Source: Porticoccus sp. (GTDB lineage Bacteria > Pseudomonadota > Gammaproteobacteria > Pseudomonadales > Porticoccaceae). From it: a stretch of DNA of 64,000 bases. A model generated the notes under the pieces. It worked only from the letters and a program-made list of their open reading frames with translations, made no database searches and was not told the origin of the DNA. Of the stretch, positions 1 to 64,000 are shown piece by piece; position 1 is the first letter of the stretch, and each line of letters begins with the position of its first letter. The DNA lies in the NCBI RefSeq assembly GCF_047634355.1, contig NZ_JBLIAL010000003.1. The stretch is one strand, 5' to 3'. Both the position numbers and the translations under genes were made by a program.

Positions 1-36
1 GAAATCCGTACAGGGTTTAATAATAAGGAGTAGAGC

Positions 37-435
37 TTGACTGAAATCAATCAACCACCGGCACCCCGCGGCGAACTCACCCTGCAGACGATAGCCATGC
101 CCAAAGACACCAATTCCAGTGGTGATATTTTTGGTGGCTGGCTGCTCTCACAAATGGATCTCGGTAGCTCCATTCTGGCCCAGCGAATTGCAAAGGGTCG
201 CGTGGCCACGGTTGCAATCAGTGAAATGTCGTTTCTTCGACCGGTTCCGGTTGGTGCCATTGTCAGTTGCTACTGTGAGTTGATGCAGGTCGGCAGCAGC
301 TCCATGACCATCAACGTTGAGGTCTGGATCAACATTGAATCCACCAATGAGCCCGCCAAGGTAACAGAGGGGCAATTTGTTTTTGTTGCCATCGACGAAC
401 GGGGCAAAACCCGCACGGTCAGCAAGGACAAATAA
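37..435 (+). CDS. yciA: Acyl-CoA thioesterase (hotdog fold, YciA family)
   Basis: 132 aa; AMPKDTNSSGDIFGGWLLSQMDLG motif; AAGGAG RBS before a TTG start. Confidence 0.9.
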   Translation: MTEINQPPAPRGELTLQTIAMPKDTNSSGDIFGGWLLSQMDLGSSILAQRIAKGRVATVAISEMSFLRPVPVGAIVSCYCELMQVGSSSMTINVEVWINIESTNEPAKVTEGQFVFVAIDERGKTRTVSKDK

Positions 436-467
436 AAACGGTATTGGCTGATACCGCCAATACCGTT
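433..467 (-). terminator. Intrinsic terminator for grxA (hairpin may also act on yciA)
   Basis: Perfect 12-bp stem AACGGTATTGGC (437-448) / GCCAATACCGTT (456-467), 7-nt loop; the A-run on its left gives a U-tract on the minus strand. Confidence 0.75.
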
Positions 468-532
468 CAATGTTTATGTGGGGGGCGCAATATTGCCAAC
501 CGGGCAATTGGCCTGAAAGTGCTGAAAAGTGC

Positions 533-787
533 CTATTGCTGCTGCCCGGCTTCTATTTTTTCAAAATATTCTGTGAGCTCCTGAAAACCACCAATATATT
601 CTTTGCCATGAAATATTTGCGGTACCGTATTGACCGGCTGGCCAATGGTTTTGGCGAGGTCTGCCGGACTGATCCCCTCGTCGTGGATATTCACATAACG
701 GTATTCCAGCCCCTTTTTTTCCATCAGTTCCTTGGCGCGTCGACAGAAACCACAGGCATCGTGGCCGAAAATAGTAAAAGGTTGCAT
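533..787 (-). CDS. grxA: Glutaredoxin 1 family
   Basis: 84 aa; CGFC active site, TVPQIF cis-Pro loop, YIGGF motif. Confidence 0.88.
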   Translation of the reverse strand: MQPFTIFGHDACGFCRRAKELMEKKGLEYRYVNIHDEGISPADLAKTIGQPVNTVPQIFHGKEYIGGFQELTEYFEKIEAGQQQ

Positions 788-854
788 AACGTTTCTCCTG
801 TTGGAATCAGATATTCATAGTAAATACTTTAGCTTTCGACCAACAATAGCTACA

Positions 855-891
855 GCTAATTATTGCTATACACATAATAGTCATACGCAAT
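855..891 (-). promoter_or_regulatory. OxyR-like operator upstream of grxA
   Basis: Minus strand reads ATTG-N7-CTAT-N7-ATAG-N7-TAGC versus consensus ATAG-N7-CTAT-N7-ATAG-N7-CTAT; E. coli grxA is an OxyR target. Confidence 0.4.
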
Positions 892-1123
892 TATTGGTTT
901 ACTATTTGCTCGCGCCACCACAGTATTTTCAGCAAGATCAGGATCGCAGCCAGCAAGTGTTTGAGGGTATGACCACTAATGAGGGTGGTTGCAGCAAAAA
1001 CTGCACCAGCAGGCAGGGGCGCAGGTCGCCGCTACCCAGAGTCTCTGTGATATGCCAGTAGATAACGGATCCTGCACCTTCAGTAAGGGCTGTATCACCC
1101 CTTGACGATACCTGCTCGGAAAC
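891..1123 (-). pseudogene. Degraded 3' remnant of a bacterial ceramidase/alkaline phytoceramidase-like (CREST superfamily) membrane protein
   Basis: One frame gives GAGSVIYWHITETLGSGDLRPCLLVQF (GDLRP at 1016-1030); another frame gives LISGHTLKHLLAAILILLKILWWREQIVNQ* (SGHTLKH at 957-977, TAA at 891-893). No 5' half or start codon. Family recognised from memory of its motifs. Confidence 0.65.
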
Positions 1124-1154
1124 CGGTGGTGCATAGTCTGCATCAATAAAGCCC

Positions 1155-1183
1155 TTACTATTCGGGGGTTGCAGCCTTATAAT
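1155..1183 (+). promoter_or_regulatory. Putative sigma70 promoter of glyQS
   Basis: TTACTA (1155-1160)-17 bp-TATAAT (1178-1183), 31 nt before the glyQ ATG. Confidence 0.5.
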
Positions 1184-1214
1184 TGCCGACTTTGCATGCC
1201 ATGGGGGAACTCAG

Positions 1215-2165
1215 TTGTCACAGACTACACCGGATGTTTCGACATTCCAGGGGCTTATTCTGTCTCTGCAACAGTTTTGGGCAAAGCACCACTGCGTCAT
1301 CCTGCAACCGCTGGATATGGAGGTGGGTGCGGGAACCTTCCACCCGGCAACTTTCCTGCGCGCCATCGGCCCCGAGAGCTGGCACAGCGCCTATGTGCAA
1401 CCCTGTCGCCGCCCCACAGATGGCCGCTACGGTGAAAATCCCAACCGACTGCAGCACTACTACCAGTTTCAGGTTGTCCTGAAACCGTCCCCCGATAATA
1501 TCCAGGAGCTGTATCTTGACTCCCTGCGACAACTCGGCATTGATACCAATATCCACGATATTCGATTTGTGGAGGATAACTGGGAATCACCCACGCTGGG
1601 CGCCTGGGGGCTCGGTTGGGAAGTGTGGCTGAATGGCATGGAAGTGACACAATTCACCTACTTCCAGCAGGTGGGCGGCCTGGAATGTTTTCCTGTCACC
1701 GGTGAGATCACCTACGGTCTCGAACGGATTGCCATGTATTTGCAGGGTGTGGATAGCATCTATGACCTGGTATGGACCGAGGGACCAGAAGGCCGTGTCA
1801 CTTACGGGGATGTTTTTCACCAGAATGAGGTGGAGATGTCAGCTTTTAACTTCAATGAGGCCAATGTGGATTTCCTGTTCCACAGCTTCGACGTTTACGA
1901 AAGCGAAAGTCAGCGGTTAATTGAAAAAGGGCTGCCACTACCCGCCTATGAAATGGTCATGAAAGCCTCGCACGCCTTCAATCTGCTGGATGCAAGGCAT
2001 GCCATTTCCGTCACCGAGCGGCAACGTTTCATTCTCCGTGTGAGAACCCTGGCAAGAGCCGTGGCACAGGCGTATTTCAACTCACGTTTGGCACTTGGCT
2101 TCCCGCTGGCACCACCGGCACTTGCCAATCACGTTAAACAGCTGGCAGCAGAGGCTCAAACATGA
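1215..2165 (+). CDS. glyQ: Glycyl-tRNA synthetase alpha subunit
   Basis: [34 protein letters not shown] and [13 protein letters not shown] motifs. Confidence 0.99.
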
Positions 2166-4255
2166 GTTCAGATTTTCTTGTTGAAATTGGCACAGAAGAG
2201 CTCCCGCCAAAGTCACTGTTGAACCTTTCAGAGGCTTTTCGGGAGGAGATTGTAAATCGCCTTTCCGGACTAAAGCTGAATTTTGGTACCGTTTCCTCAT
2301 TTGCATCGCCCCGTCGCCTGGCAGTGGTAGTTCGCGCACTCGATCCGATGACCCCCGGGCAGGAAACCATCAACTGGGGGCCACCCAAATCTGTTGCATT
2401 CGATCAGACTGGCATACCAACTCGCGCCGCCCAGGCCTTTGCCGAAAAAAACAACTGTCCGCTGGCTGCCTTGGCAGAAATGATTGAGCACGATGGCAAA
2501 CAGGAAAAACTGTGCCACAGGGCAAGCCAACCGGGTCAATCAACCACTGCCCTGCTGGGGGATATCGTGTCCGGCGCTCTGGCAGCATTGCCCATTCCAA
2601 AGCGGATGCGCTGGGGTACACGCCGTGAAGAATTCGTCCGGCCAGTTCACTGGATCGTCATGCTATTCGGGAACGATGTTGTCAATACGCAGATAATGGG
2701 CCTACCCACCGGAAACCGAAGTCGCGGTCACCGTTTCCATGCCCCCAATGACATCGTTATTGACAGTCCGGCCAGCTATTGTCAGCAACTGAAGCAGGCT
2801 TACGTGTTGGCAGACTTTGATGAACGCCGCCATTTAATTCGAGAAGGCGTCCACGCCGCCGCCAAAAAAGCCGGCGGCCATGCAGCTATCGATGACGATT
2901 TGCTCAATGAAGTGACCGCCCTCAATGAGTGGCCCGTACCATTGGTGGGCCATTTTGAAGCACGCTTTCTCGACGTTCCCGCGGAAGCACTGATCTCTTC
3001 CATGAAATCTCACCAGAAATATTTTCACGTGCTGGATAACAGCGGCAAGCTAATGCCGCTCTTTATTACCGTTGCCAATATTGAGAGCACAGACCCCGAG
3101 CAGGTAATCCGCGGCAATGAAAGGGTGATACGACCACGCCTGTCGGACGCGGCCTTCTTTTACGAAACTGACCGGCAAACCACGCTGGCCCAACAGCGCG
3201 AGTCACTTCGCAGCATTGTGTTTCAGGCAAAGCTCGGATCGCTGTTTGACAAAACTGAACGGGTTGCCAGCCTGGCCCGGGCATTATCCGAGACAACCGG
3301 TGCCGACGGCGCGCTGGTATTTCGGGCCGGGGAGTTGAGCAAGTCGGATCTGGTGAGCGAAATGGTCGGTGAGTTTGATGACTTGCAAGGGACCATGGGC
3401 CGCTATTATGCCATGCACGATGGTGAAGACCCGGAAGTGGCCAATGCGCTTTTTGAACAATACCTGCCCCGTTTTGCCGGTGACGTCATTCCCACCACCA
3501 GGACCGGGATTACCCTGGCGATCGCCGACCGACTCGATACCCTCGTTGGTATCTTTGGTATCGGGCAACCGCCCAGCGGCTCGAAAGACCCCTTTGCCCT
3601 GCGCCGGGCAAGCCTGGGTGTATTACGGATTATTGTCGAACACAACATCGATATTGATCTCAGGATAGCACTGAACCTGGCTCTTACCCAACACATCGAC
3701 ACATCAACGCTGGTGGAGAGCGCTGACCACATTACCAAGCAAGTACTCACTTACATGCTGGACCGCTTCAAAGGGCGATATGAAGATGAGCATATCCCTG
3801 CCGAGGTCTTCCAGTCTGTCGCTGCGCAACAGCTCAGCAACCCGCTGGACATTCATCTGCGAGTAATGGCCGTACACGCCTTCAACCAACTGCCGGAAGC
3901 TGAGGCACTTGCCGCCGCCAACAAGCGTGTATCCAATATTCTCTCCAAACAAACCGATCTGCCGGATGGCAGGGACGTGAATCCGGCCTTGCTTGTCGAA
4001 CCCGCCGAACAGACACTCGCCACAACACTCGCGGCACTGACCGGTGCAGTCAGCCCGCTCCTTGAAGCCCGGGATTACACCAGCGCGCTGAAAGAGCTGG
4101 CAAAATTGCGGGATCCGGTCGATCAGTTTTTTGATGAGGTCATGGTAATGGCAGAACAGTCAGAAATACGCATGAACCGCCTTGCACTGTTACAAAAGCT
4201 TCAGGCGTTGTTTCTGAATATAGCGGATATTTCCCTGTTGGTAACGGCCAAGTAA
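2162..4255 (+). CDS. glyS: Glycyl-tRNA synthetase beta subunit
   Basis: [23 protein letters not shown]; ATGA-type overlap with glyQ. Confidence 0.99.
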
Positions 4256-4831
4256 ATGACGAGGCTGGTTATTCTAGACCGGGATGGCGTCATCAATCAG
4301 GACTCCGATAATTACATCAAGACTGTCGATGAATGGATCCCTCTGCCCGGCAGTATCGCTGCCATAGCCAGGCTCCACCGGGCCGGTTACAGCGTCGTCG
4401 TAGCTACTAACCAGTCCGGTATTGGGCGGGGGCTGTTTGATCTTGATGACCTGGAAGCCATGCACGAAAAGTTGTCCGGACTTCTGGCCCAACAGGGTGC
4501 CGGGCTGGCGGGAATATTCTATTGCCCTCATACACCAGAGGATCACTGCCATTGCCGAAAACCGGCACCCGGGCTTATCGATGCCATCGCCAGTGAATTT
4601 GGTGTGTCACTGAACGGCGTTCCCCTGATCGGCGACAGTCTGCGGGATTTACAGGCTGGCTTGAGTCACCAGTGCACCCCCATTCTGGTACGTACCGGCA
4701 AAGGTGCCGCCACGGAAAAAAAACTGCCTTCTCAACCGGAAATCGAGTTACAGCAAGCGCCCGTTTTTGATGATCTGGACCAGGCTGTGGATTATTTACT
4801 GGCCCAGGGCACAGGATTTCCTTATGAATAA
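4256..4831 (+). CDS. gmhB: D-glycero-beta-D-manno-heptose 1,7-bisphosphate 7-phosphatase (HAD family)
   Basis: DRDGVIN, TNQSG, CPH..C.CRKP Zn motif, IGDSLRD. Confidence 0.95.
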   Translation: MTRLVILDRDGVINQDSDNYIKTVDEWIPLPGSIAAIARLHRAGYSVVVATNQSGIGRGLFDLDDLEAMHEKLSGLLAQQGAGLAGIFYCPHTPEDHCHCRKPAPGLIDAIASEFGVSLNGVPLIGDSLRDLQAGLSHQCTPILVRTGKGAATEKKLPSQPEIELQQAPVFDDLDQAVDYLLAQGTGFPYE

Positions 4832-5552
4832 GCCGATTATGCTCCTGCGTTCAATGCTGTTTTATCTGCTCTATCTACTGATAGTCTTTGTTTTTGGCCT
4901 CGTTTCTATCATTTCCGGGCCTTTTCTAGGTTACCTGAACCGTCACCGTCTACTCACCACCGCCGGCATGCTGATTAACCGTGCGCTGAGTCTCACCTGT
5001 GGTATTAACGTCCAGGTAGATGGTCTGGAAAATGTTCCCCATACCCCCTGCGTTATCCTCAGCAAGCACCAGTCCACCTGGGAGGTTTTTTTCCTGCAGC
5101 GGCTCTTTATGCCCGTCAGCACCATCCTGAAACAGGAGTTACTGAAAATACCTTTTTTTGGCTGGGGTATCCGTCTGATGCACCCCATTGCCATTGATCG
5201 CAGCAACCCACGCCAGGCCATGAAGCAGGTTATGCAGCAGGGCACACAACGTATCGGCGAAGGGAATCGGGTCGTTATTTATCCAGAGGGGTCCCGCATC
5301 CCTTTTGGTAAAATTGGCAAGTATGGTCGAAGTGGCGCCGCCCTGGCGATTGCAGCGGGTGTGCCCATCATTCCGGTAGCGCATAATGCGGGCTATTGCT
5401 GGCCAGCCCGGCAACTGATGAAACGATCGGGTACGATCCATGTCATTATTGGCAAGCCCATTCTTGTGACACCGGAAAGCAACAGTCAGGCTGTGACAGA
5501 ACAGGTTAAAGACTGGATTGAGACACAGCAGCTAAAATTGGCCGACCAGTAA
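4824..5552 (+). CDS. plsC: 1-acyl-sn-glycerol-3-phosphate acyltransferase
   Basis: SKHQSTWE, YPEGSR, IIPVAHN motifs; start placed at ATG 4824, overlapping the gmhB end. Confidence 0.92.
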   Translation: MNKPIMLLRSMLFYLLYLLIVFVFGLVSIISGPFLGYLNRHRLLTTAGMLINRALSLTCGINVQVDGLENVPHTPCVILSKHQSTWEVFFLQRLFMPVSTILKQELLKIPFFGWGIRLMHPIAIDRSNPRQAMKQVMQQGTQRIGEGNRVVIYPEGSRIPFGKIGKYGRSGAALAIAAGVPIIPVAHNAGYCWPARQLMKRSGTIHVIIGKPILVTPESNSQAVTEQVKDWIETQQLKLADQ

Positions 5553-5639
5553 GTTTTTCATCACAAGCTGTTAGATTTTCTACCCATACACTCCTACACT
5601 GACTTGTGTGACTGTCCACAACAAGCGTGGGTTTTATGC

Positions 5640-5813
5640 ATGAAAGATCTAGATAAAGGTGCTTATATTGGAGAAGATCGACGCAAAGTGCAGCGCCGGA
5701 AAAGCCCCGATAGGCGTGAGGATATTCGCTTTGAACCCAGCAAAGTCGATCGTAGGGAAAATCGCGGTCGCCGGAAAACGGATGGCGATGTGTGGCGGGA
5801 TCACGAAGAATAG
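5640..5813 (+). CDS. Small Arg-rich protein (57 aa) with YxGxDRR motif and xRR repeats
   Basis: MKDLDKGAYIGEDRRKVQRRKSPDRREDIRFEPSKVDRRENRGRRKTDGDVWRDHEE; followed by a terminator; weak RBS. Confidence 0.7.
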   Translation: MKDLDKGAYIGEDRRKVQRRKSPDRREDIRFEPSKVDRRENRGRRKTDGDVWRDHEE

Positions 5814-5840
5814 AGCGGCCTGCGTACAGGTAAACAGGCC

Positions 5841-5873
5841 ATAAAAAAACCCGACCAATGGCCGGGTTTTTTA
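5841..5873. terminator. Bidirectional intrinsic terminator between the small ORF and gyrB
   Basis: ATAAAAAAACCCG-accaatggc-CGGGTTTTTTAT with A and T tracts on both sides. Confidence 0.9.
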
Positions 5874-5889
5874 TTTATAAATCAATCAG

Positions 5890-8328
<2,439 letters not shown>

Positions 8329-8351
8329 TCATATTAATTTCTGGATGTAGA

Positions 8352-9455
8352 TTACTCAGTGCAATGCTCTTCCCGAACAGAACCCTGTTCCACGTGGAAC
8401 AACCTAAGTTCGCTTGTTGTCTCTGGCCAGAGGTCCAAAAGATCCCTCCGCTCTACGCCCGTAACGAATATTTGAGCACCGAGGACACTAAGCTTTTCAC
8501 AAACCTGCTGTCTGTGTTTTAGATCCAGTTCTGCCGGCAGGTCATCTATCAAATAAAGCCCGGACCGACCGGTTTTATTATAAAAAAGATAGCCTTGTGC
8601 AACTTGCATAGCCGTCGCCAGCACTTTTAGCTGCCCGCGAGATAGAATATCGCTGGCATTCTGTTTCTTTATCCTGATCCGTAAATCCGCACGGTGGGGG
8701 CCATGATGGGTAGTTTTTAGCAGGCGATCTCTCTGGCGATCTTTCAGTAGCACCTCCGTCAAACCCACCGCCTCATCCCAGCCAGGATTAACAATGAAGT
8801 CCACATCAGCCAAACCCTCAGACAGCTCACAAGCCACCTGTTTGACTATGGGCAACAAATCATTGAGGTAGGCATTTCTCGAGGTATTTATCTGTTGCGC
8901 GAGATCGACAAATTCAGTATCCCATACAGCCAACAACTGTTCGTCTATTCTATCATGTCGCATTAGCGAATTGCGTTGTTTCAATACACGCTGGTAGCGT
9001 CGTACCAACTGTTTGTAGTTGTGTTCCACGTGGAACACACCCCAATCGATAAATCGGCGACGATATTGTGGGCCACCACCAATCAGGTCAAAGCCCTCGG
9101 CATTTAAAAGCAACAATGGCAAAGTTTCAGCAAGAGCCGATGCGGCAGAAATTTGTTGTCCATTTATTTTGAATAAGAAATCGCCTTGGCGACCACGAGA
9201 AATACCTATCGGCGTTGAAACACCGCAAGATTCGCGCAAACCATACGCGGTGCAGACCTGCTCTTGGGTATTTATGACGGTGTTGAGAATACGGCTTCGG
9301 AAGGAACGACCACGACCCAACAGAAAAATCGCCTCGAGAATGCTGGTCTTGCCACTACCGTTGGGACCGTGGAAAAGATTCACTTGCGGAGAAAGAGACA
9401 GCTGAATGTGCTTCAAATTTCTCAATCCGTGCACATGCAACTGTTTAAGATACAT
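8352..9455 (-). CDS. recF: DNA replication/repair protein RecF
   Basis: GPNGSGKTS Walker A, LSRGQ, IDDLPAELD; between dnaN and gyrB. Confidence 0.97.
   Translation of the reverse strand: MYLKQLHVHGLRNLKHIQLSLSPQVNLFHGPNGSGKTSILEAIFLLGRGRSFRSRILNTVINTQEQVCTAYGLRESCGVSTPIGISRGRQGDFLFKINGQQISAASALAETLPLLLLNAEGFDLIGGGPQYRRRFIDWGVFHVEHNYKQLVRRYQRVLKQRNSLMRHDRIDEQLLAVWDTEFVDLAQQINTSRNAYLNDLLPIVKQVACELSEGLADVDFIVNPGWDEAVGLTEVLLKDRQRDRLLKTTHHGPHRADLRIRIKKQNASDILSRGQLKVLATAMQVAQGYLFYNKTGRSGLYLIDDLPAELDLKHRQQVCEKLSVLGAQIFVTGVERRDLLDLWPETTSELRLFHVEQGSVREEHCTE
8386..8401. promoter_or_regulatory. parS centromere site (inside recF)
   Basis: Perfect palindrome TGTTCCACGTGGAACA matching the chromosomal parS consensus. 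Confidence 0.9.
9022..9037. promoter_or_regulatory. parS centromere site (inside recF)
   Basis: TGTTCCACGTGGAACA, extending to an 18-bp palindrome (9021-9038). Confidence 0.9.
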
Positions 9456-9492
9456 TGACTGCGTCGATTGTTATATCCAAAACAGACACGCT

Positions 9493-10596
9493 CTATAGGC
9501 GCATCGGCATGACCACGTAGACAGCGCCCGCAGTCGCGGGGTCTTCAATCAGCGCACTGCTGTTTGCATCGGACAGGGTAAAGCGGACCTCCTCCCCACG
9601 TAAGACATTAAGCACATCAATGACATAGCTGACATTAAAACCTATTTCCAATTCACCAGCGTCATAGTTAACGGCTACGTCTTCCTGGGCTTCCTCTTGC
9701 TCCGGGTTATTCGCTGTCAACGTCAGCAGGCCATCACTGAGAAGCAAACGCACACCGCGGTACTTTTCATTGGAAAGGATCGCGGTGCGACTAAATGCCT
9801 GCCGCAGCTCCTCCCTCCGACCGGTGAGTTGTTTATTGCCACCCTTGGGCAAGACACGCTGATAGTCAGGATAGGCGCCATCAACCAATTTTGAAGTAAA
9901 ACGAAATTCTGGTGTTGAAACCCGTATGTGATTATTGCCAAGTACAACTTCAACCCCGGCATCTTCAACGAGCAGGCGGGACAGCTCCAAAACACCCTTG
10001 CGCGGGATAATGACCTGAATCGCGTCGCTGTCAAGATTCTCCAGGGGTGCGTCACGCATGGCCAACCGGTGGCCATCGGTTGCAACCACCCGGACCCGGC
10101 CTTCACCGACCTCAAGCAGCATGCCATTCAGATAGTAACGTACATCCTGCTGAGCCATGGCAAATGCTGTGCTATCCAGCAATTGTTTAAAGGTTTGCTG
10201 ACTCAGGGAAAACTCCCTGTTACCAGGGCCATCTTCTACACTCGGAAATTCATTTGCCGGCAGTGTTGACAGGGTAAAACGGCTCCTACCACTCGTAACA
10301 GTTGCACGACCCGCATCCACCGAAATAGTCAACTCTGCACCCTCGGGCAAAGAACGACAAATATCCATCAATTTTCGACCGGGCACCGTGATTTCACCAT
10401 CTATAACCGGACTATCACCCAGATCCAGATAACCAAGAATTTCCACCTCAAGATCCGTTCCAGTTAACGATAGACGACCGTCACTCAATCCAATCAGCAC
10501 ATTCGATAGGATGGGTAAGGTCTGACGTCTTTCAACAACGCCAACTACCAACTGCAGGGGCTTTAGAAAATCTTCTCGCGATACGGTGAACTTCAT
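9493..10596 (-). CDS. dnaN: DNA polymerase III beta sliding clamp
   Basis: VVERRQTLPILSNV, QDVRYYLNG, VATDGHRLA, VVMPMRL C-terminus. Confidence 0.99.
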   Translation of the reverse strand: MKFTVSREDFLKPLQLVVGVVERRQTLPILSNVLIGLSDGRLSLTGTDLEVEILGYLDLGDSPVIDGEITVPGRKLMDICRSLPEGAELTISVDAGRATVTSGRSRFTLSTLPANEFPSVEDGPGNREFSLSQQTFKQLLDSTAFAMAQQDVRYYLNGMLLEVGEGRVRVVATDGHRLAMRDAPLENLDSDAIQVIIPRKGVLELSRLLVEDAGVEVVLGNNHIRVSTPEFRFTSKLVDGAYPDYQRVLPKGGNKQLTGRREELRQAFSRTAILSNEKYRGVRLLLSDGLLTLTANNPEQEEAQEDVAVNYDAGELEIGFNVSYVIDVLNVLRGEEVRFTLSDANSSALIEDPATAGAVYVVMPMRL

Positions 10597-10690
10597 TAGC
10601 TATCTTCCAACAAGTAAATAGGGCCGGTTATCTGAGGGCTACTATTATGATCTATCCTGGATTCCGGGAACAGTTTTTGTCGTCTGACAA

Positions 10691-12121
10691 TCAGGTGGTC
10701 AATGCCCGTAGTAGTTGCTTGAAGTCCTCACCTATATCACGACTCGTTTCCTGCAACTCCTTGACCTTCCGGCATGCGTGGAGGACCGTTGTATGATCCC
10801 GGCCACCAAAGGCCTCCCCTATTTCCGGCAAACTGTGATTTGTCAGCTCCTTGGCCAGGGCCATTGCCACCTGCCGTGGTCTGGCAATTGACCGGCTTCT
10901 GCGTTTTGAAAGAAGCTCAGACAGTTTAACCTTGTAATATTCAGATACCACCCGCTGGATATTATCGATGGTCACCAGCTTGTCCTGCAGGGCTAGGAGA
11001 TCCCGAAGTGATTCACGAATAAGGTCTATATCTATTGGCCTACCGGTAAAGTGGGCACTTGCTATAACTCTTTTTAAAGCACCTTCAAGCTCTCGCACAT
11101 TTGACCGGATACGCTGGGCAATAAAAAAAGCAGCATCGGTCGGCAACTCAACCTTTGCCTGGTGGGCCTTTTTAATAAGAATCGCTACGCGGGTTTCCAG
11201 TTCCGGGGGCTCTACCGCAACAGTCAGCCCCCACCCGAAACGGGATTTGAGGCGCTCTTCAAGACCATTGATTTCTTTTGGGTAACGGTCACAGGTCAGT
11301 ATCATTTGCTGACCGCCCTCAAGGAGTGCATTGAAGGTATGAAAAAACTCCTCCTGAGATCGCTCCTTGCCTGCAAAAAATTGGATGTCATCAATCAACA
11401 AAGCATCCACGGAACGGTAGAAGCGCTTGAAATCGTTGATAGCATTTAACTGCAATGCCTTGACCATATCCGCAACAAAACGCTCAGAATGCAGATAAAT
11501 AATTTTTGCATTGGGCTTCTGCAGGCGCAACGCATTACCCACAGCATGCATCAGGTGAGTTTTACCCAACCCAACCCCACCGTAGATAAAGAGGGGGTTA
11601 TAAGACCCACCGGGATTTTCAGCAATCTGCTTCGAAGCAGCCAGTGCCAGCTGATTTGATTTCCCCTCTACAAACGAAGAAAAGGTAAAAACTTCATTTA
11701 TATTGCTCTGATGATTCAGGCCACCCTCAATACCACTGTTTCTTGTGGCTGAATGTGTTTGAGGTCGGGGTGGAACAGTAGCTGGCACCGGATCTGAAAC
11801 AGCAGTATCAACCTCTATATCAGTAGATGGCTTCGAAACAGCTACACCACGCTCCCTTTCCAGGACCCCTGATTCCACGGTTACCGCACATCGCTCCCCG
11901 CAAACCTGCTGATAAATATCGACTATCCGATCAAGAAATTTGTCCGACACCCAGTCTTTCACAAAACGATTGGGTGCCAGCAGACAGACACTGTTTGTGG
12001 TGGTCGACCCTGTAGATTGTGAGGTATCGAGTTTTAGTGGCCTTATCCAGGTATTGAATTGTTGTGCTGGCAACTCTTCCTGAAGATAACCTAGACACTT
12101 TTCCCATAAAATTTGAGCCAA
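10691..12121 (-). CDS. dnaA: Chromosomal replication initiator DnaA
   Basis: [36 protein letters not shown]; TTG start. Confidence 0.99.
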
Positions 12122-12189
12122 ACCAAACCCCTTCTTAGCTTTGTAGGCGGCACGAAAATGCGGATACTTCGTGTTGTTTTTATGGACCC

Positions 12190-12218
12190 AGTCTAGCGAT
12201 AAAAGACTCGGTTATCCA
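12190..12218 (-). promoter_or_regulatory. Putative dnaA promoter with a DnaA box over the -35 (autoregulation)
   Basis: Minus strand TGGATA-17 bp-TAGACT; the -35 lies inside the DnaA box at 12212-12220. Confidence 0.55.
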
Positions 12219-12358
12219 CACCTATCTGGCATTACCATAACAGAGAGAAAACTAATTATAGTTATATTTATCAGCAAGTTATCTAATGCAATAGGTTTTA
12301 TGTTATACACAGAAAAAAAGTTTGTAATGGTTGTTTTTTAATCAAAAACTGTGGATAA
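12212..12358. promoter_or_regulatory. DnaA-box cluster A (dnaA-proximal) with IHF site
   Basis: TTATCCACA 12212-12220, TTATACACA 12303-12311, TGTGGATAA 12350-12358; IHF-type TATCAG-CAAG-TTA 12269-12281; AT-rich 12245-12345. Confidence 0.85.
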
Positions 12359-12464
12359 CCTGTTATCAAAATGTGTGTTTACTGGGGATTTGCTGTCAAA
12401 GAGATCTAGTGGGCAGGCGGTGTTACTGGCCTGCAGTGATTAATGACTGTCCGTCCCAATAAAG

Positions 12465-13838
12465 TCATTTTCCGATGCAAAAACTGGAAAAAATTTCGCC
12501 CAGTAGATCATCCGGGGTAAATTCACCTGTAATTTCAGCCAGGCACTGCTGGGCCAAACGCAAATCTTCGGCAAGTAACTCGCCCGCACCAGCCTCATTG
12601 AGTTGTTTTTCGCCACTACACAGGTATTGCTGGGTACGCTGCAAGGCATCAAGGTGGCGCCGTCTGGCGCTAAAACTCCCCGTCTCGCTACCCGAATAAC
12701 CCATGCACTGCTTGAGATGGTCAACCAGGTAATTCAGCCCATGGTTCTGTTTGGCCGAGATTGTCACTACCGGATGCCCCTGATTCTCTGTGATGCCCAC
12801 CGGAATGTCTGACACATCCGCTTTATTCAAGATGAAACTGATATTTTCGGCCTGTGGAAACCTCCTAAAATACTCCGGCCAGTTCTTTTGTGGATCCAGC
12901 GAATAGGGTTGGCTGCTATCCACCACAAACAGAACCCGATCCGCCTCTTCTATTGCCTGCCAGGCGCGACGGATACCTTCCTGCTCAATCGGGTCACCAG
13001 ACTCGCGCAAGCCCGCTGTGTCGATGATATGCAGCGGCATCCCGTCCAGACTGATCTCTTCGCGTAATAAATCCCTGGTGGTCCCCTCTATATCAGTGAC
13101 TATTGCACTGTCCCTACCCGACAGCGCATTGAGTAAACTGGACTTGCCGGCATTGGGCTTACCTGCAATAACGACAGTCATACCCTCTTTCAACAGGGCA
13201 CCCTGTTTTGCTTGATCAAAAACCCCATCAAACCGGGTAACAATCTCATGCAGATCTGCGCTGACCCGGCCATCAGCCAAAAAGTCGATTTCTTCCTCGG
13301 GAAAATCAATGGCCGCTTCCACATAAACCCGCAGAGCGGTCAATGCCTCCAGTAATTGGTGGATGCTTGTGGAGAAAGCCCCCTGCAGAGAGCGGACTGC
13401 ACAACGGGCAGCCTGCACTGAGGTGGCATCTATGAGATCGGCAATGGCTTCGGCCTGGGTCAGATCGAGCTTGTCATTGAGAAAAGCACGTTGTGAGAAC
13501 TCGCCGGGCAAGGCCAGCCTGGCTCCCAGCTCAACGGCCCGCTGTAGCAGCATATCCATGATAACCGGACCACCATGCCCCTGCAGTTCGAGCACATGCT
13601 CTCCGGTAAAGGAATGGGGTGCAGGAAAATAGATCGCCAGACCGCGATCAATCACCTGAGAATTGCCGTCGTGAAAGTCTGTAAAAACAGCTTTGCGGGA
13701 TTCCAGGCTCTTCCCAATTAACCCCTCGACAAAGGGACCCAGTGCGGCCCCTGAAATACGTATCACGCCGACCCCACCGCGGCCCGGTGGAGTCGCCACT
13801 GCGACAATAACATCCTGATCGTGACTGGGGCTGTTCAT
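12465..13838 (-). CDS. mnmE: tRNA modification GTPase MnmE (TrmE)
   Basis: [41 protein letters not shown]-terminus. Confidence 0.99.
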
Positions 13839-13876
13839 GTATCACCAAAAAGGCTCCCGGAGGAGCCTTGAAGTAT

Positions 13877-15583
13877 TTATTTCTTTTTCGCTGAAGCCGC
13901 TTCTATCTGACGGGTGATCATCCACTGTTGAAGGATCGAAAGAAGGTTGTTTACTGTCCAGTAAAGCACCAGGCCGGCCGGAAAAAACATAAAGAAAAAA
14001 GTAAAGGCAATTGGCATCATTTGCATGATTTTTGCTTGAGTAGGGTCTGGAGGCGTGGGATTCAACTTCTGTTGAATAAACATGCTGGCACCCATGAGCA
14101 ACGGCAGGATAAACAGCGGATCCTTGACGGATAAATCCTGAATCCAGAGTATCCAGGGCGCATGTCGCAACTCCACACTCTCAAACAACACCCAATAAAG
14201 CGCAATGAAAACCGGCATCTGCACTAGGATTGGCAGGCACCCACCCATGGGATTAACCTTTTCACGCTTGTACAGGTTCATTGTCTCCTGGGAGAGTTTC
14301 TGGCGATCATCCCCGTAGAGATCTTTCAGGCGCATCATTTCTGGCTGCAAGCGACGCATGTTCGCCATGGAACGATAGCTGGTAGCTGACAGTTTGTAGA
14401 ATGCCGCCTTGATGAAGATGGTCAAAAGAATAATCGACCAACCCCAATTTCCGATCAATTCGTGCAGCTGGTAGAGCACCCAGAACAACGGTTTGGAAAC
14501 CCACCAGAGCCAACCGTAATCCACGGTCAAATCAAGGTAAGGGGAAATCTTTTCCAGCCTGTATTGATCTTTGGGGCCAGCATAAAATTCGGCCCTGAAC
14601 TCCCCGGTAGTGCCGGGTTCAACTAATTTCTGAGGCGAAGTAAAACCGATGGCATAAAGATCCTGATTGCCAAGCTGACGCAGTGAAAAAGTGTTGGTTG
14701 TTGATTGATCCGGAATCCAGGCACTGATGAAATAGTGTTGAATCATCGCAACCCAGCCACCTGTCAGGCTGTCCTTGAAGGGTTTTTCAGCGAGATCACC
14801 GAAATCGAGCTTTTTGTAGTTTTCTTCTGTAGTCCGTAGCGCTGCACCTACATAGGGGTTCATCCCCATTCCGGTAGCCACCTGGGGCTCATGACTGTCG
14901 CGCTTGATCTGGCCAAACAAGCCCGCCTTCCAGTTATCAGTACCCCGATTGTTGACCAGATAACTCACCTGGATCAGATGATCGCCCCGGCTAAAGGTGA
15001 ACCGTTTGGTAATGATCACGTCATTCTGCTGGAAAACCATGTCAACCTGGAGCTGGTCAGAATCTCCAGCGAGTTGATAGTCATTTTTTGCAGCCTTGAA
15101 GAGCGGACGCCCTTCCGTGTTATCTGTGCCGTCGGCTCCGATCAAGCCGCTTTGTGCAATATAAGTCGTACTGGCTGTCTGGTTGAGCAGTACAAAAGGC
15201 GAGGAATCCTCTTCCAGCTCCGTCAAGTGTTCTGGCAACGCCACCCGAACAATATCGCCACCCCGGGTGTCAATCAGCACATTGAGCACATCTGTGGATA
15301 CAGATAACAAACGGTCTTCCGTCGTTTTCGGTGCTGTCGATTCAACGGGTGTTGACGTTACCGGGGAAGTATCACTTTGTAGTGCAGGTATTTCGTTATC
15401 AGCAGAAGCCGGTGTTACATCACTGGGTGTTTGTGCCGTTTCCGGGGCTAAAACAGTTTCTTCAGAAACAGCACTCTGATTTTCCTGCTGAGAACTCTGG
15501 AAAGTGTCCCACTCAAGAAACAACATATAAAGCACTACCAGCATGCCAGCTATCAGTAATGAACGTTGCCAATCCATAGTCAT
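13877..15583 (-). CDS. yidC: Membrane protein insertase YidC
   Basis: FYAGPK, VDYGWLW, GNWGWSII, NPMGGCLP, PAGLVLYW; true start may be ATG at 15577 (MDWQR). Confidence 0.98.
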   Translation of the reverse strand: MTMDWQRSLLIAGMLVVLYMLFLEWDTFQSSQQENQSAVSEETVLAPETAQTPSDVTPASADNEIPALQSDTSPVTSTPVESTAPKTTEDRLLSVSTDVLNVLIDTRGGDIVRVALPEHLTELEEDSSPFVLLNQTASTTYIAQSGLIGADGTDNTEGRPLFKAAKNDYQLAGDSDQLQVDMVFQQNDVIITKRFTFSRGDHLIQVSYLVNNRGTDNWKAGLFGQIKRDSHEPQVATGMGMNPYVGAALRTTEENYKKLDFGDLAEKPFKDSLTGGWVAMIQHYFISAWIPDQSTTNTFSLRQLGNQDLYAIGFTSPQKLVEPGTTGEFRAEFYAGPKDQYRLEKISPYLDLTVDYGWLWWVSKPLFWVLYQLHELIGNWGWSIILLTIFIKAAFYKLSATSYRSMANMRRLQPEMMRLKDLYGDDRQKLSQETMNLYKREKVNPMGGCLPILVQMPVFIALYWVLFESVELRHAPWILWIQDLSVKDPLFILPLLMGASMFIQQKLNPTPPDPTQAKIMQMMPIAFTFFFMFFPAGLVLYWTVNNLLSILQQWMITRQIEAASAKKK

Positions 15584-15814
15584 TTAACTCTTTTCTTTTT
15601 CAGATTGCGGTACGGGGTCATAGCCACCCGCATGAAAGGGGTGACACTTTAACAGACGCTTAAACCCAAGATAGCCCCCTTTTGAAACACCATGCACTTT
15701 GATGGCCTCTTCTGCATAGCAGGAACAACTGGGATAAAACCGACAGTTTTTTCCCAACAGAGGGCTTATCAGGTACTGATAGCCCCTCAGCATAGCCAAC
15801 AATAATGAACGCAT
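15584..15814 (-). CDS. yidD: Membrane protein insertion efficiency factor YidD
   Basis: [18 protein letters not shown] and [13 protein letters not shown]. Confidence 0.96.
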
Positions 15815-15816
15815 GA

Positions 15817-16182
15817 TTACTGTTCTGCCTGAAGCTTTCGTGATAACCGACGCCAGCTGTTTTCCAGCAGGTCGGTTTGTTCCCTGGGTGTCAAACGATC
15901 CATACCCTGACGTGCCAGAAATACGATATCAAGGGAGTCAAGGAGGCTTTGAGAGTGACGAAAGGTTTCACGAACAACTCGCTTTACACGATTGCGATCT
16001 ACCGATCGACGAATGTTTTTTTTTGCTACCACGAGACCGAGACGTGGCTGGCAAAGCCCGTTAGGCCTGGCCAGCAATAAAAGGTTGGGATGCGCTACTT
16101 TGTAACAGGTATCGGAAAAAACAGCCTGGTAAGCCCGGGCTGTTAATAGACGCTTGTTTCTGCCAAAAGAACTCTCGGGCAC
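15817..16182 (-). CDS. rnpA: Ribonuclease P protein component
   Basis: [33 protein letters not shown] (RNR motif); start assigned to GTG 16182 by alignment with known RnpA N-termini. Confidence 0.93.
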
Positions 16183-16208
16183 AGGACTGCCCTGGTCGAG
16201 GGTAACAA

Positions 16209-16343
16209 TCAGGCGGCCAGACGCTTCCGGCCCTTGGCCCGGCGACGGTTTATTAGCTGGCGACCATTTTTTGTTGCCATGCGTGCACGAAATCCGTGGG
16301 TACGCTTGCGCTTTAATACACTGGGCTGGAATGTTCTTTTCAT
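16209..16343 (-). CDS. rpmH: 50S ribosomal protein L34
   Basis: Translated by hand (below the ORF-track cutoff): [44 protein letters not shown], 44 aa. Confidence 0.99.
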
Positions 16344-16387
16344 GGCGTACTTCCTTAAGCTGGCCTGTTACCTTCAAAGGGCGGGGG

Positions 16388-16416
16388 ATTTTAAAGAATA
16401 TCCGGTGCCAGATCAA
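16388..16416 (-). promoter_or_regulatory. Putative sigma70 promoter of the rpmH operon
   Basis: Minus strand TTGATC-17 bp-TAAAAT, about 45 nt upstream of the rpmH ATG. Confidence 0.65.
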
Positions 16417-16457
16417 TCAAAGATATTTACCCGCAAGCAAATAACCCGGAAGTAAAC

Positions 16458-16790
16458 TTACCCACAGGCTGGCCAGTGGTTAAAACCCGGTTATCCACAT
16501 CTGTGTTAAAACTGTGGGTAACTCACGGGAAAATTCAGTGGATTACCTATGAACTGAATTGTGGGTAACTCATGATAAATAACAGCTGTGCACAACTGGC
16601 ATATTCACCCACAGGTTACACAAAGCAAAGGAGCCCTTTCAAAGCAACTTACCAAGTGTTTTTAATCGCCAGTAAGTTATTGATAATAAATATATATTTA
16701 AATATAACCACAGATTAACCGTTGTATATATATAACTACTACTTATTAATATCTATATAAAGAAAATATACTTGATCTATTTTTATAATT
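16458..16790. other. Probable oriC (cluster B): DnaA boxes, IHF site and DNA unwinding element
   Basis: Boxes TTACCCACA 16458, TTATCCACA 16491, TGTGGGTAA 16513 and 16560, TGTGCACAA 16588; IHF TAA-GTTA-TTGATA 16673-16685; very AT-rich 16670-16790; trio-like AAT-AAG-TAG-TAG (minus strand 16736-16747); 13-mer-like GATCTATTTTTAT 16774-16786; strand bias of flanking genes switches here. Confidence 0.8.
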
Positions 16791-16802
16791 GCCCGGTGTT
16801 TG

Positions 16803-16841
16803 ACTGCACACAGTCCCCGGAGCGGGGAATCTGTGTGCAGT
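16803..16841. repeat. Strong inverted repeat beside the unwinding element
   Basis: ACTGCACACAG-TCCCC-ggagc-GGGGA-at-CTGTGTGCAGT (11+5 bp stem). Confidence 0.85.
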
Positions 16842-16928
16842 ATGGAAACAACGAAACGGTTAATTTATAGGCAATTTACTTTATACTCCCTGCCCTTGAT
16901 TAAAAAACCAGAGAATAGTCTTTTGCCC

Positions 16929-18821
16929 ATGTATTACCCGGAAAAGTTCGATGTCATTGTTATTGGTGGCGGCCATGCCGGCACTGAAGCCTGCTTGGCT
17001 GCAGCTCGAATGGGCTGTAAGACCCTTTTGCTCACACATAACATTGAAACTTTAGGACAGATGTCCTGTAACCCTGCGATTGGCGGGATCGGCAAAAGTC
17101 ATCTGGTGAAGGAAGTGGATGCCCTGGGTGGTGTCATGGCTCGTGCAACGGATCTCAGCGGCATTCAGTTTCGAACGCTCAATGCCCGAAAAGGCCCGGC
17201 TGTCAGGGCAACCAGAGCCCAGGCAGACCGTATTTTATACAAGGCAGCTGTCCGACAAGTTCTGGAGAATCAGCCCAATTTGTGGATTTTCCAGCAGGCA
17301 GCTGAAGATCTGATTATGTCCGGCACCCGGGTGAGCGGTGTGGTGACGCAGATGGGGTTGCGTTTTGAGGCGAAAACCATTGTTTTGACAGCGGGCACCT
17401 TCCTTGCCGGAAAAATTCATATCGGGATGGAAAACTATGCCGGGGGGCGGGCCGGGGATCCTCCTGCAATGGGGTTGGCGGCAAAGCTCCGGGAGTTACC
17501 CCTGCGGGTTGACCGATTAAAGACTGGCACGCCGCCAAGAATCGATGCGAGAAGCGTCAATCTTGAGGGGCTTCAGGTCCAGTGGGGCGATACGCCGGAA
17601 CCTGTCATGTCATTTCTCGGAGATACCTCTCAGCACCCGCAGCAAACCTGTTGTTACATTACCTACACCAACGAGCGCACCCATGAAATTATTCGTGGTG
17701 GAATGGACCGTTCACCGATGTATACCGGTGTAATTGAGGGCGTTGGCCCACGGTACTGCCCTTCCATCGAAGACAAGGTAGTCCGTTTTGCTGACAAGCA
17801 AAGTCATCAGATATTCATCGAACCAGAGGGGCTGACAACCCATGAGCTCTACCCCAATGGAATTTCGACCAGCTTGCCTTTTGATGTGCAAATGGAGCTG
17901 GTTCGATCAATAGCCGGCTTTGAAAACGCGCATATAACCCGACCTGGTTATGCCATTGAGTACGACTATTTCAATCCGCAGGATTTACAGTACTCATTGG
18001 AGAGCAAACATATTGACGGGTTATTCTTTGCTGGGCAGATTAACGGCACGACTGGGTATGAGGAAGCTGCCGCCCAGGGCTTATTGGCTGGTTTGAATGC
18101 CGGGCTACAGAGTCGCGAAATGGCGCCATGGTGTCCCCGACGCGATGAAGCCTATATTGGCGTGCTGGTAGATGACCTGATCACCATGGGGACGCACGAA
18201 CCCTATCGGATGTTTACCAGTCGCGCTGAATACCGATTGTTGTTGCGGCAGGACAATGCGGACATGCGGCTCACCGAAAAAGGGCGGGAGTTGGGGTTGG
18301 TTGATGATCAACGTTGGCAGCGCTTCTGTGAAAAAAGTGAAGCGGTAGCGCGAGAGCAGCAGCGATTGAAGAGTTGCTGGGTCCAGCCTGGCAGTCCCCA
18401 GGCAGCAATGATTGCCGAAAAAACCGGCTCTGTGCCAATGCATGAATACAGTTTCTTCGAACTGTTGAAACGACCGGAGCTGCATTACGACGATATTCAA
18501 TCACTGCAGGAAGCGCCGTTGGATATTGCCGGGGAGGTGGCCGAACAGGTTGAGATAGATGCCAAGTATGCCGGTTACATCGCACGCCAGCAGGACGAAA
18601 TTGCTCGCATGCAGCGTCAGGAAAACACCCCGATACCTGCCGATTTTGACTTCAGTGCGGTCAAGGGGTTGTCCAACGAGGTCAAGCAGAAGTTGATGGC
18701 CGCACGCCCGGATACCCTGTCGAGGGCCTCTCGTATACCGGGTGTCACACCAGCGGCAATATCCCTGCTACTGATCTATCTCAAGCGAAAATCCATGGTT
18801 GAAAAGAAGATCGCTTCCTAG
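16929..18821 (+). CDS. mnmG: tRNA uridine-5-carboxymethylaminomethyl modification enzyme MnmG (GidA)
   Basis: [50 protein letters not shown]; start ATG 16929. Confidence 0.99.
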
Positions 18822-19448
18822 ATGCCAGGTCGGGAACAGATACTTCGGGATGGGCTGGAAACGCTGGGTTTAGCCCTGAAGGATGAGCAGATCCATGCAC
18901 TTTTTGCCTACCTGTCGTTATTGCAACAGTGGAATAACGCCTACAACTTGACCGCTATCCGCGACCCCGAAATGATGGTTACTCATCATTTGCTGGATAG
19001 CCTCAGTATAGCTACGCGAGTAAAGGGAATGCGTATCATTGATGTGGGGACAGGTCCGGGTTTGCCCGGTATACCGCTCGCGATATGCTTCCCGGAACGC
19101 CAGTTCATCCTGCTCGATAGCAATGGCAAAAAAACCCGCTTTCTCTTTCAGGTAAAAACCACACTCGGTTTAGGTAATGTGCAGCAACTGCAGTCCCGAG
19201 TAGAAACCTATCGCCCGGATCAGCCCTTCGATGCCGTCATCAGTCGCGCATTTACCAGTCTGGCGGGCATGATTGAGAGCTGTGCCCATCTGCTATCGAA
19301 GGATGGGCGTTTCTATGCCATGAAGGGGCAATATCCTGAGCAGGAGTTGAGCGATCTGCCAAAACACTATAATGTCGTCGGCTCACACCGGCTTGTTGTT
19401 CCCGGTATTGAAGGTCATCGGCACCTGATAGAAATTGCGCCCGCCTGA
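18822..19448 (+). CDS. rsmG: 16S rRNA m7G527 methyltransferase RsmG (GidB)
   Basis: WNNAYNLTAI, HLLDSL, DVGTGPGLPG, SRAF. Confidence 0.97.
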   Translation: MPGREQILRDGLETLGLALKDEQIHALFAYLSLLQQWNNAYNLTAIRDPEMMVTHHLLDSLSIATRVKGMRIIDVGTGPGLPGIPLAICFPERQFILLDSNGKKTRFLFQVKTTLGLGNVQQLQSRVETYRPDQPFDAVISRAFTSLAGMIESCAHLLSKDGRFYAMKGQYPEQELSDLPKHYNVVGSHRLVVPGIEGHRHLIEIAPA

Positions 19449-19458
19449 GGACATTGCT

Positions 19459-20253
19459 TTGAGTCAAACATTTGCCATTGCCAACCAGAAGGGTGGCGTG
19501 GGGAAAACCACCACCAGTGTAAATCTGGCGGCCTCACTGGCCAGCTACAACAAGCGTATCCTGCTGGTGGATATGGATCCCCAGGGTAATGCCACCATGG
19601 GCTGCGGTATCGAAAAAAGTCAGCTGCAAATAACCATCCTTGATGTGCTGACCGGCGACATCAAAACAGAAGATGCACTGCAGCGCTGTGAGACAGGCAA
19701 CTTTGATCTGTTACCAGCCAATGGTGACCTCACTGCAGCCGAAGTGGAATTGCTTCGAGTGAACAATAAAGAGAGCCGGTTGCGGCATGCGTTGGCAAGA
19801 GTGAAAAGCAGTTACGATTACATCGTCATCGATTGTCCCCCGTCGCTCAGTATGTTGACAGTAAACTCGCTGGTGGCCTGTGATGGCGTCATCATACCCA
19901 TGCAGTGTGAATACTATGCCCTGGAGGGATTATCGGCGTTGATGACGACGATCGGGAGGATAGGGAAATTCCTCAATCCAAAACTGCAGGTTGAGGGTAT
20001 CCTGCGGACCATGTACGACCCCAGAAATAGTCTGACCAACGAGGTTACCGCGCAGTTGCGAAGGCACTTTGGAGACAAAATCTACCGTATCGCCATCCCG
20101 CGCAATGTCCGACTGGCTGAGGCACCCAGCTACGGCCAGCCGGCTCTCAGCTATGACAAACATTCCAAAGGTGCACTTGCTTACCTGGGACTGGCAGGGG
20201 AAATCATTCGCAGAGGCAAATCGGCGAGAGTACAGATTGACAGAGCAGGTTAA
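19459..20253 (+). CDS. parA: Chromosome partitioning ATPase ParA/Soj
   Basis: NQKGGVGKTTT, DPQGNAT, DCPPSL, PRNVRLAEAPS; TTG start with GAGG RBS. Confidence 0.97.
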   Translation: MSQTFAIANQKGGVGKTTTSVNLAASLASYNKRILLVDMDPQGNATMGCGIEKSQLQITILDVLTGDIKTEDALQRCETGNFDLLPANGDLTAAEVELLRVNNKESRLRHALARVKSSYDYIVIDCPPSLSMLTVNSLVACDGVIIPMQCEYYALEGLSALMTTIGRIGKFLNPKLQVEGILRTMYDPRNSLTNEVTAQLRRHFGDKIYRIAIPRNVRLAEAPSYGQPALSYDKHSKGALAYLGLAGEIIRRGKSARVQIDRAG

Positions 20254-20257
20254 CGTT

Positions 20258-21124
20258 ATGGTCAGAAGAAAAGGTTTGGGGCGGGGCCTGGATGCACTGT
20301 TAGGTGTTGAGGGTGACGAGGAGGCTTTAACTTCTCAGCACGTGCCGGAAGGCGATCACCTGAGAGAATTACCGCTAGAGTTTATGACCCGTGGCAAATA
20401 TCAGCCACGTCGGGATATGCACCCTGAAGCACTGGAGGAGCTTGCCAACTCCATTCGTGTGCAAGGGGTTATGCAACCCATTGTGGTGCGAGCCATTGGT
20501 GTCGACAGCTATGAGATCATTGCCGGAGAGCGCCGTTGGAGAGCGGCCCAGCAGGTCGGCCTGGAGACCATACCGGCGCTGATCAGGAATGTATCAGACG
20601 AAGCTGCCATTGCAATGGCGTTGATTGAAAATATTCAACGCGAAGATCTCAATGCAATGGAGGAAGCCCAGGCACTCACTCGTTTGCAACAGGAGTTTGG
20701 TCTGACCCAGCAACAGGTGTCGGATGCGGTGGGTAAACCTCGCAGTACAGTAGCGAACATCATGCGCCTGATGAGCCTCGAGGAAGACGTACAAAAACTG
20801 CTTGAGCACGGTGACCTGGAGGCCGGCCACGCCAAGGCACTGCTTGGATTGTCAGGTCTCATGCAGGCTGAGGTGGCCAGAACCGCCGTGGCAAAAGGGT
20901 TGACTGTCCGACAAACGGAAGCGCTGGTGAGAAAAATGCTCCAACCGCCGGTCGAGAAAGAGAAACAAAAAGAAAATAGTGATATCAGGGTGTTGCAGGA
21001 CAAGCTATCAGAGCAAATCGGTGTCCCCGTACTGATTGAGCATTCAACCAAAGGCAAGGGAAAGCTGACCCTTAAATACAACAGTCTGGATGAGTTGGAA
21101 GGTATTCTTGAACACATAAAATAG
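20258..21124 (+). CDS. parB: Chromosome partitioning protein ParB
   Basis: KGLGRGLDALL, IIAGERRWRAA, ENIQREDL, HTH; start ATG 20258. Confidence 0.97.
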   Translation: MVRRKGLGRGLDALLGVEGDEEALTSQHVPEGDHLRELPLEFMTRGKYQPRRDMHPEALEELANSIRVQGVMQPIVVRAIGVDSYEIIAGERRWRAAQQVGLETIPALIRNVSDEAAIAMALIENIQREDLNAMEEAQALTRLQQEFGLTQQQVSDAVGKPRSTVANIMRLMSLEEDVQKLLEHGDLEAGHAKALLGLSGLMQAEVARTAVAKGLTVRQTEALVRKMLQPPVEKEKQKENSDIRVLQDKLSEQIGVPVLIEHSTKGKGKLTLKYNSLDELEGILEHIK

Positions 21125-21201
21125 CGCCAGGCCATAAGCGGCATCAATGGTGGCTATTTATTCCAAAGCGCTCCAAAACTTACTTGGTTGGCAAAGTTTA
21201 G

Positions 21202-21230
21202 TTGAATCTGCAACTTGTACTACCTATAAT
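21202..21230 (+). promoter_or_regulatory. sigma70 promoter of the atp operon
   Basis: TTGAAT-17 bp-TATAAT. Confidence 0.8.
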
Positions 21231-21295
21231 TGCCGCCCGTTTGGGTTGGCAAAATTGTCAGCTCAAGCAGAGAAAGCACGGATGGGGGGTAGCAA

Positions 21296-21679
21296 ATGAA
21301 AGCTACCATTAAATCTCCGCCGGTAGCTCGAATAGCGCTGGTTCAACTGATGGTTTTATTAGTTGTGGCGTTGGCCTTACTACCGGTTGATAGAGTACTG
21401 TGCTGGTCCTTGCTGATTGGTGGGGTAATTCAAATAGGCCCACAAGCCTATTTAACCCGACAAGCCTTTCGCCATATGGGAGCCAGGCAGACCCCAAAAA
21501 TAATACGTGCCATATACAGGGGAGAGACGGGCAAGTTATTGCTCACGGTTGTGTTGTTTGGTTTGACATTTAGTTATGTGTCGCCAGTCAGTTTACCCGG
21601 CGTTTTTCTCGGTTATGGTGCCATGATAATTGTGCAGTGCTTTTGCGCGGCACGGGTATTAAGTCAATCGAGCAATTAG
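21296..21679 (+). CDS. atpI: ATP synthase protein I
   Basis: 127-aa hydrophobic protein, YRGETGK motif, first gene of the atp operon. Confidence 0.88.
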   Translation: MKATIKSPPVARIALVQLMVLLVVALALLPVDRVLCWSLLIGGVIQIGPQAYLTRQAFRHMGARQTPKIIRAIYRGETGKLLLTVVLFGLTFSYVSPVSLPGVFLGYGAMIIVQCFCAARVLSQSSN

Positions 21680-21694
21680 ACCACGCTGGTTTGA

Positions 21695-22567
<873 letters not shown>

Positions 22568-22599
22568 TTTACTTTTAACTTTACTACTACAGTCATTAG

Positions 22600-22839
<240 letters not shown>

Positions 22840-22887
22840 GCAACAACAACCCGATTCTTTTTTTAACCCTAGGAACGAGGTGTTGGC

Positions 22888-23358
22888 GTGAATATTAACC
22901 TGACCCTATTCGGGCAGCTGGTTTCTTTCCTGTTCTTTGTGTGGTTCTGCAAAAAATTTGTATGGACCGCCATTATCAATGCAATGGAAGAACGGCAGAA
23001 GAAAATAGCCGATGGCTTGGATGCTGCTGATCGCGCTTCGCGCGATCTGGAGTTGGCCCAGGAAAAAGCCACCGAGCGGCTCAAGGAAGCCAAGCAAGAA
23101 GCGGCATCCATACTTGAGCAAGCAAACAAGCGAGCTAACCAGATAGTTGGTGAAGCCAAAGAAGAAGCCCGAGCCGAAGGTGATCGTCTCAAAGCAGCAG
23201 CTCAGGCGGAAATCGAACAAGACGTTAACCGGGCGAAAGAAGAACTTCGCAAAAGAGTTGCCGTGCTTGCTTTGGCCGGTGCTGAAAAAATCTTGCAGGC
23301 CAATATCGACGAAAGTGCAAACCGCACACTGGTCGATAAACTTGCAGCAGAGCTTTAA
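22888..23358 (+). CDS. atpF: ATP synthase F0 subunit b
   Basis: [11 protein letters not shown]-terminal TM helix plus coiled coil. Confidence 0.98.
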
Positions 23359-23370
23359 CCGAGGTTTAAC

Positions 23371-23907
23371 ATGGCTGAATTAAGCACGTTGGCTCGGCCC
23401 TACGCAAAAGCAGCTTTTGAACATGCTGCGGAGGCGGGAGATCTGCAAAACTGGTCTGATGGTCTTGCTGTAGCTGCTGCTGTTGCACAGCATGATGTAG
23501 TAGAGAAGCTGCTGAGTTCGCCGACTTACACGGCAACACAGCAGGCAGAAAAAGTAATAACCGTTTGTGGTGATGCCATTTCCGGCAAGATACTGAATTT
23601 TATTCGGGTTTTGGCAGACAATCATCGTCTCAAACTGTTACCACAGATATATCAGCAATTTGAGATTCTCAAGGCGAACCGCGAAAAAACCGTTGAGGTG
23701 AATGTCGTGTCAGCCAGGGAGATCAGTGCTGAGCAACAAGAAAAGCTGGCCAGTGCGCTCAGTGCGAAACTGGAACGCACCGTTAATATGCAGGTGTCCA
23801 TCGACAGCACACTGATAGGTGGTGCTGTAGTACGAGCTGGTGACACCGTCATAGACGGATCCATACGCGGGCGGTTGTCAAAACTTGCCGAAGCATTACA
23901 TTCATAG
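23371..23907 (+). CDS. atpH: ATP synthase F1 subunit delta
   Basis: TLARPYAKAAF, LIGG..RAGDTVIDGSIRG. Confidence 0.98.
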   Translation: MAELSTLARPYAKAAFEHAAEAGDLQNWSDGLAVAAAVAQHDVVEKLLSSPTYTATQQAEKVITVCGDAISGKILNFIRVLADNHRLKLLPQIYQQFEILKANREKTVEVNVVSAREISAEQQEKLASALSAKLERTVNMQVSIDSTLIGGAVVRAGDTVIDGSIRGRLSKLAEALHS

Positions 23908-23925
23908 GATTGAGGACCAGAGCAC

Positions 23926-25470
23926 ATGCAGCAACTGAATCCATCCGAAATCAGTGAGATCATCAAAGAGCGTATTGATAGCCTTGATGTTTCCTCTGAG
24001 GCGCAAAACGAAGGCACGATCGTTTCGGTATCTGACGGTATTATTCGCATACACGGCCTTGCCGATGTGATGTACGGTGAGATGATTGAATTCGAAGGTG
24101 GTATCTACGGTATGGCTCTCAACCTGGAGAGAGACTCCGTTGGTGCCGTTATTCTGGGTGACTATCAAAGTCTGGCCGAAGGTCAGAAAGCCCGTTGCAC
24201 AGGTCGCATTCTCGAGGTCCCGGTTGGACCAGAGCTGGAAGGTCGCGTGCTTGACGCTCTGGGTAGCCCCATTGACGGCAAAGGTCCTCTCAACGCCAAG
24301 ATGACAGATGCGCTTGAAAAAGTGGCGCCGGGTGTTATTGACCGCCAATCAGTTGATCAACCCGTACAAATCGGTCTCAAGGCAATCGACGCCATGGTAC
24401 CGATCGGCCGTGGTCAGCGGGAATTGATTATTGGCGACCGCCAAATCGGTAAAACAGCGATTGCAGTAGATGCCATCATCAATCAGAAAGATTCTGGTAT
24501 TAAGTGTATTTACGTGGCGATTGGTCAAAAGGCCTCATCCGTCGCGGCCGTTGTCCGTAAGCTCGAAGAGCACGGCGCCATGGCGCACACCATTGTGGTT
24601 GCAGCAACAGCATCTGATCCTGCTGCCATGCAATATCTGGCGCCCTTCGCCGGCTGTACTATGGGTGAGTATTACCGCGATCGCGGCCAGGACGCCTTGA
24701 TTATTTATGACGATCTGACCAAGCAGGCCTGGGCCTATCGTCAGATTTCTTTGTTGTTGCGTCGTCCTCCGGGCCGGGAAGCCTACCCGGGCGATGTTTT
24801 CTACTTGCACTCCCGTTTGTTGGAGCGTGCAGCACGCGTTAACGCGACGTATGTTGAAAAATTTACCGATGGTGAAGTAAAGGGAAAAACCGGCTCACTG
24901 ACTGCTTTGCCGGTGATTGAAACCCAGGCAGGTGACGTATCGGCCTTCGTTCCCACAAACGTGATTTCGATCACTGACGGACAGATATTCCTTGAGGCTG
25001 ACATGTTCAATGCCGGTATCCGGCCGGCGATGAACGCTGGTATCTCGGTATCACGGGTTGGTGGTTCAGCGCAGACCAAGGTTATCAAGAAACTGTCGGG
25101 TGGTATCCGTACTGCACTTGCTCAGTACCGGGAACTCGCTGCTTTTTCCCAGTTTGCCTCTGATTTGGATGAGGCTACCAAGTCTCAGCTTGATCACGGT
25201 GAGCGTGTTACTGAGCTGATGAAACAGGGTCAATATTCGCCACAAAGTGTGGCAGAAATGGCCGTGATGATTTATGCCGCTGACCGGGGTTATCTGAAAG
25301 AAGTCGAAGTCAACAAAATTGGTGATTTTGAGCAGGCGCTGCTTTCTTATATGAAAGCGGAACACGGCGACTTGCTTGATCAGATCAATCAGACTGGTGA
25401 CTGGAACGACGACCTTGATGCCAGTTACAAGGCTGCGCTGGATAAGTTCATCAGCACTCAAACCTGGTAA
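23926..25470 (+). CDS. atpA: ATP synthase F1 subunit alpha
   Basis: [31 protein letters not shown]. Confidence 0.99.
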
Positions 25471-25520
25471 TTTCTGATTTGGGCTGACATTGTCGGCCCA
25501 AAATGGTGAAAGGCTAAATT

Positions 25521-26381
25521 ATGGCAGTCGGAAAAGAAGTCAAAACCAAAATCAATAGTATCCGCAGCACACAGAAAATTACCAGTGCTATGGAGATGGT
25601 TGCTGCGAGTAAAATGCGGCGGGCCCAGGAACGCCGCGAAATAAGCAAGCCCTACGCTGACAGAATTCGTTCTGTCGTTGGTCATCTCGCGAATGCGAAT
25701 GTTGAGTACAAACATCGCTACATGGAAGAGCGTGAAGTAAAACGGGTCGGCTTTATTATTGTTTCGACCGATCGGGGTCTGTGTGGTGGTCTGAATACGA
25801 ACCTGTTCAAAGAAGTTATCAAGTCAATGAAGTCCTGGTCAAATGAAGGTGTCGAGATTGATCTCTGCGCTTTGGGTAACAAGGCCGCAGCTTTCTTTGG
25901 CAGTTACGGTGGCAATGTTGTTGCTACGGTTAAAGATTTGGGTGACCAGCCCTCTGCCAGTGATCTTATCGGGGGCGTAAAGGTGATGCTGGATGGCTAC
26001 GATAAGGGAGCCATTGATCGCCTTTATCTGGTATCGAATGATTTCGTTAATACCATGACCCAAAAACCCGTTGTAGAGCAGCTGTTACCCCTACTGCCAA
26101 TCGAAGACGATAAGATGAAGCATCACTGGGATTATATCTATGAGCCCGATGCCAAAGATCTGCTCGATGGACTTCTGGTTCGCTATATCGAATCTCAGGT
26201 TTATCAGGGTGTGGTAGAGAACAAGGCCTGCGAACAGGCCGCGAGAATGATCGCCATGAAGAGCGCCACCGATAATGCGGGTGATTTGATCAACGAGTTG
26301 CAGTTGCTTTACAACAAAGCACGTCAGGCGGCAATTACCCAGGAGCTGTCCGAGATCGTTAGTGGTGCAGCAGCCGTTTAA
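25521..26381 (+). CDS. atpG: ATP synthase F1 subunit gamma
   Basis: [29 protein letters not shown]. Confidence 0.99.
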
Positions 26382-26407
26382 AACAAGATTTTACAGCCTT
26401 AGTTTAA

Positions 26408-27820
<1,413 letters not shown>

Positions 27821-27843
27821 ACGATCAATATAGGCACTAAGAT

Positions 27844-28275
27844 ATGGCTATGACTGTGCACTGTGACATCGTAAGTGCCGAGCAGTACCTGTTCTCCGGA
27901 TTGATAGAGCTTTTGGTCGCCAGTGGTTCACAGGGAGAACTGGGTATTACCTTTGGTCACGCGCCGCTGTTAACAGACCTAAAACCTGGCCCTGTTCGGA
28001 TTGTTAAGCAGAACGGTGAAGAAGAGATTTATTACCTGTCTGGTGGCTATCTGGAAGTTCAGCCCAACAAGGTATCTATTCTGGCTGATACTGCACTGCG
28101 AGCTGATGATCTCGATGAAGCCGCAGCACTGGAAGCCAAGAAACATGCTGAACAGGATATGACCAATCAGAGCGGAGAATTTGATTATTCACGCGCTGCA
28201 TCCCAGCTGGCTGCCGCTGCTGCTCAACTCCGCACCATTGAACAATTGCGTAAAAAAATGGGTGGAAAAAAATAA
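27844..28275 (+). CDS. atpC: ATP synthase F1 subunit epsilon
   Basis: [29 protein letters not shown]. Confidence 0.98.
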
Positions 28276-28297
28276 CGCTTTTCTGAAATTTATAATG

Positions 28298-28324
28298 AAG
28301 GGTGGCTTTTGCCACCCTTTTTTT
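28298..28324 (+). terminator. Intrinsic terminator of the atp operon
   Basis: AAGGGTGGC-TTTT-GCCACCCTT followed by a T run. Confidence 0.9.
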
Positions 28325-28426
28325 ATGCGTGATTTTTATCCGTGACAAGGGTCGATACAGATCCTTCCAAGGTGGTAATCCATAACTGATACTGATTAAA
28401 TACTTTGATTTACCGAGGAGATATCT

Positions 28427-29806
28427 ATGGCAACGGACGTCGTCGTACTGGCCGCGGGCAAAGGTACCAGAATGAAATCCAGTCTGCCAAAAGTTCTGCA
28501 TTGTTTGGCCGGGCGCCCCTTGCTGCAACATGTTGTCGATGCCGCGAACAGTCTGCAAACACCTAAAGTTATCATCGTTACTGGTCACGAGTCTGACAGG
28601 GTCAGATCGGAAATAAAGGGCACAGATTTGTGCTACGTTGAACAGCAACTGCAACTGGGTACGGCACATGCTGTGCAGCAGGCTCTCCCGCTTGTTCGCT
28701 GTGATGCCACCGTATTGATACTTTATGGCGATGTTCCGTTAATTCAACCGGACACGATACAGGCGATGGTAGATCTGGCAGTTGACGGTTCATTAGTGCT
28801 GTTAACGGCGGTACTGGATGACCCGTCCGGTTACGGGCGCATTATCAGAAACAGTGCGAAGGACGTGACGGCGATTGTTGAACAAAAAGATGCGACCCCG
28901 GAACAGCTCGGCATTCGTGAGGTGAATACAGGCGTATTGGCGTTACCTGCGGCAAAGCTAAAAAACTGGTTACCGGCAATCGATAACAACAATGCCCAGC
29001 AGGAATACTATCTAACAGACATCATTGCGCTTGCACACGAACATAATTGCAAGATCAAAACCTCGCAACCCCTGTTCCCGGAAGAGATAGAGGGCGTGAA
29101 TAATCGTAGTCAGTTGAGCCGACTGGAGCGTTACTATCAGCGGCAGCATTCAGAACGACTGATGATGGCAGGTATCACCATCGCCGACCCGGACAGACTG
29201 GATGTGAGGGGAAAACTGACTGCCGGCACAGACAACTTCATCGATATTAATGTGCTTTTCGAGGGTGAGGTTGAGTTGGGTAATAACATCCATATTGGCC
29301 CGAACTGTGTAATTATCGACAGTTGTATTGGCGACGGGGTCGAAATAAAAGCAAACAGTATTGTGGAAGGCAGCATGATTGGCCCGGGATGTGTCGTGGG
29401 ACCGTTCGCGAGATTGAGGGCGGGTACCGAGATGGCTGAAAATGCCAAAATAGGCAATTTTGTTGAAACCAAAAAGTCTATCCTTGGAAAAGGCACAAAA
29501 ATCAATCATCTTAGCTATGTGGGTGATGCTTCCCTGGGTGCTAATGTCAATGTTGGAGCCGGCACGATCACCTGCAACTACGATGGTGTGAACAAACATC
29601 AGACGGTGATTGGTGACAATGCGTTTATTGGCTCAAACACCTCACTGGTGGCACCGGTTAATATTGGCAAGGATGCGACAGTGGGCGCTGGCTCCACCAT
29701 TACATGTAATGTGGCCGATGATGAGCTGGGTTTGACCAGAGCGGAGCAACGCAACATTCAGGGCTGGAAGCGGCCGACAAAAAAGATACATCCCTCCAGT
29801 AATTAA
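28427..29806 (+). CDS. glmU: Bifunctional UDP-GlcNAc pyrophosphorylase / glucosamine-1-P acetyltransferase
   Basis: LAAGKGTRMKS, GTAHAV, hexapeptide repeats, GAGTITCNYDG. Confidence 0.99.
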   Translation: MATDVVVLAAGKGTRMKSSLPKVLHCLAGRPLLQHVVDAANSLQTPKVIIVTGHESDRVRSEIKGTDLCYVEQQLQLGTAHAVQQALPLVRCDATVLILYGDVPLIQPDTIQAMVDLAVDGSLVLLTAVLDDPSGYGRIIRNSAKDVTAIVEQKDATPEQLGIREVNTGVLALPAAKLKNWLPAIDNNNAQQEYYLTDIIALAHEHNCKIKTSQPLFPEEIEGVNNRSQLSRLERYYQRQHSERLMMAGITIADPDRLDVRGKLTAGTDNFIDINVLFEGEVELGNNIHIGPNCVIIDSCIGDGVEIKANSIVEGSMIGPGCVVGPFARLRAGTEMAENAKIGNFVETKKSILGKGTKINHLSYVGDASLGANVNVGAGTITCNYDGVNKHQTVIGDNAFIGSNTSLVAPVNIGKDATVGAGSTITCNVADDELGLTRAEQRNIQGWKRPTKKIHPSSN

Positions 29807-29817
29807 CGGAAAATTTT

Positions 29818-31647
29818 ATGTGTGGAATAGTTGGGGCACAAGCACAGCGGAATGTGATCGGCATCCTGATCGAGGGGCTCAAAAGACTGGAGTATCGCGG
29901 TTATGATTCTGCCGGTCTGGCTGTGGTTGATCAAAACGGTGAGCTGCAGTTACGCAAAAAACAGGGCAAGGTGGCGCAGTTGGTCGATCGGTTGGTTGAG
30001 CAGCCAACCCGTGGCAACCTCGGAATTGCTCATACCCGCTGGGCAACTCATGGTATTCCCAATGAAACCAATGCCCACCCACATACGTCCGGCGGTGTGG
30101 CTGTTGTGCACAATGGCATTATTGAAAACCATGCCGAGCTGAAGAAAGAGCTGTTGAATCTGGGTTATCAGTTTGCGTCCGAAACTGATACCGAGGTGAT
30201 TGCCCATCTGGTGAATCACTTGCTGAAAAGTGCCGGTTCACTCCGTGAGGCAGTGCAAGATTGCCTGACGCGATTGCGCGGTGCCTATGCGCTGGCAGTG
30301 ATCAGTACCAGTGAACCCGGAATATTAATTGGTGCCCGAAGCGGTAGTCCACTGGTTATAGGTGTCGGTATCGAAGAAACATTCCTGGCTTCTGACCAAA
30401 TGGCACTGCGCCAGGTAACGGATCGATTTGTGTTTCTCAAAGAGGGTGATCTGGTCGAGTTAAAAGAAGGCGACTATAGCGTTTTTGACAAAACTGGCAG
30501 CCTGGTAGAACGCGATATAGACACACTTCCAGGTGGTGACGATGTTGCTGACAAAGGTGGTTACCGCCATTACATGATGAAGGAGATATTTGAGCAGCCT
30601 GAAGTGCTTGAATCCACTCTGGAGGGACGTATCAGCCAAACCCAGGTTTTAACGGAAGCATTTGGCAGTCGCGCCGTTGAAATATTTCCCAAGATAAAAG
30701 CCGTGCATATAGTGGCCTGTGGCACCAGTTATCATGCCGGGCTTGTGGCCCGCTTCTGGTTGGAAGAATGGGCCGGTATTCCCTGTCAGGTCGAGGTGGC
30801 CAGTGAGTACCGCTACCGCAAGGTTGTTGTTCCCGCCGATACCTTGTTTGTCACGATTTCTCAATCCGGAGAAACGGCCGATACCCTTGCCGCCTTGGCC
30901 TCAGCAAAAACATCCGGCTATCTCGCCACACTGGTCATCTGTAATGTTGCCAACAGCTCGCTGGTTAGGGAGTCGGATATGGCCTTGATGACCTATGCCG
31001 GACCGGAAATCGGTGTTGCATCGACAAAAGCATTCACGACCCAGTTAGTGGCTTTGCAACTACTTTGTATCGGCATTGGCAAGAGCCATGGCCTGCCCGA
31101 AGAAACAGAGCGATTGCTGGTGGAAGCCCTTCGTCAGTTGCCACGGCTCTGTCGGGACACACTTTCACTGAATGGTCAGATTGAAGAAATCTTTGAGAGT
31201 TTTGCTGATAAGCAACACGCCCTTTATCTTGGCCGGGGTGTGCAGTATCCGGTTGCGCTAGAAGGTGCCCTTAAGCTCAAAGAGATTTCTTATATTCATG
31301 CTGAAGCCTACCCCTCGGGTGAACTCAAACACGGACCACTGGCACTGGTAGACAAGGATATGCCGGTGGTGGCGGTAGCGCCCAACAACGATTTACTCGA
31401 AAAATTGAAATCAAATCTACATGAAGTAAAAGCCCGTGGGGGGCAACTATTTGTCTTTGCCGACCTGAATGCCGGATTTGAAAATGAGACGGATGTGACG
31501 GTAATTAATCTTCCCCATGTTCCGAAGAGTCTGGAAGCCGTCATTTATACGATACCACTGCAATTACTCTCTTATCATGTGGCTGTGCTGAAGGGAACTG
31601 ACGTCGATCAGCCGCGCAACCTGGCAAAGTCTGTCACTGTTGAGTAA
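29818..31647 (+). CDS. glmS: Glutamine-fructose-6-phosphate aminotransferase
   Basis: MCGIVG, EYRGYDSAG, HTRWATHG, PRNLAKSVTVE. Confidence 0.99.
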   Translation: MCGIVGAQAQRNVIGILIEGLKRLEYRGYDSAGLAVVDQNGELQLRKKQGKVAQLVDRLVEQPTRGNLGIAHTRWATHGIPNETNAHPHTSGGVAVVHNGIIENHAELKKELLNLGYQFASETDTEVIAHLVNHLLKSAGSLREAVQDCLTRLRGAYALAVISTSEPGILIGARSGSPLVIGVGIEETFLASDQMALRQVTDRFVFLKEGDLVELKEGDYSVFDKTGSLVERDIDTLPGGDDVADKGGYRHYMMKEIFEQPEVLESTLEGRISQTQVLTEAFGSRAVEIFPKIKAVHIVACGTSYHAGLVARFWLEEWAGIPCQVEVASEYRYRKVVVPADTLFVTISQSGETADTLAALASAKTSGYLATLVICNVANSSLVRESDMALMTYAGPEIGVASTKAFTTQLVALQLLCIGIGKSHGLPEETERLLVEALRQLPRLCRDTLSLNGQIEEIFESFADKQHALYLGRGVQYPVALEGALKLKEISYIHAEAYPSGELKHGPLALVDKDMPVVAVAPNNDLLEKLKSNLHEVKARGGQLFVFADLNAGFENETDVTVINLPHVPKSLEAVIYTIPLQLLSYHVAVLKGTDVDQPRNLAKSVTVE

Positions 31648-31681
31648 CGATTAAAACTGCCTGTCCCCCCAGGCAGTTTTT
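31612..31681 (+). other. attTn7 site, apparently unoccupied
   Basis: The glmS 3' end encoding PRNLAKSVTVE is the TnsD recognition region; the downstream terminator is intact and no tns genes follow. Confidence 0.6.
31653..31681 (+). terminator. Intrinsic terminator after glmS (possibly bidirectional)
   Basis: AAAACTGCCTG-tccccc-CAGGCAGTTTTT. Confidence 0.88.
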
Positions 31682-31871
31682 GAAGAACCCCCCTACTCCC
31701 GAGCCCTTCCTGCTAGCCCAGGGTTTATATCAAATCACCCACCTCCCACTAATTGCACATGGCCCCTGTGTGCAAGGTTTAGCCTGTCAGAACCAGTCAG
31801 GCCCCTCATTCCATGAGTCATGAACCCCGGAAATAGGCGTAGTTAACAACTAGGCACGATAAAATTAGTAA

Positions 31872-31907
31872 TTGATCATCATAATATGATGATAGTATGA
31901 TAATGAA
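31872..31907. promoter_or_regulatory. Orphan promoter/operator core in the glmS-hexR gap
   Basis: TTGATC (31872)-18 bp-TATGAT (31896) on plus; perfect 8-3-8 palindrome ATCATCAT-AAT-ATGATGAT at 31875-31893; GATAAT-like hexamer array. Confidence 0.5.
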
Positions 31908-32094
31908 AAATGAGTTGTATCCAATTCAAAGTTAAATAAGACACAAAGGCGCCGCTCGAACAAGCAAACTGCTGATGGCGAAAATATTTTTATGATGTGG
32001 GCAGGAAAATAGTCGAACAACCCAGACTGTCTACCGAAATCTGTTTTATCTCGTAGCTCGAACCTTTACCCCATTTTCAAATGGGGTTTTTTTT
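31908..32094 (+). ncRNA. Candidate small RNA (~185 nt), family unknown
   Basis: Promoter-like element upstream; plus-strand-specific terminator downstream; no convincing ORF with RBS; three TCGAAC repeats. Confidence 0.35.
32068..32094 (+). terminator. Plus-strand intrinsic terminator with no protein gene to terminate
   Basis: ACCCCATTT-tc-AAATGGGGT then T8; no U-tract in the minus (hexR) direction. Confidence 0.8.
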
Positions 32095-32119
32095 GGCTGT
32101 TTTTTGGTGAAATGCAGAG

Positions 32120-32980
32120 TTAATGATTTTCCAGTGGTTCCCGCAGCACTTCCAGACCGAGCTGCATTTCCAGCAGATGCTCTTGCAGACGACCGCCTTT
32201 ATGCTGGGCTACGCCAATTGCCAGTACATCAATCAGTACCAGATGGGCAATACGGGATGACAGCGGCGTATAGATTTGGAAGTCTTCCTTGACGTCGATG
32301 GTTAACGGGATATTTGCGGCATTGGCGACCGGAGAATCTGAGGGTGCAATTGCGATAACAATGGCACCTCTGCTCTTTACGCGCTCCATGGCATTGATCA
32401 ATGTCGTGGTCCTTCCCGACTGGGAAATGGCGATGACCACATCCCCGGGTGCCATGGAGGCGGCGGACATATTCTGTAAGTGCGGATCGGCATAGGCTGC
32501 AGCAGAGACCTGCAGACGGAAAAACTTGTGCTGGGCGTCGGTTGCCACGGCAGCGGACGCGCCAAACCCGTAGAATTCCACCCGGTTGGCTACACAGAGC
32601 GCCTGAACAGCCTGGTCAAGCATGTTCAGGTCCAATGAATCACGAACCTTCAGCAGGGTGTCGACAGTGGAATCGAAGACCTTGAAGGTGTATTCGGCCA
32701 CAGAGTCCTGGTCAGTGACGGCAATCTGCCCGTAGCTCGGGCTGGATGCCAGTTGTTGTGCCAGGGCCAGTTTGAAATCCTGAAAACCATCACAGCCCAC
32801 GGCGCGACAGAAGCGCACTACGGTGGGCTCGCTGACCTCGGCTTTCTCTGCCAGATCCACGATTCTCATGCGAATGACATCGGTCAGATTGGCCAGAATA
32901 AACTCTGCTACCTTGCGTTCCGATTTGCGTAAGCTGGGCAGGCTACTGCTGATAGCCCAGGTGAGTGCAGCAGGTTTCAT
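32120..32980 (-). CDS. RpiR-family transcriptional regulator (HexR/RccR-like)
   Basis: N-terminal HTH (LRKSERKVA..VSEPTVVRFCR..GFQDFKL) plus SIS domain (GFGAS, ISQSGRT). Confidence 0.92.
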   Translation of the reverse strand: MKPAALTWAISSSLPSLRKSERKVAEFILANLTDVIRMRIVDLAEKAEVSEPTVVRFCRAVGCDGFQDFKLALAQQLASSPSYGQIAVTDQDSVAEYTFKVFDSTVDTLLKVRDSLDLNMLDQAVQALCVANRVEFYGFGASAAVATDAQHKFFRLQVSAAAYADPHLQNMSAASMAPGDVVIAISQSGRTTTLINAMERVKSRGAIVIAIAPSDSPVANAANIPLTIDVKEDFQIYTPLSSRIAHLVLIDVLAIGVAQHKGGRLQEHLLEMQLGLEVLREPLENH

Positions 32981-33008
32981 GGTGATTTCTCCCTAACACG
33001 AGCTTTAT

Positions 33009-33023
33009 TGTAAATAATTTACA
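33009..33023. promoter_or_regulatory. HexR-type palindromic operator upstream of the RpiR gene
   Basis: Perfect 7-1-7 palindrome TGTAAAT-A-ATTTACA resembling TGTA-N7-TACA HexR boxes; half-site TTGTAGT near 33039. Confidence 0.55.
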
Positions 33024-33109
33024 GAAAAATGGAATTCTTGTAGTAAAAACCGGTTGCCGGGCGCACGGATCATCCACCCCGAGCGGGGGTTCTGATAGAA
33101 TTCACCGCC

Positions 33110-35278
33110 ATGGATGTCACGACAATACTCGATCCCCTAAACCCTGCTCAACGTGAGGCTGTTTCCAGCAACGCCAGTCATCTTCTGGTTCTGGCAGGTG
33201 CCGGCAGTGGTAAAACCCGCGTTCTTGTCCATCGGATTGCCTGGTTGATACAGGTGGAACAGGTTTCGCCCTATTCGATCATAGCGGTCACCTTTACCAA
33301 TAAAGCGGCGAGGGAGATGCGGGGGCGTATTGAAGAACTGTTGGGTTTCTCCGCCCGGGGAATGTGGGTGGGCACCTTTCACGGATTGGCCCATCGACTA
33401 CTCAAAATGCATTGGCAAGATGCGAGTCTGCCGGAAAATTTTCAGATACTGGACAGTGACGATCAGCTTCGGTTGGTAAAACGACTCTATCAGGGCCTGG
33501 GTATTGATGACAGTCGCTGGCCGCACCGACAGGCCCAGTCATTTATTAACAACCAGAAAGATGAGGGACTGCGCAGTCGCGATTTGCAACCGGCTCACGA
33601 TCCCTATCAGCGAACCATGCAGCAGGTTTATGCTGCCTACGAGGAAGCCTGTGAGCGCGGCGGCATGGTGGATTTCGGTGAGCTACTGCTTCGTGCGCAC
33701 GAGCTCTGGCTGAAAAATCCCGAACTCCTGCAGCATTATCAGCATCGTTTCCGGCATCTGCTGGCAGACGAGTTCCAGGATACCAACGCTATTCAATATG
33801 CCTGGTTGCGGGTGCTGGCAGGTGATCAGGTACCGGTAACGGCGGTGGGTGATGATGATCAGTCAATCTATGGCTGGCGCGGCGCCAAGGTGGAAAACAT
33901 ACGCTATTTTTCCCGCGATTATCCGGCTACCCAGACTGTAAGACTGGAGCAGAATTACCGTTCCAGTAAAAACATCCTCGAAGCAGCCAATGCGGTGATT
34001 TCGCGCAACGCCAATCGGTTGGGTAAAAACCTGTGGACAGAGGACAATGAAGGTGAGGCTATCTCACTCTATGCCGCCTTCAACGAGCAGGATGAAGCCC
34101 GTTTTATTGCCGAGCGGCTGAGGGAATGGGTCAATCAGGGCAATCTGCGTGAGGAGTCGGCCATTCTTTACCGTTCCAATGCACAGTCCCGGGTACTCGA
34201 AGAAGCTCTGTTGCGCGCGGCCATCCCCTATCGTATCTACGGTGGACAAAAATTTTATGAGCGTCAGGAAATACGCAACGCCCTCGCCTACTTGAGATTG
34301 TTGGTCAATTGTCACGACGATGCCGCATTTGAGCGAGTGGTTAACACACCGACCCGTGGTATCGGTGACAAAACAATCCAGGAATTGCGTGAGCTGGCCC
34401 GCGAAGAAGGCATGTCGCTCTGGCGAACAGCCGAGCATGCCATCGCTGCCGGACGTTTTTCGGGCCGGGCCAGCAATGCCTTGGAAGCTTTCCTGAAACT
34501 ACTGGCAAAACTGGGCGAAGAGTCTGCGGGGTTGCCGCTGCATGAATTGGTAGACCACATAATTGAAGGGAGTGGATTGATTGACTTCCATCGCCGGGAA
34601 AAAGGGGATCGCGGTGAATCCAGAGTGGAAAACCTGCAGGAGTTGGTGATCGCCTGCCGATCCTTTGAGCCGGAGGAAAAGGAGTTGCCACCATTGCCAC
34701 AATTTCTCGATCGGGCTGCTTTGGATGCCGGAGACCGGCAGGCAGATGTCGGGGAGGATGCGGTGCAACTGATGACATTACACTCGGCCAAAGGGCTTGA
34801 ATTTCCGTTGGTCTTTCTGGCCGGTATGGAAGAAAACCTGTTTCCCCACAGGATGTCTGCCGAGGATCCCGATCGACTTGAGGAGGAGCGGCGGCTAGCC
34901 TATGTGGGGATTACCCGGGCGATGCAAAAACTCTACCTCACCTTTGCCGAATCCCGTCAGCAATATGGCATCGAAAACTATAACCGCGTATCCCGCTTTG
35001 TCCGTGATATTCCGGCCAATCTGGTGGAAGAGGTTCGGTTGCGCGCCCAGATTAAGCGCCCTACCAGCTATGCCCGGCAACCGGCAATGAACCTCAGTGA
35101 TAGCGGTGAAGACACGGGCCTATCTCTGGGACAGCGGGTTCTGCATCCTATTTTCGGCGAGGGTGTCGTCATCAATTTCGAGGGCAATGGTGCACATGCC
35201 CGGGTACAGGTTAATTTTGATAAAGAAGGAACCAAATGGCTGGTTTTGGCCTATGCCAAACTCAGCCCGGTTGCCTGA
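33110..35278 (+). CDS. uvrD: DNA helicase II
   Basis: AGAGSGKT, DEFQDTN, EQNYRS, EEERRLAYVGITRA, Tudor-like C-terminus. Confidence 0.98.
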   Translation: MDVTTILDPLNPAQREAVSSNASHLLVLAGAGSGKTRVLVHRIAWLIQVEQVSPYSIIAVTFTNKAAREMRGRIEELLGFSARGMWVGTFHGLAHRLLKMHWQDASLPENFQILDSDDQLRLVKRLYQGLGIDDSRWPHRQAQSFINNQKDEGLRSRDLQPAHDPYQRTMQQVYAAYEEACERGGMVDFGELLLRAHELWLKNPELLQHYQHRFRHLLADEFQDTNAIQYAWLRVLAGDQVPVTAVGDDDQSIYGWRGAKVENIRYFSRDYPATQTVRLEQNYRSSKNILEAANAVISRNANRLGKNLWTEDNEGEAISLYAAFNEQDEARFIAERLREWVNQGNLREESAILYRSNAQSRVLEEALLRAAIPYRIYGGQKFYERQEIRNALAYLRLLVNCHDDAAFERVVNTPTRGIGDKTIQELRELAREEGMSLWRTAEHAIAAGRFSGRASNALEAFLKLLAKLGEESAGLPLHELVDHIIEGSGLIDFHRREKGDRGESRVENLQELVIACRSFEPEEKELPPLPQFLDRAALDAGDRQADVGEDAVQLMTLHSAKGLEFPLVFLAGMEENLFPHRMSAEDPDRLEEERRLAYVGITRAMQKLYLTFAESRQQYGIENYNRVSRFVRDIPANLVEEVRLRAQIKRPTSYARQPAMNLSDSGEDTGLSLGQRVLHPIFGEGVVINFEGNGAHARVQVNFDKEGTKWLVLAYAKLSPVA

Positions 35279-35295
35279 TCATTAAGGAAAAAACT

Positions 35296-36393
35296 ATGAA
35301 AGCGCCTATCTTGTCGGCAATGCTGTTATTGGTCCTGGTGGGCTGTAGTGGCGACCGTGACGCTGCATCCCCGGATCGTGAGCAGCAGGCTACCCAGAAA
35401 ACCTACCAGTGGAAAATGGTCACTACCTGGCCAAAAAACTTTCCCGGCCTGGGGATGGCCGCTGAAAACTTTGCTGAGCTGGTGGCGCGTATGAGTGGTG
35501 GCCGGCTCAAAGTCAAGGTCTACGGCGCGGGTCAGTTGGTGCCGGCTATGGAGGTCTTCGATGCTGTTTCACAGGGTACCGTCGAAATGGGGCATGGGGC
35601 TTCCTATTACTGGAAGGGAAAATCTCCGACCACAGCACTTTTTACGACCATCCCCTTCGGCCTCAATGCACAGGAAATGAATGGCTGGTTGCACTATGGT
35701 GGTGGCATGGCGTTATGGCGTGAGCTTTATGAACCCTTTAACCTGATACCGCTGGCAGCGGGCAATACCGGTGTACAGATGGCCGGCTGGTTTAATCGTG
35801 AAATCAATTCCCTGGCAGATCTCAAGGGGTTGAAAATGCGGATACCGGGTTTGGGTGGCGAGGTGATCAGCCGCATGGGTGTGGAGGCAGTCAATATTCC
35901 TGGCGGGGATCTCTATATCGCGATGCAAACGGGTGTGATTGATGCCACCGAGTGGGTCGGTCCCTACAATGATCTGGCATTTGGTTTTCATCAGGTGGCC
36001 AAGTACTACTATTATCCGGGTTGGCACGAACCGGGCCCGACACTGGAGTTGATGGTTAACAAACAGGCTTTTTCCTCCCTGCCAGATGATCTGCAGGCGA
36101 TTGTCGAAGTTGCAGCGCGAGCGATTAATCAGGATATGCTGGACGATTACACCGCTCGCAACAACGGTGCGTTAAAGGAATTGGTGGAAACTCATGGTGT
36201 CGAGGTGCGGCCGCTACCCGATGAGGTTCTGGCGGAACTGAATCGTGTCACCGATCAGGTTCTGGAGGAAATTGCCAACAAAGATCCCCTGTTCAAGCGG
36301 GTTTATGAATCCCAGAATGCTTTCAAAACCGGTGTGATGGACTATCACAAAATTTCGGAAGAAGCGTATTATCGTGCCCGGGAGCTGAAATAG
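35296..36393 (+). CDS. TRAP transporter substrate-binding protein (DctP/TakP-like), predicted lipoprotein
   Basis: WKMVTTWPKNFPG, GNTGVQMAGWF, KGLKMRIPG, YYYPGWHEPG; LVGC lipobox; start ATG 35296. Confidence 0.9.
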   Translation: MKAPILSAMLLLVLVGCSGDRDAASPDREQQATQKTYQWKMVTTWPKNFPGLGMAAENFAELVARMSGGRLKVKVYGAGQLVPAMEVFDAVSQGTVEMGHGASYYWKGKSPTTALFTTIPFGLNAQEMNGWLHYGGGMALWRELYEPFNLIPLAAGNTGVQMAGWFNREINSLADLKGLKMRIPGLGGEVISRMGVEAVNIPGGDLYIAMQTGVIDATEWVGPYNDLAFGFHQVAKYYYYPGWHEPGPTLELMVNKQAFSSLPDDLQAIVEVAARAINQDMLDDYTARNNGALKELVETHGVEVRPLPDEVLAELNRVTDQVLEEIANKDPLFKRVYESQNAFKTGVMDYHKISEEAYYRARELK

Positions 36394-36415
36394 CTGGTTG
36401 TCCCGGCGGGGAAAC

Positions 36416-37462
36416 TCAAAGGGGCTGCGTAAAAGCCTCCGGTTCCGGCTGATCGTCGAACTGTTCCTGAAATGCCTCAACGCTGTCTGTGGCTTTCCTC
36501 AGGGTGGTGAATTCCGCAATATGAAAGAGCGCTTCTCCCTCGTTCACCAGAGGGATCTGCGATGCAGCGATAACAATGCCATCACTGCGTGATTTCAGTG
36601 GTTTTTCCGGGCCACCGAATGGCGAAGCGAGATAGGCCAGTATCTGGCCCTCTTTGACCCGTTGTCCCAATTTGATTTTACTGATCACGATGCCGTCCCG
36701 CTCCGCCCGCAGCCAGTAGCTTCGACTGGCCTTTACCGGGACCAGTTTGCGGGGGGGCTGCTCTGTTCGGGCCGGCAGCATGCCGAGGTGGCGCATGACC
36801 GACATGATGCCCCGCACCCCTGCCTTTATGGCAGGTTCGTCAAAACGCAGCGCTTCTCCTGCTTCATAGAGTATCACCGGTATCCCCAGCTCGGCGGCGG
36901 CGGCACGCAGTGAACCATCCCTGACTTTGGCATCCATAAAAATGGGTGCACCAAAGGCCTCTGCCATACCCAGTGCGGCGGGGTCATCGAGATCCCCACG
37001 AATTTGTGAAAGATTCTTGCGATGGATAGCGCCGGTATGAAGATCAATAACGTGCGTGCAATGGCTGAGCAGTTCCGTATGAATCAGGTTGGCCAGGCGG
37101 CTTCCCAGTGGCCCCCGTGGTGAGCCGGGAAAGCATCGGTTTAAATCGCGTCGATCCGGTAAATAACGGGATTGCTGGATAAAACCGAACATATTTACAA
37201 TCGGCACAATCAGCAATGTACCTGATAGACGGCGAAGTAAGCGCTTGCCAACAATACGGCGGCAGATTTCGATACCGTTAATTTCATCCCCGTGAATCGC
37301 TGCGCAAACCAATAGCACTGGCCCGGGTTTGCGGCTGTGTATAACCTCGACCGGCAAGTCGATGGGCGTGTCTGTATACAGGCGTGCAGCGGGGATGGAC
37401 AGCAACCGGGTCTCCCCGGGATTGATGACCTCGCCTGCCAGTTTCAGGGGTAATCTGCTCAA
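36416..37462 (-). CDS. Succinylglutamate desuccinylase/aspartoacylase-family (M14) metallopeptidase
   Basis: AIHGDEING, RDLNRCFPG, DLHTG, YEAG; C-terminal biotinyl-like domain; TTG start with AGGGA RBS just after the rimK stop. Confidence 0.88.
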   Translation of the reverse strand: MSRLPLKLAGEVINPGETRLLSIPAARLYTDTPIDLPVEVIHSRKPGPVLLVCAAIHGDEINGIEICRRIVGKRLLRRLSGTLLIVPIVNMFGFIQQSRYLPDRRDLNRCFPGSPRGPLGSRLANLIHTELLSHCTHVIDLHTGAIHRKNLSQIRGDLDDPAALGMAEAFGAPIFMDAKVRDGSLRAAAAELGIPVILYEAGEALRFDEPAIKAGVRGIMSVMRHLGMLPARTEQPPRKLVPVKASRSYWLRAERDGIVISKIKLGQRVKEGQILAYLASPFGGPEKPLKSRSDGIVIAASQIPLVNEGEALFHIAEFTTLRKATDSVEAFQEQFDDQPEPEAFTQPL

Positions 37463-37475
37463 AACAGCGATCCCT

Positions 37476-38381
37476 CTAGCCCTGTCCGCGGGTTTTCGTG
37501 CGGGACTGTCGGGCATTTTTTTCAATGAACTGAATGATATTACCCGCTACGTCCTTGCCGGTGGCCGTTTCAATGCCCTCAAGGCCCGGCGATGAATTCA
37601 CCTCCATCACCAGTGGCCCATGGTTGGAGCGAAGAATATCCACCCCCGCCACATTCAGTCCCATGGTTTTGGCAGCGCGAACAGCAGTGGAGCGCTCCGC
37701 TGGAGAAAGCCTGGCCAAAGTCGCTGTACCGCCACGGTGCAGATTGGAGCGGAATTCTCCCGGCTGAGCCTGCCGCTGCATGGCTGCGACCACTTTGTCG
37801 CCAATGACCAGACAGCGTATGTCCGCACCACCGGATTCGGAGATATACTCCTGAACCATAATATCGGCTTTCAGGCCCATAAACGCTTCAATCACGCTTT
37901 CAGCCGCCTTGCGGGTTTCCGCCATCACCACACCGATACCCTGGGTGCCCTCGAGCAGTTTGACCACCAGCGGTGGTCCACCCACCATATCGATCAGATC
38001 CGGAATATCACTGGGTTTGTTGGCATAACCGGTGACGGGCAGGCCAATCCCCTTGCGCGACAACAATTGCAGGGAGCGCAATTTGTCACGGGAGCGGGTG
38101 ATGGCCACAGATTCGTTCAGTGGATAAACCCCCATCATCTCGAACTGACGCAGTACGGCCGTACCGTACGTGGTGACCGACGCACCGATGCGGGGAATCA
38201 CAACGTCAAAGGGCGGTAACTCCACGCCCTTCACATGAATGCTGGGGTTTTGGATATTGATGTTCATGTAGCACTTCAATACATCAATAATCCTGACTTC
38301 ATGGCCACATTCTATTGCTGCCTCTTTCAGGCGACGCGTGGAATACAAGTCAGCATTGCGGGACAGAATGGCAATTCTCAT
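37476..38381 (-). CDS. rimK: Ribosomal protein S6 L-glutamate ligase RimK (ATP-grasp)
   Basis: [55 protein letters not shown]. Confidence 0.97.
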
Positions 38382-38803
38382 TTATTTTTTCCCGCTAAAA
38401 AGGATGTCTGTGGATCCACAATGAATTGCCCTGCCAGGGCTGAACGACCCAACAGCATGCGAAATCTCATGGTATCCCGATTGGTGAGGGTCATTTCTAT
38501 GGGCCAGCTCTGGGTTCCGAGCACTACCGTGGTTTTTATTACAACACGCCGTTCACAATGACCGCCGGAATCGGTGACGACACGCTCATCCACAATGGGA
38601 GCCGCGCAACAGATACTTTGCGTATTTCCCTGCAGGGGGTGGACCCAGATTCTTACCCAGGGAGAACCCCGTTCAGTGAAGGGTTCCAGTTGATGAGCAT
38701 GCAAACAGGAGGTGCGTGCGCCAGTATCCACCTTGGCTTTGATTTGGGCAATGCCCAAATCGGGTAACGCCAACCATTCCCGCCAACCAATCAACTGCGT
38801 CAT
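38378..38803 (-). CDS. RimK-associated retropepsin-like aspartic protease (RimB-like; often annotated ATP-dependent zinc protease)
   Basis: [24 protein letters not shown]; overlaps the rimK start. Confidence 0.9.
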
Positions 38804-38840
38804 GCTGTTTTTCCGAGTAACAGCGTTGTCCCTTGATGGA

Positions 38841-39155
38841 TCAATCACTGGCTAATTTCTTTAAAAAAGCCTGCATTTCACGCTCGGCCTGGATGTCGCC
38901 GGCAGCACGGGCCTTTTCAAGTCCCTTCGCGAAAGACTGTTTTGCGGCGTCCAGCTGTTCAAGTTTGAACTGTGCCCGCCCCAACAGGTTGTAGGCCGCG
39001 GTATAGTTTTCATCCAATGCCAGACAGAGCTCCAGGTGCTCGATTGCCTGCGCATGACGCTTTTCACGGAGACAGGCGCTGCCGAGACCAAACCGAAGCA
39101 TTGCCGAATCGTTGCCCCGGGCGAGCATCTCTTCAAGGTTATCGATCAGTGTCAT
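38841..39155 (-). CDS. Small tetratricopeptide-repeat protein
   Basis: 104 aa; LRFGLG..A..HL..CL.LD..YTAAY.LLGRA TPR pattern. Confidence 0.8.
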
Positions 39156-39218
39156 GGAAGCCTCCCTGATCAACGGTTTGTCCGTTTTTTACCACTGTTA
39201 CTTTTTGTACAGGCGGTT

Positions 39219-40670
39219 TTAGCGGCGCCAGAACATCGGGGTGAAGAGTACCAGAAGAGTAAATATTTCCAGTCGGCCCAACAGCATACCGATACAGAGT
39301 ATCCACTTGGCGAAAATATTGATGTTGCCATAATGGGCCGCTACATCCCCGAGCCCGGGGCCGAGGTTATTGAGAGTCGCAGCGGTAGCGGACCAGGATG
39401 TCACATAGTCGAGGCCTGACGCCAGCAGCAGCAAGACCATCAGATAATAGACAGCAAGATAAACACCAAAAAATGCCCAGATAGCGTTGGTAATCTTTTC
39501 GGGTACGCTGCGATTACGTATTTTGATGGGAAACAGTGCATTGGGGTGAATCAGGCGGTAGATTTCCCGGAGGCTCTGCTTCGCCAGAATCAGCATGCGA
39601 CCCACTTTAATACCGCCCCCAGTGGAATTGGCGCAGGCGCCAAAAAATGACAGAAAAAGCATCAGAAAAGGCAGAAAAGTGGGCCAGATACTGAAATCAT
39701 CAGTGGTAAACCCGGTGGTTGTCATAATAGACACCAGCTGAAAAATACCGTGATAAATGCTTTCACCCGTGCCGTAGGTACCATTCCAGATAAGATAGCC
39801 TGTTACCAGAATACTGCCGGTCAACAGCATTTGAAGATAGAGTTTGGCCTCGGGGTTGCGCAGGTAGTGAGTGAGCGATTTTCTGACAAAGGCATAATAG
39901 TGAAGGCCAAAGTTCAGACCAGAAACGATCATAAAGAAAATGCAGATACCAACAATAGTGGTGTTGCCATCAAAATAGCCCATGCTCGCGTCATGGGTGG
40001 AAAAACCGCCAATGGCTACGGTCGAAAAACTGTGTCCAATCGCGTCAAAAAAAGTCATGCCAGCCAGCCAGTATGCAAGCATGCACGCAACAGTCAGGCC
40101 AAGGTAGATAAAAAATAGTGCTTTTGCCGTTTCAGTGATGCGAGGGGTCAGTTTGTTATCCTTGACGGGTCCCGGTGTTTCTGCACGATAGAGCTGCATA
40201 CCGCCAACGCCCAGCATGGGCATGATGGCCACGGCGATGACAACGATCCCGATACCACCCAGCCATTGCAACTGCTGGCGATAATAGAGAATGGATTTGG
40301 GCAGAAGATCCAGGCCGGTGATCACTGTGGCACCAGTGGTGGTGAGGCCTGACATGGATTCAAATACGGCGTCTGTGATACTTAACTGCAATGATTCGGA
40401 AAGTACAAAAGGCAACGCCCCGACAAGGGCCAGCTCAACCCAGAACATCACAGTAATCAGGAATCCGTCACGGCTGCGAAGTTCTGCACGTTGACGGCTG
40501 AATGGCAGCCACATGAGCACGCCCAATGAAAAAGTGATGGCAAAGGACAGGAGAAAAGCTGCATGGGTTTGTTCATCGTAGATAGTGGCGACCACGATGG
40601 GGGTCAGCAACGTCAGGCTGAAAACCATGAGTAGCAACCCGAGAACTTTTGAAATCACATTAAAATGCAT
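39219..40670 (-). CDS. trkH: Trk potassium uptake membrane protein
   Basis: FESMSGLTTTG, QWLGGIG, STGGGIK, GRLEI. Confidence 0.96.
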   Translation of the reverse strand: MHFNVISKVLGLLLMVFSLTLLTPIVVATIYDEQTHAAFLLSFAITFSLGVLMWLPFSRQRAELRSRDGFLITVMFWVELALVGALPFVLSESLQLSITDAVFESMSGLTTTGATVITGLDLLPKSILYYRQQLQWLGGIGIVVIAVAIMPMLGVGGMQLYRAETPGPVKDNKLTPRITETAKALFFIYLGLTVACMLAYWLAGMTFFDAIGHSFSTVAIGGFSTHDASMGYFDGNTTIVGICIFFMIVSGLNFGLHYYAFVRKSLTHYLRNPEAKLYLQMLLTGSILVTGYLIWNGTYGTGESIYHGIFQLVSIMTTTGFTTDDFSIWPTFLPFLMLFLSFFGACANSTGGGIKVGRMLILAKQSLREIYRLIHPNALFPIKIRNRSVPEKITNAIWAFFGVYLAVYYLMVLLLLASGLDYVTSWSATAATLNNLGPGLGDVAAHYGNINIFAKWILCIGMLLGRLEIFTLLVLFTPMFWRR

Positions 40671-40693
40671 AGGCTAGGACTTCGCTACCAACG

Positions 40694-42076
40694 CTAGAAA
40701 AAGGTGAAGCCAACGGCAAACAGTTTTTCCACTTCCCGGGTACGGCGTTTGTCCACCACAAAGACAATGGCGTGATCGTTGTTTTTCACCACCGTGTCGT
40801 GATGTGCAATGATGACCTCGCCGTCGCGCACCAGTGCCGCCAGGGTGACGCCGGGGGGTGATTTGATTTCTTCGATGGTTCTGCTGACCACTTTGGATGT
40901 TTTACTGTCGCCATGCACGACGATTTCCATTGCCTCAGCGGCGCCCCGGCGGAGAGAGTGCGCTTTAACCGTATCACCGCGCCGCACGTGGCTGAGCAGA
41001 ATACTGGTGGTGGCCTGTTGAGGGGAGATGGCAATGTCAATTTCACCCCCTTGAACCAGGTCGGCATAAACCGGGTTGTTGATCAGGGTCATCACTTTGC
41101 GAGCGCCCAGCCTTTTCGCCAGCAGTGAAGCCATGATATTCACTTCATCGTCATTGGTCAGGGCAAGAAAAACGTCGCTACGCTCGATATTTTCCTCGAG
41201 TAACAGGTCCTGATCCGTGGCGGAGCCATTGAGTACGATGGTTTTATCCAGTCGTTCGGAAATGTACTGGCACCGCTCCTCCGAAAATTCGATGATTTTT
41301 ATGTTGTACTGTTTTTCCAGTGCCTTGGCCAGGCGATAGCCGATATTGCCACCCCCGGCTATGACAATTCGCTGGTAGGAATTTTCAAGCCTGCGCAATT
41401 CGCCCATGACCTTGCGAATATCTTTTTTGGCAGCGATAAAAAATACCTCGTCGCCCTCCTCTATGACAGTATCGCCCTGGGGGAAAATAGGTCGGTCGCG
41501 GCGGAAAATCGCTGCTACCCGGGCATCCACTTTGGGCATGTGCTTGCGGAGGAGTCGCAATTCTTTTCCCACCAGCGGGCCACCCTTGAATGCGCGGACT
41601 GCTACCAGTTGGATCAGACCTTCGGCAAAATCGATAACCTGAAGACTGCCGGGTTGCTCGATCAGACGAAATATATAGTCGGTGACCACCTGTTCTGGGG
41701 TAATCAGGAAATCCACCGGGCAGTTGGCATCATTGAATAGGCGCTCACGCACTTTATCGTCGGTGTAGCTGCGATCGCGAATCCGGGCAATTTTGGTGGG
41801 TGTGCGAAACAGGGAATAGGCAACCTGACAGGACGCCATGTTGATTTCGTCGCTGCTAGTGACTGCCACTAGCATGTCGGCGTCTTCAATCCCTGCGCGG
41901 ATCAGGACGTCCGGGTGAGAGGCCATGCCATAGACGGTGCGAATATCCAGCCGGTCCTGAAGTTCGCGAAGGCGGTGGTCGTTCGTATCGATGACAGAAA
42001 TATCGTTAGCTTCTCCGGCCAGATGCTCGGCGAGTGTTCCACCCACTTGGCCGGCACCGGTAATGACGATTTTCAT
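40694..42076 (-). CDS. trkA: Trk potassium uptake NAD-binding subunit
   Basis: GAGQVG and GGGNIG Rossmann motifs, tandem RCK domains. Confidence 0.97.
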   Translation of the reverse strand: MKIVITGAGQVGGTLAEHLAGEANDISVIDTNDHRLRELQDRLDIRTVYGMASHPDVLIRAGIEDADMLVAVTSSDEINMASCQVAYSLFRTPTKIARIRDRSYTDDKVRERLFNDANCPVDFLITPEQVVTDYIFRLIEQPGSLQVIDFAEGLIQLVAVRAFKGGPLVGKELRLLRKHMPKVDARVAAIFRRDRPIFPQGDTVIEEGDEVFFIAAKKDIRKVMGELRRLENSYQRIVIAGGGNIGYRLAKALEKQYNIKIIEFSEERCQYISERLDKTIVLNGSATDQDLLLEENIERSDVFLALTNDDEVNIMASLLAKRLGARKVMTLINNPVYADLVQGGEIDIAISPQQATTSILLSHVRRGDTVKAHSLRRGAAEAMEIVVHGDSKTSKVVSRTIEEIKSPPGVTLAALVRDGEVIIAHHDTVVKNNDHAIVFVVDKRRTREVEKLFAVGFTFF

Positions 42077-42140
42077 AGCTGGAAATTCCCGTTATTTCGT
42101 TAATAACCCGGACTTTTGAGAAGAAACAACCAACGCGCCG

Positions 42141-43445
42141 TTAAGCGATTGCTGTCTTGACCAGACGGGCAAAATAAAATCCGTCATGGCCACCTATCTG
42201 TGGCATCAACTGGCGCCCTGCAGATGTTGCCATGCCCGCTTCGGTTGCCACCGGTTCGACATGGACAGAATGGTTGTCCCTGGCGAATTCTGCGATGACC
42301 TGATCATTTTCCTGGGCCAGTGTGGAGCAGGTCGCGTAAAGTAAAATCCCGCCCTCTGCCAACAGTGGCCACAGTGCCCTCAACAGGGATAACTGCAAGG
42401 TGGCCAGCTTAGCAATATCCGTTGGTCTGCGCATTAGTTTCACATCCGGGTGTCGACGGATAACACCCGTGGCGGAGCAGGGTGCATCCAGTAAAATCCG
42501 ATCGAAGGGGTGGCCATCCCACCAGCTGGCTATATCGGCGGTATCTGCGGCGATCAGCTTGGCCTGCAAACCGAGTCGCAGCAGGTTATCGGTTACCCGC
42601 GTCAGTCGTTCCGCCGCGATGTCGATGGCAATGACGTCGCCCTGGTTATTAAGCAGCTCGAGTATGTGACCGGTTTTGCCACCCGGTGCACAACAGGCGT
42701 CCAGGACGCGCTGACCGGATCTGGGCGACAGTAGCTGGGCCGCCAGCTGGGCCGCCTCATCCTGCACGCTCACTTGACCCTCGGCAAAACCGGGTAAGTT
42801 AATAACATCACAGGGTTGCTGCAGGGTGATACCGACATCGCTGAATGGCGTGGGATATGCCTGGATATCTGCTTCTGCCAGTTTCGAGAGGTATTGGTCC
42901 CGGCTACAGCGGATTTGGTTTACCCGCAGGGTCATGGGGGGCTGATGGTTGTTGGCCGCCACCAGTTGATCCACCTGCTCCGGCCAGGCCGCCTGCCAGA
43001 GGTCAATGAGCCAATCAGGGTGTGCGGTCTGAAATGCACGACGACCCCCCAGTTTGATATCGAGTGTGGCGCGCTCACGTAAAAATCGTCGCAGTACCGC
43101 GTTGGTAAGACCTTTGGCCCAGTTTTTATTCAGGTTCTGACAGGTGGCTACGGCTTCATTGACTGCTGCGTGAGGGGGGATTCGGGTTTCCAGTAACTGA
43201 TAAAGCGAACAGGCCAGGGTTGCCTCTATGTCAAAATCCTTTTCCTTGAAGGGTTTTGCCAGCAATTCTGCGAGGTACACAGACAGTCGCGGGTAGAACC
43301 GCAATGTGCCATAACACAACTGTTGCAACAATCCGCGGTCGCGGTCATCTACTTTGGCCAGGTACTCGGGCAGAAGTGTATTGAGTGAGCCCTCACCTCG
43401 CAGCACAGACGCGATAATTTTAGCGGTAGCCACCCTGACATTCAT
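42141..43445 (-). CDS. rsmB: 16S rRNA m5C967 methyltransferase RsmB (Sun)
   Basis: NusB-like N-terminus, SVQDEAAQ, DACCAPGGKT, DAPCSATG, HDGFYFARL; start MNVRVA. Confidence 0.96.
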   Translation of the reverse strand: MNVRVATAKIIASVLRGEGSLNTLLPEYLAKVDDRDRGLLQQLCYGTLRFYPRLSVYLAELLAKPFKEKDFDIEATLACSLYQLLETRIPPHAAVNEAVATCQNLNKNWAKGLTNAVLRRFLRERATLDIKLGGRRAFQTAHPDWLIDLWQAAWPEQVDQLVAANNHQPPMTLRVNQIRCSRDQYLSKLAEADIQAYPTPFSDVGITLQQPCDVINLPGFAEGQVSVQDEAAQLAAQLLSPRSGQRVLDACCAPGGKTGHILELLNNQGDVIAIDIAAERLTRVTDNLLRLGLQAKLIAADTADIASWWDGHPFDRILLDAPCSATGVIRRHPDVKLMRRPTDIAKLATLQLSLLRALWPLLAEGGILLYATCSTLAQENDQVIAEFARDNHSVHVEPVATEAGMATSAGRQLMPQIGGHDGFYFARLVKTAIA

Positions 43446-44410
43446 GTGCCCATTACCGTACCCGGGGAAAACAGATCGGCCTGTGCATTGAGCACTTCCC
43501 CGGCATGGAGGGGTCTCTTGCCGGGCAGTTGCAGTACCGTGATTAACAGGCACCCCTCTCCGGTTTTTACCAGAATACCGGATTTATCGGTATGAATGAT
43601 CGTACCCGGTGCCACATTGTGGTGTTGATCTGGCACCGCGACACCCTTCCAGATACGGATCCGATCTCCCGAGATTGTGCTGTAACAGATCGGGAAAGGG
43701 TTAAAGGCACGAATTTTCAAAACCAGCGTTTTGACAGCTTCATGCCAGTTTATCAGGGCTTCCTGCTTGGTAATTTTTGGTGCGTAATTGCTTTGCTCGT
43801 CATCCTGTTTCTCCGCCACAATCTTTCCCTGTGCAATCTCGTCCAGGACCGTGAGCAGGGCGTCGGGGCCGATCCCGGCCAGTTTGTCATGGAGGGAACC
43901 GGCATCATCTTCCGCTTCTATGGGGCAGCGGGCCTTGAGCAGAATATCGCCGGTGTCCAGGCCCTCAGCCATCTGCATAATGGTTACCCCGGTTTCGGTA
44001 TCGCCCGCTTCTATTGCACGCTGGATGGGGGCGGCACCTCGCCAGCGCGGCAACAGTGAGGCGTGGACATTGATGCATCCATACACGGGGATAGCCAACA
44101 CAGCCTTTGGCAAAAGCAGGCCGTAGGCCACAACCACCATGATGTCGGCACCATAGTTGGCCAGGATTTGCTGCTCCGCCGCCGCTTTCAGGCTGAGTGG
44201 CTGATGAACAGGTATCTGCTGATCGGTAGCCAGCAACTTGACCGGGCTGGCAGTGAGTTTTTTGCCGCGCCCGGCGGGGCGATCAGGCTGTGTGAATACG
44301 GCGACCACTTGGTGGGATGGGCAATCCAGTAATGCTCGGAGGTGTGCTGCTGCAAATTGCGGGGTGCCGGCAAATACGATTCGCAAAGAAGGGTCCTCAG
44401 TGTCGACCAA
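43442..44410 (-). CDS. fmt: Methionyl-tRNA formyltransferase
   Basis: VFAGTPQFA, TQPDRPAGRG, NVHASLLPRWRGAAPIQ. Confidence 0.98.
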   Translation of the reverse strand: MVDTEDPSLRIVFAGTPQFAAAHLRALLDCPSHQVVAVFTQPDRPAGRGKKLTASPVKLLATDQQIPVHQPLSLKAAAEQQILANYGADIMVVVAYGLLLPKAVLAIPVYGCINVHASLLPRWRGAAPIQRAIEAGDTETGVTIMQMAEGLDTGDILLKARCPIEAEDDAGSLHDKLAGIGPDALLTVLDEIAQGKIVAEKQDDEQSNYAPKITKQEALINWHEAVKTLVLKIRAFNPFPICYSTISGDRIRIWKGVAVPDQHHNVAPGTIIHTDKSGILVKTGEGCLLITVLQLPGKRPLHAGEVLNAQADLFSPGTVMGT

Positions 44411-44416
44411 CCGGTG

Positions 44417-44923
44417 TCAGTCTTGTTGACGGTGGAGCTTTTCCAGTTTTTGCCGGATTCGCTGCCGTTTGATGGGTGACAGATAATCCACGAAAAGCTT
44501 GCCGTCGAGGTGGTCAATTTCGTGCTGGATACAGACGGCCAGCAGGCCTTCCGGCTCAAGCACGTAGGGCTGTCCCTCCCGGTCGAGCGCGCTCAGACGA
44601 ATATGTTCAGGACGTTGGATGGTTTCATAAAAACCGGGCACTGACAGACAGCCTTCCTGATGTGGGCAGGTAATGTCGTCCAGTATATCTACCTGTGGAT
44701 TGATCATCACAATCGGCTGGTCACCTTCGTCTGATAAATCCATGACCACAATCCGCTGGTCTACGTTGACTTGGGTAGCAGCAAGGCCAATGCCGTTAGC
44801 CTGGTACATGGTTTCCAGCATATCGTCCACCAGCGATCTGGTGTTCTGATCGATTTCTGCTACGGGAGTAGCCCTGATACGCAGTCGTGGGTCAGGAAAT
44901 TCAAGGATGTTGAGTATTGACAT
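44417..44923 (-). CDS. def: Peptide deformylase
   Basis: [24 protein letters not shown]; start [11 protein letters not shown]. Confidence 0.98.
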
Positions 44924-45057
44924 TTGTTTGTGACGAGTTTCTAGCAATCTGGCTTAAACCACTGCTAACATAAGGCCAATGGAGCGGAATATCACTTAAT
45001 ATAGTCGAGTGGGAAGTATACACACAATCCGGATATAGCACACAGGACGGCCATAAG

Positions 45058-46077
45058 ATGAAAAAAACATTGTTGGGAATAGTAGCTGCTTGCGCTATTG
45101 CAATTGCCGCCATTGCTGCAGAGGCACCCTTTAATGAGGATGTCCCCGAAAAATATACCGTGAAGAAAGGCGACACCCTGTGGGATATCTCTGATCTGTA
45201 TCTGCGGGATCCCTGGTTATGGCCTGAGATCTGGTACGCCAACCCTCAGATTGCTAACCCCCATCTGATTTATCCCGGTGATATTATTTCCATGGTCTAT
45301 ATTGATGGCCGTCCCCGTTTGATGCTGGAAAAGCGCGATCGGCGGGTAAAACTGTCCCCCGAAGTTAAGGTTGTGCCAGAGTCGGAGGCCATTCCGGCAC
45401 TGCCACTGGATATCATCAACAGTTTTCTGACCCGCAACCGTATTGTCACCCAGGAAGAGGTCGATAGAGCTCCTTACGTGGTGGCGGGCTATGAGAAAAA
45501 ATTACTCTCTGGATCGGGAGATACGTTCTACGCCCGTGGCCAGTTTGATGAAACCCCGACCTACGGACTCTACCGGGTTGGTGAGCCCTATCTGGATCCG
45601 GTGACCCAGGAAATATTGGGCATACGCGCGCAGGATGTGGGGTCCGCCAAGGTGCAAAGAGTGGCCGATGATATAGCCACCATGCTGGCGACCCGATCTC
45701 TTGAGGAAGTGCGTATTGGGGAGCGCTTGCTGCCCCATGAAGAGCGACCACTCAATTCCATCTTTTACCCCAGTGCGCCCGACTCTACGGTTGAAGGTGA
45801 GATTATGGCTGTTGAGGGTGGTATCACCCAGGTTGGGCATCTCGACGTGGTGTCTATTAACCGGGGTGAGCGCGAAGGCCTCGAAGCGGGAAATATTCTG
45901 GCCATCTTCAAACGTGGCGAGGAAGTAACTGACTATATCGCCAAGGAAAAAATAAATCTGCCTAACGAGCAGGCCGGCTTGTTGATGATATTCCGCACGT
46001 TTGAAAAAATGAGTTATGGTTTGGTCATCGAGGCCGAGCGCCCTCTGGCGGTAAACGATCTTGTCAAAAACCCCTAG
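45058..46077 (+). CDS. LysM peptidoglycan-binding protein (TsaP-like)
   Basis: Signal peptide; YTVKKGDTLWDIS..WLWPEIW.ANPQIANPHLIYPGD; position between def and dprA. Confidence 0.88.
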   Translation: MKKTLLGIVAACAIAIAAIAAEAPFNEDVPEKYTVKKGDTLWDISDLYLRDPWLWPEIWYANPQIANPHLIYPGDIISMVYIDGRPRLMLEKRDRRVKLSPEVKVVPESEAIPALPLDIINSFLTRNRIVTQEEVDRAPYVVAGYEKKLLSGSGDTFYARGQFDETPTYGLYRVGEPYLDPVTQEILGIRAQDVGSAKVQRVADDIATMLATRSLEEVRIGERLLPHEERPLNSIFYPSAPDSTVEGEIMAVEGGITQVGHLDVVSINRGEREGLEAGNILAIFKRGEEVTDYIAKEKINLPNEQAGLLMIFRTFEKMSYGLVIEAERPLAVNDLVKNP

Positions 46078-46091
46078 GCAACAGGGTAACT

Positions 46092-46120
46092 AAAACGCCG
46101 ACCTGTGTCGGCGTTTTTTA
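46092..46120 (+). terminator. Intrinsic terminator between the LysM gene and dprA
   Basis: AAAACGCCGAC-ctgt-GTCGGCGTTTTTT. Confidence 0.85.
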
Positions 46121-46169
46121 TGGGCAACGGGTATCAAGCAGGTCAAACAGGTAAGGGAGTACCAAGCCA

Positions 46170-47267
46170 ATGGACAGGGAGTCCAAAGCAGCACTGGTCA
46201 TGGCTTTTCTTGATGGATGCTCCCCTGCCGACAGTGTCAGACTGTGTCGGTCGGCGGGTTCCTTTGTCGAGGCAGCTGCTCAGGCAGAAGACTATTTTTC
46301 CTCTGGTTCCGCCAGTCAGTCGGGAAAGTATTTCCAAAAACACCATAATAATCGAGCGGAACGGGAAGATCGGGCAGAGCAGGTGCTGGATTGGTGCCGA
46401 CATAATCAGGTGACCTGCCTCAATTTGCTCGACCCGGATTACCCCCCTCTTTTACTGGAGCTGAGTGTTCCTCCCCCCCTGTTGTTTATTCGTGGCGATG
46501 CGCAGTTGCTGTCCATGCCACAAATCGCCATTGTTGGCAGTCGCAATGCCAGTCCCGGTGGACTGGGTAATGCCCGGGCCTTTGCCGCCGCTTTGGCGGC
46601 CAGTGGTTTTGTGATCACCAGTGGTCTGGCGCTGGGCATTGATGGGGCGGCTCATGATGGAGCCCTGCAAACGGGCAAAACCATCGCTGTGCTGGGGACC
46701 GGTCTGGATGTGATCTACCCGCGCCGACACGATGATTTGTATCGGCGGATAGTTGCTCAAGGGGGTGCAGTCGTCAGTGAGTTTTTGCCAGAAACACCAC
46801 CCTTTGCGGGCAATTTTCCCCGTCGCAACCGGATAATCAGTGGTCTGAGTCTGGGCATTCTGGTGGTTGAAGCGGCATTGAAGAGCGGGTCGCTGATCAC
46901 TGCCCGGTACGGTCTGGAACAGGGGCGGGAAGTATTTGCCATTCCCGGTTCGATCCATAGTGCTTTCAGTAAAGGCACCCATCAGCTGCTCAAACAGGGC
47001 GCGACTCTGGTGGAATCGGCAGCGGATATTGCAGAGCAACTGGGTGGTCTGCTGGCCTCTATGGCGCCGGACGTTAAAACAGGTCAGCAACCGCCGACAG
47101 AAGCAGGACAGGTCCTGCTGGAGGCGATGGGATTCGACCCGGTTGATATGGATATGCTTGTGCAGCGTACGGCCATGTCAGTGAATACGTTGACACAGGA
47201 GCTGCTGTTGCTGGAACTGGAGGGTGCAATTGCTGTTGGGCAGGGAATTTATCAGCGGTTGCGCTAG
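46170..47267 (+). CDS. dprA: DNA processing protein DprA (Smf)
   Basis: IAIVGSR, SGLALGIDGAAH, FPRRNRIISGLS, SGSLITA. Confidence 0.96.
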   Translation: MDRESKAALVMAFLDGCSPADSVRLCRSAGSFVEAAAQAEDYFSSGSASQSGKYFQKHHNNRAEREDRAEQVLDWCRHNQVTCLNLLDPDYPPLLLELSVPPPLLFIRGDAQLLSMPQIAIVGSRNASPGGLGNARAFAAALAASGFVITSGLALGIDGAAHDGALQTGKTIAVLGTGLDVIYPRRHDDLYRRIVAQGGAVVSEFLPETPPFAGNFPRRNRIISGLSLGILVVEAALKSGSLITARYGLEQGREVFAIPGSIHSAFSKGTHQLLKQGATLVESAADIAEQLGGLLASMAPDVKTGQQPPTEAGQVLLEAMGFDPVDMDMLVQRTAMSVNTLTQELLLLELEGAIAVGQGIYQRLR

Positions 47268-47390
47268 CAAATGGCCCTTCTCATGGGGTTCATACATTGA
47301 TGAGCAACAAACCCTCCTGTTAACAAGCGCATTTTATTGCGAAATTCCCCGGGTTCGGGTAGCCTGCCGCGTTTTCAGGGGGATTAAAAA

Positions 47391-47897
47391 ATGAACAAAC
47401 CCTTTATTGCCATCCTGATGGGTTCGGACTCGGATCTGCCAGTCATGGAAGCCAGCTTTGAAGTGCTCAAAAAGTTCGAGGTGCCCTTCGAAGTTAAAGT
47501 ATCGTCGGCGCATCGAACGCCAGAGGCAACGCACCGTTATGTGAAGGATGCCGACCAGCGGGGCTGTGCAGCCTTTATATGTGCTGCGGGCATGGCGGCG
47601 CATCTGGCGGGTGCCGTTGCAGCCAATACGCTCAAGCCCGTGATTGGGGTGCCTATCAACTCATCACTGGATGGCCTTGATGCGTTGCTCTCAACGGTGC
47701 AAATGCCCGGTGGAATTCCGGTTGCTACCGTGGCAATCGGCAAGGCAGGTGCCAAGAACGCAGCCTATCTGGCAGCCCAGATAATTGGTGTCAGTGATAC
47801 TGTGTTGCACCAGAAGTTGCTGGATGAGCGAGCAGATAATGCCCGTGCCATTCTGGAAAAAGACGCGGCATTACAAGAGAAGCTGAAAAGCCTCTGA
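47391..47897 (+). CDS. purE: PurE (N5-CAIR mutase / AIR carboxylase family)
   Basis: [33 protein letters not shown]. Confidence 0.96.
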
Positions 47898-47908
47898 GCC
47901 GCGTCTCC

Positions 47909-48466
47909 GTGGACAATTTTCGTATAGTCAGGGCGGTGGATTGCCTGCGTGCTGGTGGGGTGGTGGCCTACCCCACAGAGGCAGTCTGGGGCCTCGGTTG
48001 CAACCCGTTTTCAGAGGCAGCCGTCATGCGGCTGTTGGCGCTCAAAAAACGCCGTCGGGACATGGGGCTCATCGTGATCGCCGCCTCAATCGAACAGCTG
48101 GAACCTTTTTTGGCGGGCATACCAGTGCCTGATCGCCAGCTACTAGAGGCCAGTTGGCCGGGTCCGCAGACTTGGCTGGTACCCAATAATGGTTATGCGC
48201 CAACCTGGGTTACCGGCGGCAGAGAAACCCTGGCGCTACGCGTGACGAACCACCCTGTGGCTGCAGCACTTTGTCGTGCTTATGGGGGGGGAGTGATTTC
48301 TACGTCTGCCAACCCGCATGGCTTTAGGCCGGCCGTTTCTATGCTAAAGCTGAATCTTTATTTTTATGGTCAGCTTGATTATGTGCTGCCCGGTCCATTG
48401 GGTGGCCTGACATCTCCGACACCGATCAAAAACCTGAAAACCGGAGAGATGATCCGGGGCAGCTGA
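47909..48466 (+). CDS. tsaC: Threonylcarbamoyl-AMP synthase (YrdC/Sua5)
   Basis: AYPTEAVWGLGC, LKKR....GLI, STSAN. Confidence 0.93.
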   Translation: MDNFRIVRAVDCLRAGGVVAYPTEAVWGLGCNPFSEAAVMRLLALKKRRRDMGLIVIAASIEQLEPFLAGIPVPDRQLLEASWPGPQTWLVPNNGYAPTWVTGGRETLALRVTNHPVAAALCRAYGGGVISTSANPHGFRPAVSMLKLNLYFYGQLDYVLPGPLGGLTSPTPIKNLKTGEMIRGS

Positions 48467-48541
48467 TGCTCCGATTTTTACATTGTCGGTAAGTTGTCAA
48501 TGGCGGATCGGCCTATCACACTGTGTATTTATATGACCTAA

Positions 48542-49465
<924 letters not shown>

Positions 49466-49489
49466 GTTATACAAAATGGGAAGACCAGC

Positions 49490-50311
49490 ATGACTGATCG
49501 TTACGCCGTTTTTGGCAATCCTGTGGAGCACAGTAAGTCGCCGCAAATTCATCGGGCCTTTGCTGCCCAGACGGGTGAAGCGATTGAATACGACAAACAA
49601 TCTGTGGAGCCAGATGGCTTTTATCGTGCTGCGGACACCTTTTTTACAGAGGGTGGTAAGGGTCTTAACGTCACGGTGCCATTCAAGCAGGAGGCCTATG
49701 GTTATGCTGCAAGGCTGACGAATCGTGCCCGCCATGCGGGTGCAGTTAACACCCTGGCCCTGCAGAATGATGGCACGGTATTGGGGGACAACACCGATGG
49801 CATCGGTATGGTCAGAGACATGCTTGAGAACCTCAACTGGCAGATTAAAGGCCGAAAAGTGCTGGTTCTCGGTGCCGGTGGTGCAGTGCGTGGCATCCTT
49901 GAGCCTTTGCTGGAGCAATTGCCTCAGCATGTGGTCATTGCCAACCGTACACTGGCTAAGGCGCTGCAACTGGCTAAAGGATTTGCGGAAATGGGTTACT
50001 TGCTCGGTTGTGACTATGAGATGCTCGAGGGTCAGCAGTTTGACCTTGTCATCAATGGCACCAGTGCCAGTCTTTCAGCACAGTTACCGCCCCTCCCCGA
50101 TGGGTTACTGGCAGGTCAGGCCTGTTGCTACGATATGATGTACGCGGCACAGCCAACGGTATTTATGATCTGGGCCAGACAGCAGGGTGCTACCCGCGTC
50201 ACCGATGGCCTGGGCATGCTGGTCGAACAGGCGGCGGAATCCTTTCGGCTCTGGCGTGGTATAAGTCCAAATACCGCGCCGGTTATTGCTGAAATCCGCC
50301 AGTCGCTATAG
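49490..50311 (+). CDS. aroE: Shikimate dehydrogenase
   Basis: HSKSPQIH, NVTVPFK, AVNT, DNTDG, GAGGA, DGLGMLVEQAA. Confidence 0.97.
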   Translation: MTDRYAVFGNPVEHSKSPQIHRAFAAQTGEAIEYDKQSVEPDGFYRAADTFFTEGGKGLNVTVPFKQEAYGYAARLTNRARHAGAVNTLALQNDGTVLGDNTDGIGMVRDMLENLNWQIKGRKVLVLGAGGAVRGILEPLLEQLPQHVVIANRTLAKALQLAKGFAEMGYLLGCDYEMLEGQQFDLVINGTSASLSAQLPPLPDGLLAGQACCYDMMYAAQPTVFMIWARQQGATRVTDGLGMLVEQAAESFRLWRGISPNTAPVIAEIRQSL

Positions 50312-50354
50312 GTGGACCTGGTCTGTTCGGACACCCCATAAAATATTTGCGGGG

Positions 50355-50924
50355 CTATTCCGCGTCATTTCGCCAGTCATCAGCCTGCTCGGTGAGATAC
50401 TGATCCTTGAGTTTGACGTAATTGCCGGGGGAGTAGGAAAAGAACGCCCGCTCTTCGTCAGAAACTGGTCTCAGTAACCGGCAGGGATTGCCTACATAGA
50501 GGTTGCCGCTTTCCAGATGCTTCCCGGGCGGCACCACTGTGCCGGCGCCGATGATCACCTCATTCTCTACTACAGCGCCATCATTAATGATGGCGCCATT
50601 GCCCACCAGAATATAGTCGCCGAGTGTACAGCCGTGAAGAATGGCGCCGTGACCGACAATCACGTTGTCGCCAATGGTCAGTGGCCAGCCTCCGGGGTTG
50701 AAGTCACTTGCATGGGTGATGTGCAATACGGCGGTATCCTGAATATTTGAGCGATTGCCTACGGTAATGCGATGCATGTCGCCGCGAACTACGGCTCCGG
50801 GCCACACTGAGACATCATCGCCGAGGGTGACATTGCCAATCACAGTCGCTGCCGGATCAATGTAAACTCGTTCGCCGAGGGTGGGTAAAACACCTTTATA
50901 GGGTCGGATATTCTCTGTCATCAT
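50355..50924 (-). CDS. Gamma carbonic anhydrase family protein (YrdA)
   Basis: Hexapeptide repeats; VRGDMH, NIQD.AVLH, VGHGAILHGC. Confidence 0.92.
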   Translation of the reverse strand: MMTENIRPYKGVLPTLGERVYIDPAATVIGNVTLGDDVSVWPGAVVRGDMHRITVGNRSNIQDTAVLHITHASDFNPGGWPLTIGDNVIVGHGAILHGCTLGDYILVGNGAIINDGAVVENEVIIGAGTVVPPGKHLESGNLYVGNPCRLLRPVSDEERAFFSYSPGNYVKLKDQYLTEQADDWRNDAE

Positions 50925-51056
50925 GACTCCTGCGCTGACTAATGGATCTATAACGATATAATACGTTGCCAGATGGCTGGCTTATAGCCGTTGTAGCGAT
51001 CTGGCATAACGTTTGGTTGAATTTTTCACTTATCACCGACCGGAAGGCCTTTCTCG

Positions 51057-51296
51057 ATGTTTAAAGCTGACAAGCGTTTTATTGCAGGTGCGGTCTGCCC
51101 GCGCTGTAACCAGATGGATAAGCTGGTGGTTTTCAATGAGGATGGCAAGGATTTCAGGGCCTGTGTCAGCTGTGATTTTCGTGAGCAGATGTTTATGCAG
51201 GGTGCCCCCCGCGAGCTGGAGACCCGGGTTAATCTCTCTCCCGAGGAAAGGCGGGTTGACGTGCAGACGGTGAAGCTCGTCGATCCCAAAAAATGA
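51057..51296 (+). CDS. YheV-family zinc-ribbon protein
   Basis: KRFIAGAVCPRC...RACVSCDF: two CxxC pairs. Confidence 0.88.
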   Translation: MFKADKRFIAGAVCPRCNQMDKLVVFNEDGKDFRACVSCDFREQMFMQGAPRELETRVNLSPEERRVDVQTVKLVDPKK

Positions 51297-51311
51297 CACA
51301 TCCCACCGATA

Positions 51312-51971
51312 TCAGTGAATCAGTAATTGTCCCGATCCGTTAAACAATAGATTGACCGATAAATTGTCGATCAGACAGGGCCACCGCTGTAGATCACTTG
51401 CCCACCGATTGCTGCGGTCCTCCCGGCATGCCTCGGGAACAAACACCAGATCTTTTTGCTGCAGCTCATCCACGATCAGATGAACAGCGCTGTCAAGTTG
51501 ATTGGCGAAAGGTTCACCTATCAAGTGATGGATGATCAGGTTCGAACGGGTCATATCCATTGGTACCAATGGCATGTTATAGCCCGAGATAAACCGGTCA
51601 TTGACCTCCTCGACCAGTCGATGGGCCAGATAGGATTCGCCCATAAGGGAATTGAGCCCTTCGTGGCCAGCCACCAATGCTGGCGGTTCCATGAAAAATT
51701 CTCTGGCAGTGGAAATCACCGGTTCTATGTAGTCAATCAGTCCGCATTCATCTGCGATGGCATCCACCGCATCAATAAATTCCGGCACCTGATCTATGTA
51801 GTGAATAATAAAATTGAGGAGCGCTGGAATGATATTTTCGGATGGCAACTGAATGGATTTGTGGAGTGCGCTGACGCGGGTCGTGAGTAGTCTGGCAAGT
51901 TGTCCTGTTACCCTTTCATGCTTCTTGGCAGCGACAATAGCCTGGCGAATAATTACAGTATCCATAGTCAA
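51312..51971 (-). CDS. Conserved hypothetical alpha-helical protein
   Basis: 219-aa ORF filling the gap; motifs ESYLAHRLVEEVND and SNLIIHHLIGEPFANQLD; no family recognised. Confidence 0.75.
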   Translation of the reverse strand: MTMDTVIIRQAIVAAKKHERVTGQLARLLTTRVSALHKSIQLPSENIIPALLNFIIHYIDQVPEFIDAVDAIADECGLIDYIEPVISTAREFFMEPPALVAGHEGLNSLMGESYLAHRLVEEVNDRFISGYNMPLVPMDMTRSNLIIHHLIGEPFANQLDSAVHLIVDELQQKDLVFVPEACREDRSNRWASDLQRWPCLIDNLSVNLLFNGSGQLLIH

Positions 51972-52036
51972 AAGTTAGCTGAGCCCGATAAAAAGGCAAA
52001 GAACATCTTGCTATAAGCCGCACTGCTTTTTGTTCA

Positions 52037-53365
52037 TCAGCATGTTTGAGCGATCCACTGGCCACGTTTACTGAACAGAGTAAATAACCATACCATCTGA
52101 ATGCTGCGAGCCACTAAAAAGCCGAGATACGCGAACCATAGCCCATGATTGCCGAGCGGGGCTGAAAAGTACCACAGTGGCAAAAAAACGAGAAAAGACG
52201 CTATCAGCATGCTGTCCTGCATCGCGCGAGTTTTGCCGCTGCCGATGAAAATACCGTCCGCCATAAAGCAGGCAAGGCCGACCAGTGGCATGGCTGTCAG
52301 CCAGGGCCAATAGGTTTTCACCGCAGGTAAAACCTCTGGCAGGTTCGTAATCGCGCCAATAATGATGTCCGGGAAAAACCCATAAATAAGGGTGGCGATC
52401 AAGGCGATGACCAAACCCCAGGCAGTGGTAGTCAGACAAATACGGTAAAAGTCTTTGAGGTCTTTCTTACCGATGGCATGCCCGGCAAGGGACTCGGCGG
52501 CATGCGCAAACCCATCCTGTGTAAACGCCACCAGCAATATTAACTGCATCAGGATGGCATTGGCCGAGAGAATGACATCACCCTGCCGTGCTCCCTGGGC
52601 GGTGAAAAAAGTCATGATGAAGACAAGGCAGGCTGTGCGGACGAACAGATGACGATTAGCCCTGAACAGCTCTCGATATCTGAACCATTGCGTCAGTTGC
52701 ATTGACCTGATCGGTGTTTGGAGCTGGCGTATGGTCACTGTCACCAATAGCAGTGCGAGTACCAAACCGAGATATTCCGCAGTCAAGGAGGCCCACGCAG
52801 CTCCGGCACTGTTCATTTTCATTCCGACTATGAACAGAAAATCAAAACCAACATTGCTGAGATTGACGAATAGCATGAGGAACAGCGTGGTACCGGCTCG
52901 CTGCAGCCCGAGCAGCCAGCCCATCGCACAGAAAGTGGCGAGGGTGGCGGGAGCAGCCAGAATACGAATCTGGCAGTATTCCATGGTCAGGGGTCTGGCT
53001 GCAGCGGAGGGTTTGATCAGATCGAGAATCAGGGTGAGGAGGGGTTGCCGCAACAGGATCAACAGGATCCCGAGAGTGAATGCTATCACCAGTGATTGAG
53101 CCAACACTTCAACGCAGCGGGATGTATCTCCGGCACCCCAGGCCCTGGCGGTTACGCCGATAGTGCCCATCCGCAGAAATCCAAACAACCAGAACAGCAT
53201 GGTCAGTACACTACTGCCCGCAGCCACGGCAGCGAGAAAACGGGCATTTGCCAGATGACCGAGAATCGCGGTATCAACGAGGCCCAGGGTCGGGATACTG
53301 ATGCTTGCCAGGGTCATAGGCAGGGCGATCACTAAAACTTTTTGTTGGATAAGCAGTGATTTCAT
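52037..53365 (-). CDS. MATE family transporter (DinF-like)
   Basis: PTLGLVDTAILGHL, FLRMGT, QDGFAHAAE, about 12 TM helices. Confidence 0.92.
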   Translation of the reverse strand: MKSLLIQQKVLVIALPMTLASISIPTLGLVDTAILGHLANARFLAAVAAGSSVLTMLFWLFGFLRMGTIGVTARAWGAGDTSRCVEVLAQSLVIAFTLGILLILLRQPLLTLILDLIKPSAAARPLTMEYCQIRILAAPATLATFCAMGWLLGLQRAGTTLFLMLFVNLSNVGFDFLFIVGMKMNSAGAAWASLTAEYLGLVLALLLVTVTIRQLQTPIRSMQLTQWFRYRELFRANRHLFVRTACLVFIMTFFTAQGARQGDVILSANAILMQLILLVAFTQDGFAHAAESLAGHAIGKKDLKDFYRICLTTTAWGLVIALIATLIYGFFPDIIIGAITNLPEVLPAVKTYWPWLTAMPLVGLACFMADGIFIGSGKTRAMQDSMLIASFLVFLPLWYFSAPLGNHGLWFAYLGFLVARSIQMVWLFTLFSKRGQWIAQTC

Positions 53366-53554
53366 TTTGTCCTTGGGCGGTTAAAGAGGCCATTCTGCCA
53401 GAAAAAGCATTCATTCTTTGGGCGGAATAGTCTGGAGCGGTGCGGAAAGAATCTGGTATACTCGCCCGGTTTTTCGTGTCCAGAGAAGCTGTTTGGCTCT
53501 TGCAGGATGAAATTCATAACTAGAAACAATAACTTATTGACTGGAGATAGGGCG

Positions 53555-54703
53555 ATGTCAAGAAGAGCACGTATGCTTTTCGCGCTGCTGCTAGCCCCTG
53601 CGATGTTCTTGGCCACTTTTGGCAAAGCATTGGCAGATGATGCACAGCGTTGGGCTGTCAATATGCCCAAGGGGGTAACCCCTGTGAGCAACGCAATCTA
53701 CGATATTCACATGATCATTTTCTGGATCTGCGTGGTGATCGCGGTTGGCGTATTTGGCGTGATGTTTTACAGCATGTATGCGCACCGCAAGTCCAAGGGT
53801 GCCGTTGCTGCAAACTTCCATGAAAATACCACTGCTGAGATTGTCTGGACTGTGATTCCAGCGGTTTTGCTGATTGTTATGGCGATTCCGGCAACCAGCG
53901 CGCTACTGCAGGTGTACGATGCCAGTGAAGCCGAGATGGACATCAAGGTCACCGGTTATCAGTGGAAATGGCAGTATGAGTATCTTGGTCAGGATGTCTC
54001 CTTCATGAGCGAGCTGGCCACGCCCGAATCTGAAATCTACAACACAGCACCCAAAAGCCAGTATTACGTACAGGAGGTGAGTGAACCCCTGGTGATACCG
54101 GCCAATACCAAGGTGCGTTTCCTGATCACGGCGAAAGACGTGATTCATTCCTGGTGGTTGCCTGATCTCGGTGTCAAAAAAGATGCTATTCCCGGTCTGG
54201 TCAACGAAACCTGGGCCTATGTCAATGAGCCGGGTATCTACCGTGGAGCCTGTACCGAGCTTTGTGGCCAGGGTCATGCCTTTATGCCAGTTGTGGTCAA
54301 TGTGCTTGAAAAAGAAGCCTATAATTCCTGGCTGGCAGAGAAAAAAGAAGCCGCTGCCGCAGAACGTGAACTGTCCAAAAAAACCTTCACGATGGATGAG
54401 TTGATGGCTCAGGGGAAAGAGGCTTACGATCGCTCTTGTGCTGCCTGTCACCAGGTGAATGGTCAGGGTATCGCTGGTGTGTTCCCCTCAATGATTGGTG
54501 GTGCTATAACCACTGGCGATATTACTTCACATATCGATATCGTGGTGAATGGTAAGGCGGGAACGGCGATGCAGGCTTTCGGTGGTCAATTGTCAGAGGT
54601 GGATATTGCTGCGATTGTTACCTATGAGCGCAATGCCTGGGGCAATAATACCGGTGATGTCGTGCAGCCCATCGATATTCTCAAACATAAGCAAGGCCAA
54701 TAA
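53555..54703 (+). CDS. coxB: Cytochrome c oxidase subunit II with C-terminal cytochrome c domain
   Basis: DVIHSWW, CTELCGQGHAFM CuA motif, CAACH heme c motif; GGAGA RBS before ATG 53555. Confidence 0.97.
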   Translation: MSRRARMLFALLLAPAMFLATFGKALADDAQRWAVNMPKGVTPVSNAIYDIHMIIFWICVVIAVGVFGVMFYSMYAHRKSKGAVAANFHENTTAEIVWTVIPAVLLIVMAIPATSALLQVYDASEAEMDIKVTGYQWKWQYEYLGQDVSFMSELATPESEIYNTAPKSQYYVQEVSEPLVIPANTKVRFLITAKDVIHSWWLPDLGVKKDAIPGLVNETWAYVNEPGIYRGACTELCGQGHAFMPVVVNVLEKEAYNSWLAEKKEAAAAERELSKKTFTMDELMAQGKEAYDRSCAACHQVNGQGIAGVFPSMIGGAITTGDITSHIDIVVNGKAGTAMQAFGGQLSEVDIAAIVTYERNAWGNNTGDVVQPIDILKHKQGQ

Positions 54704-54717
54704 AGGAGGATTAAGTC

Positions 54718-56271
54718 ATGGCACACGGTCCCGCAAAAGGTATTGGCCGCTGGCTATTTACCACGAACCACAAAGACATCGGTACGATGTACCTATGGTT
54801 TAGTTTTGCCATGTTTCTGTTGGGTGGCTTTTTTGCCATGGTGATTCGTGCCGAGCTGTTTCAGCCCGGTATGCAACTCGTCAAACCCGAATTTTTTAAC
54901 CAGATGACGACAATGCATGGGTTGGTGATGGTATTTGGTGCCATCATGCCGGTATTTGTCGGTCTGGCAAACTGGATGATTCCGATGATGATCGGGGCGC
55001 CGGATATGGCATTGCCGAGGATGAACAACCTCAGTTTCTGGATTCTACCCTTTGCCTTTTTGATGCTGACCTCCACCCTGTTCATGGATGGCGGTGGCCC
55101 CAACTTTGGTTGGACGTTCTATGCGCCGCTGTCTACGACCTATGCTCCTGATTCGGTGAATTTCTTCATCTTCGCCATTCATATCATGGGCGCCTCTTCG
55201 ATCATGGGCTCCATTAATATTATTGCTACCGTGCTTAACATGCGCGCACCTGGCATGACATTGATGAAAATGCCGATGTTCGTCTGGACCTGGTTGATTA
55301 CCGCATTCCTGCTGATTGCTGTGATGCCGGTACTGGCGGGTGCTGTGACCATGATGCTGATGGACATCAATTTTGGCACCAGCTTCTTTAATGCAGCGGG
55401 TGGTGGTGATCCGGTATTGTTCCAGCATGTGTTCTGGTTCTTTGGTCACCCCGAGGTATACATCATTATCCTGCCGGCTTTCGGGGTGATTTCACACATC
55501 ATTCCGACCTTCAGCCGCAAGCCGTTGTTTGGCTACAGCTCTATGGTGTACGCAACAGCATCCATCGCCTTCCTGTCATTTATCGTATGGGCACACCATA
55601 TGTTCCTGGTGGGAATGCCAGTGGGTGGGCAGCTGTACTTCATGTATGCCACCATGCTGATTGCCGTGCCTACAGCCGCCAAGGTGTTCAACTGGATCAG
55701 CACCATGTTCAGGGGCTCCCTGTCCTATGAAACACCGATGCTGTTTGCCATCGCTTTTGTGATTCTGTTTACCATCGGTGGCTTTACTGGCCTGATGTTG
55801 GCTATTGCGCCTGCGGATGTGCAGTATCACGACACCTATTTTGTCGTAGCGCATTTCCACTACGTCATGGTTGCCGGCTCGTTGTTTTCTGCCACCGCCG
55901 CTGTCTATTACTGGCTGCCCAAGTGGTGTGGACGGATGTATAACGAAACGATGGGTAAGGTCCAGTTCTGGATCTCCTTTATCGGTTTCAATATCACCTT
56001 CTTTCCCCAGCACTTCCTGGGGCTGGCCGGTATGCCACGTCGTTATGCCGACTACGCGCTGCAGTTCTCTGACTGGAATATGATTTCCAGTATTGGTGCT
56101 TTCATCTACGGTGCCGCACAGTTGTTGTTCCTGTTCAATGTTGTTCGGACCATCAGATCTGGCAAACCCGTGAGCGAACCAAAAACCTGGGAAGGTGCAG
56201 AAGGTCTGGAGTGGACTGTTGCCACGCCGGCTCCGTATCACACTTTCAGTACAGCACCGGTCGTTAAATAA
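54718..56271 (+). CDS. coxA: Cytochrome c oxidase subunit I (type A1)
   Basis: GHPEVY, WAHHM, HFHY. Confidence 0.99.
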   Translation: MAHGPAKGIGRWLFTTNHKDIGTMYLWFSFAMFLLGGFFAMVIRAELFQPGMQLVKPEFFNQMTTMHGLVMVFGAIMPVFVGLANWMIPMMIGAPDMALPRMNNLSFWILPFAFLMLTSTLFMDGGGPNFGWTFYAPLSTTYAPDSVNFFIFAIHIMGASSIMGSINIIATVLNMRAPGMTLMKMPMFVWTWLITAFLLIAVMPVLAGAVTMMLMDINFGTSFFNAAGGGDPVLFQHVFWFFGHPEVYIIILPAFGVISHIIPTFSRKPLFGYSSMVYATASIAFLSFIVWAHHMFLVGMPVGGQLYFMYATMLIAVPTAAKVFNWISTMFRGSLSYETPMLFAIAFVILFTIGGFTGLMLAIAPADVQYHDTYFVVAHFHYVMVAGSLFSATAAVYYWLPKWCGRMYNETMGKVQFWISFIGFNITFFPQHFLGLAGMPRRYADYALQFSDWNMISSIGAFIYGAAQLLFLFNVVRTIRSGKPVSEPKTWEGAEGLEWTVATPAPYHTFSTAPVVK

Positions 56272-56288
56272 CAGGAAAATAAACGGAC

Positions 56289-56843
56289 ATGTGGGCCAAT
56301 CCAACCAGACCATTGATATACAAACTGCTCGGTGGCGCGGTCTGCATGTTTCTGTTTGCCCTGTTTGTCATGCCGCCGCTGTACGACATGTTCTGTGAGG
56401 TCACCGGTATCGGTGGCAAAACATCGGGCCCCTATGTGGCCTCTGAAGCGGGTATTGATACCAGCAGGACGGTCAAGGTGCAGTTCGTTGCTACGAACAA
56501 TGCCGCTATGTCCTGGCAATTTTCGCCCAAGGTCTACGAGGTGGTTGTGCACCCTGGTGAGGCGACCGAGGTGGTGTTTTATGCGAAAAACAGCACGCAT
56601 CGGGATATGGTTGCCCAGGCAATCCCGAATGTTACACCCTTTAATGCAGCGTCCTATTTCCATAAGACGGAGTGTTTCTGCTTTAACCAGCAACCACTGA
56701 AAGCGGGTGAAGAGGCCGATTTACCGTTGGTGTTTATCGTGGATCGTGATCTGCCCAGGGCGGTTAAGACAATAACGCTGTCCTATACCCTTTTTGATAT
56801 AACGGATCGTGTGAACGACGGTTCAGTAGCAAAATTAAACTGA
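56289..56843 (+). CDS. ctaG: Cytochrome c oxidase assembly protein CtaG/Cox11
   Basis: PLYDMFCEVTG, KTECFCF. Confidence 0.95.
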   Translation: MWANPTRPLIYKLLGGAVCMFLFALFVMPPLYDMFCEVTGIGGKTSGPYVASEAGIDTSRTVKVQFVATNNAAMSWQFSPKVYEVVVHPGEATEVVFYAKNSTHRDMVAQAIPNVTPFNAASYFHKTECFCFNQQPLKAGEEADLPLVFIVDRDLPRAVKTITLSYTLFDITDRVNDGSVAKLN

Positions 56844-56889
56844 TGATAAGAACCGACCCACCAGGGTTGGCGTTGATGGAGAAAAAGTA

Positions 56890-57795
56890 ATGTCTACAGA
56901 GAGCAGCTATTACGTTCCTGAACAAAGCAAGTTGCCTGTACTGGCGGCACTGGGGATGGGTCTGATGGCCTATGGTGCCGGGAGTTGGGTGCAGGGTGGT
57001 TCGGCACTGGTGTTACTGGCTGGTGCGATTGTGATGGTGTTTACCCTCTATAACTGGTTCAGTACTGTTATCCACGAAAATATGGCGGGAATGAACAGCG
57101 CCCAGCTCAAGCGTTCCTACGTATGGGGCATGAGCTGGTTTATCTTTTCTGAAGTGATGTTCTTCGCCTGTTTCTTCGGTGCCCTGTTTTACGTACGTGT
57201 GCTGGTGCTGCCCTGGTTGGGTGGCGAGGGTGGTCATGCGGGGAATCAACTACTCTGGGAGGGATTTGAGCCTGCCTGGCCGTTGATGACTACGCCCGAC
57301 ATGGTTGCCAACGGGGAAAATGCAAAATTCATGGGCCCTGACCAACATATGAGCTTTCCCGGTTGGGCCAACCTGCTGGGCTGGCTGCCGCTATGGAATA
57401 CCATTGTTCTGTTGTCTTCGAGTGTAACGGTACACATTGCCCACACTGCACTGAAAAACAGTAATCGCTCGAAATTCAATCTATGGTTGGGAATCACCGT
57501 TCTTCTGGGTGCCATCTTTATCGTGCTGCAGATAGAAGAATATATCCACGCTTATCAACATATGGGGCTGACTCTGGAGTCAGGTATCTATGGCACAACG
57601 TTCTTTATGTTGACGGGATTCCACGGTGCTCACGTGACCATGGGGACTATCATGCTGTTGATTATGTTTTTGCGTGGCCTGAAGGGTCATTTTACCCCCG
57701 ATGATCAATTCGGATTTGAGGCAGCCTCCTGGTACTGGCACTTTGTTGATGTGGTCTGGGTCGGTTTGTTTATTTTTGTCTACGTGCTTGCCTGA
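56890..57795 (+). CDS. coxC: Cytochrome c oxidase subunit III
   Basis: FIFSEVMFF, FFMLTGFHGAHV, WYWHFVDVVW. Confidence 0.97.
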   Translation: MSTESSYYVPEQSKLPVLAALGMGLMAYGAGSWVQGGSALVLLAGAIVMVFTLYNWFSTVIHENMAGMNSAQLKRSYVWGMSWFIFSEVMFFACFFGALFYVRVLVLPWLGGEGGHAGNQLLWEGFEPAWPLMTTPDMVANGENAKFMGPDQHMSFPGWANLLGWLPLWNTIVLLSSSVTVHIAHTALKNSNRSKFNLWLGITVLLGAIFIVLQIEEYIHAYQHMGLTLESGIYGTTFFMLTGFHGAHVTMGTIMLLIMFLRGLKGHFTPDDQFGFEAASWYWHFVDVVWVGLFIFVYVLA

Positions 57796-57818
57796 TTCAG
57801 CATTTTTTGGGATGCAAT

Positions 57819-57852
57819 AAAAAGCGGTCAGGGTTCCCCTGGCCGCTTTTTT
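57819..57852. terminator. Bidirectional terminator between coxC and the small opposite-strand gene
   Basis: AAAAAGCGGTCAGGG-ttc-CCCTGGCCGCTTTTTT. Confidence 0.85.
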
Positions 57853-57873
57853 CTCACTCTGTAGAAGAAAAAC

Positions 57874-58128
57874 CTATTGATGCATTTGCGGAGCGACCCG
57901 CTCGGGGTGTAGTTGGCGATCCCAGGGTGCTTTGCTGGTAAGTTGTCCGGAGTAGATGCCCCAGGCAATTGTCCCCACCAATGCAACAGCCAGTACTACC
58001 CGTACGCCGAGAGCATAAAGGGTTCTTTTACTCGGATTGCCGACGTCTTTCATCAGAAAAACCAGCGCACTGCTCAAGCTGATAAGAACTGCAATGAATA
58101 AAAAGACAATGATGGTTTTGAGTAACAT
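57874..58128 (-). CDS. Twin transmembrane helix small protein (DUF2909/HIG1-like)
   Basis: 84 aa, two TM helices, SL.SALVFL.KD...KRT..AL..RV; typical position in cox clusters. Confidence 0.82.
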   Translation of the reverse strand: MLLKTIIVFLFIAVLISLSSALVFLMKDVGNPSKRTLYALGVRVVLAVALVGTIAWGIYSGQLTSKAPWDRQLHPERVAPQMHQ

Positions 58129-58168
58129 TAAAGTGGCCCCGATATTCAGAGAATTTATTTAAACACAG

Positions 58169-58948
58169 ATGCCAGTTGAACCGCAGCAGCAAGCTAAAAT
58201 TTCCTTCCAGTGGCAGTGGAACTGGAAAATATTGCTATTCGCTGGCATTTTTTTTCCAATCACAATTAGTCTTGCCTTCTGGCAATTGGAGCGTGCCGAT
58301 GAAAAGCACGCGCTACTGGAAACCTATCGACAGAAAAAGATTGCTGCACCTGTTTCCATAGCTGAGGCAATGAGGTTTTCTGATCAGCAGTATGTTCGTG
58401 TTCAACTTGAAGGTGAATATGATAACCGGTCTCCTCTGTTGATAGACAATCAGGTTCGCAACGGACGTCCGGGCTATGAAGTTGTCAGTCCGTTTGAATC
58501 CTCTCAGAACGGCTGGTTTTTGGTGAACCGGGGTTGGTTACCGGGGGGGCTTGATCGCAGTGTTTTGCCCGATGTGGGTTCGGTGCCTGGCAATGTCACC
58601 CTGGTAGGTTACCTGTATCGCTCCCCCGGCAAACAACTGATGTTGGGCGAAGATAAGTGGAGAGAGGGCGACGGACCGAAAATCATTCAGAACGCGGCAC
58701 CGAAAAAAGTCTCGGAAAAATTGGCTATCCCTTTTTATGATTATACGCTGCGGCTCGATGCAGGCATGCCGGGAGCGCTTGAAACCGGGTGGCAGGTAGT
58801 GAACGTGGTGCCGGGAATGCATACGGGATATGCAGTTCAGTGGTCGGCATTATCCATAGCGCTGCTCCTTCTGACTTTATTCGCCAACTCAAACCTTGGT
58901 GCTGTTCTAAAGCATCGCAAGTCGTATACACGTAAAAAAACGGAGTAA
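58169..58948 (+). CDS. SURF1-family cytochrome oxidase assembly protein
   Basis: LAFWQLERA.EK, LVNRGW, HTGYAVQW. Confidence 0.92.
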   Translation: MPVEPQQQAKISFQWQWNWKILLFAGIFFPITISLAFWQLERADEKHALLETYRQKKIAAPVSIAEAMRFSDQQYVRVQLEGEYDNRSPLLIDNQVRNGRPGYEVVSPFESSQNGWFLVNRGWLPGGLDRSVLPDVGSVPGNVTLVGYLYRSPGKQLMLGEDKWREGDGPKIIQNAAPKKVSEKLAIPFYDYTLRLDAGMPGALETGWQVVNVVPGMHTGYAVQWSALSIALLLLTLFANSNLGAVLKHRKSYTRKKTE

Positions 58949-58953
58949 GGGTA

Positions 58954-59577
58954 ATGACCGAGAATCGGGCCCAGCCAGGTTACTGGCCAATATTGATCAT
59001 GATCGGAGTTTTGTCCGGAGTTATTGTGGCCGGTTTTCTGCTGTTTCCGAAAACGTCTGATGAGCGAAATAGTTTATTGGCTCGCCTGGGGACAACCAAT
59101 TTTGGCGAGTTTGTAGTCCCGGCCGTATCCATGACGGATCTGAACCTGAAGACGGGGAATGGCAAGCCCTGGGTATTTTCCGAGCAAAAAATAAAATGGC
59201 GTCTGATTATTCCTGGTGCCGGCAAATGTATTGATGAATGTCGTGAGCTACTTCATACCACCAGGCAGGTTCATATCAGTCTGGGAAAATACAGTCGCCG
59301 TTTCGAGCGGGTCTACATCGCGTTGGATGAGGAAATTGATTCGGAAACAGAGCGTTATATGGAGGAACACCCCTATCTGACTGTTGTTCATGGCAAGCAG
59401 GAGGAGCTGGAATTATTATTGAAAGCCACCAATGCACCACTGTTCATAGAGGGCGCACCTCTAAGGGCCTACCTGGTGGACCAGGAAGGCTTGATCATGA
59501 TGTCGTACACCTTGGCCAATGCTGGCAAGGAGTTGATCGAGGACATAGAGCACCTGATGAAATACTCGCCCGGCTGA
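58954..59577 (+). CDS. Membrane-anchored thioredoxin/SCO-like protein of the cox cluster
   Basis: N-terminal TM helix; GTTNFGEFV; CIDEC (CxxxC); RQVHISLGK; YLVDQEG. Confidence 0.75.
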   Translation: MTENRAQPGYWPILIMIGVLSGVIVAGFLLFPKTSDERNSLLARLGTTNFGEFVVPAVSMTDLNLKTGNGKPWVFSEQKIKWRLIIPGAGKCIDECRELLHTTRQVHISLGKYSRRFERVYIALDEEIDSETERYMEEHPYLTVVHGKQEELELLLKATNAPLFIEGAPLRAYLVDQEGLIMMSYTLANAGKELIEDIEHLMKYSPG

Positions 59578-59666
59578 AAGCATTTGCCAGATCAAAGGAC
59601 GCTGCCAGCTCGCCACTTAAGTCATGGTGTTTTGGTGAAGTAAATAAACCACGTCGTGTACGGTAA

Positions 59667-60701
59667 TTGATGTCCGAAAATCCCCCCAAACAACGCCAGG
59701 CCGGGTTCAGATTGGCTGTAACCGCCACTGTCCTGTCGTTGGTCGTTTTGCTACTCGGTGTTTTTACCCGCCTGACAGATGCCGGGTTGAGTTGCCCCGA
59801 CTGGCCAGGCTGCTATGGCCATTTTTCATGGCCGAGCAATGCCGATGCTATTACACGAGCCGAACGGCTGTATCCCGACAACCTGGTCGAATACCAGAAA
59901 AGCATGGTTGATATGGTTCACCGGTATGCAGCGGCTGTGCTGGGTTTGTTGGCGATTACACTGGCTGTTATCTCCTGGTTGCGCAGGGAAGATGAAGGCT
60001 ACCCTTTTCGGCTGCCAACATTTATTTTGTTCCTGGTAGTCTGGCAGAGCCTGTTTGGCATGTGGTCTGTCACATTAAAATTGTGGCCACAGATTGTGAC
60101 GCTTCATCTGCTCACTGGCATGGTGACTTGTTCGCTGTTATGGTTACTCACCCTCCGCCTGAGTGGTCGCGAGTGGCGACTTTCTCCGGAAGTAATGGAT
60201 CGGTTGGGCAGCATTAAATCCTGGTTGCTGACGGTGGTAATCGTCACCCTGTTACAGATATTTCTGGGGGGGTGGACGAGCGCCAACTACGCTGCTTTTG
60301 CATGTGTCGAGTTTCCCACTTGTCAGGGTGAATGGTGGCCTGACATGGATTTAAAAAACGGTTTTAACCTAATGCAAACGATCGGACCCAATTACTTGGG
60401 CGGCAAGCTGGAAAGTGAAGCGCGAGTAGCCATTCATGTCGTGCATCGCCTGGGTGGTTTGATTCTTGGGTTGTTGATGATTGGTTTTGCGGTGAGATTG
60501 TTCACAATTAAAAGTACCCGGTTTCGCTGCATGGGGCTGATAACACTGGCAGTTTTGACCGTGCAGATTGCCCTCGGAGTCAGTAATATTTTTCTGATGT
60601 CACCACTGCTTATGGCATTGATGCATCATTTGGCAAGTGTCCTGTTACTGCTGGTATTGGTCACGATCGCTGCCAGAACCTGGACAGCCAGGCTGGAATG
60701 A
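59667..60701 (+). CDS. ctaA: Heme A synthase (COX15/CtaA)
   Basis: GLSCPDWPGC, VHRY, TLHLLTG, CVEFPTCQG, HVVHRLGG. Confidence 0.92.
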   Translation: MMSENPPKQRQAGFRLAVTATVLSLVVLLLGVFTRLTDAGLSCPDWPGCYGHFSWPSNADAITRAERLYPDNLVEYQKSMVDMVHRYAAAVLGLLAITLAVISWLRREDEGYPFRLPTFILFLVVWQSLFGMWSVTLKLWPQIVTLHLLTGMVTCSLLWLLTLRLSGREWRLSPEVMDRLGSIKSWLLTVVIVTLLQIFLGGWTSANYAAFACVEFPTCQGEWWPDMDLKNGFNLMQTIGPNYLGGKLESEARVAIHVVHRLGGLILGLLMIGFAVRLFTIKSTRFRCMGLITLAVLTVQIALGVSNIFLMSPLLMALMHHLASVLLLLVLVTIAARTWTARLE

Positions 60702-60719
60702 CAGGCACAGGAGTTTTAA

Positions 60720-61631
60720 ATGATAAATGAATCAGGGGTCGAGATGGAAAAAGCGGTCTGGCGCGACTATCTGGAGCTCACGAAACCCAACGTAGTGGCG
60801 TTGATGATCCTCACCACAGTGATTGGTATGTTCCTCTCGGTGCCGGGTATGGTGCCAGTCAATGTGCTGATTTTAGGTAATCTCGGAATTGCTCTCTGCG
60901 CCGGGGCTGCCGCCGTGGTTAACCATGTTGTGGATCGCCAAATCGATACCAAAATGGCCAGGACGGTCAATCGTCCGGTGGCAAAAGGTCGTGTCGAACC
61001 GGTCCAGGCGATGGTATTTGCCACTGTGCTAGGCCTGCTGGGCATGGCTATCCTGCTGGTCTACATCAACCCGCTCACTGCCTGGCTGACCCTGGCATCG
61101 CTGGTGGGCTATGCCGGTGTCTACACTCTGTTCCTGAAACGCGCCACACCCCAGAATATTGTAATAGGTGGTTTGGCGGGTGCTGCTCCCCCGCTGCTGG
61201 GCTGGACGGCGGTGACCGGCGAAATCCACGGGCATGCACTGCTGCTGGTGCTGATTATTTTTGCCTGGACACCACCGCATTTCTGGGCGCTGGCAATACA
61301 CCGCAAGGACGAATACGCCAAGGCGGATATTCCAATGCTGCCGGTTACCCATGGTGAAAAATACACCAAGTTACATATTCTCCTGTACACCCTGATGTTG
61401 CTGGTAATTAGCGTACTTCCCTTTGTGACCGGTATGAGTGGTTGGCTTTACCTGCTGGGGGCATTGGCACTCGGGGTCGGGTTCATTTATTGGGCCATTG
61501 TCATGATGGTCGGCAAAAAAGCCAATGCGGGAATGGATACTTTTAAGTACTCGATCATCTACCTGATGGCGCTGTTTGTGATTATGCTACTCGATCACTA
61601 CCTGATTACGGTCCCCGCATTCTTTCCCTAG
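60720..61631 (+). CDS. cyoE: Protoheme IX farnesyltransferase (heme O synthase)
   Basis: [42 protein letters not shown]. Confidence 0.97.
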
Positions 61632-61677
61632 CAAGGGGTTTTGAATAGCTATATCCAAAATAAGAGAGATATCCAAC

Positions 61678-62334
61678 GTGTTAACCAGGCAAAAAGATAG
61701 GGGCAGCGTGAAGCTGACAGTCGCGGTATTGGTTGTTTTTATTGTGCTGGTGATTGCTGGTTTTGCCTTCAAACTGAATCAGCCTCGCGTCCTTAGCCAA
61801 CAGGAACTACAGGCCAATGGCGCTGTTCTGCTGGATACACCCCGTCAGTTCAGTGAATTTCAGTTAACCGACCATCGGGGCGAAGTGTTCGACAAAAACA
61901 GTCTGAAAGGTAAGTGGTCACTGCTGTTTTTCGGATTCACCCACTGTCCCGATATCTGCCCCACGGCTATGGCTTCGGCTGCCAGAATGTACCTTGGTCT
62001 CGAACCCGAAGAGCAGGAAAAACTCCAGGTCGTCCTGATTTCACTGGATCCGGAAAGGGATACCACGGATAAACTTGCTGAGTATGTGCCTTATTTCAAC
62101 CCGGAATTTGTTGGTGCCACCGGCGACAAATATGTGTTGCTCAAGCTGGCCACTGAGCTGAATGTCGCCTTTACGAAAGTCGAGCTGGAAGGTGGTGATT
62201 ACACCATAGACCACAGTGGTAACATGGTGCTTGTTAACCCCTACGGAGACTACCACGGTTTCCTCAAGCCACCCTTTGAAGAAGAACAGATGCGCCTGAC
62301 TTTGCGCTCGATTATTGCTTCATTTCGACATTAA
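61678..62334 (+). CDS. SCO/SenC copper chaperone
   Basis: FGFTHCPDICP (CxxxC), DPERD, YTIDHS. Confidence 0.94.
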   Translation: MLTRQKDRGSVKLTVAVLVVFIVLVIAGFAFKLNQPRVLSQQELQANGAVLLDTPRQFSEFQLTDHRGEVFDKNSLKGKWSLLFFGFTHCPDICPTAMASAARMYLGLEPEEQEKLQVVLISLDPERDTTDKLAEYVPYFNPEFVGATGDKYVLLKLATELNVAFTKVELEGGDYTIDHSGNMVLVNPYGDYHGFLKPPFEEEQMRLTLRSIIASFRH

Positions 62335-62357
62335 TCTTGATAGTGTGCTCACTGGGC

Positions 62358-63137
62358 TCACTGCTTTTTAAGCAATGAGAGTAAAAACAGCCCACCGGCA
62401 CAAAGTACGATCGATGGCCCGGCTGGCGTGTCCAGAAACCAGGAGCTTGATAGCCCGCAGATGACGGCCATACAGCCCATGAGGCTGGCCAGTAAGGCCA
62501 TCTGCTCCGGGGTTCGCGCAAAGCGTCTCGCCGTGGCGGCGGGTATAACCAGTAGCGATGTGATCAACAGAATTCCCACGACTTTCATCGCAATGGCAAT
62601 TTCCAGGGCAATCATTAACATAAAGGCCGACCGAACAGCCGTTACCGGTATACCTTCCACCCTGGCCAGTTCTTCATGGATTGTGATAGACAGGAGCGGT
62701 CTCCAGAGGAATATCATCAATAAAATCGACGCGGAACCAATACCGTAGATAATCAAAATATCTTGCGCTGTAACGGTTAATAAATCGCCAAACAAAAGGC
62801 CTAGCAAATCCACTTTGACAGAGGGCATCAGTGAGATTGCCACCAGACCAATGGCCAGCGAGGTATGTGAAAGAATCCCCAGCAGAGTATCTGAGGCCAG
62901 ATTTTGCTGTTGTTGCAATACCACCAGAATTAGCGCCAGTACCAGACAGACAATGATGACCGACAGGGTTGGGTTAATGGACATCAACAGAGCCAGCGCC
63001 ACCCCCAGCAGGGAAGAGTGAGCGAGGGTATCGCCAAAATAGGCCATGCGTCGCCAGACAATAAAGGCACCCAGTGGACCGGTGACCATGGCAACTCCCA
63101 GCCCTGCCAGCAGGGCGTAAAGTAAAATCTCAATCAT
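62358..63137 (-). CDS. znuB: Zinc ABC transporter permease
   Basis: [40 protein letters not shown]; start [12 protein letters not shown]. Confidence 0.95.
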
Positions 63138-63879
63138 GGTGACCGTCTCCAGAATGGACATTGCCACTATTATCGTCCGAGTCATGGCTGTGATCGTGGT
63201 GGTGTGTGTAGGGCGCGGTCCTGCTGCCGAAAAGCTCAATAAAGGCCGGGTTTGTACTGACCTGGTCGGGGTGGCCATGACAGCAGACATGCTGGTTTAG
63301 ACAGATAACTTCGTCCGTGGCAGACATCACCAGATGCAGATCGTGGGAGACCATCAGTACGCCGCAATCCAGCCGATCCCGTAGTTGCCCGATCAGGCGA
63401 TAAAGACCCTCCTGGCCGATCACGTCCACCCCTTGAACCGGTTCATCGAGTACCAGTAAGTTGGGTTTGCGCAGGATAGCCCGGGCCAGCAGAGCCCGCT
63501 GCATTTCGCCGCCGGAAAGAGATTGCAAGGGCATCTCAATCAATTTCTCAATGCCGACCTCGGCCAATGCATTGAGGCAGAGCTGCAAGTTGGGTTCTGC
63601 CAGTGACAGAAAACGCCGTAGCGTAATGGGCAGTGTCGGGTCGATATGTAGTTTTTGTGGCATGTACCCGACACGCAGGTCAGGGGCCCGGGTCACTGTA
63701 CCGATATCCGGTTTGAGTAAACTGAGGACAATTTTCACCAGAGTGGTTTTGCCGGCCCCATTCGGTCCAATCAGCGTAATAATCTGCCCCGTCTCGATGG
63801 TCAGGCTGACGTCTGATAAAACGCGGTTTCCCCGAAAGGCATGTCCGATGGCATTGAGTTCGATCAGCCGCGACTTCAC
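63130..63879 (-). CDS. znuC: Zinc ABC transporter ATPase
   Basis: [23 protein letters not shown], His-rich tail; GTG start overlapping the zur stop. Confidence 0.95.
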
Positions 63880-64000
63880 CCCCGGCACTCCGGGCAGATA
63901 CCGACAATTTCAATCACCTTTGATCCCACCTGAAAGTTTGCCCGCCCGGCAGCATTTATGACGGCATGATCCACCTGGTCGTCGCTGCATTCTGCCGTTG
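63876..64000 (-). CDS. zur: Zinc uptake regulator, C-terminal part (runs off the window)
   Basis: Hand translation ...[39 protein letters not shown]; Fur-family CxxC; directly upstream of znuC. Confidence 0.85.

Follow-up and report, generated by a model that had tools for sequence, protein, structure and literature searches.

A conserved five-arginine-pair microprotein of Gammaproteobacteria and its possible relation to cyclic di-GMP

What does a 57-codon frame, lodged between plsC and gyrB in the genome of a Porticoccus species and encoding a protein rich in arginine pairs and acidic residues, do for its bearer? The frame lies in a window of 64,000 nucleotides (the whole stretch of DNA that was analysed), and a sequence-only reading of it had proposed that the product is a free, multivalent peptide that sequesters c-di-GMP, i.e., a natural ‘sponge’. 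To our knowledge the Cle ARR is the only linear peptide known to bind c-di-GMP, its known occurrences are all attached to CheY-like proteins of Alphaproteobacteria, and the c-di-GMP ‘sponge’ has been an engineered tool only. It is the resemblance to this one known c-di-GMP-binding short peptide that leads to the thought that the 57-residue protein may be a natural receptor, or a buffer, of minimal size.

A small gene between plsC and gyrB

Translation of the frame on the plus strand gives MKDLDKGAYIGEDRRKVQRRKSPDRREDIRFEPSKVDRRENRGRRKTDGDVWRDHEE, followed by the stop. Within it are YIGEDRR (residues 9-15), QRR (18-20), DRR (24-26), DRR (37-39) and GRR (43-45), together with three RxxxR spacings (R15-R19, R26-R30 and R38-R42), all as the sequence-only reading had them; the tryptophan which that reading took to be terminal is W52, after which comes RDHEE. 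The protein has 13 arginines in total (R30, R42 and R53 included), 15 aspartates and glutamates, and a net charge of +4. That it has ‘no other domain’ was borne out, scans of it against Pfam and NCBIfam giving zero matches at E<=10. The surroundings are those of an origin-proximal region, glyQS-gmhB-plsC on one side and gyrB-recF-dnaN-dnaA on the other, and an antisense open reading frame of 69 residues (5649-5858) overlaps the gene.

Is such a short frame a gene at all? The comparative evidence says plainly that it is a real conserved gene under purifying selection. Whole-genome search found it in 18 of the 25 genomes of the genus Porticoccus, and the order gmhB-plsC-[gene]-gyrB is kept in 12/12 orthologues, among which the median pairwise dN/dS is 0.10 and, of 60 codons, 54 vary at the third position, as against 25 at the first and 21 at the second. 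One orthologue leaves no room for a longer product, its frame from stop to stop being exactly 57 codons, and the start is thereby set at the ATG at 5640. The opposite notion, of a non-functional frame that is either a chance one or the mirror of the 69-residue frame on the other strand, could point to the weak Shine-Dalgarno sequence in the window (GTGGG, 5627-5631) and to the existence of an antisense frame of similar length. It is nonetheless extremely improbable, being already refuted by the low dN/dS in the plus frame and its third-position variability, by conservation at the protein level across orders down to 40-60% identity, by the strong Shine-Dalgarno sequences of several other orthologues (AAGGAGAG, GGGAGAG), and by the stops that break the antisense frame in orthologues. 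The 69-residue frame, considered in its own right, was set aside as a mirror artefact because of those same stops.

The sole intergenic element kept in 12/12 Porticoccus orthologues is the box CCTA(G/A/C)ACT, which occurs as CCTAGACT, CCTAAACT or CCTACACT, and at a distance equal to that of TTAGAT in the window the orthologues have CTAGAT or TAGATT. From these letters we infer a promoter, made up of the box and the TTAGAT-like hexamer, and the kind of sigma factor that would serve it, the C before the TAnnnT hexamer being, as we take it, reminiscent of sigma-S type -10 regions. Between the box and the start codon is an imperfect palindrome, and an RNA fold of 5599-5645, which spans it, has -10.2 kcal/mol. 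The TGTGT-N6-CCACA arrangement had invited consideration as a CRP-type box, but it is limited to the window's own clade (L002-L006), where one member has a spacer 2 nt shorter, and is missing from more distant Porticoccus orthologues, and was accordingly rejected as a feature of the family. At the other end a hairpin with a T-run lies 3′ of 12/12 orthologues, the stem sequences differing between them; in the window a simple scan had missed the terminator because of a stem mismatch. The gene is monocistronic and comes with a conserved -10-like box and a terminator of its own.

Table 1. Positions in the window of the gene, its neighbours and the elements around it
Feature	Position	Strand	Remark
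PlsC-type 1-acylglycerol-3-phosphate acyltransferase, upstream neighbour	4704..5552	+	TIGR00530, 6.4e-25; context only
Candidate -35 hexamer TTAGAT	5571..5576	+	18 nt 5′ of the -10-like box; putative, from sequence
-10-like box CCTACACT (CCTAnACT)	5593..5600	+	C just upstream of TAnnnT hexamer; in 12/12 Porticoccus orthologues
Imperfect palindrome CTTGTGTGACTGTCCACAACAAG (TGTGT-N6-CCACA)	5603..5625	+	Operator-like site or 5′-UTR hairpin
CDS, 57-residue Arg/Asp-rich protein (P0001)	5640..5813	+	Five-RR module is residues 9-52
Bidirectional intrinsic terminator (A7-hairpin-T6)	5843..5872	.	Common to convergent gyrB; from fold
gyrB, convergent downstream neighbour	5890..8328	-	From list of open reading frames; context only

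An unannotated family and its use as a tail

Exhaustive phmmer search over 1.84 billion representatives at E<=1e-3 yielded 70 clusters (representatives at 50% identity), and a profile search added 117 further proteins, every one of them bearing the label ‘hypothetical’ and lacking a Pfam domain. The homologues for which the sequence-only reading had suggested a search are therefore many, and YxG-[DE]RR and RFE(P) are conserved in them. Source taxa with names are Porticoccus, Marinobacterium, Motiliproteus, Neptuniibacter, Alkalimarinus, Lysobacter, Agrilutibacter, Marinicella and metagenome-assembled Xanthomonadales. A profile of the module matches 51 of 401 sampled Gammaproteobacteria (about 13%), in 40 of 321 genera, and in a phylum-wide sample it matches 8/401 genomes, seven of the eight being Gammaproteobacteria. 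The family is unannotated and almost entirely gammaproteobacterial: Pfam and NCBIfam have no model for the five-Arg-pair module, the fusion partners having been scanned too, a profile search of the PDB gave nothing better than E=1.4, and a literature search found no paper on the family.

In family alignments (A1-A4) the module is about 45 residues long and has the consensus Y-x-G-P-E-R-R-x3-R-R-x3-D-R-R-x2-[IV]-R-[FW]-E-P, continuing -x-K-x-D-R-R-x-N-x-G-R-R-K-x-D-x3-W. Across 81 family sequences all five Arg pairs are invariant or nearly so, as is the lone Arg ahead of F/W (R30 in the window protein), a pattern that is far beyond chance. In 75, 77 and 63 of the 81 an Asp or Glu is kept ahead of Arg pairs, and the first unit has its Tyr in 62/81, its Gly in 75/81 and its Pro in 33/81. 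In other Porticoccus species that unit is YTGPERR or YNGPEQR, an example of a Pro-containing orthologue being MSPLDNGTYTGPERRSDQRRKKTDRREDIRFEPSKDDRRQGKGRRKSDGDLWRQREE (L013), and the substitution of Glu for the consensus Pro is confined to the window's own clade; the earlier remark that the Pro is Glu here is thus correct for YIGEDRR, with Pro present in the wider family (YTGPERR). Family members are polyampholytes, about half of whose residues are charged, with a median net charge of +5 and 22% Arg (23% is the figure quoted where alternatives are assessed below). AlphaFold2, given a 94-sequence alignment, returned pLDDT 68, pTM 0.21 and almost no secondary structure, and so predicts no stable fold for the 57-residue protein, a result compatible with intrinsic disorder. 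Conserved Asp or Glu before Arg pairs is, it may be remarked, unexpected for a generic polyanion binder.

Does the neighbourhood help? The sequence-only reading had spoken of a signalling module beside gyrB, and that part did not survive: the position is kept within the genus only and carries no functional signal, the plsC-gyrB gap in an outgroup family is 177 bp with no open reading frame inside, and the location beside gyrB is a genus-specific accident. Outside the genus there are no general conserved gene neighbours, though one group of four loci has a common divergent neighbour. An acyltransferase adjoining the Marinobacterium copy was considered as a functional link and is probably coincidence; neighbours elsewhere are unrelated.

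The module also exists joined to other proteins. A second copy in the same genome, 51% identical over residues 6-52, is the C-terminal tail of a 405-residue ATPase of the XrtA/PEP-CTERM system-associated type (TIGR03015), which scores 322.2 bits over profile positions 1-269, just under the cut-off of 324.5, and whose orthologue carries the source name ‘XrtA-associated ATPase’. Its contig has in addition PrsK, PrsR, the TIGR03013 glycosyltransferase and the XrtA chain-length determinant, and the locus further has the TIGR03016 outer-membrane protein and HprK-related kinase A. The module-tailed protein is an XrtA-associated ATPase and belongs to a complete PEP-CTERM exopolysaccharide locus. The ATPase-module fusion occurs in other Porticoccus species as well, and when the search was restricted by region, Porticoccus XrtA ATPases were the only fusion hosts of 220-700 residues. 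Elsewhere the module ends proteins of about 150 residues with a transmembrane helix at the N-terminus and, besides, a region rich in Cys (P0020, P0049, P0078, and further hosts of this kind L045, L053, L054 and L064), and proteins with an uncharacterised N-domain and a zinc ribbon (L052, L055, L058); one protein of 136 residues has two copies (P0043). In every fusion the position is C-terminal, and among the fusions found there are none to GGDEF, EAL, PilZ or receiver domains. Subfamilies have extra short linear motifs, of MELELVP type at the N-terminus and FW or WDxRDF at the C-terminus. A ‘Rosetta-stone’ link to PEP-CTERM was tried and rejected, TIGR03015 ATPases being present in 13/50 module-bearing and 57/350 other genomes, which is not significant; ExeA-like ATPases generally, a broad family counted by hand, are in 47/51 module-bearing and 206/349 other genomes.

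What might the module bind?

That the five-Arg-pair module binds c-di-GMP is the best hypothesis, held at rather less than even confidence, and both ligand and binding mode we infer by analogy. It is arrived at because of the repeated [DE]RR units with their conserved acidic residues and the exact Cle-type unit of some members, and because of the lack of a predicted fold, the use as a C-terminal tail and the restriction to GGDEF-rich genomes. In this proposal the module would be a linear receptor that folds upon binding a guanine-based cyclic dinucleotide, for which intercalated c-di-GMP oligomers are the most probable candidate. With the CleD peptide CSP1 as the model for the binding mode, Arg side chains would read the Hoogsteen edges of the guanines and stack on the bases, the Asp or Glu beside the Arg pairs would read the Watson-Crick edge, and Tyr, Phe and Trp would cap the c-di-GMP stack. 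The free mini-protein could be a small c-di-GMP-dependent adaptor, or a buffer if abundant, and as a C-terminal tail the module could put its host under c-di-GMP control, an example being the ATPase of the XrtA/PEP-CTERM exopolysaccharide locus in this genome. The fusions argue that the module regulates something in cis; for the free protein, by the same analogy, a partner in trans seems likelier than pure buffering.

Do the genomes that have the module have the means to make c-di-GMP? Within Porticoccus, module-bearing genomes have GGDEF in 18/18 cases (2-32 domains) and module-less ones in 0/7. In a tree of GyrB orthologues (67-99% identity), six of the module-less, GGDEF-less genomes, i.e., all but the one that had no GyrB match and so is left out of the tree (G006), form one clade with 100/100 support, and the losses therefore count as one event. 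This clade is streamlined, with genomes of 0.8-1.7 Mb as against 2.7 Mb, about half of the genome having gone; plsC and gyrB are still adjacent in it, 3-54 bp apart, the gene between having been cleanly deleted. As a single event in a streamlined lineage, the co-loss with GGDEF is weak evidence: consistent with the c-di-GMP hypothesis, with a likelihood ratio of roughly two-fold. At the level of Gammaproteobacteria, GGDEF is present in every one of the 50 module-bearing genomes checked, and in none of these are there fewer than 11 first-look candidates, whereas in a set of 80 module-free genomes from other families the number stays below 11 in 40 and does not exceed three in 27; when one threshold of 1e-52 is applied to both sets, the figures for GGDEF are 40/50 and 31/80. 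Module-free genomes of at least 2.4 Mb are also GGDEF-rich in 84% of cases, so that much of the class-wide signal is one of genome size or lifestyle. GGDEF, which a c-di-GMP receptor needs, is there in each module-bearing genome checked, a finding that could have gone the other way; the association is not specific.

How do other ligands fare? Arginine-rich peptides commonly bring nucleic acids to mind, as they did in the sequence-only reading, and the module could be a peptide that binds phosphate backbones or structured RNA in the manner of phage N/Tat-type motifs, belonging e.g. to a ribosome- or RNA-associated stationary-phase protein and acting as a tethering tail in the fusions. An Arg content of 23%, a median net charge of +5, the lack of a predicted fold and the regular spacing of the Arg pairs would all suit this, and by general knowledge the CCTAnACT box with its upstream C resembles sigma-S promoters of small stress proteins. 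It is doubtful all the same, for Asp or Glu is conserved beside nearly every Arg pair, and a protein about half of whose residues are charged, with the signs nearly balanced, is an atypical backbone binder; moreover the conserved YxGP turn and Trp are absent from known arginine-rich motifs, the fusion partners (an exopolysaccharide-locus ATPase and Cys-rich membrane-anchored proteins) are no nucleic-acid enzymes, and neither Pfam, NCBIfam nor the PDB yielded similarity to an RNA-binding family. Another small anion, be it 3′3′-cGAMP, pGpG, (p)ppGpp, GTP or polyphosphate, is an improbable ligand in our estimation. The [DE]RR logic would read any guanine, the spacing in the module differs from that of the c-di-GMP-specific CSP motif, and the association with GGDEF-rich genomes is, as said, not specific; against this, no genomic link to another nucleotide system was seen, and the sole experimentally characterised peptide with a Cle unit is c-di-GMP-specific (PMC7382256).

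Need there be a small ligand? A disordered tail or adaptor for protein interaction, or a chaperone-like hydrophilin, would do without, the Arg pairs, IRFEP and Trp then being contacts for a conserved partner. Such a role would fit with the C-terminal position of the module in all fusions, with subfamilies that have extra motifs at either end (those of MELELVP type, FW and WDxRDF) and with the absence of a predicted fold. We think it unlikely, since the search for conserved neighbours and co-occurring partners produced none and since five near-identical [DE]RR units suggest that what is recognised is one repeated chemical group and not a protein surface.

If the c-di-GMP hypothesis is true, a new class of c-di-GMP receptor, widespread and free-standing in Gammaproteobacteria, has been wholly missed by annotation, and its 45 residues would be a scaffold from which to build c-di-GMP sensors or tools for sequestration. 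A possible c-di-GMP route into the XrtA/PEP-CTERM floc and exopolysaccharide machinery, for which we know of no second-messenger input, would also come into view. If RNA or another ligand is bound instead, these conserved bacterial microproteins still make up a large family without a name.

The module beside known systems

The published consensus of the Cle ARR is a tandem [Y/F]xGP[D/E][R/K]R (PMC5677366), with which the form [YF]xGPx[RK]R given in the sequence-only reading agrees. The CleD peptide CSP1, SKPREWVEAVAYVGPDRRRFNSADYKGPRKRKADAS, is unfolded alone and binds an intercalated c-di-GMP dimer with a Kd of 108 nM through DRR-x11-[R/K]RxxD, DRR and [RK]RxxD being its two ligand-contacting motifs (PMC7382256). 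A 19-mer is enough for c-di-GMP binding, Cle peptides of 19-36 residues bind on their own, and P. aeruginosa has less free c-di-GMP when they are overexpressed (PMC7382256). G165A in CSP increases the Kd about 40-fold and P166A only about 2-fold, and CSP with single-residue loop deletions still binds, at 0.3-2 uM (PMC7382256); altered spacing therefore leaves binding possible, yet is no evidence for binding.

How close is the likeness? An exact Cle unit is present in 67/175 family members, at most one each, and a second, tandem unit was not found in the window protein or anywhere in the 175-member family. The resemblance that had been proposed thus stands in part: the family consensus YxGPERR restores the Pro, while YIGEDRR of the window protein is no exact Cle unit. 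Positions 1-9 of the family HMM align to both CSP1 units with 7.4 bits, above 99% of composition-matched shuffles, a likeness confined to nine residues in which both CSP1 units map onto the single N-terminal family unit. The strict DRR-x11-[R/K]RxxD, sought as a regular expression, is matched by 4/175 members. The window protein is not among them; it has DRR three times and RRKTD once: DRR(24-26)-x11-RR(38-39) has the correct spacing but goes on with ENR instead of xxD, and RRKTD (44-48) is an [RK]RxxD but just 4 residues beyond DRR(37-39). A looser [DE]RR-x9-12-[RK]R-x1-2-[DE] is met with in 95/175, the window protein included. Nor does the module follow a CheY-like receiver domain; it is stand-alone here, and its fusions are never to a receiver. 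The module profile also brought in a stand-alone relative of 47 residues from another class, with DRRVAEDPGYKGPERRKADRRSGKDRR in its sequence (L066), that has the exact CSP motif as DRR-x11-RRKAD with YKGP in register, which means that free-standing ARR-like peptides exist and grade into the five-Arg-pair family.

Like the Cle ARR, then, the module is short, linear, Arg-rich, predicted to be unfolded alone and put to use as a C-terminal tail, and just as the window protein is stand-alone, 5% of published ARR hits have no other domain. Unlike the ARR it has one unit and not a tandem, and five Arg pairs where the ARR has two or three; the family does not preserve the DRR-x11-[RK]RxxD spacing, the window protein has Glu where the unit has Pro, nothing in the ARR corresponds to the central RRxx[IV]R[FW]EP or to the C-terminal W, and the family is of Gammaproteobacteria, the ARR of Alphaproteobacteria.

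With PilZ (PF07238) the likeness is of DRRxxIRF to the N-terminal (Q/E)RRxxxR, and in 175/175 members RRxxxR occurs with an aromatic or hydrophobic residue directly after it, so that the RxxxR of PilZ type named by the sequence-only reading is there throughout the family; what does not go with it is a PilZ match (there is no Pfam match at E<=10), the second motif [DN]xSxxG or a predicted beta-barrel, and at 45 residues the module is too short for a PilZ domain. RxxxR and RxxD motifs are, besides, expected by chance in any sequence with 23% Arg. Failing what defines the Cle ARR and PilZ, the five-Arg-pair family is a member of neither. The ARM RNA-binding peptides (phage lambda/P22 N, HIV Tat/Rev) fold upon binding their nucleic-acid ligand and are likewise short, disordered and Arg-dense, but they are strongly net-positive and without conserved acidic residues, Gly-Pro turn or regular [DE]RR units, and a sequence relationship of these peptides to the module was not found. 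The C-terminal domain of BldD (RxD-x8-RxxD, tetrameric c-di-GMP) also reads a stacked c-di-GMP oligomer through paired Arg/Asp motifs; those motifs are on a folded helical domain without sequence similarity to the module and act across a protein dimer. By analogy with BldD, the multi-unit module could hold more than a c-di-GMP dimer, and by analogy with the Cle ARR the family may still work as that peptide does. Taken as a whole, the picture that we put forward, more tentatively than binding itself, is of a self-sufficient and portable c-di-GMP receptor, possibly for more than a dimer, that environmental Gammaproteobacteria would use both as a free buffer or adaptor of 50-80 residues and as a C-terminal tail through which c-di-GMP would act directly, in cis, on the XrtA ATPase and on Cys-rich membrane proteins; it would be the second natural class of minimal peptide receptor beside the Cle ARR and the first to stand alone.

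Larger proteins that end in the module

In the window's own genome (G000), the XrtA/PEP-CTERM-associated ATPase has a C-terminal extension of ~135 residues that ends in the five-RR module, i.e., the Arg-pair module of the mini-protein family, and PWQFWI. The PEP-CTERM exopolysaccharide locus around it encodes PrsK, PrsR, a TIGR03013 glycosyltransferase and a chain-length determinant, together with a TIGR03016 outer-membrane protein, HprK-related kinase A and TviB/TviC-like sugar enzymes. The module is also the C-terminus of a ~115–165-aa family (proteins P0020, P0049, P0078; loci L045, L053, L054, L064, L017), most but not all members of which have an N-terminal transmembrane helix, and which has a conserved Cys-rich region, C..A......F......P.LPL..C....C.C.Y; no match for this family was found in Pfam or NCBIfam. 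It again ends the 128–190-aa proteins of L052, L055 and L058, which share a conserved N-domain (QYQVVF...RPVILKKNVD...YQ..ILKAGA...IEP), with a zinc ribbon in the two longer ones, L052 and L055.

Coordinates of the features discussed
Feature	Location	Strand	Remarks
XrtA/PEP-CTERM-associated ATPase	G000 contig C13, about 65100-66300 (L014 2587-3804)	minus
PEP-CTERM exopolysaccharide locus around the ATPase	L071 1-18022		full locus
Stand-alone protein L066	G742:C4:382057-382113		47 aa, MAVDDEKRAPSDRRSADRRVAEDPGYKGPERRKADRRSGKDRRSFD; different class of the phylum
Imperfect palindrome CTTGTGTGACTGTCCACAACAAG	window 5603-5625		TGTGT-N6-CCACA, CRP/Vfr-box-like
Hydrophobic antisense ORF	window 5649-5858	minus	69 aa; full overlap with the mini-protein gene

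Surroundings of the mini-protein gene

Within the genus there is a streamlined clade of 0.8–1.7 Mb (G002, G006, G007, G010, G019, G020, G024) in which GGDEF domains are wholly absent and plsC and gyrB are just 3–54 bp apart (loci L089–L094), and therefore c-di-GMP signalling appears to have been wholly discarded together with the mini-protein gene. The tabulated palindrome, which lies after the -10-like box and before the start codon, is confined to the window's own clade. The antisense ORF was rejected as a gene: it mirrors the Arg/Asp codons on the opposite strand, and stops break its frame in orthologues. In Marinobacterium sp. YM272 (L001 6001-7984, both genes), a 567-aa acyltransferase (PF01553/PF19576/PF13444) stands directly downstream of the homologue, which recalls the PlsC neighbour in Porticoccus, a likeness that is probably coincidence.

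Subfamily motifs and a free-standing peptide

Some subfamilies of the mini-protein family (drawn from L018, L019, L026, L029, L042, L044, L047, L048, L065–L068; proteins P0028, P0030, P0050, P0057, P0072, P0080) have extra short motifs that may be partner-binding. One has N-terminal M-E-L-E-L-V/E-P-x-E, in the form ELSLVPME in a 6-Mb genus of the same order; another pairs N-terminal SFYxRD with C-terminal KFW/PKYW, and others end in WDxRDF or WDKGHTLF. In L066, finally, DRR-x11-RRxxD, the CSP motif known from experiment, is present and YKGP stands exactly in register with it; L066 is a free-standing peptide like the Cle ARR, the c-di-GMP-binding Arg-rich region of Cle proteins.

Follow-up and report, generated by a model that had tools for sequence, protein, structure and literature searches.

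In-Place Inversion of the rpmH–mnmE Transcription Unit Between Two Origin-Like Regions Is a Fixed Trait of Porticoccaceae

In Porticoccaceae, the unit rpmH-rnpA-yidD-yidC-mnmE lies flipped between two origin-like regions upstream of dnaA and mnmG. This flip is an ancient fixed trait of the family and neither a switch nor a misassembly, because the 14 inverted loci included in trees form one exclusive clade, junction-spanning contigs show no alternative joints, and neither long inverted repeats nor a recombinase are found. The two regions correspond to the dual-origin layout of Pseudomonadaceae and Halomonadaceae; this layout is already known, the operon flip within it is new. Quite likely, the unit was inverted in the porticoccacean ancestor between pre-existing oriC1 and oriC2 regions, with replication proceeding from oriC2.

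Results

Gene Order and Distribution

Genes in the window (the whole 64-kb stretch analyzed), which derives from a marine Porticoccus (Porticoccaceae, Cellvibrionales), were identified with NCBIfam equivalog models and synteny. Along the coordinates, gyrB-recF-dnaN-dnaA and mnmE-yidC-yidD-rnpA-rpmH, both on the minus strand, are followed by mnmG-rsmG-parA-parB-atp on the plus strand (Table 1); the mnmE 3' end precedes dnaA, and rpmH is divergent from mnmG. These gene calls corroborate the mnmE/dnaA and rpmH/mnmG junction coordinates of an initial annotation as well as its claim that the five-gene block is flipped against the conserved layout, the canonical order (dnaA leftward; rpmH..mnmE and mnmG rightward) being present in 117 other gammaproteobacterial loci.

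Table 1. Features of the dnaA–mnmG region (window coordinates).
Feature	Position	Strand	Evidence and remarks
dnaA	10691..12121	(-)	TIGR00362 DnaA, E 1.8e-180; synteny; first gene of dnaA-dnaN-recF-gyrB, operon reaching down to 5890
Spacer A, dnaA upstream region	12122..12464	(.)	now abutting mnmE 3' end; layout conserved in 14/14 inverted loci
Perfect DnaA box TTATCCACA	12212..12220	(+)	~91 nt ahead of dnaA; identical throughout the inverted loci
AT-rich stretch (74% AT) between the two perfect boxes	12221..12349	(.)	stability scan
IHF-consensus site TATCAGCAAGTTA (WATCARNNNNTTR)	12269..12281	(+)
Perfect DnaA box, TGTGGATAA on + strand	12350..12358	(-)	nearest box to left border of block
Hairpin GCAGGC-N10-GCCTGC downstream of mnmE	12413..12434	(-)	sequence; without T-run
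Inverted unit rpmH-rnpA-yidD-yidC-mnmE	12465..16343	(-)	NCBIfam equivalogs
mnmE	12465-13838	(-)	NCBIfam equivalog
yidC	13877-15583	(-)	NCBIfam equivalog
yidD	15584-15814	(-)	NCBIfam equivalog
rnpA	15817-~16200	(-)	NCBIfam equivalog
rpmH	16209-16343	(-)	NCBIfam equivalog
Spacer B, putative oriC2	16344-16928
rpmH promoter TTGATC-17 nt-TAAAAT	16388..16416	(-)	promoter scan
oriC2 DnaA-box array	16458..16613	(.)	16458(+), 16491(+, perfect), 16513(-), 16560(-), convergent pair
Convergent box pair TGTGCACAA / TCACCCACA	16587-16595 / 16605-16613		9-nt spacer
IHF site TATCAATAACTTA	16673..16685	(-)	starts 18 nt after R1; conserved C at 22nd base
R1-type DnaA box TGTGGTTAT, beside DUE	16704..16712	(-)	2 mismatches
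DNA unwinding element (DUE) of oriC2, 80% AT	16714..16794	(.)	stability, skew, RNA gap
Probable -10 of mnmG promoter, TTTATACT then CCCTGCCCTT	16880..16887	(+)
mnmG (gidA)	16929..18821	(+)	TIGR00136, E 2.8e-275; first gene of mnmG-rsmG-parA-parB-atp; atp, glmU, glmS also identified

The inverted layout occurs in 21 loci (the window, L001-L005, L081-L085, L093, L147, L160 and L161-L167), all 21 from Porticoccaceae (Porticoccus, SAR92, UBA1117); deep members of the group carry the NCBI names Porticoccaceae, SAR92 or UBA1117. Neighbor-joining trees of MnmE and MnmE+YidC, which took in 14 of the 21, place these in one exclusive clade sister to canonical Microbulbifer, at a bootstrap value of only 58/100. 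Orientation is identical in all 21 members down to an MnmE identity of 58%, and the canonical orientation was not encountered among them. Hence, of the options offered initially, the fixed lineage trait prevails, as the order is common to the whole family sample and the junctions are spanned by contigs of independent assemblies; synteny with sister genomes, proposed as a check, gives the inverted order throughout the sampled Porticoccaceae and the canonical one in Microbulbifer.

Junction Contigs and Alternative Orientations

Seven independent metagenome runs yielded contigs across one or both junctions, exclusively in window orientation: both junctions lie on contigs from runs X1, X3, X7, X8 and X39, run X2 covers each on separate contigs, and a contig from run X5 spans junction A and extends into spacer B. 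Inversion joints were not seen among the contigs of these seven runs, a survey that is blind to rare alternative orientations. Moreover, five different runs supply single contigs (11-38 kb) that cover positions 11800-17200 with 0-46 differences, and the same order is found in independent MAGs, the isolate Porticoccus sp. W117 (L005) and SAR92 genomes. A misassembly of the window, favored by nothing but the unusual gene order, is refuted by these contigs and genomes and retains practically no probability.

The initial annotation had also considered a switchable inversion. In such a phase-variable switch, the block would flip between short inverted DnaA boxes and swap the origin half facing each gene. 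Oppositely oriented boxes do lie near both borders (12350, TGTGGATAA, versus 16458/16491, TTAYCCACA) and form a short inverted repeat (I5, 20 nt, 80% complementarity). However, the inverted-repeat scan revealed nothing longer than a DnaA box plus flanks, a recombinase gene is present neither within nor beside the block, and the fourfold-site skew of the block (see below) has already equilibrated to leading-strand values. With only one orientation in the clade and in the contigs of all seven runs, a switch is thus highly improbable and this proposal is not sustained.

Breakpoints and DnaA Boxes

All three perfect TTATCCACA boxes of the window fall into the two junction spacers (928 bp), as do 7 of its 23 boxes with at most one mismatch, while about 0.2 would be expected there given a shuffle mean of 13.4 per window. 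Each breakpoint is situated at the outer border of a box cluster, between the nearest box and either the mnmE 3' end or the rpmH promoter, so that only the transcription unit was turned. As MnmE identity to the nearest canonical relative is only about 60%, neither breakpoint is placeable to the exact base. The oppositely oriented boxes 12350 and 16458 are candidate crossover microhomology. Canonical genomes possess box clusters at the same two places, in the rpmH-dnaA spacer (oriC1) and ahead of mnmG (oriC2), and neither cluster has changed its orientation with respect to dnaA and mnmG, at odds with the initial suggestion that origin halves are reshuffled.

Spacer A

Spacer A appears to be the dnaA-proximal remnant of oriC1, i.e., an autoregulated dnaA promoter. 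By eye, it looks collinear with the ~260 nt next to dnaA in canonical Microbulbifer. Both Microbulbifer and Pseudomonas have a box oriented like that at 12212, placed 68-120 nt ahead of dnaA. The AT-rich stretch, probably the dnaA promoter region, includes a one-mismatch box (12303-12311) as well as the 60-mer that ranks third in the window for lowest stability (12247-12307). Counterparts of its IHF site were recognized by eye in most inverted loci, and IHF-like sites also precede dnaA in Microbulbifer (AATCAAGCACTTG) and Pseudomonas (AATCAAGATCTTA). Clade members retain box 12350, often in two tandem copies 11 nt apart. The hairpin downstream of mnmE is not a canonical intrinsic terminator as it lacks a T-run, and a terminator scan found none between mnmE and dnaA. 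A DUE-R1-IHF origin module was not detected in spacer A in either reading (0/14 inverted loci).

Spacer B

Spacer B is homologous to the canonical oriC2 region and has the makeup of a complete mnmG-linked oriC2, comprising DUE, R1 box, IHF site and DnaA-box array. In agreement with the AT-rich unwinding element initially predicted near 16.7 kb, no other 60-mer of the window is as unstable as 16725-16785 (-56.7 versus a mean of -86.0 kcal/mol, sd 4.9). Metatranscriptome contigs over 16524-16774 were not found, and this untranscribed origin is bracketed by RNA contigs ending at 16364/16365 on the rpmH side and beginning at 16890 or later for mnmG. Upstream of rpmH, motif AAGGGCGGGGGATTTTAAAG is kept in inverted and canonical loci; ahead of mnmG, different families share a TATAAT-like motif and, behind it, a C-rich, T-rich stretch. 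The convergent pair with its 9-nt spacer also precedes mnmG in Porticoccus (L002, L005), Pseudomonas (L019) and Neptuniibacter (L006), and counterparts of R1 in relatives read TGTGGCTAA, TGTGGATAA or TGTGGGTAA. The R1-18 nt-IHF module, with a background of 0.013 per 650 nt, is present in 8 of 9 inverted loci, plus L161-L167. In 8/9 inverted loci, this module and the DUE are located 140-240 nt ahead of mnmG, a distance also observed in canonical Microbulbifer, Colwellia, Marinomonas and Enterovibrio; read from rpmH, a single off-position match was obtained in 10 loci, and read from dnaA none in 14.

These distances bear on the idea that the inversion carried oriC1 (DUE and R1) along with rpmH, making spacer B a translocated oriC1 and moving the origin by 4 kb. 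In canonical oriC1, DUE and R1 occupy that part of the rpmH-dnaA spacer which is closer to rpmH (Weigel, 2025, bioRxiv 10.1101/2025.08.05.668638; L014, L019, L048), and a breakpoint near dnaA would have moved both. However, the DUE of spacer B adjoins mnmG and not rpmH, DUE and mnmG promoter have apparent homologs upstream of mnmG in Microbulbifer, the module keeps the mnmG distance of canonical relatives with only the one off-position match from rpmH, and the first oriC2 box is only about 40 nt away from the rpmH -35. Such a translocation is therefore very unlikely.

Replication Start

The cumulative GC skew, proposed initially for locating the origin, indeed turns (minimum) at about 16-17 kb. 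Calibrated on Pseudomonas and Vibrionaceae and based on about 350-450 G+C sites per genome, the fourfold-site GC skew of the block minus that of its flanks amounts to +0.03 in the inverted clade (n = 10), the block equaling flanking leading-strand genes. Values are -0.02 in Pseudomonas, whose operon is co-directional because oriCI is reported necessary and sufficient (PMC13438810), -0.22 in Vibrionaceae (origin at gidA, operon head-on) and -0.16 in Microbulbifer, where the operon apparently runs head-on with the fork; one Porticoccaceae species (L163/L164) is exceptional at -0.13. Skews and architecture indicate that oriC2 is most probably the active origin, in line with the start assumed initially near 16.7 kb; given this origin, the operon would be co-directional with the leftward fork and the dnaA operon downstream of it, also as proposed.

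Some origin activity may persist at spacer A, considering its two perfect boxes, IHF site and easily melted DNA, present family-wide. It might still fire or cooperate with oriC2 by DnaA looping over the 4.2-kb block, as two box clusters cooperate via DnaA-mediated looping in B. subtilis and H. pylori; oriC1 and oriC2 of P. aeruginosa are each reported to sustain plasmid replication and to open in vitro (as cited in Weigel, 2025; PMC13438810). On the other hand, spacer A lacks the module, the same two boxes and IHF site precede dnaA in canonical genomes, fitting dnaA autoregulation, and firing from spacer A would make the block head-on, with which its skew disagrees. A dual or bipartite origin is consequently improbable, though less so than a translocated oriC1.

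Discussion

Proposed History and Consequences

According to the favored scenario, a single inversion in the porticoccacean ancestor would have turned the unit from promoter to 3' end between the pre-existing oriC1 and oriC2, both of which would have stayed put in their orientation. Spacer A would be the oriC1 leftover (dnaA-proximal boxes, IHF site, dnaA promoter), and spacer B the whole oriC2 (mnmG promoter, DUE, R1, IHF, boxes), now abutting the rpmH promoter, where replication would begin. The ancestor presumably already fired from oriC2, and selection against head-on conflict may have fixed the inversion.

With the flip, a highly expressed operon would be encoded on the leading strand with respect to the leftward fork, while unflipped it meets the fork head-on during its first 4 kb, as happens in E. 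coli, Vibrio and, apparently, sister Microbulbifer. Besides, transcription from mnmE no longer enters the oriC2 box array, and the location of oriC2 between divergent rpmH and mnmG promoters should favor negative supercoiling and DUE opening. The dnaA operon now follows mnmE directly, without a recognizable terminator, but keeps its own box-regulated promoter.

Comparison With Known Systems

Like Hin/Gin/Fim-type switches, the block is bounded by short inverted-orientation sequences, but it does not behave as such a switch, being devoid of a recombinase, long inverted repeats and a second orientation in any sample.

Transcription of the rpmH operon is directed toward oriC in E. coli and Vibrio, head-on with the fork, whereas it runs away from oriC in Porticoccus. 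Resemblance to oriC of E. coli and Vibrio cholerae (gidA-oriC-mioC) consists in the origin adjoining the mnmG (gidA) promoter, the gidA-side DUE and the R1 box, with their IHF site about 21 bp beyond R1 (L029, L076 compared); in contrast, Porticoccus, not belonging to the dam clade, has neither GATC-rich 13-mers nor mioC.

Closest is the dual-origin framework (Weigel, 2025; PMC13438810) of P. aeruginosa and other Pseudomonadaceae/Halomonadaceae, with oriC1 between rpmH and dnaA and oriC2/oriCII upstream of mnmG/gidA. Shared are box regions at dnaA and mnmG about 4-5 kb apart, the rpmH-mnmE operon between them, and the oriC2 order of mnmG promoter, DUE, R1, IHF and boxes, the latter preceding the gidA promoter. 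In Porticoccaceae, however, the operon is inverted, rpmH is removed from oriC1 and the DUE-R1 part of oriC1 is lost; in contrast to P. aeruginosa, whose oriCI is reported to be necessary and sufficient, skew and architecture point to oriC2. Single-genome oriC2/oriC1 rearrangements in Halomonadaceae, in Halomonas jeotgali and in Zymobacter palmae (mnmE-rpmH transposed away from oriC1), likewise have a breakpoint between rpmH and oriC1/dnaA that parts the rpmH operon from dnaA, but these are isolated genomes and not simple in-place inversions, whereas the porticoccacean in-place flip is fixed family-wide.

Gene Order and Distribution of the Inversion

With gene identities taken from NCBIfam equivalog models, the coordinates of the initial annotation hold, with the 3' end of mnmE ahead of dnaA and with rpmH and mnmG divergent. 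The rpmH-rnpA-yidD-yidC-mnmE operon (12465-16343, minus strand; hereafter the block) is bordered by spacer A at the dnaA/mnmE junction (12122-12464, 343 bp) and spacer B at the rpmH/mnmG junction (16344-16928, 585 bp). To the left of dnaA lie dnaN, recF and gyrB, with glyQS farther out. The genes glyQ-glyS-gmhB and an acyltransferase gene (1215-5552) are located left of the origin on the plus strand, so that they run head-on into the leftward fork; GC skew is near zero locally around them.

Genes and origin-related elements of the window, in order of position
Feature	Position	Strand	Remarks
dnaA	10691-12121	-	NCBIfam equivalog
DnaA boxes upstream of dnaA	12212, 12350, 12303		spacer A; 12212 and 12350 perfect, 12303 with one mismatch
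mnmE	12465-13838	-	NCBIfam equivalog
yidC	13877-15583	-	NCBIfam equivalog
yidD	15584-15814	-	NCBIfam equivalog
rnpA	15817-~16200	-	NCBIfam equivalog
rpmH	16209-16343	-	NCBIfam equivalog
DnaA-box array of putative oriC2	16458-16613		six boxes
IHF site TATCAATAACTTA	16673-16685		exact match to consensus WATCARNNNNTTR
R1-type box TGTGGTTAT	16704-16712		two mismatches; reads away from mnmG
DUE	16714-16794		80% AT; adjoins mnmG side
mnmG promoter -10	~16880-16887		probable
mnmG	16929-18821	+	NCBIfam equivalog; followed by rsmG, parA, parB, atp operon, glmU, glmS

Relatives were scanned with one genome per species, and 13 proteins of the window were mapped onto 80 loci. The window falls in Porticoccus, its top MnmE match (93% identical) belonging to an uncultured Porticoccus MAG, and its gene order is common to all five Porticoccus loci of this set. 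The canonical order gyrB-recF-dnaN-dnaA<- ->rpmH-rnpA-yidD-yidC-mnmE->mnmG-rsmG-parA-parB is present in all other informative loci, a group taking in Microbulbifer, Oceanicoccus, Pseudomonas, Marinomonas, Halomonas, Vibrio and Colwellia. A metagenome scan yielded eight further inverted contigs with MnmE identity down to 58%, bringing the tally to 14 inverted versus 117 canonical loci, and this synteny bears out the proposal that the block is flipped relative to the conserved layout. In neighbor-joining trees of MnmE alone and of MnmE plus YidC, the inverted loci group together in a clade of their own (bootstrap 58/100) with canonical Microbulbifer as sister. The deep members of this clade are Porticoccaceae, their MnmE clusters carrying the NCBI names "Porticoccaceae bacterium", "SAR92 bacterium BACL16" and "Porticoccaceae bacterium UBA1117", and the same inverted order is found on the contigs encoding these proteins. 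It follows that the inversion goes back to one old event common to every sampled member of the family, and the suggestion of a fixed lineage trait proved correct, as all 21 inverted loci are Porticoccaceae and share one orientation.

Orientation in Independent Assemblies

The initial annotation had also considered a misassembly or a switchable inversion. For eight independent public metagenome runs, assembled Logan contigs were compared with the window over 11800-17200. This whole region is contained in single contigs of 11-38 kb in runs X1, X3, X7, X8 and X39, whereas X2 provides two separate contigs, one across each junction, X5 one contig crossing junction A and entering spacer B, and X10 contigs breaking only at AT-rich spots. 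A misassembly is refuted by the same orientation on contigs from independent runs. The breaks in the low-coverage run X10 fall exactly on both AT-rich elements (12284-12300 and 16689-16833), which shows these to be assembly-fragile, and this fragility may be the cause of some MAG contigs ending there. In the Logan contigs of the eight runs no inversion joints were found over 11800-17200, bearing in mind that assembled contigs do not reveal rare variants; an apparent joint in X39 (12482 to 12963) turned out to be spurious, consisting of 20-27-nt matches from another organism's contig. An invertible switch is very unlikely because one orientation is maintained across a family-deep clade, a second one being absent from the 21 loci and the contigs of the eight runs. 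Moreover, long inverted repeats bounding the block were not detected beyond a DnaA box plus flanks (best pair I5, 20 nt at 80%), and a recombinase gene was found neither in nor next to the block, the scanned ORFs between 1.2 and 31.6 kb all being housekeeping genes.

The Two Intergenic Spacers

The three perfect TTATCCACA boxes that the 64-kb window contains all lie in spacers A and B (928 bp), together with 7 of the 23 window boxes having at most one mismatch, compared to about 0.2 expected in 928 bp (shuffle mean). Of all 60-mers in the window, the least stable (16725-16785) lies in spacer B and the third least stable (12247-12307) in spacer A. Two origin types are distinguished, oriC1 between rpmH and dnaA and the mnmG/gidA-linked oriC2, the latter being defined by a flanking gene transcribed away, a DUE, an R1 box, an IHF site and a box array. 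R1 (TGTGNAWAA) is positioned about 1-2 helical turns from the DUE, followed by the C of the IHF site about 21 bp further and by the DnaA-box array beyond the IHF site (Weigel, 2025; bioRxiv 10.1101/2025.08.05.668638).

Read from mnmG, which runs away from it, spacer B contains all of these structural elements. The gap between R1 and the IHF site amounts to 18 nt, with the conserved C as 22nd base, and the R1 box deviates by only 0-1 mismatches in the relatives L001, L005, L083, L093, L161 and L163. This R1-18 nt-IHF module, following DNA of at least 73% AT, is found 140-240 nt upstream of mnmG in eight of nine inverted loci and also in the additional Porticoccaceae loci (L161-L167), against a background rate of 0.013 per 650 nt, and its distance to mnmG is the same in canonical Microbulbifer, Colwellia, Marinomonas and Enterovibrio. 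Because not only the module position but also, by eye, the AT-rich stretch, the motif of the mnmG promoter and a pair of convergent boxes match canonical mnmG-upstream regions, spacer B can be assigned, from its sequence, to oriC2 that stayed with mnmG during the inversion. A relocated oriC1 was rejected given the orientation of the module and its distance from mnmG. The rpmH promoter (TTGATC-17-TAAAAT, 16416-16388) abuts the far end of oriC2 with only about 40 nt between.

The convergent pair TGTG(G/C)A(C/A/T)AA - 9 nt - T.A.CCACAG (16587-16613) keeps its spacing of exactly 9 nt in oriC2 of Porticoccus, Neptuniibacter and Pseudomonas (L002, L005, L006, L019) and is degenerate in Microbulbifer. 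The rpmH-mnmG spacer of Porticoccus sp. W117 (L005) possesses a different array, in which two of the three perfect TTATCCACA boxes are just one base apart; as seen in this strain, the oriC2 box array turns over fast and the DUE-R1-IHF core is kept. Between DUE and mnmG promoter, the window bears a near-perfect 37-nt palindrome (CTGCACACAG TCCCCG GAG CGGGGA AT CTGTGTGCAG, 16804-16840) with a fold energy of -18.9 kcal/mol as ssDNA (z = -7.7). It occurs only once in the window, is missing from the 93%-identical L001 and L081, where the sequence differs, and may represent an insertion specific to this strain, a cruciform or a barrier to transcription at the edge of the origin.

Spacer A has the DnaA boxes upstream of dnaA known from oriC1, and its architecture (box 12212, IHF-consensus 12269-12281, AT-rich DNA, box 12350) is the same in all inverted loci. 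The gene adjoining it is mnmE with its 3' end, not rpmH as for oriC1. A DUE-R1-IHF module read from dnaA is absent from spacer A in all 14 inverted loci, and reading from rpmH gave a single, off-position match in one of ten loci. Spacer A appears collinear with the ~260 nt nearest to dnaA in Microbulbifer, and Pseudomonas dnaA is likewise preceded by a box-plus-IHF module. It is hence read as the dnaA-side remnant of oriC1, probably an autoregulated dnaA promoter, and not filed as an origin. An IHF-consensus site WATCARNNNNTTR between both dnaA-upstream boxes occurs in most Porticoccaceae loci, and such a site also precedes dnaA in Microbulbifer and Pseudomonas (L040, L017, L019), suggesting wide conservation of a box-plus-IHF module at the dnaA promoter. 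Spacer A of L005 exceeds that of other Porticoccus by about 180 nt; the additional DNA (~11370-11490, just 3' of mnmE) is framed by a 28-nt inverted repeat without mismatches (GTTCGGAGCGTATTAGTCTTTTCCAGAC ... GTCTGGAAAAGACTAATACGCTCCGAAC) and resembles a MITE or a large hairpin that has inserted at the junction.

For the breakpoints, the spacers were aligned with those of Microbulbifer, Oceanicoccus and Pseudomonas. Outside the genes, the sequences resemble each other only in motifs (boxes, IHF sites, promoters and perhaps CCTGCCCAC / TTGATA(A/C)CA(G/A)G), so that the breakpoints can only be bracketed to ~12359-12464 and ~16417-16457. The boxes at 12350 and 16458 are oppositely oriented and so may have served as microhomology. 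Two DnaA-box regions are likewise present in canonical relatives, one separating rpmH from dnaA and one upstream of mnmG; it is the transcription unit alone that has turned, and the idea of reshuffled origin halves is not supported.

Strand Asymmetry and Replication Origin

A check of cumulative GC skew gave a turning point (minimum) at about 16-17 kb, near the 16.7 kb element that had been considered as a possible start of replication. In addition, GC skew at fourfold-degenerate sites was determined for the five block genes minus flanking genes, employing the same genes in all taxa. The difference is -0.02 in Pseudomonas (n = 18), where the operon is co-directional, and -0.22 in Vibrionaceae (n = 7), having the origin at gidA and the operon head-on. 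The inverted clade shows +0.03 (n = 10), corresponding to an operon on the leading strand. Most of the additional Porticoccaceae loci lie between +0.11 and +0.12; a single species deviates with -0.13. These leading-strand values support the earlier proposal that, given an origin at 16.7 kb, the block is co-directional with the leftward fork. Together with the block orientation, they point to an origin on the rpmH side of the block, with oriC2 as candidate active origin of Porticoccaceae, in agreement with skew minimum and DUE. For P. aeruginosa, oriCI has been reported to be necessary and sufficient (PMC13438810).

In the canonical sister Microbulbifer, the operon looks head-on (-0.16, n = 4), and a strong AT-rich element is present only upstream of mnmG, with none next to rpmH in the rpmH-dnaA spacer, suggesting that Microbulbifer fires from oriC2 against a head-on operon. 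A Vibrionaceae-like block skew of 0.16-0.22 below the flanks is found in the canonical-order loci of Microbulbifer (L017, L020, L040, L041), Marinomonas (L009, L012, L016, L028, L035) and Marinobacter (L048, L049), which suggests initiation at the mnmG-linked oriC2, with the rpmH operon head-on, in these bacteria as well.

Evolutionary Scenario and Comparison With Known Origins

In the simplest history, the common ancestor would already have used oriC2, and the inversion would then have aligned the Porticoccaceae operon with the fork. The operon would now be co-directional with the leftward fork, and oriC2 has a promoter on either side, the two firing in divergent directions. Metatranscriptome contigs stop at 16364/5 next to rpmH and begin at 16890 or beyond next to mnmG; they are absent over 16524-16774 and sparse to nil over mnmE and spacer A. 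A terminator scan gave no recognizable terminator between mnmE and the dnaA operon. The direction of re-orientation is that expected from selection against head-on replication-transcription conflict. A rather speculative extension, to which we give only a small chance, is that the inversion was an adaptive repair after origin change: oriC2 use, as apparently in the sister Microbulbifer, and oriC1 decay would have made the highly expressed operon head-on within the first 4 kb, and the flip would have ended this conflict and exchanged transcription entering oriC2 for the strong, growth-rate-controlled rpmH promoter firing away from it, with divergent rpmH/mnmG transcription helping DUE opening and coupling initiation to ribosome synthesis. 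If true, Porticoccaceae versus Microbulbiferaceae would represent a natural paired experiment on replication-transcription co-orientation at an origin.

The rpmH-dnaA neighborhood is among the most conserved bacterial gene orders and much used for finding origins. Here, this textbook synteny is broken cleanly and has stayed broken in a whole family, with rpmH apart from dnaA and facing mnmG. The case offers a naturally occurring test of whether co-orientation is selected for at an origin. In Porticoccaceae, among them the abundant marine clade SAR92, oriC would be misplaced by predictors and genome-start conventions that rely on "rpmH | dnaA". As a simple synapomorphy, the inversion could serve as rare genomic change marker for the family. 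It also adds a data point on oriC1 and oriC2, the full origin architecture being kept in Porticoccaceae by oriC2 only.

The two box regions of the window correspond to the published dual oriC1/oriC2 layout, which has been predicted for 88 of 91 Pseudomonadaceae and 138 of 163 Halomonadaceae, and both P. aeruginosa oriC1 and oriC2/oriCII support plasmid replication (Weigel, 2025; bioRxiv 10.1101/2025.08.05.668638; PMC13438810). A family-wide in-place operon inversion or a paper on the Porticoccus origin was not found in the literature, the coverage of which was incomplete and is no proof of novelty. The dual layout and single-genome rearrangements are already known; the family-wide flip is apparently new. 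Rearrangements of the oriC region have been described for Halomonas jeotgali and for Zymobacter palmae, in the latter with mnmE-rpmH moved away; in contrast to these isolated genomes, Porticoccaceae show an in-place inversion throughout the family.
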